A stretch of DNA of 64,000 nucleotides. Origin: Alphaproteobacteria bacterium (GTDB taxonomy: Bacteria > Pseudomonadota > Alphaproteobacteria > UBA828). This document shows, piece by piece, positions 1 through 64,000 of this stretch. Numbering within the stretch: position 1 is the first letter of the stretch; each line of letters begins with the position of its first letter. Made by a program: the position numbers and the translations under genes. The notes below the pieces were generated by a model. The model made no database searches and was not told the origin of the DNA. It was given only the letters and a program-made list of their open reading frames with translations. The stretch is taken from assembly GCA_965237415.1 (NCBI GenBank), contig CBDEFM010000002.1, forward strand, positions 2,272,001-2,336,000, written 5' to 3'.

Positions 1-1133
1 TCATAGTCGTTGTGCCGCGGGATGGTGACTGCGATATGCGCGTGGGCAATGACGGTGAATGCGGGCGCCTCCCATGCCCAGGGATCTGTGGGTGTCTCGG
101 AGAGCGATCCCATCTCCAGGTGGGCTCGACCAAGGCTGATAGTCCAAGCGTTGTGGGAGTGTGCTAGCCGGGCAGCCGAGGCAGACGCCAGGATGGCCTC
201 ACACAACGAGTCCGAGAAGCCCTGAAATGCTTGTTGGGCGGACTGCACAAGTTGTGCACGTTGATCCTCGGCCGACTGGGTGGCAGAAGCTTCTCTCGCG
301 GCTTCGGCCACTCTTCTCACCTCGCGGAGATTGGTGTCTTGCAATCTCGCGAGTCCGGCTGGCAACGCATGTCGTTGATTGGTGGCGTGATGCTCGAGCC
401 TCGTCAATATGGTCCGGGCGCTGGGGCGAGCGCCTGGGGCCTTGTACAGGCATTCCGTAATCAGCGCGGACAGTTCGGGGTCGACGCCTTCCAACGGCAG
501 AGGAGCCCGATGCAGATGCAAGTCGCGGAGATCTTCCGGTGAGCCAACAAATGGAAGGGCACCCGAAATCATTTCGTGAGCCATGACGCCGAGCGAATAG
601 ACGTCCGAGGCACTGGTCGCACGTTCCGAACGCCAGCGTTCCGGCGCGGCATATGCCGGTGTGAGGGCAAATTTGCGGGTGTCGGGGGCCGTGGTCGACT
701 CTGCATATCGCGAGATTCCAAAGTCAGCCAAACACCAACGCCCTTCTAGGCACAGTGCATTTTCTGGTTTGATATCGCGGTGTACGACACGGCCATCGAG
801 ATCGGCGAGCGCGGTGGCAACGTCTGTGATGGCGGCCAGGGCATCCTCGACAGACAGGTGATCGGCTTCAAGGCGATCTCGTAGGGAACAGTCTGCCCGA
901 GGCATGATTAGCACCCATTGATCGCCGGATTCGCCACTATCGATGATCGGCACGACGTGGCGCACGTCTCTCAGGTCGACAAACAGCAACTCGCGTTCTG
1001 CGCCCGGATACTTAGGTACGAGTTTTGCCACACAGGCTGGCAAACCGTTGGCCAAGGCCTCAAAAACGCGGCCGAAGCCACCGCCTCCAATCTGTCTCCC
1101 GAGTTCCCAGGATCGTTCAAGTTGGACTTGCAT
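1..1133 (-). CDS. Hanks-type Ser/Thr protein kinase (runs off left edge of window)
   Basis: Manual translation from ATG 1133 gives Gly loop GGGGFGRV, catalytic loop HRDIKPEN, ADFG and YAAPE. No stop before position 1, so it is absent from the ORF track. Confidence 0.9.
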   Translation of the reverse strand, partial: MQVQLERSWELGRQIGGGGFGRVFEALANGLPACVAKLVPKYPGAERELLFVDLRDVRHVVPIIDSGESGDQWVLIMPRADCSLRDRLEADHLSVEDALAAITDVATALADLDGRVVHRDIKPENALCLEGRWCLADFGISRYAESTTAPDTRKFALTPAYAAPERWRSERATSASDVYSLGVMAHEMISGALPFVGSPEDLRDLHLHRAPLPLEGVDPELSALITECLYKAPGARPSARTILTRLEHHATNQRHALPAGLARLQDTNLREVRRVAEAAREASATQSAEDQRAQLVQSAQQAFQGFSDSLCEAILASASAARLAHSHNAWTISLGRAHLEMGSLSETPTDPWAWEAPAFTVIAHAHIAVTIPRHNDY

Positions 1134-1235
1134 GATGGATCTCGGGCGATCGTTTGGGCCGCGTGGCATCCATGACTGGGATGGGTGGAGTCTTCTTGGC
1201 TCGCCTGCTGAACGGTGCGTTGGCGCACTGCAATA

Positions 1236-1664
1236 TCAGATTAGAGGATTAGTCCAACGCAGCCCAGGAAACCTCGCCATGTCGGCGTCCGTAGAGTGCA
1301 GTTCTGCCTGGTGCTCGATCGCCAGGGCGGCAAGATGTGCATCGGTCGTCAGATTGCCGGCCGATCCGGCCGCCTCCAGGAGATCGAACAGAATGTCCGC
1401 ATGACGGTCTCCGGGGTGGATCAGTGCTGTCTGCGGTCGGGAAAGCCAGGACCGGACGCGAGTGCAGGCGCCACTTACATCGAGAGGGTTGTCGAGTATC
1501 TTCGGATTTGTGGCGATGCGGATAAACCCCAGGATCGCAACCCAAGGAAGGCCGACGGTGCCGGTGCCGTTCATCAGCGCTTCCCACCACAGCCGAGCCG
1601 CCTGATGACGGCGAGACTGAGAATCGTGGGCGTGCAGCAGCAAATTGACGTCGGGGACAATCAC
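1236..1664 (-). CDS. vapC: VapC-family PIN-domain toxin
   Basis: PDVNLLLHA N-terminus and NLTTDAHLAALAIEH...STDADMARF PIN motifs; 142 aa. Confidence 0.9.
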   Translation of the reverse strand: MIVPDVNLLLHAHDSQSRRHQAARLWWEALMNGTGTVGLPWVAILGFIRIATNPKILDNPLDVSGACTRVRSWLSRPQTALIHPGDRHADILFDLLEAAGSAGNLTTDAHLAALAIEHQAELHSTDADMARFPGLRWTNPLI

Positions 1665-1921
1665 TTCGCGAGCTTGCGGGCGAGCTCATCCGCCTCCATC
1701 TCATCGACGAGCTGATTGAGCCGATCTGTATCGATGCCCGCCTTAAAGCCGAAGGCATGAGGCTCCACCTCGAAGCGAGGCACCCTGGGCGGTTTGCCGC
1801 GTATCCCCAGGCCGACGCGCAATGCATCGTTGACGACGGCCTTCATACTCCTGCTGGTCCGCCTCATTTCTCGTTGCAGGAGCTGCTCGACATCGGAGTC
1901 GATGGTCAATGTGGTTCGCAT
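1661..1921 (-). CDS. vapB: VapB-type antitoxin (RHH-like)
   Basis: MRTTLTIDSDV N-terminus, 86 aa, 4-nt overlap with the toxin gene. Confidence 0.85.
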   Translation of the reverse strand: MRTTLTIDSDVEQLLQREMRRTSRSMKAVVNDALRVGLGIRGKPPRVPRFEVEPHAFGFKAGIDTDRLNQLVDEMEADELARKLAK

Positions 1922-2095
1922 GACTTACATCGTGATGTGCATAGCTCTTGATGTCAAGATATCGAACCGCGTAAGGGTGTCTGGCGTGCCATCACGGATT
2001 GTCGCGTGGTGACGAAGTGCTCACCTGCTTCTGTTGCCGAGCAACGCGAGGTGATGGCGGTGACAAACCTACCGAACACCGCGCGGCGTTGGGAG

Positions 2096-5000
2096 TTAGA
2101 TGCTGAGGCCCCGGCTTCTCTTTTGGTAACGGCCGAGCTTGCGCTCGCGCTTCTTGAGCTGATCCCGCAGTTCACGGAGCTTATCGGGATCTTCGAGGAT
2201 GTAGGCGATGCCTTCTTCCTGCCTGGGCGCCGGGTCGCGGCGCACCTCCGGATTCTTTGACTTGGCAGTCTGGACGCGGCCGTCCTCGATGCGGCTCCGC
2301 AACTGGTCAACCATGCGGCGCGCGCGACGCTGGCCGTCTTCAATTGCGTCGAGATACGCGCCGTAGGTGTCATCGTCCGCTAGGATGGTTCTCCCGGCCC
2401 TTTCCAGTTGGCGCGCTTCCTTGAGCCACTCTGGCCAACCGGGAACGTCCGCGATGTGCACGTTCAGACGCGCGGCTTCGTGCCGGAGGGGTTTCCCGGC
2501 TTTCACGTGTCGCTCCGCCGCTTCGAGGTAGTCGTGGACGGCTTGGCGCGCGGCGATTTCGCTCCGGTGGTAGTCGAGCAGTCCGGCCAGCTCTTCCCGT
2601 TCCGTCGAAGGGAGCTCCGGATGATCTGCGAGGTCCTGCACGCGCTCGATGAGTTCCTCGTACCCGCGTACCAGGGGAAGGGGCAGGGCGTTCTGATTAG
2701 CGACGGTGACAAGCTCGTTCCAGTCACGCTCCAGTCGGTCATACAAGGGCTCCCAGGTGGGTTCGGTGTCGTGCCTGCGGTCGGGAGCGGCCGGCTCGCT
2801 CGGCTGGACCTGTGCTTGCTCTTCGGAAGCGGGTTCGGCAGCCGGGGAGGCTGTCTCGGCTACGATGGCCTCGACGATCCCGGGCTCTTCGTGCGTTGCG
2901 TCCTGCCGTGCGGCATGAGCTGTCCTGGCTTTGACGGACCGCAGATACGTGCCGGCGCGGGCATGCACTTCCCGCAGCTCATCGAGTTCACCATCGCCGA
3001 TGCCGGCGCGTTCGGCCAACACGCGCTCGAAGACCTGCGGCTTCGCACGGAACACTTGTGCCTGCTTCATCAGCGCACCGTGGCGATCGAGGGTCTCGCG
3101 GAAGGCCGGGCTGAGCGCCACCGCGTCGCCCTCGTCGCGTGTCCGCTCGCGCAGATCGTCCCACGCCGCCAGAACCTCGGCGCGCTCGGCCGCGAATGCG
3201 TCCACCGCCGCGCCGTGGCGCCAGCCGTTGACCGCATGGCGGATCTCGTTGGCGATGCGCTCGCGGAAGTTGTCGTTGGCGGCTTCGCGGGCCTCGACTG
3301 TTTCCTCCTGCCCGTCGCCGGGACCATCATGCTTCTTGCCGTTCGAACGGCTACCGCCGTTCCCGACGCCGGTCCGCCCAAACTGCGCGCGGAGCTGAGC
3401 TCCTTCGCTCGCATCCCGCCATTCGCCGTCGGTGATGTAATCGAGCGCCGCCTCCTTGGGCTGCGAGCGCGACCAGCGCTCGGCCAGATAAGCCCGCACG
3501 TCCGAGTCCGTCACCGGCATGTCCGCCTGGTCCTCGGGCCGGTGTTCGGCGATATCGAAGGCCAGCGGGGAGCGGTTGACGTAGATGTCGAGGCTCTCGC
3601 GATGCCGGGTCGCGGCCGGATAGATCGTCTCCCGCGCCGGCCGCTCGTCCGCCAGCAGGAAGGCGCAGGCGACCGTCAGCCCCTGGGCCGAGGCGATGGT
3701 CATGGCGTAGCCGTAGTCGAGACGGATGTTGTCGTGCCAGTCGCGGATCTCGTCATGGCGGAAGGTCACCCGCCGCCCGTCGTCGGTGCGCGCCGTGATA
3801 TGGACGGAAAACTCAGGCTCTGGAGCGCCGCTGTCCGGCTCCGCCATGCGCCCGCCGGCTCGCCGGTTCCGGGCCTTGCGCGACACCGCCGCGGCTTCCG
3901 CGCGCCGAACCTCAAGGTCCTCTATCGTGACCACGGTGCCGTTGAAGAGCTGCTTCTCCCACTGCGTCGCCCCGATGCGGAGACGGTCGCCGACCGCGAT
4001 CTCCAGCGGCTCGGTCACCCTCCCGTCCAGGTCCCGGCTCACCTCGATGACGGCGCGCTTCGCGTCGGGTGTCGGGGTAAGCACGCGTTGGCGCATCAGC
4101 CACGACAGCGCTCGTCCCTCGGCCTTCGTGCGCGCGAGCACGACGGTGGATGCGCCGGACTGTGTGCACACATGGCGCTCCCAGTCGTCCACCAGACGGG
4201 TCAGCGTCTTCTCCTCGTCGTGGCAAAGATGAAGCCGGTTGCGGAGATGCCACGCCTCGATGGCCTTCTCCGCCTCCCCGTCCCTGAGCGCCTCCGAGAC
4301 CGCCACCTGCCACGGCGTAAACAGGGGCTTCTTCTCCATCGCCTCGTACTCGGCGAGGATGGTGTCACGCTCTTTCAGGTTCGTGAGACCGGCCCGGAAC
4401 CGCGCCTGCTCCGGCGTCTGCTTGTGGACATGGACCAGCACGTCCTCGAGGTCCGCCTTCTGGCGCCGGATGCGGTCGACGCGCACGCTGCCCGCGACAT
4501 CCCGGATCAATCTCAGCCCCGGCCCGGCCTCCACCGGCTGTTGCTGGCGCGTGTCGCCGGCGAACACCACCTTCGCCCCGTGGCGCTCCGAGAGCTGCAG
4601 GATGTGATGGGCCTGGCGCGTCGACAGCATCCCCGCCTCGTCCACCACGATCAGCGTGCGCCTCCCGATCTCGACCTGCTCCTTGGCGGCCAGCTTCAAT
4701 AGCTTGTCCACGCAGTAGGCGCGGGCGTCGCAGTCGTCGCCCAGCGCCACCGCCGTCCGCCAGGCGACGGCGGTGGGCACGATCTCGTAGCCGTGCTCCT
4801 TGTGGAGGTCGGTAATGGGCCGCAGCGTGGTGGTCTTGCCCGAGCCTGCCGCCCCTTCGATGACCGCCACTCGGCCAGCCCGCAAGGTGGCATGGCGGAT
4901 CGCCAGCGACTGCTCCTGGCTCAGCGGATATCCCTGCTCCAGCAGGGTCTCCACCTTCTCCTTGACCGCCTCTTCCGGCAGCCCGTGGCCGGTGTCCGCG

Positions 5001-6256
5001 GCCATGGCCGCCGTCATGTCCTTGACCGCCTGCTCCAGCCCGAGGTTGTGGCGGGTGGAATAGACCTCGGTGTGAGCCATGCCCGCCAATGATTCTGCGG
5101 TGGGCTTCTTCGGCTCCAGCCGCTCGATCTCGGGGTTGCGGCGCAGCCGCTCGATGGCGGTTCTCAGCGCTTCAGGGCCGATCAGGCCTGCCGCCGCATT
5201 TGCCGCCGCCTCCACCATGTCCGGGCGCCGGAACACGGCCTCTTGCCGGGCCAGGTGGGCGGGAAGATCATCGAGGCGGCTGGTCAGTTCCCGGATCGCC
5301 TCTCGCGTGATCTTCACGTCATGGCCGGTCACGGAGGCGATCAGCTCCTCGCGCTCGACGAAGCTCTGCGCTTCCTCCCCCCAGCGCCGGTGGCGTATCT
5401 CGGGGTCGTTGTCGTGCGATTTGCCGGCCCGAGTCAGCTTGTTGACGCCGGCCATGCGCGAGGCGTTGCCGAGCGACGGAATGCCCAGCTCTCCGGCCTT
5501 GGCGACGATCGCCTTCCGCCGCTTCGACCAGAAGACCTGCAAGTCTTCCGGCATGCCTTCGATGCGGGTGAACCCGGCATTGGGACCGTACTGCTCCATC
5601 GGCACGCCGAGGCGCTCGCGGAGGTTCCAGGCCAGGGCATTGCGGTAGACTGCGCCCGCGGCCTTGGCCCAGCTGTAGACCGGGTACTGGTGCATGGCCC
5701 GCCACTTGCCGTCCTCGCGGGTGCGGGCCGCATTGAAGATGACGCAGTGGGTATGAAGCTGCGGGTCGTTCTCCCGGCTGGTGCCGTGTGGGAACATCGC
5801 CACCGAGATATCGGCAGGCAGGACCCTGATCCGCCCCTCCCTGTCCCGGATCCGCGTATACGAGCAGTAGCGGAACACGGTCTCTTCCAGCGCCACCCGG
5901 GCGGCGTCGTTGTGCGCTTCCTCGATCCGGGCGCGCAACTCGGGATCGGCGATGGCCCACAAGGCGGAGACGCTCTTGTCGGCCGAGAAGGTCATATCCA
6001 CACCCGGCGAGCGCTGGTCGCTGCCCGCGTTTCTGGTGAGCTTGCTGGAGCCGTCCGGCGCGAAGCCGTGATAAAGCCGGTGGAAGTCGCCGCTGTCGAC
6101 CTTGCCGCCGCTCTCGAGTCCGAGCAGGCCCTTGGGGTTGAACCACACCCCGTCCGGTTCCTCCCCGGCCGTGTAGTACTCGTTGGGATGACGGAACGAC
6201 CGCTGACTCTCCAGATAGTACGAGGCTGAGGCGGCCTGAGCGAGGGTGGCTACCAT
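2096..6256 (-). CDS. MOBF (TrwC/TraI-like) conjugative relaxase-helicase
   Basis: N-terminal YY...YY, DMTFSADKSVS, HGTSRENDPQLHTH (HUH); helicase GAAGSGKT, VDEAG, YAMTIASAQG. Confidence 0.93.
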   Translation of the reverse strand: MVATLAQAASASYYLESQRSFRHPNEYYTAGEEPDGVWFNPKGLLGLESGGKVDSGDFHRLYHGFAPDGSSKLTRNAGSDQRSPGVDMTFSADKSVSALWAIADPELRARIEEAHNDAARVALEETVFRYCSYTRIRDREGRIRVLPADISVAMFPHGTSRENDPQLHTHCVIFNAARTREDGKWRAMHQYPVYSWAKAAGAVYRNALAWNLRERLGVPMEQYGPNAGFTRIEGMPEDLQVFWSKRRKAIVAKAGELGIPSLGNASRMAGVNKLTRAGKSHDNDPEIRHRRWGEEAQSFVEREELIASVTGHDVKITREAIRELTSRLDDLPAHLARQEAVFRRPDMVEAAANAAAGLIGPEALRTAIERLRRNPEIERLEPKKPTAESLAGMAHTEVYSTRHNLGLEQAVKDMTAAMAADTGHGLPEEAVKEKVETLLEQGYPLSQEQSLAIRHATLRAGRVAVIEGAAGSGKTTTLRPITDLHKEHGYEIVPTAVAWRTAVALGDDCDARAYCVDKLLKLAAKEQVEIGRRTLIVVDEAGMLSTRQAHHILQLSERHGAKVVFAGDTRQQQPVEAGPGLRLIRDVAGSVRVDRIRRQKADLEDVLVHVHKQTPEQARFRAGLTNLKERDTILAEYEAMEKKPLFTPWQVAVSEALRDGEAEKAIEAWHLRNRLHLCHDEEKTLTRLVDDWERHVCTQSGASTVVLARTKAEGRALSWLMRQRVLTPTPDAKRAVIEVSRDLDGRVTEPLEIAVGDRLRIGATQWEKQLFNGTVVTIEDLEVRRAEAAAVSRKARNRRAGGRMAEPDSGAPEPEFSVHITARTDDGRRVTFRHDEIRDWHDNIRLDYGYAMTIASAQGLTVACAFLLADERPARETIYPAATRHRESLDIYVNRSPLAFDIAEHRPEDQADMPVTDSDVRAYLAERWSRSQPKEAALDYITDGEWRDASEGAQLRAQFGRTGVGNGGSRSNGKKHDGPGDGQEETVEAREAANDNFRERIANEIRHAVNGWRHGAAVDAFAAERAEVLAAWDDLRERTRDEGDAVALSPAFRETLDRHGALMKQAQVFRAKPQVFERVLAERAGIGDGELDELREVHARAGTYLRSVKARTAHAARQDATHEEPGIVEAIVAETASPAAEPASEEQAQVQPSEPAAPDRRHDTEPTWEPLYDRLERDWNELVTVANQNALPLPLVRGYEELIERVQDLADHPELPSTEREELAGLLDYHRSEIAARQAVHDYLEAAERHVKAGKPLRHEAARLNVHIADVPGWPEWLKEARQLERAGRTILADDDTYGAYLDAIEDGQRRARRMVDQLRSRIEDGRVQTAKSKNPEVRRDPAPRQEEGIAYILEDPDKLRELRDQLKKRERKLGRYQKRSRGLSI

Positions 6257-6642
6257 GGTGCGGTATCCTTACCCGGAAGATACGCAGCGACCGTACTCAC
6301 ACGCAAAGCCTCAGCCGAGAGTGCCGATGGCGGAATCCTCATAGGTTTCACATCGTTACACATTGGGGTCGTGACATCCGTCAGTTACCGACTGTATCAT
6401 CCGTTATCCTTCTCGGCAACCGGCACTTTAGTGCATAGGTGTGAAAAGAAAAACGTCCACGTATACGGTTCGTGATGAGCGGACATCCATGATAGCCGCT
6501 GTGCTATAGCGGGGACAACAAGAAATTGCAGAAAGTGGGGCGCAATGCGAGGTCCGAAACGGGCGTTCCGTTGACACGGTGGGGCCGCAGGTCGATCATG
6601 TGGAACCATCCGCAATTGCAGGAATTGGAGGAGGATACGGGC
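6257..6642. promoter_or_regulatory. Putative oriT / divergent promoter region
   Basis: Lower-GC intergenic region between the divergent relaxase and a small accessory gene. Positional inference; nick site not identified. Confidence 0.45.
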
Positions 6643-6945
6643 ATGGTGGCGAGACGCTTCAACGAAGCGGATGTCGACTTCGAGGCTATCGACGGCGACC
6701 TGTCGAAGCTGGCGCCTCCGAAGCTGTCGCTGAAGGACGTCCTGGACCGCTTGCGAGAGCGGATGCTCGAGCAACGGGCCAAGGGCGTGACCGTGGCTCA
6801 GATACACGAAGTGCTGAAAGCACGAGGTATCGAGATCGGGGAGCGAAGCCTCAAGACGTTCCTGGACAAGGGGGAGCTGCCCGGTCGAAAGGCCAAGGCC
6901 GTGGCGCAGGCGGCGGGAGCGGAGGAAGGCAGAGATCCGTTCTGA
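6643..6945 (+). CDS. Small putative relaxosome accessory/DNA-binding protein
   Basis: Strong SD (GGAGGAGG) before ATG 6643; 100 aa with an HTH-like segment GVTVAQIHEVLKARGIEI; divergent from the relaxase. Confidence 0.6.
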   Translation: MVARRFNEADVDFEAIDGDLSKLAPPKLSLKDVLDRLRERMLEQRAKGVTVAQIHEVLKARGIEIGERSLKTFLDKGELPGRKAKAVAQAAGAEEGRDPF

Positions 6946-7054
6946 GACCGGCTGGAGCGAAGGCGCGGAGCGCCGAGCGAGAGACGGCGAAGCGTCGCTC
7001 AAAGAGAGGCGAGTCGTTTTGCGATGAGCAGGATTGAGAGTGGGGAGGGGCCGC

Positions 7055-7571
7055 GAGCGTCGGGCGATGGCGCGTAAGCGCCGAGCCGGACGCGAGGCGG
7101 GAGGAGCGCAGGCGGCGGAGCGAAGCGACGCGCCGCGATGCGGGCTTGCACGGGATCGGAGAGAGCCGCCGGCGAAGGGAGCGCAGCGACCGAGCCACGG
7201 CGGCGGAAGGCCACGGGTCTGGCTGCCTGCACCCGCAAGCGAAGCGCGCAGCGAGCAACGCGAGCGAAGGCGCCAGGGATCGTCACCCGAAGGGCGAAGA
7301 CCGCGTCAGCGGGCTTCGTGGAGCCGGGCGGGGCGAAGCCGCGCCCGGCGGAATAGAGCCCGGCGCCCGGTCCCTGGACCGGGCGGGCGCACCGATCATG
7401 TAGGTGGAAGAGAAGGCGATATCGGGTCGTCATTGTGGACGACTGCGAACGGACCACGCCGGGATGCAGGGGCAACGAGGCGAAAGCATTGTGGCGTGGG
7501 ATACGGATCTCGGGAGATAGAGCTGACGAGCGTCCGGCGACGGCGCGTCAGCGCCGAGCCGGACGCGAGGC
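7055..7571. repeat. Two 44-bp imperfect direct repeats (7055-7098, 7528-7571)
   Basis: GAGCGTC(G/C)GGCGA(T/C)GGCGCGT(A/C)AGCGCCGAGCCGGACGCGAGGC, 3 mismatches. Confidence 0.85.
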
Positions 7572-7667
7572 CGCGCTTTGGCGGTGTGGGGCACGGTGGC
7601 GGTGCCGGGAGCGCGAGCGGCGCCGGCGCGAAGCGCCGCGCCGCGAAGCGCGACACCGGGCACGGCG

Positions 7668-7710
7668 CAAAAAAAAGGGGCCGATCCCTCGCCGAAGCGG
7701 GGACCGGCCC
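7668..7710 (-). terminator. Rho-independent terminator
   Basis: GC-rich hairpin GGGCCGG...CGGCCCC followed by a T9 tract on the minus strand, just downstream of the SLOG-like ORF. Confidence 0.65.
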
Positions 7711-7734
7711 TGGCGGGTGACGGAAGCGCCGTCC

Positions 7735-8250
7735 TCACGCGGCGACGTTCATGACGGGTATGCCGAGCTGACGTGCCTTGTCGACGAGGTTCCCTGTGAT
7801 CCCGCTGCCGGGGAAGGCGATGACGCCCTTCGGCAGCAGGTTCAGCAGATCGTCGTTGCGCCGGAAGGGGGCGGCCTTGCCGTGCGCGTTCCAGTCCGGG
7901 CGGCAGACGACCTGATCGACGCCGCGCGCCTCCGCCCAGCTCGCCGCGATCTTCTCGATGCCGGGGCCGCCGCCGTGCAGCAGAACCATGTCGCCGTACT
8001 TCTCGCGCGCCCGGTCGAGCGTGGTCCAGACGGAGTCCGCATCCATGACCTGCTTGCCGCCGGTGATGGCCACCAGGGTTCCCTCCGGCAGGTGCGCCCG
8101 GGTCTCGCGGTCCTTCCGTGCGCGCTGGAAGTCCCGGGCGTCGATCGCGGCCGATGTGAGCTTGCCGGTCTGGCTGGCGTGCGATCCGTGGCGCGGGCGC
8201 CAGACGTCGCCGGTGTGGACGCGGTAGGCTTCGGCGGCCGTATCGCGCAT
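7735..8250 (-). pseudogene. C-terminal part of a DUF2493/SLOG-family ICE protein
   Basis: [37 protein letters not shown] motifs; 5' end fused to a RadC fragment. Confidence 0.75.
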
Positions 8251-8432
8251 CGCCGCTGGGGTGCGGGTGGAGTACTACGAGGGCGGACGCGCCCACCTCC
8301 AGCGCGCGGACGCAGACCTGGCGGGGATAGACCGGGGTGTGGTTGACCGTGCCGGTTTGCAGCAGTTCGTCGCGGATGAGCCGGTTCTTGGTGTCGAGGT
8401 ACAACGCGCGGAACTCCTCGACGTCGCGGTGC
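8250..8432 (-). pseudogene. radC: RadC/JAB-domain fragment
   Basis: [33 protein letters not shown]. Confidence 0.85.
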
Positions 8433-9065
8433 GCCGCGAACTCGATGTCGAGCCGGGCTACGGTGGCTTCGAGCTCCGGCCGGGCATCCGCCTCGAATGC
8501 GAGCTGGCCGTTGACAGTGCGGGCGACGCAGGCGGCGAAGAGGTTCTGCTTGTCCGACTCGGGCAACGCGCGGAGCGCCGCGAAGGACTCCTGGCGGTCC
8601 TCGATCTCCAGCCAGTCGAAGGAGAGCGACGAGCGGTCGGCCAGCATGGCCTCGCCCGGGACGGACCCGGCCGAAACGGGCGAGGTCGGACCAGTCGACG
8701 TCGAGGCGGGCTTCGGCCCACTTCCAACGGGTCGCCAGTTCGTCCGCCGCGACCTGGAGGCGATCAAGGGCGAGCTGCATCAGAAGCGCCGGGTCCTCGA
8801 GCCAGACGCCGTTCTCGTACTCGTCGGCGAAGAGATCGCGGAGCACGGGACCGCCGGCCGCCTCATAGGCGTCCACGCCGACGTAGCGGGCGAGCGCGGC
8901 GCCGGCGGGAATGCGGTCCTCGGTCAGCATGCGCTTGATCTGCCAGTCGGACGGCCGGTAGCCCTGGTCGCTCACCTGCTCCCACACCGCCAACTGGCGC
9001 GTGCGGTCGGTGGTCACGGTGAAGGCCTTCAGCGTGGCGAGGTCGATCTTGTCCTCGCGGTAGGG
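8430..9065 (-). pseudogene. Two fused fragments of a second ParB-family gene
   Basis: Closely similar to two separate segments of the ParB at 14349, with the intervening part deleted. Confidence 0.85.
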
Positions 9066-9108
9066 GTAGCGGCTTCGTGGCGCGATCGCGCGATCGGAGA
9101 AATCGACA

Positions 9109-9681
9109 ATGAACAAATCGGCGATCGTCGCCCGCGTGGCCAAGCGGATGGGGCTGAACAAGTTCACCGCGGAAGGAGCGGTCGATACCGTTCTTGGGGC
9201 GATCGCCGAGTCCCTTGCGAAGGAAGAGGACGTGCGGATCGCGGGCTTCGGCACCTTCAGGACGCGGAAGCGCGCCGCGAGGACGGGCCGCAATCCGGGG
9301 ACCGGCGAGAGCGTGGCGATACCGGCCTCGAAATCGCCGTCGTTCAAGGCGGCAAAGGCGTTCAGGGAGGCGGTGAGGCGGGGCTGGCCACCAGTGGCGG
9401 AGGAGCCGGCGGAGGACGGCAAGGGTCGGCCGGGCAGCGCTGGCACGATGTTGGAGATGTCGGACTGGCCGGGCGGGGTCGAGCCGGTCTGGACCCTGCT
9501 GGAGGCGGAAAGCGCCCAGGCGCTGCGGGCCGAACCGTCGGCGGACAACCGCACGCTGCGCCTCGCGGCCGACTTGCCGGACGAGGCGGTAGAAGGCTCG
9601 GCGTTCGTGCGCAATGCCCTGATCGCGCTGCAGCGGATATCCGGCAGCGGGTCCGGCACGGTCGCCCGATGCACCATGTAG
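9109..9681 (+). CDS. HU-family DNA-binding protein with C-terminal extension (tail probably truncated)
   Basis: MNKSAIV..., GFGTF, RAARTGRNPGTGE, PSFKAAK HU/IHF motifs. Confidence 0.85.
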   Translation: MNKSAIVARVAKRMGLNKFTAEGAVDTVLGAIAESLAKEEDVRIAGFGTFRTRKRAARTGRNPGTGESVAIPASKSPSFKAAKAFREAVRRGWPPVAEEPAEDGKGRPGSAGTMLEMSDWPGGVEPVWTLLEAESAQALRAEPSADNRTLRLAADLPDEAVEGSAFVRNALIALQRISGSGSGTVARCTM

Positions 9682-9963
9682 CGCGAGATATCCATGCCCG
9701 CGTCCGCTGCCAGTTCGCGAATGCGCGCCCATTCGCTCGCCGTCGCCATTACCGCGTGCTGGGTGCGGCGCTCCGCCGGCCGGCGGCTCATGAGGGCGCC
9801 CCAGGGACCTTGCAGCGAGGCCTGACGCACCTCGGCGCATCCGCATTCGGGCCCATACCATCCACCTCTTCAACGCGGCGCGGGTTGGCTTGGCCAGTGG
9901 CGTGCAACGTTCCTTGCGTCCCTTGCCGATCACTCTTAGGTGGGCTCCGTTGACATGCTTCAT
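9645..9963 (-). pseudogene. Fused remnants: tyrosine recombinase fragment and MobC-like RHH fragment
   Basis: HLRVIGKGRKERCTPL (XerD/RIT-like) at ~9860-9945; ASEWARIRELAADAGMDISRY (RHH-like) at ~9680-9790. Confidence 0.55.
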
Positions 9964-10639
9964 GGTGGACTCCTTTCTTCCCGTGTGAGGGGGATGGCCA
10001 GAGTCCAGTATTATGTCGTGTCGCGACCGAGGACCCGCAGAAGCGACAGGGCCTAGGAAGACTCACCCGAGATAAGTAGGTGCCGGATATAGTTCGCCAA
10101 CACTGGGATGGAACGGTCCGAGACGCTCGACTTCGTGGACATCTGCGGTCGAGAGTGGGGAGTCCAAATTGCCTGGCTGGAATTCCTGTGGGACGCCCCG
10201 CACCGGACGCGCATCGTGGATCACACCACCGCCGCTCGGAACGGCGAACCCTACGCCGCGCTGATCGATCGCAAGGGATTCGTGCCAAACGTGACGCTAC
10301 GCGCGTGTAGTGGCACATTAAAGAGAGACCGCATTGAGTCCTACGCCCGCCACTGGCTGGGCCTCAAGCGCTGGCACTCCGTCATCGGTCTCCGCGCCGA
10401 CGAGCCGCGCCGGGTGTGGCGCATGCGCGCCATGAACTGCGGCTCGCGCACCGGCGCCCACGCCGTGCTGCCGCTGGCCGACGCCGGCGTCCGCCAGGCC
10501 GACGTCATCGAGTGGTGGAAGCAGCAGCCCTTCGATCTCGGCATCCCATCCTATGCGGGGAACTGCACGCTCTGCATGCTCAAGGGCCGCGCCAAGCTGA
10601 TCCGCCTCATCCGCCAAGACCCCGCCCTTGCGGACTGGT

Positions 10640-10996
10640 AGACCGCAGTTAACTGCACCCCTTGGAAGCGTTGAGAGGCAAACGTTTCGGGTGACCCATC
10701 CGTTTCATCCTCTTTCCGGTCGCGAGTTCGGACTGGTCGAAGTCACGACGATACTGGGGGTGGGGTTGGTCCATTACAGGGGTGATGACGGGGCGTTGCG
10801 CACCATTCGTCAGGCCTGGACAAGCGCTGCGGTCGAAGACCCGTTTATCAGGGTGGCGGCGGGCCGGTCAGCATTCCGTGTCTCGGATCTGCTTGCGTTG
10901 GCGGCATTGCTGGACAGTCTGGACGGAGACGGTTGCGCCGGGAGGGGGGCCGGCGGCGGGACGCGCACTGTCAAGGAGATTTTGCCGCATGTGTAA
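10640..10996 (+). CDS. DUF5372 (Y4bD/Y4pK-like) protein; its likely start lies at the opposite end of the element
   Basis: FRVTHPFHPLSGREF and GRSAFRVSDLLALA motifs; the ORF-track TTG start lies in host DNA. Confidence 0.75.
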   Translation, partial: RPQLTAPLGSVERQTFRVTHPFHPLSGREFGLVEVTTILGVGLVHYRGDDGALRTIRQAWTSAAVEDPFIRVAAGRSAFRVSDLLALAALLDSLDGDGCAGRGAGGGTRTVKEILPHV

Positions 10997-11178
10997 GGAT
11001 ATTTTTGTCCATAAACGGCCAATGCGGGGTGTCCCGGCGACTAGAGATGTGGCAATGATTGACCGTGATGCACGGTATTGCAGCGTATTTTCGCCGATGC
11101 AGGGGAAGAAGGGGCTTGATGTGGTGCCAGAAGTGTGCATAAATATATTTACACTCCTTTCCCGATGGAGCCCGCGCG

Positions 11179-11640
11179 ATGGCCAGACGCCCCACCGACG
11201 CAAAGACCCACACCCTCAGGGAGCACAGCTGCCTGAACCCGCATGCCGAGACGGTGCGCGACGAGCTGTTCCTGTCGAACGCGTTCTTCGACCCGCGCGA
11301 CCTGCTCCAGGTCAGGTACGAGATGCTGCGCCGCGTGCGCGAGGACGGCGTGCCGGTGAGCCATGCCGCGGCCAGCTTCGGCGTCTCTCGCCCCACCTGG
11401 TATCAGGCGCAGCGTGCCTACGAAGCGGGCGGGCTGCCGGGATTGCTGCCGGACCGGCCGGGTCCCCGCCGGCCCCACAAGCTCAGCGACGAGGTGGTCG
11501 AGGCGTTGCAGGCGGCGAAGAGCGAACGGCCGGGGCTGACCGCCGCCGACCTGGTCGAGCTCGTGCGCGCGCGCTTCGGCATCACAATCCATCGCCGCAG
11601 CATCGACCGCGCCCTCGCGCGGGGAAAAAAACGCCGATGA
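11179..11640 (+). CDS. Helix-turn-helix protein of the recombinase element
   Basis: FFDPRDLLQVRYEMLR, FGVSRPTWYQ, PGPRRPHKL; SD upstream. Confidence 0.85.
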   Translation: MARRPTDAKTHTLREHSCLNPHAETVRDELFLSNAFFDPRDLLQVRYEMLRRVREDGVPVSHAAASFGVSRPTWYQAQRAYEAGGLPGLLPDRPGPRRPHKLSDEVVEALQAAKSERPGLTAADLVELVRARFGITIHRRSIDRALARGKKRR

Positions 11641-11939
11641 TGCGCCGCCCGCCGTGCGCCGTGCTCCCCGCAGCGGGCCATTCCGCCTACGGACAGGGCT
11701 ACGAGCGGATGCGCCGTCATGCCGTGGAGCCCGGTGTTGTTCACGACCGCCACGGGCTCGCCGTGGTGGCGCTACGCGGCGTCGCGGCTTGGTTGCACGC
11801 CTTCGTCGACCTGCCCACCCCGCCAGCGGCCGTGTGCACGAGCGCCTCGCCCGAGACGCTGCCCACCGGGGTCGAGACACCGGCGATCGACATTCTCATT
11901 GCCATGCTCAGCCGCCATATGGGGAGGGAGCCAGCATGA
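11637..11939 (+). CDS. Small hypothetical protein of the recombinase element
   Basis: ATGA overlaps with both neighbouring genes; 100 aa. Confidence 0.7.
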   Translation: MMRRPPCAVLPAAGHSAYGQGYERMRRHAVEPGVVHDRHGLAVVALRGVAAWLHAFVDLPTPPAAVCTSASPETLPTGVETPAIDILIAMLSRHMGREPA

Positions 11940-14008
11940 GAGCCGTCCATCAAAAGGTAACCGCGAGCCATCTGAGCCGCGATGCCTACCTGTATGTGCG
12001 CCAGTCCAGCCTACGACAGGTGTTTGAGCATACCGAGGGCACACGCCGCCAGTACGCGCTGCGCGAACGGGCGGTGGCCTTGGGCTGGCCGACCGAGCGC
12101 GTCGTCGTGATCGACAGCGATCTCGGCCTCTCCGGCGCCGACGGCGACCGCGAGGGATTCAAGCGCCTGGTCGCCGAAGTCAGCATGGATCGCGCCGGGA
12201 TCGTGCTCGGGCTGGAGGTGTCCAGGCTCGCGCGGAACTCCGCCGATTGGCATCGGCTGCTCGAGATCTGCGCCCTGAGCGAGACGCTGATTCTCGATGA
12301 AGACGGCGTTTACGATCCCGTCGACTTCAACGACAGGCTCCTGCTCGGGCTTAAAGGGACCATGAGCGAGGCGGAGCTGCACATGATGCGCGCCCGGCTG
12401 CGCGGCGGATCGCTGAGCGCGGCCCGGCGCGGGGAGTTGAAGGTGCAGCTGCCGGTGGGGCTGGTCTACGACCCACTCGGCCAGGTGGTGCTCGATCCCG
12501 ACGCTCAAGTGCAGCACAGCTTGCGCCTGCTGTTCGACACCTTCACTCGGACGGGCTCGGCGCAGGCCACAGTGAGACACTTCAACAACGAGAAACTGCG
12601 ATTCCCGTATCGTCCACGTCGTGGGCCACATAAGGGCGAACTGCATTGGAAGGCCTTGAAGTTCTCGCAGGCCCTGCGGGTGCTGCACAACCCGCGATAT
12701 GCGGGCGCTTTCGCGTACGGGCGCAGCCGGAAGCGGCGGCGTCCCGGCGGCGGCTTCGAGACCAGGAGCGTTCCGCGTGAGGAATGGACGGTGCTGCTGC
12801 GCGATGCGCACCCGGGCTACATCACCTGGGAGCGCTTCGAGGAGAACGAACGGCAGCTCCGGGACAATGCGCAATCCTACGAAGCGAAGCGACGCAGCCC
12901 CCCGCGCGAGGGACCGGCACTGCTGCAGGGCTTGGCCGTCTGCGGCGTGTGCGGCCGGAACATGACGGTGCGATATCACACCCGCAAAGGGCGCCAAAAG
13001 CCCGACTACGTGTGCCAGCGCGAAGGTATTGAGACGGCGAGCGCCGAGTGCCAGAGAGTATCCGGTGCCCCCATCGACCGCGTGGTCGGCGAGCTGCTGG
13101 TGGAGCTGGTGACACCACTCACGCTGGACGTGGCGTTGCAGGTGCAGGACGAACTCGCCGCGCGCGCCGAGGAGGCCGATCTGTGGCGCGCTCAGCAGGT
13201 GCAGCGCGCCCTCGAGCAAGCGGATCTGGCGCGGCAACGATTCATGCAGACCCATCCCGACAACCGGATGGTCGCCGACGTGCTGGAGGCGGAGTGGAAC
13301 GCGAAGCTACGGGCCCTTGACGAGGCACAGCACGAGCTCGAGCGCAGCCGCGCCCAGCCGGGCCCAGGGCTGGACGAACAGCAACGCCAACGGATTCTCG
13401 CGCTGACCAGCGACTTCCCGCGCCTGTGGAACGATCCGCAGACGCCGAATCGCGAACGCAAGCGGATGGCGCGGCTGCTCATCGAGGACGTGACGTTGAC
13501 CAAGGCCACGCGGAGCCTGGGAGTGCGGCTGCGCGGTGGCGCGACCCGAGAGCTCACCTGGACGCCGGATCCACGCGCGTATGAGATTCGCAGGACCAGC
13601 GACGAGGTCGTTGCCGAGATCGACAGGCTGTTGGACAACCACACCGATGGCGAGATCGCATCGATTCTCAACGAGCGCGGATGCCGATCCGGACACGGCC
13701 TCGCCTTTACCATGAACTTGGTGAAATCAACCCGCTGGAACCGATCTCTCAAGTCTCGCTATGAGCGGCTTCGTGATCGTGAGCTGTTGACGGTCCGTGA
13801 GGCCGCCGACCGACTCGCGGTCTCGATCGACACAATCGGGAGATGGCGCCGGGCCGGGCGTCTGCGCGGACACGCCTACAATGACAGACCCGACTACTTG
13901 ATCGAGATTCCCGACCCCCCACCGATCAAACAGGGGAGTCGATGCCCCTCGCAACGAAAGCCGATCCCCAAGCCAGTGTCTCACCGGACTAATGGAGGTG
14001 TAGTATGA
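11936..14008 (+). CDS. Large serine recombinase (resolvase + recombinase + Zn ribbon + coiled coil + HTH)
   Basis: AYLYVRQS catalytic Ser, EVSRLARN, LHNPRYAG, CGVCG..YVC..C; 690 aa from ATG 11936. Confidence 0.93.
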   Translation: MRAVHQKVTASHLSRDAYLYVRQSSLRQVFEHTEGTRRQYALRERAVALGWPTERVVVIDSDLGLSGADGDREGFKRLVAEVSMDRAGIVLGLEVSRLARNSADWHRLLEICALSETLILDEDGVYDPVDFNDRLLLGLKGTMSEAELHMMRARLRGGSLSAARRGELKVQLPVGLVYDPLGQVVLDPDAQVQHSLRLLFDTFTRTGSAQATVRHFNNEKLRFPYRPRRGPHKGELHWKALKFSQALRVLHNPRYAGAFAYGRSRKRRRPGGGFETRSVPREEWTVLLRDAHPGYITWERFEENERQLRDNAQSYEAKRRSPPREGPALLQGLAVCGVCGRNMTVRYHTRKGRQKPDYVCQREGIETASAECQRVSGAPIDRVVGELLVELVTPLTLDVALQVQDELAARAEEADLWRAQQVQRALEQADLARQRFMQTHPDNRMVADVLEAEWNAKLRALDEAQHELERSRAQPGPGLDEQQRQRILALTSDFPRLWNDPQTPNRERKRMARLLIEDVTLTKATRSLGVRLRGGATRELTWTPDPRAYEIRRTSDEVVAEIDRLLDNHTDGEIASILNERGCRSGHGLAFTMNLVKSTRWNRSLKSRYERLRDRELLTVREAADRLAVSIDTIGRWRRAGRLRGHAYNDRPDYLIEIPDPPPIKQGSRCPSQRKPIPKPVSHRTNGGVV

Positions 14009-14348
14009 AGCGTACTCCTGGTGGATCGAGCAGGAAGCCAAGGTCGCCAACCGCACCGGCCCGGACGGCCGCGCCTGCGAATCCATGAAGCGCTTCCGCC
14101 TCGGCGAAACCTACGCCGAGCTCAAGGCCGCGGCGCTTGCCGACCGCGACCTGTTCGACGAAGACGCCGCATCTTCAGACGAGAGCGGCGACTCCCAGTC
14201 CCTCGATTGCCTCTGCACCGATTGAGCCCCCAAGCATGCGCCCGCCCGCCGCGCGGCGCGGAAAGGTCGAGCATGTCCGTCGTGGAGGCGAGCCGGTCGC
14301 CGTGGAGGGGTCCGGCCGTCTCCCAATCCACGCATTCCGGAGCACGCC

Positions 14349-16315
14349 ATGAACGATCCCGTCATCCGACCCATCCCGCTCGACCGCCTGGAGCGCTCGC
14401 CCGCCAACGTCCGCAGGACCGAGGCCGGCAAGTCCGCTTTCGCCGAGCTCAAGGCCTCCATCGCCGCTCACGGGCTGCTCGAGAACCTCGTGGCACGCTC
14501 CATCGGACCCGGTGAAGACGGCGGCGAGCACTACGCCGTCATCGCCGGCGCCCGCCGGCTCGCCGCCCTCAACGACCTCGCCGCCGAGGGCGTACTCGAG
14601 ACCGACCATCCCGTCCCCTGCCGCATCGTCGGCAACGGCGCGATCGACAGCGAGCTCTCCCTCGCCGAGAACGTGATCCGTGTCGCCATGCACCCGGCCG
14701 ACCAGGTGCAGGCCTTCGGCACGCTCGCCGATGCCGGCGCCTCCGTCGCCGATATCGCCGCCCGCTTCGGGGTTTCCGAGCGCATCGTCGAGCAGCGCCT
14801 GCGCCTCGGCAACGCCGCGCCCGAGATCCTCAACTCCTACCGCGAGGGCGAGATCGACCTCGAAACGCTGAAGGCCTTTGCCGTCACCGCCGACCAGGCG
14901 CGCCAGATGGCGGTGTGGGAGCAGGTCAAGGACCAGGGCTACCGGCCGTCCGGTTGGCAGGTGAAGCGCATGCTCACCCAGGACCGGGTGCCCGCCGCGT
15001 CGGCCATCGCCACCTTCGTCGGCGTCGACGCCTACGAGGCGGCCGGCGGCATTGTCGACCGCGATCTGTTCGCGGACGAGGACGAATGGGGCATCTGGTT
15101 CGAGGATGCCGACCTCCTCAGCAAGCTCGCCATGGACCGGCTCCAGGCGGCAGCCGATGAGCTTGCGACCCGCTGGAAGTGGGCCGACGCTCGGATCGAG
15201 GTGAACTGGTCCGACCTCGCCCGCTTCGGCCGCGTGCATCCCACCCCGGGCGAGACCACCGACGAGGAGAAGGCGGAGGTCGAGCGCCTTCACGTCCGCC
15301 ACGACAAGCTCGTCAACATGGACGAGGACGCGTGGACCGGAGAGCTCGCGGCCGAAGGAGAGGCGATCGAGACCCGGCTCGCGGAGATCGAGGCCGCGGT
15401 GGAAGCCCGCGCCGTCTTCCGTCCCGAGGACATCGCGATCTCGGGGTGCATCGTCACCGTCAGCGACGAGGGCAGGATGCAGCTCGTCCAGGGCCTGGTC
15501 AGGCCCGAGGACATCCCCGCTGCCCAGACCAATGACGCTGCCGGAACCGCGCAGGACGGCACCGGCGATGACGACGCCGCCAGCACCGGCACTGGCACCT
15601 CCGGCATCCAGGCTCCCGCGATCTCGGGTCCGGCCATGCCGCCCGCGCGTCCCGACGCTGAGGCCGAAGCGCGCAAGGAGGCGGGCGTGGGCATCGGGCT
15701 CGGCGACGATCTCCGGTCCATCCGCACGGCGCTGGTCAAGGCCCATTTGGCGGAGGATTTCGGGGCGGCCTTCGACCTCGTGCTGTTCCAGATGGGGCAC
15801 GCGGTGTTCACCCCCGGCTACCACGACCACGCGCTCGACATCGCCGTGCGCGAGACCCCGGACCGGCCGCCGCTCCGCGCGAACGATGACGCCTTCGGCG
15901 CCATGAGTCCCGGCGAGGCGATGCTGGCCGACCGCTCGCACCTCTCCTTCGACTGGCTCGCCATCGAGGACCAGGCCGAGTCCTTCACCGCGCTCTGCGC
16001 GCTGCCCGAGACTGACAAGCAGCGGCTCTTCTCCGCCTGCGTTGCGCGCACGGTCAAGGGCCAGCTCGCCTTCGAGGCGAGTGCCCGGCCCGAGCTGGAA
16101 GCCACCGTCGCCCGGCTCGACATCGACTTCGCCGCCCATGTCCGGCCGACCGCCGAGTTGTTCTGGTCGCGCATCCGCAAGGACCGGATGCTCGCCGTGG
16201 CCCGCGAGGTCCTCGGGGTGGAATGGGCGCACGGCCACCGCAAGGACAAGAAGGCCACGCTGTCCACCGCGATGGAGACCGTCTTCGCGAAGTCCGACAT
16301 CGTTCCACTCGGGGT
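14349..16315 (+). CDS. ParB/RepB/Spo0J-family ICE protein, 3' end fused to unrelated sequence
   Basis: SIAAHGLLENL, VIAGARR, SLAENV, HTH IAARFGVSER; reading frame becomes non-homologous after ~16315. Confidence 0.85.
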
Positions 16316-16810
16316 CCCCTCGACGACGTCCCGCTGCCGGAGCCGACCCAACCCTCCGCCGCCAAACTGCCGCCCCGCCCCGAGGCGATCCGCATGGACC
16401 TTGCCGTCCGGCCGGCGCGGGCACCAGGCCGCACGTTCGACTTGCCCGCCGACCTCGTGTTCGCCGGCGAACCCTGGGGCTGGCTCGGCGATGCCATGCC
16501 GCTGGTCGCCGTCGACAGCACGATCCAGCCGCACCAGCTCGCGGAACTCCTGCGCGCCGGGTTCTTCTCGCCGTCCGACGATGCTCAGGCTGACAGCTAC
16601 GAGACCCAGCGCGACCGTTTCGACGAGGAGGCGCTGCACATGGCGACCCGCCTGCTTCTGTCGGACGACGAAGCCTGCCGGACATCGATCGCCGAAGCCG
16701 TCCGTCGCGAGCTGCTCTGGCTCTGCCCCCGCGATCGGGCGGTCGATATCCGGATCCGCCGGCCCGACGTCACGGTGACGCTGGGCGACGCCGGGGAGGC
16801 CACGCCATGA
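16315..16810 (+). pseudogene. C-terminal fragment of an ICE-associated hypothetical protein
   Basis: Protein-like frame (GFFSPSDDAQADSYETQRDRF) with no own 5' end, followed by an overlapping short ORF at 16807. Confidence 0.5.
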
Positions 16811-17338
16811 AAAAGCAATTCACTGTGCAGTGCGGCTATCCGGCCTACTACGCGAACACCGTGACGGTCGAAGCGGAGACACTCGATGACGCCCTGGAGA
16901 AGGCGATCGAGACTGCCAACATCAATGACGGCTGGCGCTCTATCGACCATTGCGGGAAGCCGCCTTCGCCAAGGGCAGAACCGAGCCGATTAATGGCACC
17001 GGGCTGAAATTGAAAATGCCAATTGAGGAAAAATCCATGCCGGCCACACATAGCGGCGCCCACCCGGCGATTCTCCCGAAGGGGGAAGCTTCAGCAACCG
17101 CACCCACGCTCACGCCGCCGCTGTTCAACAGCGCTAACCTCGCTCCCTCGATGGCCGTAGCCATACCCCGTGCGACCAGCGCGACCGCCTCGTCCGCTTC
17201 GCACCAACGCCTCTTAGATACCGATCCTCACCCCGCGCACCGGCACTCCATCGCTTGGCAATAACCCGGGAACTATTCCGCTCCACTGAAATTTCCAGGG
17301 CATGGAAGTTTTCCAGATTGCGCCGATAAGACCTTGTC

Positions 17339-18481
17339 CTATCCGTCCATCGCCTGCTTGAGAGATGACGCAATCCGCTCCGACGCCCTCTGCAGGGGAT
17401 CGTCGGCGATATGGGCGTAACGCGCGGTCGTCTGCGCTTGCGTATGGCCCAGGATCCGCCCCACCATCGGCAAGCTCTCGCCCCCCATTACCGCCTCGGA
17501 AGCGAACGTATGACGCAAGTCGTGGATGCGCACATCGTGCAGCCCGGCCGCCTTGCGCACCCGCCGCCAGGGCTTCTGCAAATCCGTCAGATGCGCACCC
17601 GCACCGGTCCCGACGACAACGTAGGGGTTTCCTTCCACACGCTTTGCGTCGGCCAGAACCTCCAGCGCCGGCCCGTTCAGCGGGATCGTCTTGGCTCCGG
17701 TCTTGGAATCCGGCAGGTGAATCCGGTCGCCCCGGATATGCTCCCATTTCAGGGTCTGGATCTCCGACAACCGTGCCCCGGTGTAGAGCAGGAGCCGGAA
17801 CGCCATCACCGCTGCCGGAGCGAACGATTCCTCCTCGTCCAATGCCTTGCCCAGCCGCGCCAGCTCCTCCGCCGTAAGGAACCGCTCGCGCTTGTTCTCC
17901 TTGTACTTGCGGATGTGATAGCAGGGATTGGAGCGGTCCGGCCGCAGGCCCCATGCTTCCGCAAGGTTCATCATCTTCGACACCACGCCCAGCGTCCGGT
18001 TCGCCTGATACGGCTTGCCCCGCAGGTCGTGGTGCAACGCCGCCACGTCGTCGCGCCCAAGCGCCACCACCTTTATCGATCCGAGAGCCGGCAGGATGTA
18101 TCTCTTCACCGCATGCCTGTATTCCACCTGGGTGCGCGGCTTGCAGTGGACGGGGACATATTCCTCCAGGAACCGTTCCGCCAGCTGCGCAACCGTGGGC
18201 GACAGGCGCTCGGCCTCCTTCTCCTGGTTCGGATTCCTGCCCTCGTCGATGTCGGCGATGATCTTGCGCGCCCTGGCCTTGGCCTCCTCGAAGGGCACGA
18301 CGCCGTGGCGTCCGATCTGGACGCGGATGGTCTTTCCCCGCCTGAAGGTCTGTGCGACGTAGCGCTTTCCGCCGTTGGGATAGACCCGGACGCCGAAGCC
18401 TTTCAGCTGGTCGTCCCATACGAAGTACTCCTTTTCGCGGGCGGGCAGGCCCTCCACGCGGCGCCTGGTCAGCTTGGGCAT
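17339..18481 (-). CDS. Tyrosine integrase with N-terminal arm-binding domain
   Basis: WDDQLKGFGVRV arm domain; TGARLSE, HDLRH, LGH, Y catalytic residues; adjacent to the att site. Confidence 0.93.
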   Translation of the reverse strand: MPKLTRRRVEGLPAREKEYFVWDDQLKGFGVRVYPNGGKRYVAQTFRRGKTIRVQIGRHGVVPFEEAKARARKIIADIDEGRNPNQEKEAERLSPTVAQLAERFLEEYVPVHCKPRTQVEYRHAVKRYILPALGSIKVVALGRDDVAALHHDLRGKPYQANRTLGVVSKMMNLAEAWGLRPDRSNPCYHIRKYKENKRERFLTAEELARLGKALDEEESFAPAAVMAFRLLLYTGARLSEIQTLKWEHIRGDRIHLPDSKTGAKTIPLNGPALEVLADAKRVEGNPYVVVGTGAGAHLTDLQKPWRRVRKAAGLHDVRIHDLRHTFASEAVMGGESLPMVGRILGHTQAQTTARYAHIADDPLQRASERIASSLKQAMDG

Positions 18482-18640
18482 TGGATTCTCTCGGAATGTA
18501 TTCGGAACTTGTCTCCCCGTAGTCCGAGGCTATATCCTGCGTCCTATGTCAGCAACAGGAAAACCTAAGTATCTGATATACAGGATATATGACAGCCTAT
18601 GGCAGTCTTCTGCGCTCTCTGTCAATGTACGATGATCTAC

Positions 18641-18726
18641 CTCATAACCTGAAGGTCGTAGGTTCAAATCCTACCCCCGCAACCAAAGAAAACGCCGCTA
18701 AGACAACATCTTAGCGGCGTTTTTCA
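18641..18726 (+). repeat. att site: 3' half of tRNA-Met (18641-18685) plus terminator hairpin
   Basis: CTCATAACCTGAAGGTCG...GCAACCA matches the tRNA at 54353-54397 in reverse complement, and the downstream hairpin is also shared. Confidence 0.92.
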
Positions 18727-18954
18727 TTGTGCGGCGACGCCCACAATTTCGTATTGGGAATCTATTGGGAATCATCCGGATGGCAGTCTAAGGGCATGTC
18801 TGACACGTCATGACGGTATGGATTCGGTCGTGCCGTGGTGCCGTGGGAGGTGGGTAAGGATTCGGTCGTGCCGTGGAGGCGGGCGACATTGTGATCGTCT
18901 TCGGGCGGGGCTTCACAAGTTACTGGTAACGACTCCGGCCATGCGCTACGGGGC

Positions 18955-19495
18955 GGGTCGAGATGGACGACGCCTATCTCGGCGGGGTGCGCTCCGGCGG
19001 CAAGCGGGGCCGCGGCGCGGCGGGCAAGACGCCCTTCGTGGCGGCGGTCTCGACCAGTCGCGAGGGGCGCCCACGCAAGCTGAAGCTGGCGCCGGTCAAG
19101 GGCTTCCGCAAGCGCGAGATCGCGCGTGGCGCCAAGCACTGGCTGGCCCCCGGCGCGGCGGTTGTGACGGACGGCCTGGGCTGCTGGAGCGCACTCGACG
19201 AGATCGCCTGCAGCCATCAGGCAATCCGCACCAGGTCGGGCCGACAGGCGGCCCGCATGGCGCCGTTCAAATGGGTGAACACGACGCTCGGCAACATCAA
19301 GTGCGCGATCACCGGGACCTATCGCAAGCTCGGCCCCGATCACGCCGGGCGCTACCTCGCCAGTTTCGCCTGGCGCTACAACCGGCGCTATCAACTCGAA
19401 ACCATGATCCCGCGTTTCGTCCATAGCGCCGCACGCACCGAGCCCATGCCCTATCGCCTCCTCATTGCCGGATAACTTTCAGGGATAAGCAGGAA
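18955..19495 (+). mobile_element. IS1595-family remnant (5'-truncated transposase 18963-19475)
   Basis: EMDDAYLGG, GKRGRGAAGK, VVTDG, WVNT..GNIK, YLASFAWRYNRR. Confidence 0.85.
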
Positions 19496-19648
19496 GGGTT
19501 TTCCCTCCATGAATGTTTCGGGGTAGGAAATCGTACCTTACCACGGCGCAACGGGTTATCTCGGTTACCTCCTGCCTACAAATCTGGCACCACCTCAGCA
19601 TACCGCGACCGGTCCAGAATTTTCGTTCGCTCTCGTCGCTGGCGATCG

Positions 19649-20155
19649 TTACAAACGGCGTTGCTGAGCGCTCACAATCATCCAGGTCAGTATAATGAAC
19701 ATCAGATAGAGACCATGTTCCAATAGTTCGCGCCGGTCACCGGAAACTATATCAAAGGCACTAAAGAAAACCAGCGTAGAGCCCGCCATGACAAACCCAA
19801 ACGATGAGACTCTGATGGTAACTGCACCAATCGTCCGCAAGAATGTGCCGATCAGTGTCGCAAGAAACAGGAACCCTACAAGCAGTTCCCATACGCCGGC
19901 GAAGAAGAGCACGGGTTTTGCCCAGCTTGCGGGGATATTCATACTGAGGAAATACGCGTCGAATTGTTTCTCCCTGTTATTTCCATACCAATGGAAAACG
20001 CCGAAATCGGTGCTGTGCAGAAACTTGTCAAGCCCGTTGAGTGTCCAGAAAATCACCCAGTATGTGAGGGAAACGATAACAAGGAGCCTACTGTCTAGCG
20101 CGTGGGGGCGGGACGGCGAAGCCTCGCCGACATTGAGGAATTCGTCCTCCGGCAT
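19649..20155 (-). CDS. Hypothetical 4-TM membrane protein, lower GC
   Basis: Four hydrophobic segments, WTLNGLDKF motif, SD GGAGG. Confidence 0.65.
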   Translation of the reverse strand: MPEDEFLNVGEASPSRPHALDSRLLVIVSLTYWVIFWTLNGLDKFLHSTDFGVFHWYGNNREKQFDAYFLSMNIPASWAKPVLFFAGVWELLVGFLFLATLIGTFLRTIGAVTIRVSSFGFVMAGSTLVFFSAFDIVSGDRRELLEHGLYLMFIILTWMIVSAQQRRL

Positions 20156-20164
20156 CAGCGCCTC

Positions 20165-20340
20165 CTATGAGCTCCAGTTGCTCCAGACCCCGGGCCCCGT
20201 CTCGTGCCAGGCTTCGCCGCGCCGGGACTCGATCCGGTAGCCGAGGATCGGCCTGCCGCCGTCGTCGGCCGGTGCCGTCCAGCCGAGCATGATCCCCGAA
20301 TACCCGTCCGCCGTCGCCGTCAGCGCGCCCGGGGACGCGG
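20165..20340 (-). pseudogene. Fibronectin type III domain fragment
   Basis: PGALTATADG..LGWTAPADDGGRPILGYRIE. Confidence 0.65.
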
Positions 20341-20908
20341 CAAGGGTTGCCGGGACCGGGAACAGCGCCGCGCCGCAACGCCGCCAGCACCGGTCGCGCG
20401 AGACGTCCCGGACCGAATGCGCCCCCGGCCACCGTTGCACCGGGGTTCGGGGTCATCGTCGGGCCATCGTCAAACCCCGTGCCTCACCGGCCATCCGGGC
20501 GCCGAACGACGGCCTAGCCGCCGCCCCTGATCGCAACACCCTTGCCGTACCATCCTCTGCCGTCTTACCAGCGCGCCGTCGCACGGAATTCGATCACCGC
20601 CCTGTTGAGCGCACGCTCCATCGCGCGCTCACCGTCAACGGGGGTCATCTCGTCTGTTCCAGCTGGCCGTGCCGATGTCTTGCCTTGTTCCGTCGCTTCA
20701 GCCGCTCCGAATGGCGGTCCGGAAAGCATCGGCGAATAGCCCCCTCAAGGCCGCCGGGACAGCTGCTCATTCCGCGCACTCGGTGTGGTATCCACGCGGG
20801 AACTTGCTGAACGTATTCGCGATATTCTCGCCGATGGTCTGAAGATTTCTAGATGTTTGTTTTTCTGGCCCTAGACGGAATTAAATTCGGGGATACGATC
20901 ATTATTTT

Positions 20909-21550
20909 GGCTCAATTCGCGAACCGTATGCATGGTCTGGCCATCGCCGCCTCGAGACAGGCTCTGGGCGATGGCTGATCGCCGAGTTCGATGAGATGGA
21001 ACCACCTGAGATAGCTGTCGAGGTACTTGGTGGCGATGCCGCGGAAGCCCCGCAGGAAGCCCTTGATCTGGCTGCGGCGGCTGTTGACCGTCTGGATGTG
21101 CAGGGCGCCGCGAACCCGCTCGCCGGCGGCGCCGTTGATGCTCTCGTGAGGGATGTCCAGCGCCGCTGCGACGGGCGGATGGCAGCGGCCGGCGTCGGAG
21201 ACGAGCAAGGCATCGCGGGCGACGACCGGCTCCAGCGCCTGCTTCACGCTGTCTGCGTTGAGGGCGGGCAAGGTGTGGCTGAGGGTCGCGCCGGCGCGAT
21301 CGGCGGCGACCAGGATCGGCACCTGCTCGCGCGAGAGGCCGCGTTTGCGGGCCTTGCCGCCGCGCCGGCGCGGCTTGCGATCCAGCTTCCGCTCCCCCTT
21401 CCGGCTCTCGAGAACGAAGGTCTCGTCCGCCTCGACGATCCCGGCAAGCCGGTCCGGCGCTTGGCGCACCGCCGCCAGGAAGCGGTGACGCCAGCGATGC
21501 GCCGTGCTCGGCGCAATCCCGCAGCGCTCGGCAGCCTCTCGGATCGTCTC
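20909..21550 (-). mobile_element. Second IS1595-family remnant (5'-truncated)
   Basis: VEADETF, LVSD, HIQTVN, FRGIATKYLDSYLRWF. Confidence 0.85.
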
Positions 21551-21763
21551 GCCTGTTGTTAGGCGTCGGCGCTTGACCCCCCAGATTCTCGGAACGTCAA
21601 TGGGTTAACATGCCTATCGGCGTTGAACACCCACGCCGAACAACACTCCTGCACGCCAAACCAAATTATCCAGCACTTCTCGGACTTGACCAGAAGAGCT
21701 CATCGTGTTCGTTGAGGCTAAGGGCGCCGCAGGACATTTTTAAAGCCGAGCCGAGCAAAGGTC

Positions 21764-24700
21764 ATGACCGCGCCTCGCACGACGGGAGGTGCGTCCATGC
21801 TGTTTAGCAACCCTCTCACGCCGCGCCCGCCATGCTGCGATATTCCGACACCCGGCACCGATCCGAAGTTCCACACGGCACGGCCTGCCGTGTCCGCTGC
21901 CGGGGAGGCTGGCGACCGTGGCGGTACCAGGCGCTGCGGAGGCTTCTCTCACTCCGTAGCCGCCCGTGCTTGGCGCCCGGCGGCGGAGCTGGTGTTTGCC
22001 TTCGCCGCACTGCTGGCCACATCGATGTCGGCGCTGGCGGCGACGCCCGTCACGCTCGTGTCGAACATCGACCAACCGGACAGTGCCCAATCTAGAGCAA
22101 TTCACGCGCAACCTTTTACCACCGGCCCTAATTCAGCCGGCTACGAGCTCACAAGCGTCGATGTCCAGCTAGGGGACCCCGTCCCTTCTGCCGGCGATAT
22201 CGTCGTCGAAATTCTTTCCCACAACAGTGGACCTGGATCAACGCTGGCCACACTGACCAATCCCACACCACTTACGAAGCAGTCTGCCAACACATTCACG
22301 GTGCCTGCCAACGACCAACTCACGCTCGACGCCGAGACGACCTATTACGTCCTAATCTACCACGCCGATGATGATGATGGCGGTGTTACCGTTATAGTTG
22401 ATGGTTTGGTGACTACACGGTTTGGTATCATTATAGATAGAACATATTCGAAGTCCGAGGACTCCGGCGCAGCAACGGGATGGAGCATCGGTAACCGCAG
22501 ATATTTTAAAGTCCGTTATGATGATTCATGGAGCGTCAGTATCATCCGTTTTGCCAGGATCGCGATCCGGGGAACCAGACTCTTATCCGACGACGCGACG
22601 CTGAGCGACCTGAGTCTGAGCCACGGATCGATTACGGTGCCACTCAATCGGGCCTTTGACGCGGCCACGACGCAGTACACCGCCTCGGTCGCGTACGGCG
22701 TGTCGTCGCTCACCGTGACGCCGACCACGAACGAGATGAACGCCACGGTGGGATAGTTCGACGCAAGCGACACCGACCTGGACGACGCCGACGCGAACAC
22801 CCCCAGCCATCAGGTGAATCTCGAACGGGGGTCGAACACCCTCAAGGTGAAGGTCACGGCCGACGACGGGAACACGACCGAGACCTACACCGTCGTCGTT
22901 ACCCGCGAGCCGCCGACCGTGCCCGAGGCGCCCGAAGGCTTCGGGGCGACACCGGTTTCCCCGACACAGATCTACCTGTACTGGACCGCGCCGTCGAACT
23001 TCGTCAACAGCGGCATTACCGGGTACCAGTACCGGATGAGCACCGACGGCGGGCACAACTGGAGGCGGCAGTGGCGGGACATCCATGGGTCCGGCAAACG
23101 CACGGACATCACCGAACACACGGTGCACTGGCTCGACAGCGCCAACGAATACACCTTCCAGGTGCGCGCGGAGAACGCTCTCGGCGGGGGCATCTCGGCA
23201 AGCGTCAAGGCGCGACCGGGCAAGCCAGCTGTCTCCCGGCCGAAGTTGACGATCGAGAAGGTGACAGGCAAGGACAACGTCAACGCGGGCAAGCGCGACG
23301 CCACCAAGCCCGTACAGCAGGGGTCGCTGGTGAACGGCGTCTTCGTGGGAAACGGCACTTACTGGGATTCGTGCCACGAGGACGCCTTCGCGCACTACCG
23401 GATCCGGGCCACCGGCGGGGACCATCTATGGCGGCCAGGCTCGCAGTTTCGGGGAGTCAGCGTCGGTGTCGAATATGTGCGGGCTGGAAGGAATAACGAG
23501 CGAAGCAGCGCCGGCGTTTCATCGAGCGTGACAGGCCTGGTGGGACGGAACGCCGAGTCCATCGTCCCCGGCAACCGGCACTGGGACCAGAAGACTTGTC
23601 GCGCTACACAGGGCGCCGACAGGCGACCGCTGATCATCCGGCTGGTTCCGGGAGAAGAGTACGACGTTGGCAGACCGCGCGCGATCTGCATCCGCGTCGA
23701 CCACGAAGACAACGGGACCGTCGTCACCGGAACGCCCTGCCCGAACGTATTGGAGGAGAACGCCGCCGACCCGCTGCCCGTGATGACGGTCAGCGACGCG
23801 AGCGCGAACGAGGAGAACGGGAGCATCGGCTTCCCGGTGAGCCTCGATAAGCCGGCCGCGGGGACGGTGACGGTGGACTACCGGACCGAGAACGTCACTG
23901 CGACAGCGCCGGGCGACTACACGCAAACGAGCGGGACGCTCACCTTCGATCCGGGCGAAACGCGGGAGATCGTCACGGTGCCGATCATCGACGATACGGT
24001 CACGGATAACGGGGAGACCTTCAAGCTGGTCCTCAGCAACGCCTCCGGAGCGGAGCTCGGGGACGCGGAGGCCGTGGGCACGATTCTCAACACCGAGACG
24101 GCAGTGCTGACGGGGTTCACGCTGGTGAACGCCGAGACCGGGAGCGACATCGGCGCAATCGACGACGGCGGCATGCTCACGCTCGACGATCCGGCGAACG
24201 GCAGCTTCGGGGTGCGCGCCGAGCCCGCGGCGGGCGCGGGGATCGGCAGCGTGCGCCTCGAGCTCTCGGGGGCGAAGACGGTCGCGCGCAACGAGAACCT
24301 CGTGCCCTACTCGCTCTACGGCCACGCCAACGGGCAGGTGCAGGGCGAGGGTCTCCCGGCGGGGAGCTACACGTTGCGCGCAACGGCCTACAACGAGGCG
24401 AACCTGCAAGGCGAGGAGCTGTGCACACTGGAGGTCGCGTTCACGGTGCTCGCGAGCACGGAGGTCGCGAGCACGGAGGTCGAGGAGCCGGGAGGACCGG
24501 CGGCGCTCACCGCGCGTTTCCTCGACGTCCCGCCCGCGCATGGCGGGCCGGAATCGGCGGCGTTCGTCTTCGAGCTGCGGTTCAGCGAGGCGCCGGCCCT
24601 GAGCTTCCGGGTGTTGCGCGACGAGTCCTTCGCGGTGACGGGGGGCGCGGTGAGGAAGGCGAAGCGCGTCGACGAGCGCGACGATCTGCGCGAGATCCAC

Positions 24701-26638
24701 GTCGAGCCATCGGGCTGGGGCGACGTGACGCTGACGCTCGCGGGCGGGCGCGCCTGCGGGACGACCGGCGCGATCTGCACGGCGGACGGGCGGGCGCTCT
24801 CGAACACGCTGACGACCACCGTCAAGGGTCCGGTGGCGCTGACGGTGGCGGATGTGCAGGTCGAGGAAGGCCCGGACGCGGTGCTGGCGTTCGAGGTCAC
24901 GCTCTCGCGGGCCGCCTCCGGGACGGTGACGGTGGACTATGCCACGTCGGACGGCAGCGCGGCGGCGGGGGCGGACTACACCGCCACCAGCGGCACGCTC
25001 ACCTTCGCGGCCGGCGAGACATCGAGGACGGTGAACGTCGCGGTGCTCGACGACGCCCATGACGAGGGCGAGGAGACACTGACGCTGACGCTCTCCAACC
25101 CGTCGGGGGCGTATCTGGCCGACGGCACGGCGACCGGCACGATCGAGAACACGGATGCGATGCCGAAGGCGTGGCTGGCGCGGTTCGGGCGCACGGTCTC
25201 GGGCCAGGTGCTGGATGCGGTCGAGGAACGTTTGCGGGCCTCGCGCACGGCCGGGGTGACGGTCCGGCTGGCCGGGCAGCCCATCGGCCTGACGGCGCCG
25301 CAGGATGCGAAGTCGGATGCGACGACAGAGGCGGAGAAGGAAAACCAGGCGCGCCTGGGCGTTTTGTCGGACTGGCTGCGCCAGGAGACGGAGGATCGCG
25401 AGCGGACCGGAATACAGTCGCGGACCCTGACGGCGCCCGAGGTGCTGATGGGATCGTCCTTCGCGCTGGCCGCGGAGACGGACAGCGGCGGTTCGGCCGC
25501 GGTCTGGGGCCGGATGGCGCGGTCGAGCTTCTCCGGCCGCGAAGCCGGGCTCAGCCTCGACGGCAACGTGACCACGGGCCTCCTGGGCGCGGACTATGCG
25601 CAGGGCCCCTGGACCGGCGGCGCGGTGCTGTCGCACAGCAGCGGCGAAGGCGGCTATAGCGGCGACGCCGCCGGCAAGGTCGAGGCCTCGATGACGGCGC
25701 TAACGCCGTGGGCGGGCTACAAGGTGACGGAGCGGCTGTCGGTCTGGGGCGCGCTGGGCTACGGCAAGGGCGGCCTTACCCTGACGCCGAAGAATCCACA
25801 GACGCAGAAGGACCAGCCGGCGCAGAAGACCGACATCGCCATGACGCTTGCCGCGGCCGGCGTGCGCGGAACCGTAGTGGACGGCGAAGGCCCGAAACTC
25901 GACGCGGTCGCGGATGCGCGCTGGGTCCGGACGACCTCGGAGAAGGTCACCGCGTCCGCCGAAAATGGCGGCAACCTTTCGGCGACGCAAGCGGACGTCA
26001 CGCGTCTGCGCCTCGGTCTCGAGGGCTCGTGGGCGGTGGCGCTCGACGACGAGGGGGCGACGATAACGCCGCGCCTGTCGTTCGGGGTGCGCCATGACGG
26101 CGGCGACGCGGAGACCGGGTTCGGCGTCGATATCGGCGGCGGCGTGACCCTGGCGATGCCGGCGCGCGGCCTCAGTGTCTCGCTGGAGGGCCGGGGTCTG
26201 CTGACCCACGAGGCGAAGGGGCTCAGGGACAGCGGCTTCGGCGGCACGATCGCCTGGGACCCGGCCCCGTCCTCGAACCGCGGCCTCTCGCTGTCGCTGC
26301 GCCAGAGCGTCGGCGGCTCGGCCACCGGCGGCAAGGACGCGCTGTTCTCGCGCGAGGTCATGGAGGGTCTGGCCGCCAACGGCAATGGCGGCAACCGGCG
26401 CCTGGAGGGCAGGATCGGCTACGGGCTGGCGGTATTCGGCGACCGGTTCACCGGCACGCCGGAGATCGGCTTCGGGCTGTCGGACGGCGGCCGCGACTAC
26501 AGCCTCGGCTGGCGCCTGACGCGCGAGGGCCGGGACGCCGGGTCGTTCGAGTTCTCGTTCGAAGCGACGCGGCGCGAGAGCGCCAACGACAACGATCCGG
26601 AGCACGGCATCGGCTTCCGGCTGACGGCGCGGTTCTAG
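21764..26638 (+). pseudogene. ~1600-aa adhesin autotransporter (cadherin-like, FN3, 2x Calx-beta, beta-barrel) with one in-frame TAG at 22754-22756
   Basis: ORFs 21764-22756 and 22814-26638 share a frame; DATLSDL/VTADDG cadherin-like, WTAP..GYQY FN3, DYT..SGTLTF Calx-beta, terminal F. Confidence 0.85.
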
Positions 26639-26689
26639 GCGCTCGGGGACGGCAGCGGCGCGCCGGTTGCGGACCGGGTTCCGGGGGAC

Positions 26690-26860
26690 ATGGGCGCCGG
26701 GAACGGTATCTGGGCGTGGCAGATCCTCCGCTGCCGGGAAGATTACCTGGCGGCATGGGCGGGTCGCACGGCCCTGCCCCGGTACGAGCATGCGCCGTTT
26801 CCGGTGCGGGTGCAGTCGACGCGCGATCTCGCCGCGGCGCACTTCGTTCCACGCCGGTGC
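26690..26860 (+). pseudogene. Degenerate ICE regulator-like fragment (WAWxxLRxxxDY)
   Basis: IWAWQILRCREDY resembles the DUF6499-type motif; remainder degenerate. Confidence 0.35.
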
Positions 26861-27280
26861 AGGCCCGCTGCGACGGCGTTCCCCCGCCGTGCGGTTCACC
26901 GCGCGGCGGACGCTGCCGCTCAAGCGCCGCTCGGGCTAACTGCCGGATACGAAACGGTTTGCATCGCCCGGTCGCTTGATTGGACAGGAAGCGGGATGGG
27001 GACGCCCTGCGGCGTTTTTTCTCACACCCGACGCATCCGAGATGCTATCGACAACGGCAAGTGACGGCGTGCATCCTCCCATAAATACCCTTTCTTTTCA
27101 GACACTTATCCCCGGCCATTGCCGTCCGCTCGTTTCCCTTTCGAATGCTTAACCCATTTCACCGTCAGGACACGACCCTAGTCCGACTTGTGCGGAGCCA
27201 GCAAGCACGAAAATCCTGCGAACCGTCTCAGCATCCACGATTCACCACCGGAGAACTCATCTGTAGGGCCGTCGCAGCAT

Positions 27281-27688
27281 CTATGTTGCAGGACTGCCGA
27301 ACCTGTGCCACGCATCTTCATATTTTTCTATACATTCCCTCTTTATATGTGGAAACTTACCGTCCAAGGATGCAAGCTCGTTTACTTTTTTGCTCGGCAC
27401 TACATAATGTTTGATAACTTCTCCTTTCTTAAGTTGAGCATATCTGACGAACACATATATATGCGTTCTTGATGTCTTTACTCCGTTCTTCCCAAGCAAC
27501 CAAAAGCTGCCGCCTTTGTCTGTTTTTACCTGCACAGTATAAACGTTTTGACATTCCTGATCGGTTACCAACAGGTCTGCGCCTTCTGCTCCCCGTGATG
27601 TTGGCGAAACAATAAATCCACGTTTGCTTAGCTCGGCGGCGGTGAGATAAACGCCCGTCATGCCCGATATAATCGCGTTCTTTGCCAT
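27281..27688 (-). CDS. Putative PD-(D/E)XK-fold nuclease, low GC
   Basis: ELSKRGF...ADLLV...VQVKT pattern; 135 aa. Confidence 0.6.
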   Translation of the reverse strand: MAKNAIISGMTGVYLTAAELSKRGFIVSPTSRGAEGADLLVTDQECQNVYTVQVKTDKGGSFWLLGKNGVKTSRTHIYVFVRYAQLKKGEVIKHYVVPSKKVNELASLDGKFPHIKRECIEKYEDAWHRFGSPAT

Positions 27689-27785
27689 AAAACCGTCTTT
27701 CTCCCTGATGGGACGATAGCGAAGAAACCGGGCCAATATCGCTGAGATGATGTCAGCCCGGTCTCAATTCGACTACCGCCTGTCA

Positions 27786-27968
27786 TCATCCCTTGAACCA
27801 CGAAGGCGGTTTCGACCAAGCCGTCGGGGAACTGATCCAGCTTTTCACTTTTCCACCAAGGCGCATCTCAATCATCTTCTTTGCCTCGCTCGAACTGCTC
27901 GCCTCGACCTTGATGTGTTGGGCCGTTGATGTTCCCTCGATCTTTGCGCGCGCATAGAATGTTGCCAT
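27786..27968 (-). CDS. Small hypothetical protein (60 aa)
   Basis: SD GAGG before ATG 27968; protein-like composition. Confidence 0.55.
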   Translation of the reverse strand: MATFYARAKIEGTSTAQHIKVEASSSSEAKKMIEMRLGGKVKSWISSPTAWSKPPSWFKG

Positions 27969-28198
27969 CGTTCGCTTCCTCAAACTGGTTGCAGTCACGG
28001 AAGTATACACGTCGCCAGAGCATGGCAATAACCGCACAGCTAGCACCTTCGGTGATAGGGCGCCGGTGCCAGCGCCAGGCCCGGTGGTCCCCCAAATCCC
28101 ATCCCTGCTGTTCATCTTGTCTCGGACATGCGTATCTGGCGTACGCTTGAAGACAGTCCTGATAGAGATACTCGAATAGCGACGATGACGCCCTTCGA

Positions 28199-29359
28199 CT
28201 ACTCCGAGACTTCCAATTTTTGCCGCAATGCTACTGCCACCCGCTCAGCGGCTTGACTCAGGGTCGCGTCGTCGAGGTGTACGTAGCGGTTGGTCGTGGA
28301 CGCGCGCCGATGCCCGAGCAAGCGCCCCGCGACATGTAGGCTCTCGCCGTTCATGACCGCGTGCGAGGCGTGCGCATGGCGCAGGTCGTGAAGCCGCGCA
28401 TCCGCCACGATCCCAGCCGCGTTGCGCGTCTTGATCCAGAACATCCACAGGTCATTCGTACTCAACGGCCCGTTCCCCTTGTCGCCCGGAAACACCCAGT
28501 CGCCGGACGCCGTTTCGGCGAGGCCGTTCAGCAGCTCCCGCGCCGCCTCGCCGAGCAGAACGTGCCTCGGCCCGGTCTTCGTGTCGCTCAGGGTCAAGCG
28601 ATCAGGCTTGACCTCGCGCCAGCGCAGGCGGCGTATCTCGCCCGGCCTGCACCCGGTCAGCAGGAGCAGGCGCACCGCCGCGACGCACATCGGGTTCTCC
28701 TCTTCGTGCTGGCGCAGGACCGCGCCGAGCCTCGCAAGGTCGTCCGCGCCGAGCAGCCGCCCGCGCGGCGGTCGCCGGTAGCGGACGATGCCCGTGCACG
28801 GGTTCCCGGCGGCTTCGGGCCGATGGCCCCAGGCGATGGCGTAGTCGAACATGTTGCGCAGTATGTCATGACTTCGATTCGCGCCGCCCGGCTTTCTGCG
28901 TCCGTACTCGTGGAAGAAGCGGGCGATATCGGCGCGCACGACCGAGCCGACGCGCAGATGGCCGAGCGCGGGCAGGATGGCGCTGTTGAGATAGCTCATG
29001 GTGGCCTTCACCGTTGACGGCTTCCACGATGGCGAGCGCCGCTCGACGTATTCGGCGGCGAGCTTCGTCAGCGTCGGGCCGGAAGCGGGAAGGGGCACGG
29101 GACTCCCGCCGCCCTTCTCGCGCGCGAGGAACGCAAGCGCGGCGGCCCGCGCCTGGTCGGCCTTCACCGCGTCCGGCTTGCCGAGCGTGACCCGGCGCGG
29201 CTTGCCGTCGCGCCGGAAGCGGAACACCCAGGACCGCGCGTCGTTCGGCTGGACGCGGAGCATGAAGCCTTGCAGGGCGGTATCGTGGACCGCGTATTCT
29301 CGTTCGCGCGGTCGGGTAGCGAGCGCGAGCGTATCGGTCAGGCGGGCGCGCTCGGTCAT
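28199..29359 (-). CDS. Tyrosine recombinase (arm-binding type), second of tandem pair
   Basis: TGCRPGE, HDLRH, LLGH, Y; ATGA overlap with upstream integrase. Confidence 0.9.
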   Translation of the reverse strand: MTERARLTDTLALATRPREREYAVHDTALQGFMLRVQPNDARSWVFRFRRDGKPRRVTLGKPDAVKADQARAAALAFLAREKGGGSPVPLPASGPTLTKLAAEYVERRSPSWKPSTVKATMSYLNSAILPALGHLRVGSVVRADIARFFHEYGRRKPGGANRSHDILRNMFDYAIAWGHRPEAAGNPCTGIVRYRRPPRGRLLGADDLARLGAVLRQHEEENPMCVAAVRLLLLTGCRPGEIRRLRWREVKPDRLTLSDTKTGPRHVLLGEAARELLNGLAETASGDWVFPGDKGNGPLSTNDLWMFWIKTRNAAGIVADARLHDLRHAHASHAVMNGESLHVAGRLLGHRRASTTNRYVHLDDATLSQAAERVAVALRQKLEVSE

Positions 29360-30498
29360 CGGCCCGCCTCCCCGCCGTCGAGCATGTCGGCAAGACCGCG
29401 CGAGACCCGGTTGGCCGCCTCGAACACGGAACCCTCGGCAAGGTGCGCATAGCCGAAGGTGGTCGCGATGTCGGCATGGCCGAGCAGCCCGGCGACGACG
29501 CGCAGGCCCTCGCCGCCGTTGACCGCGACCGCCGCATGCGAATGCCGGAGATCGTGAATGCGTAGCGTCGGCAGTCCCGCCGCTCCGCGGATCGCGTTCC
29601 ATTCCTTGTCCACTGTCGCAGGCCCGCCGCAAGGCGACGCGAACACCCAGGGGCAAATCGTGCGTCGCTGCCGCGCCGTGAGGACGGCGCGGGCGGGCGC
29701 CGCGAGCCAGATCGTGCGGGGACCGGTCTTGCTGTCCGGCAGTACCGCGCGGTCGCCGTGCAGATGCTCCCACTTGAGCCGCAGCGCCTCGGACTTGCGC
29801 GCGCCGGTGTAGAGCAGGAAGCGCAGCGCGGCGACGGCGACCGGGTGATCCGCTGCCGCGCCGTCGAGCGCCCGACCGAGCGCCGCAAACTCGTCATCCG
29901 TCAGGTAGTGCGCCTCGAAGCCCGTCTTGCGCCGTCGCAGTCCCCGGCACGGGTTGGAGTCCTCGCGCCGCAGTCCGAGCGCTTCCGCGTGCTTCATCAT
30001 CGACGACAGCACCGCTAGCGCCCGGTTCGCCGATCCCGTCCGCGTGACCGAGAGATCGTCGAACCAGTTGCGCACGTCCTTAGAGGTAACCGCATCGACG
30101 CGCCGATCGCCGAACGCGGGCAGTATGAACCGCTGCACGCCGTCCGCGTGCGCTCGCCTCGTTGCGGGCTTCCAGCGTTCGGCGCAGTCGGCGAGGAACG
30201 CCGGCGCGAAATTCCGAACCGTCGGGACCGTCGCCGGTGCGCGGCTCGCCTCAACATCGGCGAACAGCACTCGTGCCGCGTGCCGTGCGTCCTCGACTGT
30301 CAGCGCGTCGAGCGTACCGAGCGTCCGCTTGACGACGGAGCCGTTGCAGCGCCGGTGCACGATCCATGTCTTGCGTCCGTTCGGTCGCACCCGCAGTCCG
30401 AGCCCCGGTGCCGCGCTGTCCCACAGCACGGCCTCGCGTCCGTCCACAGGCACGAAGGCACGCGCCCGTGCCTCGGTGATCTTCGTCTTGTTCGCCAT
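29356..30498 (-). CDS. Tyrosine recombinase (arm-binding type), first of tandem pair
   Basis: WDSAAPGLGLRV, TGARKSE, HDLRH, LLGH, Y. Confidence 0.9.
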   Translation of the reverse strand: MANKTKITEARARAFVPVDGREAVLWDSAAPGLGLRVRPNGRKTWIVHRRCNGSVVKRTLGTLDALTVEDARHAARVLFADVEASRAPATVPTVRNFAPAFLADCAERWKPATRRAHADGVQRFILPAFGDRRVDAVTSKDVRNWFDDLSVTRTGSANRALAVLSSMMKHAEALGLRREDSNPCRGLRRRKTGFEAHYLTDDEFAALGRALDGAAADHPVAVAALRFLLYTGARKSEALRLKWEHLHGDRAVLPDSKTGPRTIWLAAPARAVLTARQRRTICPWVFASPCGGPATVDKEWNAIRGAAGLPTLRIHDLRHSHAAVAVNGGEGLRVVAGLLGHADIATTFGYAHLAEGSVFEAANRVSRGLADMLDGGEAGR

Positions 30499-30845
30499 GT
30501 TCCGATCCCTTCCGTTCGTTTCGGTCGCGACCGGCGCGGCGCGGGCGTCCCCGTGTTGGGGAACACCCAGGACACGCCGGGTAACGGCGTCGGGTTCGAA
30601 GGTTGGAAGGGTCGGAAGGGCCGCGCTCAAACGCCGCGCGGGCTGCAAGCCCTTGTGGCTACCGGACTTTCAGCACATCGCGGATGCGTTGACGGGTTGT
30701 GATTTTCTACGCCCTGCGGCGCGGTTTCATCACACCCGACGCATCTCCGATGCAGCGCGCGCAAGGCTGCATTTGCGCCGCCTCCGGTGCCCCTGCGTAT
30801 GATCTTGCGCACCCCTGTCACCGCTTGTCGGCAGCTTCGTCGCCC

Positions 30846-30940
30846 GGCACGAGGGCGAGAGCGGGATCGTCTACTGCCTGTCTCGCCGGAAGACGGAGGA
30901 GACCGCCGCCATGCTGGCGGCGGACGGGGTCCGCGCGCTC
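30846..30940 (+). pseudogene. RecQ helicase micro-fragment
   Basis: Manual translation: [32 protein letters not shown] (RecQ motif IV). Confidence 0.65.
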
Positions 30941-31100
30941 TCAACGAGACGGCCCTCGGGGTGCGGAGGGATCTGGCTTTTCACATCCACTACGACAGAG
31001 CGCGGGCTAAGGGGAGTCGTTGAGATGACGCTCTGAAACGGCGCGATGGCACTCGGGGAGGAAGAGCATTCCACGAGGTCACTCAGCGTCAGGTATTTAG

Positions 31101-32713
31101 CCCGCTTTATTCGGCGCGGTCCGATGTTGCAGTGGCGGACATGGCGTAAGTCGTTGAGATTGGGTAGAAAGTCGGTGCGAAACGCATTTCTTCCCAGACA
31201 ACGAAAGCGCCACGCCCGCCATGACCGAAGATACCCTTCTCCCGTTCGATCTTCCAGCCGTTCGACGCAAGAAGGTGACCGCCGATTTCGAGGGCGGGCT
31301 GATCTCGTCCGACGGCGGGCTGGTCCTGTTGCGCGGGGCCGAACGCCGGCTCGGCCTGGCCGAGACGCTGGCGGGCTGCATCCGGGAGTGGCGGGACCCG
31401 GCGCTGGTGGTGCATACACTCCCGGCGATGCTGCGCTTCCGCATGTTCGCGATCGCGTGTGGCTACGAAGATGCCGACGACTGCGACGCCCTGCGCACCG
31501 ATCCCCTCTTCAAGCTGGCCGTGGGCCAGTCGCCGGAGAGCGGCCGCGCCCTGTGCTCGCAGCCGACCATGAGCCGTCTGGAGAACGCGCCCTCGCGGCT
31601 TGAGGTGGCGCGCATGACGGCGGCGCTGGTCGATCTCTTCTGCCGCTCCTTCCCGACCCCTCCCGCGGCCATCACCCTCGACATCGACGACACCTGCGAT
31701 CCGGTGCACGGTCACCAGCAGATGTCGCTGTTCCACGCCCACTACGACACCCGCTGCTTCCTGCCGGTCCACGTCTACCATGTGGAGAGCGGCAAGCCGG
31801 TGGCGGTGCTCCTGCGCCCGGGCAAGACGCCGTCCGGCGCCGAGGTCCGCACCCTCCTCAAGCACCTGGTCCGCCGCATCCGCCGGCACTGGCCGCGCAC
31901 CCGGCTCACCTTCCGGGGAGACGCCCACTATGGCCGGAGGCAGGCCATGACATGGTGCGAGGACAACGGCGTCGACTACATCTTCGGCCTGTCGGGCAAT
32001 CCCGTGCTGCACCGCCTTGCATACGAGGTCGCCGACGACCTCAGGGTGCGCCGCGCCGAGGCCGGCGCGGACAGGATGCGGGGCTTCGCCGCGTTCGCCT
32101 ACGCCGCCCGCTCCTGGAGCCGCCAGCGCCGGGTCGTCGCCCGGCTGGAGGCGACCGCGCGGGGCTTCGACGCCCGCTACATCGTCACCTCGCTCGGCGG
32201 AGACGCCCGCCATCTCTACGAAGATATCTACTGCGCCCGCGGCCAGGCCGAGAACCTCATCAAGCTGCACAAGGGCCAGCTCGCGTCGGACCGCACCTCC
32301 TGCCAGAGCCCGCTCGCCAACCAGTTCCGCCTCGTCCTGCACACCGCGGCCTACTGGCTGATGCTCGCCCTCCGCGATGCCGTGCCCCGCAGGATGCCGC
32401 TCGCCTGGGCCGAGTTCGCGACCCTCAGGGCGCGCCTGCTCAAGATCGGCGCCCGCGTCGTCGAGAGGGCCGCCCGCATCCGCATCCACTTCGCTTCGGC
32501 CTGTCCGGACGCCGCCCTGTTCCGCCTGCTGGCGGGGCGCCTCGCGGCCTCGGGCCCCTGATCGCCGGGGCGCCGTGCCCCGAGAACCCGAGCCCGTTCA
32601 ACCCCAAACCCAGACACCGCCAACCTCAAATACCGACGCCCCAAGGCGCCGAACACAAAGCCATGCGCGCATAAAATCAACCGATAAACTCCGCCTCCGA
32701 TGAATAGGTCAGG
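31101..32713 (+). mobile_element. IS1380-family element A (transposase 31221-32561)
   Basis: SSDGG, LDIDDT, RGDAHY, YCARGQAEN; ends CCCGCTTTATTC / CCTGACCTATTC; flanks TTAG and CTAG. Confidence 0.92.
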
Positions 32714-32767
32714 CTAGTCAGGGGCTGGCTTGAACCGTGGCTGCGCCCTCCCTTCGCTCAACATGGG

Positions 32768-33058
32768 TTGAATTTCTTGCTCGCCTGCACCCGGTGCGAC
32801 AAGTGCATCGAGGCCTGCGATTTCGGCGTGCTGTTCAGGCTGCCGACGGATCTGGGTGCGTATGCCCATTCGTGTCCGGTGCCGGGCGCGCTTGAGTGGG
32901 AAGGCGGGGTCAGGCCCGCCATCAACGAGGCGCGCTGCACGGGCTGCGCGATGTGCTGCGAAGCCTGCATCGTCGATCCCAAGGCGGTCGCGGTCTCCGC
33001 CCTCGTCCCCGACGAAGAGGACCAGGCGGCGGCTCGGACTCAGAACTCGATGATCTGA
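32768..33058 (+). pseudogene. 4Fe-4S dicluster ferredoxin fragment (NapG/MauM-like)
   Basis: CTRCDKCIEAC and CTGCAMCCEAC; no convincing start next to the IS. Confidence 0.65.
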
Positions 33059-33804
33059 CCGCGCGCGAGTTGCCGCGGCTGGCTGCGCCAAGATCGCGCG
33101 CCGACCTCGCGCATGATCGTCTCGTGGGTGCTGGGCTTCATGTGGGTGAGCAGGATTTCGGCCGGCCGTTCGAGCTTTTCGAGCTCTTCGGCCAACAGCT
33201 TCGGGCACAGATGACCGGACGCCTCGGCGATCCACTGCTGCTCGTCGCCGTACGAGGTCTCGACGATTAGGTGTTTGAGGTTTCCGATTTTGTTGACCGC
33301 GCGCCACAGCGAATCGCACGGGCCGGTATCGCCGCTGAACACCAGGCTCGCCCGGCCGCTGTCCAAGTGGTAGCCCACCGCCGGAACGGTATGCGCTACG
33401 GGCAGCGCGGTGAAGTGGCGGCCCTTCACCTCCATCGCCTCGCCGATCGCCAGCGTGGCGTAGCGCAAGAATGGCCGCTCGGGCGTGGGAATTCGCGTGA
33501 AATCCGGCCAGATTTCGTTGTTGAAGACGTGGCGGGCGAGGGCGTCGAGAGTCTCCGTCGTGCCATGCACCACCAGCGGCTCGGCCCGCGCCGCGATCGT
33601 TGCATCGATCAACATCGGCAAGAATCCAGTGTGATCGACGTGGGCGTGGGTAAGAAAGACGTCGGTAACCCGCGCGAGTTCGGCCGCCGCCAAATCGCCA
33701 ACGCCCGTGCCGCAATCGATTACCACGTCGTCATCGACGAGAAACGACGTGGTGCGAAGCTCACCGCCGATCCCGCCGTCGCAACCCAGACATCGAAATC
33801 GCAT
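33040..33804 (-). CDS. Metallo-beta-lactamase-fold cyclic nucleotide phosphodiesterase-like protein
   Basis: LGCDGG, THAHVDH, FSGDT, GHL, THMK. Confidence 0.85.
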   Translation of the reverse strand: MRFRCLGCDGGIGGELRTTSFLVDDDVVIDCGTGVGDLAAAELARVTDVFLTHAHVDHTGFLPMLIDATIAARAEPLVVHGTTETLDALARHVFNNEIWPDFTRIPTPERPFLRYATLAIGEAMEVKGRHFTALPVAHTVPAVGYHLDSGRASLVFSGDTGPCDSLWRAVNKIGNLKHLIVETSYGDEQQWIAEASGHLCPKLLAEELEKLERPAEILLTHMKPSTHETIMREVGARSWRSQPRQLARGQIIEF

Positions 33805-33880
33805 GCCGCGTCTCCGTGAGCGAGGGCCGCGGAAGTAACTACGCGGCGCTCAGGCGGTCGGCATTATGGCATATGGCGGT

Positions 33881-34747
33881 TTAGCCGCTGACGAGCCTTG
33901 CGCGAGCGTCCGCCGGCGCGCTTGAATCGCGGTCCGTTTGCTCTTGGTGGCGGCCGGACCTTTGTTCGTGGACGATGTCGGCGAGGATCGAGAGCGCGAT
34001 TTCTTCCGGCGTCACCGCCCCGATGTCGGCCCCGGCGGGCGAGCGGATTCGCGCGACCGCCGCCGGGTCCAACCCGTCGTCGAGTAGATCGCGTTTGAGT
34101 TGTGCGGCCTTCTTGCGGCTCGCGACGAGGGCGACGTAGGCCGATCCCGTGGCGTCGGCGAAACGAAGCGCCTCGCGGTCTCGCTTCCCCTGTGAGGCGA
34201 CGACGACGAAACTCGACGTTGGCCGGATGGCCTGTTCCGGATCGAAGCCCGCGATACGGTGGTCGCAATCGGGGAACAGATCCAGGTCTTCGGGCATGGC
34301 GGCAACGGTAACGGCGTAGCCGACGCGCTTGCCAAGATCGCACACCGCCCGTGCCACCTGGGACGCGCCGAGGACGATCAGCGACGGGCGCGGCAGCACC
34401 GGCTCGACGAAAATCTCGACCGTTCCCCCCGTTGCACAGTGGTTGTCGAAGTCTTCCGTCCGCTTTTCGCCGTCGATTTCGGTGACCGCGCCATCGTTTG
34501 GGCGGACCCTGATGAACCGGGCGCGGCCGTCGCTCAGCGTGCGCGACGCGGTCTTCTTCACCGCCCCCAGGGTGCATCCGCCACCGATCCAGCCCATCAC
34601 GCTGCCGTCGCCACCAACGACGGCCTTCGCCCCTTCGCGCGCCGAGGCGCCGCCGCTCACATGCACCACCGTCGCGACCGCGAAGGGTTGTCCGTCCCCC
34701 TTCATCCGCGCCATGCAATCGATGACGTCTTCGGGTTCCTTGGACAC
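33881..34747 (-). CDS. XdhC/CoxF-family molybdenum hydroxylase accessory protein
   Basis: GWIGGGC, CATGG, SPAGADIGAVTPEEIALSI; GTG start with SD GGAGG. Confidence 0.88.
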   Translation of the reverse strand: MSKEPEDVIDCMARMKGDGQPFAVATVVHVSGGASAREGAKAVVGGDGSVMGWIGGGCTLGAVKKTASRTLSDGRARFIRVRPNDGAVTEIDGEKRTEDFDNHCATGGTVEIFVEPVLPRPSLIVLGASQVARAVCDLGKRVGYAVTVAAMPEDLDLFPDCDHRIAGFDPEQAIRPTSSFVVVASQGKRDREALRFADATGSAYVALVASRKKAAQLKRDLLDDGLDPAAVARIRSPAGADIGAVTPEEIALSILADIVHEQRSGRHQEQTDRDSSAPADARARLVSG

Positions 34748-34782
34748 GCACCCTCCGTATGGCGAAGCGCCCGAGCCGCGAT

Positions 34783-37182
34783 CTATTTGTTGAGGCCCAG
34801 CTCGTTCAGCGTCTGCCAAACCCGCCACTGCGTGTGCGGCATCGGCATATGGGTCACGCCATGATGCGCGAACGCATCGACGATGGCGTTGGCGAATGCC
34901 GGGACGCCGCCGACGTTGGGCGATTCGCCGATGCCTTTGGCGCCGATCGGGTGATGGGGGCTCTCGGTGACGGTGAAGTCCGTCTCCCATTCCGGCGTCT
35001 CGACGGCGCTTGGCAGGAAATAGTCCATGAGGCTTGCGCCCAGGACGTTCCCGGTTTCGTCGTAGACGATCTCTTGGCCCAGGGCGATGGCGTAGGCCTC
35101 GGCGAGGCCGCCGTGAATCTGGCCCTCGATCACCATGGGGTTGATCCGGGTGCCGCAATCGTCGAGCGCGAAGAAGCGCCGCACCGCTACATCGCCGGTG
35201 AAGCGGTCGATATCGACGACGCAGATATAGGCGCCGAAGGGATAGGTGAAGTTGGGTGGATTGTAATAGTCGGTGGTCTCAAGGCCGTGTTCCATGCCGT
35301 CGGGGACATTGGAATAAGCGGCCATTGCGATGTCCTTCATGGTCATCGAAACGTCGGTCCCCGGGACCTGGAAGCGGTCGATCTCCCATTCCAGGTCGTT
35401 GGCGCTGACCTCCAGCACGTGGGCCGCGATCTTTTGCGCCTTGGCCTTGATCTTGCGCGCGGCGCGCGCCGTGGCGGCGCCGGCGACCGGCGTCGAGCGT
35501 GAGCCGTAGGTGCCGAGCCCGTAGGGCGCGGTATCGGTGTCACCTTCCTCGACCGTGATGTTGTCGGACGGGAGCCCGAGTTCGGTCGCGATGATCTGGG
35601 CGAACGTGGTTTCGTGGCTTTGACCCGTGGACTTGGTGCCCAGCCGCGCGATCACGCTGCCCGTCGGATGGACCCTGATCTCGCACGAATCGAACATCCC
35701 AAGTCCGACGATATCGCAGTTGCGCACCGGGCCGGCGCCGACGATCTCGGTGAAGGTGGAGACGCCGATGCCCATCAATTCGCCGCGCTCGCGTTTCTCC
35801 GCCTGCTCCGCGCGCAGGCCGGCGTAGTCGACGGCTTCCATGGCTTTCTTCAGCGCCGTCGGATAGTCGCCCGAATCGTATTCCCAGCCGAGGCACGAGT
35901 TGTACGGGAACTGGTCGGGCTGCACGAAGTTGCGGAGCCGGATCTCGGCCTTATCGACGCCGGTTTTCTGGGCCAGGATGTCGATCAAGCGTTCGATCAG
36001 GTAGGCCGCCTCGGTGACCCGGAACGAACAGCGGTACGCCACGCCGCCGGGCGCCTTGTTGGTGTAGACGCCGTCGACTTTTACGTGGCCCACGGGGATG
36101 TCGTAGCTTCCGGTCACGATATTGAACAGCCCGGCGGGCCACTTCATCGGCTGTGCGTGCGTATTGAAGGCGCCGTGATCGGCGAGCACGTTGACCCGGA
36201 CCGCCTTGATCTTGCCGTCCTTGTCGGCCGCCAGCTCTCCCGTCATGTGATAGTCGCGGGCGAAGGCGGTGGTGGATAGATTGTCGATCCGGCTCTCGAC
36301 CCACTTGACCGGATGGCCGGTGACGATCGAGGCCGCCGCCGCGCAGATATAGCCCGGATAGGCGCCGACCTTGTTGCCGAAACCGCCGCCGATATCGGGC
36401 GAGACAATGCGGATGTTGCTTTCCGTCAGGCCGGTTATCAGCGAGACCACGGTGCGCACGACGTGGGGCGCCTGGAAGGTGCCATAGACCGTGAGCTTGC
36501 CGTTCACCGCGTCCATATCGGCGACGCAACAACACGTCTCCAAGGGCGCCGGGTGGCAGCGCGGATAGGCGATCTCTTCCTTGATGGTGACCGCGGCGGC
36601 CTCGAAGGCGGCGTCGGTCGCATCCTTGTCGCCGACCTGCCACTCGAAAATGTGGTTCGGGTGGTGGCGCTTCCCCTGGCCGACCTCGTCGTTTTCCGCG
36701 ACGTCATCGCGAATCACGGGCGCATCGTCGTCGAGCGCCGTCTTGGGATCGATGAGGGGCGGCAAAGCCTCGTACTCGACCTCGACCTTTTGTACGCCGT
36801 CGGTCGCCGCGTAGCGGTCGGTCGCGACGACGAACGCGATTTCCTGATTCTGAAAATGCACCTTCTTGTCGGCCAGGACGGCGGCCATGTCCCCGGCCAA
36901 GGTCGGCATCCAATGCAGGCTCAAAGGCTCCAGTTCTTTGGCCGTCACGACGGCAAGAACGCCGGGGACTTTCAGCGCCGCTTCGGTGTCGATTGATTTG
37001 ATTAGCGCGTGGGCATGGGAGCTGCGCACGAAATCCCCGTGCAACATGCCTTTCAGCTTTATGTCGTCGACGTAGTTGCCTTTGCCCCGAATAAAGCGGG
37101 CATCCTCTTTGCGCTTGCGCGCGGTCCCGATGCCGCCAATCGATGCCTCGCGCTCTTCCAGCGTCATTGCCTCGCTCATCAC
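34783..37182 (-). CDS. coxL: Aerobic CO dehydrogenase large subunit, form I
   Basis: Form I active-site loop AYRCSFR; GGGFGNK; 799 aa. Confidence 0.96.
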
Positions 37183-37667
37183 TCAGCTCCCTCGGCCTGA
37201 TTCAGCGTGTCCGCGGCGGATCGAATCGCCTTGACGATGTTCTGGTATCCCGTACAGCGGCACAGGTTTCCGGAAATGCCGACGCGGATTTCCTCGTCGG
37301 TCGGGTTTGGGTTCTCCTGCAAAAGCCGATAGGCGCGCGTCAGCATGCCCGGCGTGCAGTAACCGCACTGAAGCCCATGGCTGTCGGCGAAGCTTTGCTG
37401 GAGCGGGTGGAGCTCCGCGCCGTTGGCAAGTCCCTCGACGGTCAACAGCTCGCCACCGGCCGCCTGCACGGCGAATACGGTGCAGGCCTTGACCGACCTG
37501 CCGTTGAGATCGACCGTACAGGCGCCGCAATGGCTGGTCTCGCAACCGATGTGGGGGCCGGTGATGCTGAGGTCTTCGCGCAGGAAATGAATGAGCAGCG
37601 TCCGTGGCTCGACCTCGGCCTCGACCGCGGCGCCATTGATTGTCAGCGCTATCTTCGATTTCGACAT
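37179..37667 (-). CDS. coxS: CO dehydrogenase small (2Fe-2S) subunit
   Basis: [28 protein letters not shown]. Confidence 0.95.
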
Positions 37668-37670
37668 GGC

Positions 37671-38540
37671 CTAGCTCCCCCCCGCGCGGCTCAGAGCCTC
37701 ACGAATGGCCCGAGCGGTCATCTGTCCCGCCATCGCCCTCCGGTATTCGACCGGGCCCCGCAGATCTTCGGCCGGGCTGCAATCGGCCATTGCCGCTTCG
37801 GCAGCCGCCTTGGTCGCGTTGGCATCCACGGGCGTCCCCGTGATCGCGTCGGCCGCCGCCGCCGACAACAGGGCGGTATCGCCGACGTTGGTCAAAGCGA
37901 TGGCGGCGTCGGTGCATTTGCCTCCGGCCATGGACAACGTCACGGCCGCCGCCGCAATGGCGTAGTCGCCGACCTTGCGCTTTAATTTTTGATAGGACAT
38001 GCCGGTGCCCGCGGCGGGGACCGGGATTCGAATCTCGGTCAGCAGCTCGTTCTCGTCCAATGCGGTGTCGTAGACGCCTTGGTAGAACGCCCTGGCGGCG
38101 ATTTGCCGCGACCCATCCGCGCTCTTGAGCGCGAAACTCGCGTCGAGCGCCATCATCACCGCCGGATAGTCGTTGCCGGGGTCTCCGTTGGCGCAGTTGC
38201 CGCCGACGGTGCCACAGTTGCGCACCTGGGGGTCGCCGATCTGGGCCGCCGCCTCGGGCACGAGGGGGCACTTGCCGGCCAAGAGGTCGGAGGCCAGAAC
38301 CTCGGCTTGGGTCGTCCCCGCGGCGATCACGATCGCGTCCCCGTCCTCGCGGATGCCGCGCAACTCGGCGATGCCGTTGATGTCGATCAGATGCGCCGGC
38401 TCCGCCAGGCGCAGCTTCATCATCGGGATCAGGCTATGGCCACCGGCCAGCACTTTGCCCTCGCCGCCGAATCGGCCAATAAGCTCCAGCGCCTGGCCAA
38501 CGGTATTGGGGCGATAGTATTCGAATACACCCGGCGTCAT
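37671..38540 (-). CDS. coxM: CO dehydrogenase medium (FAD) subunit
   Basis: LAGGHSLIPMMKLRLA, QVRNCGTVGGN. Confidence 0.95.
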   Translation of the reverse strand: MTPGVFEYYRPNTVGQALELIGRFGGEGKVLAGGHSLIPMMKLRLAEPAHLIDINGIAELRGIREDGDAIVIAAGTTQAEVLASDLLAGKCPLVPEAAAQIGDPQVRNCGTVGGNCANGDPGNDYPAVMMALDASFALKSADGSRQIAARAFYQGVYDTALDENELLTEIRIPVPAAGTGMSYQKLKRKVGDYAIAAAAVTLSMAGGKCTDAAIALTNVGDTALLSAAAADAITGTPVDANATKAAAEAAMADCSPAEDLRGPVEYRRAMAGQMTARAIREALSRAGGS

Positions 38541-38708
38541 GATCGCCTCCCAAAGGCTGTGCGTCGATTCGTGGGCTCGCGGCCGCGGCACACCGTGCCG
38601 CTTCGCCCATTCGACCTTGTTTATGCCGTTATTTTACGCCCGCCCGCCGCCGCGGATCAAACCCAATCCGTCTGGCGGCCCTCAAGGCGCCGTCACGGCG
38701 GGCGGCGT

Positions 38709-39466
38709 TCAGTGCGCCATCAGCACGGGCACCGTCGTATGGCCGAGGACGTGGTGGGTGGCGCCGCCGAACGCGACCTCGCGCAGCCGCGAGTGCCCGT
38801 ACGCCCCCATGACCACCAGGTCCGCCCCGCACATGTCGGCGGCCTCGACCAACGCATCGCCTACGTGAGCGTCCGGCGCGACCTCGTGATGTCCCTGGGC
38901 CCTGACCCCATGGCGCGACAGGTAAGTCAAGAACTCGCTGGTGGCAAACCCACCCATCTTCGGCGCGTGTACGGTGACGACGGTGACCTCATCCGCCTTC
39001 TCCAGGATGGGCAGGGAATCGGCGACGGCCCTCGATGCCTCCCTCGTCTGGGTCCACGCGACCAAGACGTGCTTGCCCACCACCGATAGTCCGTTGCAAT
39101 CGCGTACGACCACCACCGGTTTCCCGGATGCGATTACAAGCTCCTCGGCGAGACTGGGGCCCGACATGCGCGAGCCTTGGGAATGTCCCGCGATGACGAC
39201 ATCGGTCAACTGGGCGTGCAGCGCCATGATCGTGTGCGGCTCGCCGAAGTAGCCACAGAAATCGGCATCGATGCCGGCATCCGCGGTCCGTTTTACGGAA
39301 CGCCTCCTCGGGCGCCGCCAGGGCCTTCTCGCGGTCGTCGGCCAGGTGAGAAGGAAACGTGTAGTTGGCCGTGATATGGGCATCGTGCGCCTTGGCCAGC
39401 GCGATCGCGATGCCCATGCGCGTCTCGCTCTGCGGGCTCTCGTCCAGATGGACGAGGATGTCCTTA
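38709..39466 (-). pseudogene. Universal stress protein, frameshifted and N-terminally cut by IS1380 B
   Basis: KDILVHLD N-terminus in one frame and DLVVMGAYGHSRLRE..GGAT in another. Confidence 0.85.
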
Positions 39467-39639
39467 ACCCGAACTATTCAGTGCGCCGTGGAAAGGCGCC
39501 GTCCCTCAGCGGGTGCGAACCCCGCCCGGCAACAGTCGCTCCAGCCGGTAGCAATCGGAGCGGTTGAAGGAGGCAACGACTTCGACTGAAGCACTTCGGT
39601 GTAACGGGCCGCCCTGGGCGGCTCAGCGACCATGCGGGC

Positions 39640-41552
39640 GTGTGCCAGGCTAACTGGCAGAGGATAGCCGGTGAGAGTCCGGTAGGGAGTAGAGGTTAAC
39701 CACCACTCTCGCCCCGAGTCATGCGCCGGTCGTCGCGAGGCGGCAGGTGAAGCGTTGACAGGGGTGCGGATGGGCAGGGCAACGGAGCATCGAAAGGTTG
39801 CTTGTCTGGAGAGCCGAGACTGTGCCTGCGGTCGAAGGCAACACCGACATCGCCGATATGGTGAGGGGATGTTGGGCTCCACGGTGTCGAAGAACCCATG
39901 CACGTTCGTACGTCCTCATTGCCGGGACCTGGGAGGTCTCCATTTTGCCCCGAAGTCGTAACGGGGCCGCAAAGGAAAGGATGTATCCGTAACCGATGAC
40001 GTACGGAATGGAGAAGTCGGATGAGGGAATAGTACCGATGAAAGCGACGAACAAGGGCGCGCAAGCGCCTGCGGAGTCGCCGGAGGGAAGTGCCTCAACC
40101 AAGGGGAATCTGCGAGATCAAAGCACGTGCCGGACGCAGTGTCGGGAAAGCGTGTCACAGGCGGTCGCGTGGATACGGCAGGCTGTAACGAGGAAACCGC
40201 AGGAGAAACTCACTGCGCTGCTACACCATGTCACGATAGATGCCCTGACGTGGGCGTTCTTCGAGTTGAAGAAGGACGCCTCGGCGGGGGTGGATGGGAT
40301 GACGTGGGGAGAGTACGAGGACGGGCTGGAAGAGCGGCTGCTCGACCTTCACGGACGCGTGCACTCGGGAGCGTATCGGGCGCGGCCATCCCGGCGGGTC
40401 GAAATACCCAAACCGGATGGCGGGACACGACCGCTCGGCATTGCCGCACTGGAAGACAAGATTGTCCAGAAAGCGGTGGTGGAAGTTATCCTGACGCCAA
40501 TTTACGAGCCGGATTTTCTCGGGTTCAGCTATGGGTTCCGACCGGGGCGTGGGGCGCACGACGCGCTTGATGCTCTGGCCTTCGGGATAGAACGGCGCAA
40601 GGTCAACTGGATAGTGGACTGTGACATCCGCGGATTTTTCGACAATGTCTCTCGGGACTGGCTGGTCCGGTTCCTTGAGGATCGCATCGGAGACAAGCGG
40701 GTCATCAGGCTGTTCGCCAAATGGCTGAATGCCGGCGTCATGGAAGATGGCGAGTGGCGGGATAACTTGCGAGGAACGCCTCAGGGCGCGGTGGCTTCAC
40801 CGATTCTCGCGAACATCTACCTGCACTACGTACTCGACCTCTGGTTCCAGAGGGAATGGCGCACCCGTGTGGCCACGGGGGAAACAATCATCGTGCGGTA
40901 TGCTGATGACTTCGTGGTCGGGTTCCAGCGCAAACAGGACGCGGAGCGGTTTCTCCACGATCTCAAGGAAAGGCTGGGCCAGTTTGAGCTTGAGTTGCAT
41001 CCAGACAAGACCCGACTCATCGAGTTTGGCAGGTTCGCGATGGCGGACCGCCGGGCACGAGGGGAACGGCGACCGGAGACCTTCGATTTCCTTGGATTCA
41101 CGCACTATTGCAGGAAGAAGAGGAACGGGAAATTCGGACTGGGGCGCAAGCCGATAGCGAAGCGGGTCACGCGGACCCTGAATCGGATCAAAGGGGAGCT
41201 CCGTAAGCGGATGCACGAAGATGTCCACGAAACCGCGCGCTGGCTGGGTCAGGTGGTCAATGGATGGCTGAACTATTTCGCCGTCCCGACCAGCAGCTCG
41301 GCCGCAAGGGGGTTTGTGCGGCGGCTCTCATGGATCTGGGTGAATGTCCTGCGAAGACGGTCACAGAAGGACCGGACCACGATCGCCGATGTCGTGCGCA
41401 TTGCCGCATTGCATTGGCCACCCGTCCAGGTTCGGCACCCTTGGCCGACGGTGCGTTTTGCCGTCAAACACCCGAGGTAGGAGCCCCGTGCCCCACCGGG
41501 CATGCGGGGATCTGAGCGGGGGGAGCGGGGTAACCCGCTTCCCTACCGCGAC
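39640..41552 (+). mobile_element. Group II intron (inner), copy 1, nested in domain I of the outer intron
   Basis: 5' GTGTG; domain V GAGCCCCGTG...CATGCGGGGATC; domain VI ending CTACCGCGAC. Confidence 0.9.
39996..41480 (+). CDS. ltrA: Intron-encoded RT/maturase (inner, no endonuclease domain)
   Basis: RPLGIAALEDKIVQ, GTPQG, RYADD, FDFLGF; true start may be further downstream. Confidence 0.93.
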   Translation: MTYGMEKSDEGIVPMKATNKGAQAPAESPEGSASTKGNLRDQSTCRTQCRESVSQAVAWIRQAVTRKPQEKLTALLHHVTIDALTWAFFELKKDASAGVDGMTWGEYEDGLEERLLDLHGRVHSGAYRARPSRRVEIPKPDGGTRPLGIAALEDKIVQKAVVEVILTPIYEPDFLGFSYGFRPGRGAHDALDALAFGIERRKVNWIVDCDIRGFFDNVSRDWLVRFLEDRIGDKRVIRLFAKWLNAGVMEDGEWRDNLRGTPQGAVASPILANIYLHYVLDLWFQREWRTRVATGETIIVRYADDFVVGFQRKQDAERFLHDLKERLGQFELELHPDKTRLIEFGRFAMADRRARGERRPETFDFLGFTHYCRKKRNGKFGLGRKPIAKRVTRTLNRIKGELRKRMHEDVHETARWLGQVVNGWLNYFAVPTSSSAARGFVRRLSWIWVNVLRRRSQKDRTTIADVVRIAALHWPPVQVRHPWPTVRFAVKHPR

Positions 41553-41681
41553 CGCAACGCGAGTGAACGCCGAGCAGGCCTCGAAACGGGCAACGCGGAG
41601 GCCGACCCGCCTGAATAACGGGGAAGGCTGCCATCGGTCGGGAAGAGGGCGACGCGCGCACCGACCGGCTCCGCCGGGGTA

Positions 41682-43223
41682 GTGGCGGCGGCACGCATGG
41701 AAGAGGGGGACGGTGGCAACACGGGAAGCCCTGTCGGTGGTGTGTACGCACCAACCGGAACCCCGCGAGGGGCAGGCCGGGCCGGCAGGGTGGCGGAGGG
41801 GCTTGTATTACCGCGGATGCCGGGTAACGCCGGCGGAGGGAAGGAGCCCTGGTTCGAGAGCGATACGGGAAGGATGAAAGGCGTGACCACTGGCGAGAGC
41901 CTACCAGGGTCAGAGAAGGTCCGGAAACTCCAGACCGTGTTACATGCGAAAGCCAAGGAAGAACCCGGCCGGCGTTTCCACGCACTGATCGACAAGGTGT
42001 GGCGCGAGGACTTTCTCGCGGAAGCCTGGAGGCGGGTCCGCCGCAACGGCGGCTCCGCCGGGGTGGACGGAGAGACCTTCGCGGACATCGAGTCATACGG
42101 CGTGGGGCGCTGGCTTGGGGAACTGGCGCGGGATCTGAAGGACGGGACCAACACACCGAAGCCGGTGCGGCAGGTTCTGATCCCGAAGAAGCAGCCCGGC
42201 AAGTTCCGGCCATTGGGCATTCCCTGCATACGGGACCGGGTGGCGCAGACATCGGCCTTGCTCGTGCTTGAGCCGATATTCGAAGCCGACCTGCAACCGG
42301 AGCAGTACGCCTACAGGCCGGAGCGGAGCGCCCATGACGCGGTAAGACGCGTTCACAGCCTCCTGAACAGGGGGCATAACGAGGTGGTCGATTGCGATCT
42401 GTCCAACTACTTCGGCGAGATTCCGCATGCTGAGCTCCTAAAGAGCCTCGCCCGGCGCATCAGCGACGGGCGGATGCTACGGCTCGTCAAGGCGTGGCTG
42501 GAAATGCCGGTGGAGGAGGACGACGGCAAGGGCGGCAAACGCCGCACGAACCGGGCGCGGAGGGAGCGGAAAGGGACCCCGCAGGGGTCGCCGATCTCGC
42601 CCCTGGCCAGCAACCTCTACATGCGGCGCTTCATACTGGGCTGGACGGCGCTGGGCCATGCCCGGCGCTTCCGTGCGGAGATCGTGAACTACGCCGATGA
42701 CTTCTGTGTGCTCGGCAAGGCCCCGGCGGCGGAGATGCTGACGGCGGTCGAGCGGCTCGTGGCGGGTCTGAAGCTGACGGTCAACGAACGGAAAACCCGA
42801 TGCCTGCGGTGCCCGGAGGAACCCCTGGAGTTCCTGGGCTACCGCATTGGACGCAACTACCGTCCTTACGGGAAAGGGGCCTACATCGGCACCCGCCCCG
42901 GCAAGGCAAGCGTCCAGAGCATCTGCCGCAGGATCAGCGACATGACGGCGCGAGGGTGGAGCTGGCAGTCGCCGGAGGCGATGGTGGAAAGCCTGAACCG
43001 GACTATGACCGGATGGGCGAACTACTTCAGCCTCGGGCAGGTCAGCCCGGCCTACAGCGCGGTCAACCGACACGCGGTCCGGCGGCTGCGCCGGTGGCTC
43101 TGCCTCAAGCACAAGGTGAGGACCGGGAAATACGTGCGCTTTCCGGACACGAGGCTACGCGATGACTACGGCCTCGCTCGCCTGTCGCCACGGGCCATGG
43201 GTCTTTCGAACGCGAAGGCATGA
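41682..43223 (+). CDS. ltrA: Intron-encoded RT/maturase (outer, no endonuclease domain)
   Basis: RPLGIPCIRDRVAQ, GTPQG, NYADD, FLGY; real start probably near 41874. Confidence 0.93.
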   Translation: MAAARMEEGDGGNTGSPVGGVYAPTGTPRGAGRAGRVAEGLVLPRMPGNAGGGKEPWFESDTGRMKGVTTGESLPGSEKVRKLQTVLHAKAKEEPGRRFHALIDKVWREDFLAEAWRRVRRNGGSAGVDGETFADIESYGVGRWLGELARDLKDGTNTPKPVRQVLIPKKQPGKFRPLGIPCIRDRVAQTSALLVLEPIFEADLQPEQYAYRPERSAHDAVRRVHSLLNRGHNEVVDCDLSNYFGEIPHAELLKSLARRISDGRMLRLVKAWLEMPVEEDDGKGGKRRTNRARRERKGTPQGSPISPLASNLYMRRFILGWTALGHARRFRAEIVNYADDFCVLGKAPAAEMLTAVERLVAGLKLTVNERKTRCLRCPEEPLEFLGYRIGRNYRPYGKGAYIGTRPGKASVQSICRRISDMTARGWSWQSPEAMVESLNRTMTGWANYFSLGQVSPAYSAVNRHAVRRLRRWLCLKHKVRTGKYVRFPDTRLRDDYGLARLSPRAMGLSNAKA

Positions 43224-43231
43224 TCTCGTCC

Positions 43232-43268
<37 letters not shown>

Positions 43269-43480
43269 TGAGCGGGGACTGGAAACGCGGCCATGGGAGC
43301 CGGACTGAGGCCCGGAGCGAAAGCGACGGACAAGCCACCGGACCCTGACGCTGGCGCGCCAGTCCTCGACTCTACCGACACGCTGTAAAAGGGTTGGTGA
43401 GCATGGATTAACCTGTTGAGATTCCGTATGATTTTGGTGTTGAAACAAGATCACATGGCAACAGGAATTTCCAACTCACC

Positions 43481-64000: not shown

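What the first reader, a model, noticed from the sequence alone, without database searches (positions are those of the whole stretch)
10635..14022. Serine-recombinase element whose fourth gene is assembled only by excision (att-split gene)
Seen: the element is bounded by CTGGT. At the right end a perfect SD (GGAGGT, 13994-13999) and ATG 14005, overlapping the recombinase stop as ATGA, read M-K-R-T-P-G up to the core. At the left end the DUF5372-like ORF has no upstream ATG inside the element, but its GGT codon (10637-10639) is in the same register. Circularisation gives ATG AAG CGT ACT CCT GGT AGA CCG CAG..., i.e. MKRTPGRPQLTAP...VTHPFHP, completing a four-gene operon (HTH, small ORF, LSR, DUF5372) with every junction ATGA-coupled. 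Inference: DUF5372 is made only from the excised circle, as a state sensor or directionality/targeting factor. I know of no description of this for the family.
Basis: partly seen in the sequence, partly recalled or inferred. Interest (0 to 1): 0.88.

Follow-up and report, generated by a model that had tools for sequence, protein, structure and literature searches.

The report
Recombinase helper gene completed only by excision
A small jumping-gene element keeps the start signal of one gene at its right end and the rest of that gene at its left end, so a complete gene exists only when the element is cut out as a circle, which looks like a built-in sensor of its own state.

Summary
Window 10638-14020 is a 3383-bp large-serine-recombinase (LSR) element. 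Its ends are confirmed by empty-site contigs in three public runs.

The DUF5372 ORF at the left end has no ATG of its own. A Shine-Dalgarno-like (SD) site and an ATG lie beyond the LSR gene at the right end. They are in frame with the ORF across the crossover dinucleotide.

The design is conserved. In 47 distinct related elements from many phyla:
- The right end carries ATG (33), GTG (11), or CTG followed by an in-frame ATG (3).
- The junction frame has no stop in 0 of 47, against 36 and 42 of 47 in the other two frames.
- 25 of 67 left ends have no in-frame start at all.

Two metagenome contigs carry the joined form with an intact ORF.

A complex model places DUF5372 on the LSR zinc-ribbon and coiled-coil base, where directionality factors bind. 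I read it as a directionality-type cofactor made only in the excised state. No circle was seen for this copy, and the function is inferred. I found no description of this in print.

The parts
10108..10637 (+). 5' part of the host gene split by the element (PAPS-reductase-like); it runs into a TAG at 10639-10641 inside the element
   Evidence: ORF 10108-10641; phrog_424 E 9.2e-25; the empty-site contigs rejoin it to 14018 onward
10636..10637 (.). left copy of the crossover dinucleotide TG, inside the shared CTGGT at 10635-10639
   Evidence: It lies 14 nt from the end motif on both sides. The same dinucleotide is at both ends in 46 of 47 distinct relatives
10638..14020 (+). the mobile element, 3383 bp counted with one copy of the dinucleotide
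   Evidence: Contigs in runs X1, X3 and X5 skip exactly 3383 bases
10652..10659 (+). left-end inverted-repeat motif ACTGCACC; it is read as codons T-A-P of the DUF5372 ORF
   Evidence: Zero mismatches here. It sits 39 nt before the V-T-H codons in 65 of 70 distinct left ends
10637..10996 (+). body of the DUF5372 ORF, 119 codons plus stop, with no ATG of its own
   Evidence: PF17342 E 5.2e-21, residues 19-95; ORF table
10691..10693 (+). internal in-frame GTG (V of V-T-H-P-F-H-P), the start that gene callers use; GAGG lies 12 nt upstream
   Evidence: This codon is GTC or GTA in 30 of 67 distinct relatives
11116..11144 (+). promoter-like TTGATG, 17 nt, ATAAAT in front of the operon
   Evidence: Conserved in the alignment of 14 close relatives. 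The consensus scan did not list it
11179..11640 (+). HTH protein, 153 aa; GGAG at 11167-11170
   Evidence: HTH_32 E 2.5e-11. It matches the N-terminal ~100 residues of the IS630 and IS481 transposase models, below their cut-offs
11637..11939 (+). small ORF, 100 aa, no known family; ATGA overlap at both ends
   Evidence: No Pfam, NCBIfam or PHROG hit. tblastn finds it in relatives at 30-78% identity
11936..14008 (+). large serine recombinase, 690 aa
   Evidence: Resolvase, Recombinase and Zn_ribbon_recom domains, plus a C-terminal HTH_17
13994..14004 (+). SD-like GGAGGT (13994-13999) overlapping the right-end inverted-repeat motif GGTGTAGT (13997-14004)
   Evidence: An SD-like 4-mer is present in 45 of 47 distinct relatives
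14005..14020 (+). start codon ATG and five leader codons of the split gene, ending in the right copy of the dinucleotide TG (14019-14020)
14021..14225 (+). 3' part of the split host gene
   Evidence: Same frame as ORF 14085-14225; joined to 10634/10635 in the empty-site contigs

Best explanation
This is a cut-and-paste element moved by a large serine recombinase (LSR).

When integrated, one promoter (about 11116-11144) drives HTH, a small ORF and the LSR. Transcription then runs out of the right end. The fourth gene, DUF5372, lies upstream of that promoter and has neither a ribosome site nor a start codon.

Recombination between the two ends at the TG dinucleotide makes a circle. In the circle, the SD and ATG that follow the LSR gene are fused in frame to the DUF5372 body, five codons before the crossover. 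Full-length DUF5372 can therefore be made only from the excised circle, or from a head-to-tail junction. (This step rests on comparative evidence; the translation itself is inferred.)

DUF5372 is a small SH3-like barrel with two helices. I infer from a model that it binds the LSR at the zinc-ribbon domain and the base of the coiled coil, the surface that known directionality factors use. I infer that it changes which pair of sites the LSR recombines.

Most likely it favours re-integration (attP x attB), or blocks the reverse reaction, while the element is a circle. Integration then splits the gene again and resets the switch. The direction of that effect is a guess.
For: Boundary:
- Empty-site contigs in 3 runs skip exactly 3383 bases.
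- The dinucleotide is identical at both ends in 46 of 47 distinct relatives. It sits 14 nt from an inverted-repeat motif on each side.

Right end:
- ATG 33, GTG 11, and CTG followed by an in-frame ATG 3, of 47.
- An SD-like 4-mer in 45 of 47.
- The LSR stop lies at 8 different offsets around the motif, so the motif is not LSR coding.
- The bases at start-codon positions 2-3 are invariant at the right end (2.0 bits each), but not at the mirror positions of the left end.

Junction frame:
- A stop occurs in 0 of 47 in the junction frame, against 36 and 42 of 47 in the other two frames.
- Linker lengths other than 39 nt are 36, 42, 45 and 48, all multiples of 3.

No start of its own:
- 25 of 67 distinct left ends have no in-frame ATG, GTG or TTG from the boundary through V.
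- The V codon is GTG 37, GTC 21, GTA 9.
- Codons -2 and -4 show a coding pattern.
- Residues just before V form a strand of the fold.

Other points:
- In most relatives the host gene is on the opposite strand, so host fusions are excluded.
- Two metagenome contigs, L084 and L085, carry LSR 3' end, junction and DUF5372 with an intact ORF from GTG or ATG.

Binding model:
- Score 0.76, best of 3 controls 0.00. That mark was reached by 58 of 80 solved complexes and 2 of 110 mismatched pairs. The counts hold only roughly, because my own alignments were used.
- The runs agree in at least 82% of contacts, and the partner pLDDT is at least 67.
- Contacts are LSR 335-340, 391-410 and 477-539, and DUF5372 21-26 and 69-96. 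These include its invariant T-H-P-F-H-P and G-R-S-A-F-R motifs.
Against: - No circle junction was seen for this element. Only contigs could be laid, and they showed empty sites and no back-joint.
- Junction DNA is rare: 2 true hits in the metagenome scan, 0 in viral contigs, and 0 of 401 genomes of the phylum.
- The frame relation follows from the fixed att geometry (14+2+14 nt), so it is not an independent result in each element.
- The SD overlaps the inverted repeat, and T-A-P is the repeat read as codons.
- Codons -10 to -5 show no coding periodicity. The first ~15 residues are modelled as disordered and lie outside the predicted interface, so the leader may only supply a start.
- 42 of 67 left ends have some in-frame start at or before V. 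This copy is one of them: GTG 10691, GAGG 12 nt upstream, and a co-oriented host gene. A shortened product in the integrated state is therefore not excluded here.
- L068 has a stop in the virtual junction and unequal dinucleotides; I read its right end as disrupted. L011 has unequal dinucleotides.
- The complex is a model, not a measurement.
Confidence: 0.7

Rival explanations
1. DUF5372 is an ordinary gene, translated in the integrated state from an internal start (the GTG at V-T-H, or another nearby codon). On this view the conserved ATG and SD at the right end only reflect the recombinase binding site.
For: - Gene callers and RefSeq use internal starts: most database proteins are 101 aa and begin M-T-H-P-F-H-P.
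- 37 of 67 distinct left ends have GTG at V.
- In this copy GAGG lies 12 nt upstream of that GTG, and the host gene points the same way.
- The SD overlaps the inverted repeat.
Against: - The V codon is GTC or GTA in 30 of 67, and 25 of 67 have no in-frame start at all.
- Conserved residues and a strand of the fold lie upstream of V.
- Annotated starts disagree between records: GTG six codons upstream in NGR234, ATC in Aromatoleum, ATG ten codons upstream in Burkholderia.
- In the 150 best cluster representatives the domain begins anywhere from residue 1 to 118 of the called protein.
- The mirror half-site does not conserve the start-codon bases.
- CTG variants carry an ATG exactly one codon on.
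Confidence: 0.12
2. The joined gene is expressed from head-to-tail tandem copies in the chromosome, not from free circles.
For: Contigs L084 and L085 show the junction but cannot tell a circle from a tandem. L083 shows that two elements can abut.
Against: No tandem was found: 0 junction matches in 401 genomes of the phylum, and none among the 80 loci from species-representative genomes. Serine recombinases acting on direct sites give circles (established knowledge).
Confidence: 0.08
3. The right-end SD and ATG serve translation outward into host DNA, as a short peptide or a fusion with the target gene. On this view the match to the DUF5372 frame is a by-product of the symmetric att site.
For: In the integrated state the ATG does open a short frame into the flank. 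The frame relation is fixed by geometry.
Against: - The flanks differ between copies of one element (L022/L023 and L027/L028).
- In most relatives the flanks are antisense to the target gene, so no conserved outward product exists.
- This view does not explain the stop-free junction frame in 47 of 47, or the in-frame linker length changes.
Confidence: 0.05

Closest known systems
SSV-type ('suicidal') integrases of archaeal viruses and plasmids
   Same: The recombination site lies inside an ORF of the element, so integration splits the gene and only the circular form carries it whole (abstract of PMC7253208, seen in the listing).
   Different: There the split gene is the tyrosine integrase itself, and it is cut into two large parts. 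Here the recombinase is a serine enzyme and stays whole. The split gene is a small accessory protein, and only the SD, the start and five codons lie on the far side.
Recombination directionality factors of large serine integrases (e.g. the SPbeta RDF)
   Same: A small protein is predicted to bind the zinc-ribbon domain (DBD2) and the base of the coiled coil. [quoted passage not shown]
   Different: No sequence or fold likeness to a known RDF was found: there was no family hit beyond DUF5372, and only weak SH3/KOW-like fold matches. Known RDF genes are whole in the integrated prophage and promote excision. This one appears to be makeable only after excision, so its effect may run the other way.
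Circle-junction promoters of insertion sequences and of Tn4451
   Same: Joining the two ends creates an expression signal that exists only in the excised or circular form. This is recalled knowledge for IS911, Tn4451 and IS110. The IS1111/IS110 paper PMC11187229 was seen only in the listings.
   Different: There a promoter is assembled and it boosts the recombinase. Here the promoter is internal, and what is assembled is a reading frame for a different protein.
y4bA-D / y4pH-K gene set of Sinorhizobium fredii NGR234 plasmid pNGR234a
   Same: Same four genes in the same order: DUF5372, HTH, a small 'transposase', and a recombinase at 54% identity to this LSR. Same end geometry, with GTG-ATG at the right end and an open junction frame.
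   Different: It is annotated as four separate genes, with a GTG start six codons before V. I found no paper that treats them as one element (0 relevant among the 5 listed). The gene names are recalled.

Membership tests
Large serine recombinase | N-terminal resolvase catalytic domain, then the recombinase domain, then a zinc-ribbon domain | tested here: met
   PF00239 E 3.8e-18 (17-167), PF07508 E 3.2e-14 (194-311), PF13408 E 6.8e-08 (329-384). R22, Q23 and S24 and the cysteines C336, C339, C360 and C372 are invariant in 39 sequences.
Large serine recombinase | 2-nt crossover that leaves the same dinucleotide at both ends of the integrated element | tested here: met
   TG at 10636-10637 and 14019-14020. 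The dinucleotide is equal at both ends in 46 of 47 distinct relatives. The empty site is restored precisely.
DUF5372 (PF17342) | Match to the Pfam model above its gathering score | tested here: met
   74.9 bits against a cut-off of 25, profile positions 1-77 of 78.
Recombination directionality factor | Binds the integrase at DBD2 and the coiled-coil base | tested here: inconclusive
   Model only: score 0.76 against 0.00 for the best control. This is not a measurement.
Recombination directionality factor | Switches the integrase between attP x attB and attL x attR | not testable with these tools
   Needs recombination assays.
SSV-type split gene | The crossover lies inside an ORF of the element | tested here: met
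   The dinucleotide falls in codons 5-6 of the joined ORF.
SSV-type split gene | The split gene is the recombinase | tested here: not met
   The LSR gene 11936-14008 is whole in the integrated state.
Junction-promoter elements | The -35 and -10 boxes lie on different ends and are joined in the circle | tested here: not met
   The conserved promoter-like site is internal, before the HTH gene. No consensus promoter was found across the ends.

The most novel reading that the evidence does not exclude
DUF5372 is a directionality factor of reversed polarity whose synthesis is wired to DNA topology. The LSR, with the HTH and small proteins, excises the element. The circle alone can then make DUF5372, which turns the LSR towards integration. 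Integration cuts the gene and resets the system. This would be a self-contained two-state switch in a widespread family of serine-recombinase transposons. Most members of that family hunt the catalytic-glutamate motif of DDE transposase genes, which makes them parasites of insertion sequences.
Probability: 0.3. Interest if true: 0.9.

Novelty: new variant of a known kind. Interest (0 to 1): 0.82.

Why it matters
The element would report its own physical state, integrated or excised, by whether one gene exists as a whole, with no regulator needed. That would answer how a minimal serine-recombinase transposon gets direction into its cycle.

It would also:
- give a function to a domain of unknown function with 1376 clusters at 50% identity, spread over many phyla;
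- explain why annotated starts of these genes disagree between records;
- offer a new small cofactor for serine integrases, which are used as genome-engineering tools.

Tried and rejected
- **Junction pattern in viral contigs:** 0 hits.
- **Junction pattern in 401 genomes of the phylum:** 0 hits.
- **L083:** it matched the pattern, but it is two elements head to head, left end against left end, not a circle junction.
- **Read laying:** it could use only Logan contigs. No back-joint was listed and 5 joints were not shown, so this is neither evidence for nor against circles.
- **Consensus promoter scan:** 0 sites.
- **Foldseek against PDB:** only weak SH3/KOW-like barrel matches, best E 5.7e-3; no functional lead.
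- **NCBIfam and PHROGs:** no hits for DUF5372 or the small ORF.
- **Junction-type N-termini among called proteins:** none of the 18 fetched begins with the right-end leader.
- **Coding periodicity in the linker:** codons -10 to -1 gave none overall (1.38/1.47/1.39); only codons -2 and -4 look coding.
- **A recombinase-binding motif shifted by 5 bp in the target sites:** not seen.
- **First-pass errors:** right-end motifs were placed wrongly in L027 and L028, and V was misplaced in L061. These were corrected with a position matrix plus the matching dinucleotide.
- **Mesorhizobium locus L091:** it lacks the DUF5372 part.
- **Literature:** 'DUF5372' and 'PF17342' each gave 0 papers. The y4b gene names gave 0 relevant papers. 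Two wider searches found no description of this element.
Full report
**What is in the window.** The sequence matches the finding.
- CTGGT stands at 10635-10639 and again at 14018-14022.
- Between the two copies lie four co-oriented ORFs:
  - a DUF5372 ORF (10637-10996; PF17342, E 5.2e-21);
  - an HTH protein (11179-11640);
  - a 100-aa ORF with no family (11637-11939);
  - a 690-aa large serine recombinase (LSR) with Resolvase, Recombinase and zinc-ribbon domains (11936-14008).
- The last three are linked by ATGA overlaps.
- A further ATGA at 14005 opens five codons that run into the right CTGGT. GGAGGT lies 5 nt upstream of that ATG.
- The DUF5372 ORF has no ATG. Its only in-frame start before the domain is GTG 10691.

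**Boundaries.**
- The flanks are the two halves of one PAPS-reductase-like host gene.
- Contigs from three public runs of three studies join 10634/10635 to 14018/14019 and skip exactly 3383 bases.
- So the element is 10638-14020, and an empty site exists in related populations.
- A second, decayed copy in the same genome (85% identity, LSR truncated) lies in an IS21-like element.

**The family and its end geometry.**
- A scan of species-representative genomes with a DUF5372 alignment returned 80 loci from many phyla. They have the same gene order: DUF5372, HTH, small ORF in some, LSR.
- Both ends carry an inverted 8-nt motif, GGTGCAGT at the right and ACTGCACC at the left. Each lies 14 nt from a central dinucleotide.
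- That dinucleotide is the same at both ends in 46 of 47 distinct elements: TT 34, TG 4, CG 4, TC 2, and AC, AG and CT once each. The exception is the L011 group.
- This is what a 2-nt serine-recombinase crossover predicts. It fixes the crossover in the window at TG (10636-10637 and 14019-14020).

**Test of the split gene.** I could locate both ends in 56 of the 81 loci (L001 plus L003-L082), which gave 47 distinct elements. The other loci have truncated elements or end at a contig edge. L068 was left out because its right end diverges 9 nt after the start and the virtual junction has a stop.
- The codon directly after the right motif is ATG in 33, GTG in 11 and CTG in 3. In all three CTG cases the next codon is ATG, so the start has moved by exactly one codon.
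- An SD-like 4-mer precedes the start in 45 of 47.
- The LSR stop lies at eight different offsets around the motif, so the conservation is not LSR coding.
- The two start-codon bases T and G are invariant at the right end, but not at the mirror positions of the left end.
- Read across the junction, the start-codon frame has a stop in 0 of 47 elements. The other two frames have a stop in 36 and 42 of 47.
- The frame relation itself follows from the fixed 14+2+14 spacing, so it is not independent in each element.
- The linker beyond the att site can vary in length, though. Among 70 distinct left ends it is 39 nt in 65, and 36, 42, 45 and 48 nt in one each, all multiples of three. One further value of 64 is a spurious matrix hit in host DNA.
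- Five plasmid copies from cultured bacteria fit the same plan: NGR234, Rhodococcus opacus, Burkholderia, Aromatoleum and Streptomyces. The Burkholderia and Aromatoleum cases I read by eye from the printout.

**No start of its own.**
- Of 67 distinct left ends, 25 have no in-frame ATG, GTG or TTG from the boundary through the V of V-T-H-P-F-H-P. Another 25 have only the V codon, and 17 have some other start.
- The V codon is GTG in 37, GTC in 21 and GTA in 9.
- Conservation of a coding kind reaches upstream of V: codon -2 has an invariant second base and a free third base.
- The residues just before V form the first strand of the predicted fold.
- Gene callers and annotators disagree on the start:
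  - most database proteins are 101 aa, starting from the GTG;
  - the domain begins anywhere from residue 1 to 118 in the 150 best cluster representatives;
  - RefSeq uses GTG at -6 in NGR234, ATC in Aromatoleum and ATG at -10 in Burkholderia.
- In most relatives the interrupted host gene lies on the opposite strand, so in-frame host fusions cannot supply a start.

**The joined form exists in nature.** A pattern that can match only right end, junction and DUF5372 was scanned against the collections.
- It found three metagenome contigs.
- L084 reads LSR 3' end, junction, a 112-codon DUF5372 ORF from GTG, then HTH.
- L085 reads LSR 3' end, junction, and an ORF from ATG that runs off the contig.
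- L083 is two elements head to head and does not count.
- Viral contigs gave 0 hits, and 401 genomes of the phylum gave 0 hits.
- The junction is therefore rare and not a stable chromosomal arrangement, as expected for a transient circle. The two contigs cannot tell a circle from a tandem.

**Operon.** An alignment of 14 close relatives shows a conserved TTGATG, 17 nt, ATAAAT, plus a GGAG before the HTH gene. The simple consensus scan did not list this site. In a circle, this promoter would read HTH, small ORF, LSR, and then across the junction into DUF5372.

**What DUF5372 does.**
- The model (mean pLDDT 69.6) is a small beta barrel with two helices and a disordered tail. Fold matches are only weak SH3/KOW-like barrels.
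- The complex model with the LSR passed, with a score of 0.76 in three runs and 0.00 for the best of 3 controls.
  - That mark was reached by 58 of 80 solved complexes and 2 of 110 mismatched pairs. These counts hold only roughly, because my own alignments were used.
  - The runs agree in at least 82% of contacts, and the partner pLDDT is at least 67.
- The contacts are LSR 335-340 (zinc ribbon), 391-410 and 477-539, that is, the segments leaving and re-entering the zinc-ribbon domain around the coiled coil.
- On DUF5372 the contacts are residues 21-26 and 69-96, which include its invariant motifs.
- If complexes like that one were known to the model, the pass may partly reflect that likeness.

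**Mechanism.**
- A canonical excision factor that can be made only after excision would make no sense.
- So I favour a factor that acts in the circle. It would either turn the LSR towards integration or block the reverse reaction, and its synthesis would end when integration splits the gene.
- The split architecture is the well-supported part. The binding is modelled. The direction of the effect is a guess.
- For this particular copy, a shortened product from GTG 10691 is not excluded, because the host gene points the same way.

**Comparison with what is known.**
- The nearest concept is the SSV-type integrase of archaeal elements, whose own gene is split by integration (abstract of PMC7253208 in the listing).
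- Circle-junction promoters of insertion sequences and of Tn4451 are the transcriptional analogue (recalled).
- I found no paper naming DUF5372 or PF17342, and none on the NGR234 y4b genes as an element.

Noticed in passing
L018, L032, L065, L066, L067, L075 and other TT-type loci; own genome L002: Most relatives sit inside DDE (rve) transposase genes, on the opposite strand, at the codons of the K-G-K-(V/I)-E-R motif. Six of 10 right-flank fragments tested match PF00665 up to profile position 101-102 of 102; the other 4 gave no rve hit. The target consensus comes from 35 flank pairs. The decayed copy in this genome lies in an IS21-like element, and the Aromatoleum copy lies beside ISAzo4 istB. 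The family seems to hunt insertion sequences.
   Followed up: partly
window 11179-11640: The element's HTH protein matches the N-terminal ~100 residues of the IS630 (E 4.8e-16), IS481 (2.6e-15) and IS21 (3.4e-4) transposase models. All are far below their cut-offs, so only the DNA-binding part matches. These are the kinds of transposase genes that relatives insert into.
   Followed up: no
window 10108-10637 with 14021-14225; window 14349-16778: The window's copy does not sit in a transposase gene. It sits in a PAPS-reductase-like gene next to a ParB-like gene, in a plasmid- or ICE-like neighbourhood. Its closest clade uses varied dinucleotides (TG, TC, CG, AC, AG, CT) instead of TT.
   Followed up: partly
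L083:3064-3774: Two elements lie head to head, left end against left end, with the same 14+2+14 spacing as a true junction. This could be a product of recombination between inverted copies, or an assembly chimera.
   Followed up: no
L011 versus L013/L058 (one genome): Three copies occur in one genome. L011 has different dinucleotides at its two ends (TT and CG), while the others have CT at both. This suggests exchange between copies.
   Followed up: no
protein P0126: A 2691-aa predicted protein has 15 separate matches to the DUF5372 profile. I did not look into it.
   Followed up: no
window 13784-13876 (LSR residues 617-647): The LSR carries a C-terminal excisionase-like HTH (HTH_17 E 3.1e-05; TIGR01764 E 6.3e-05). 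Both are below their cut-offs.
   Followed up: no
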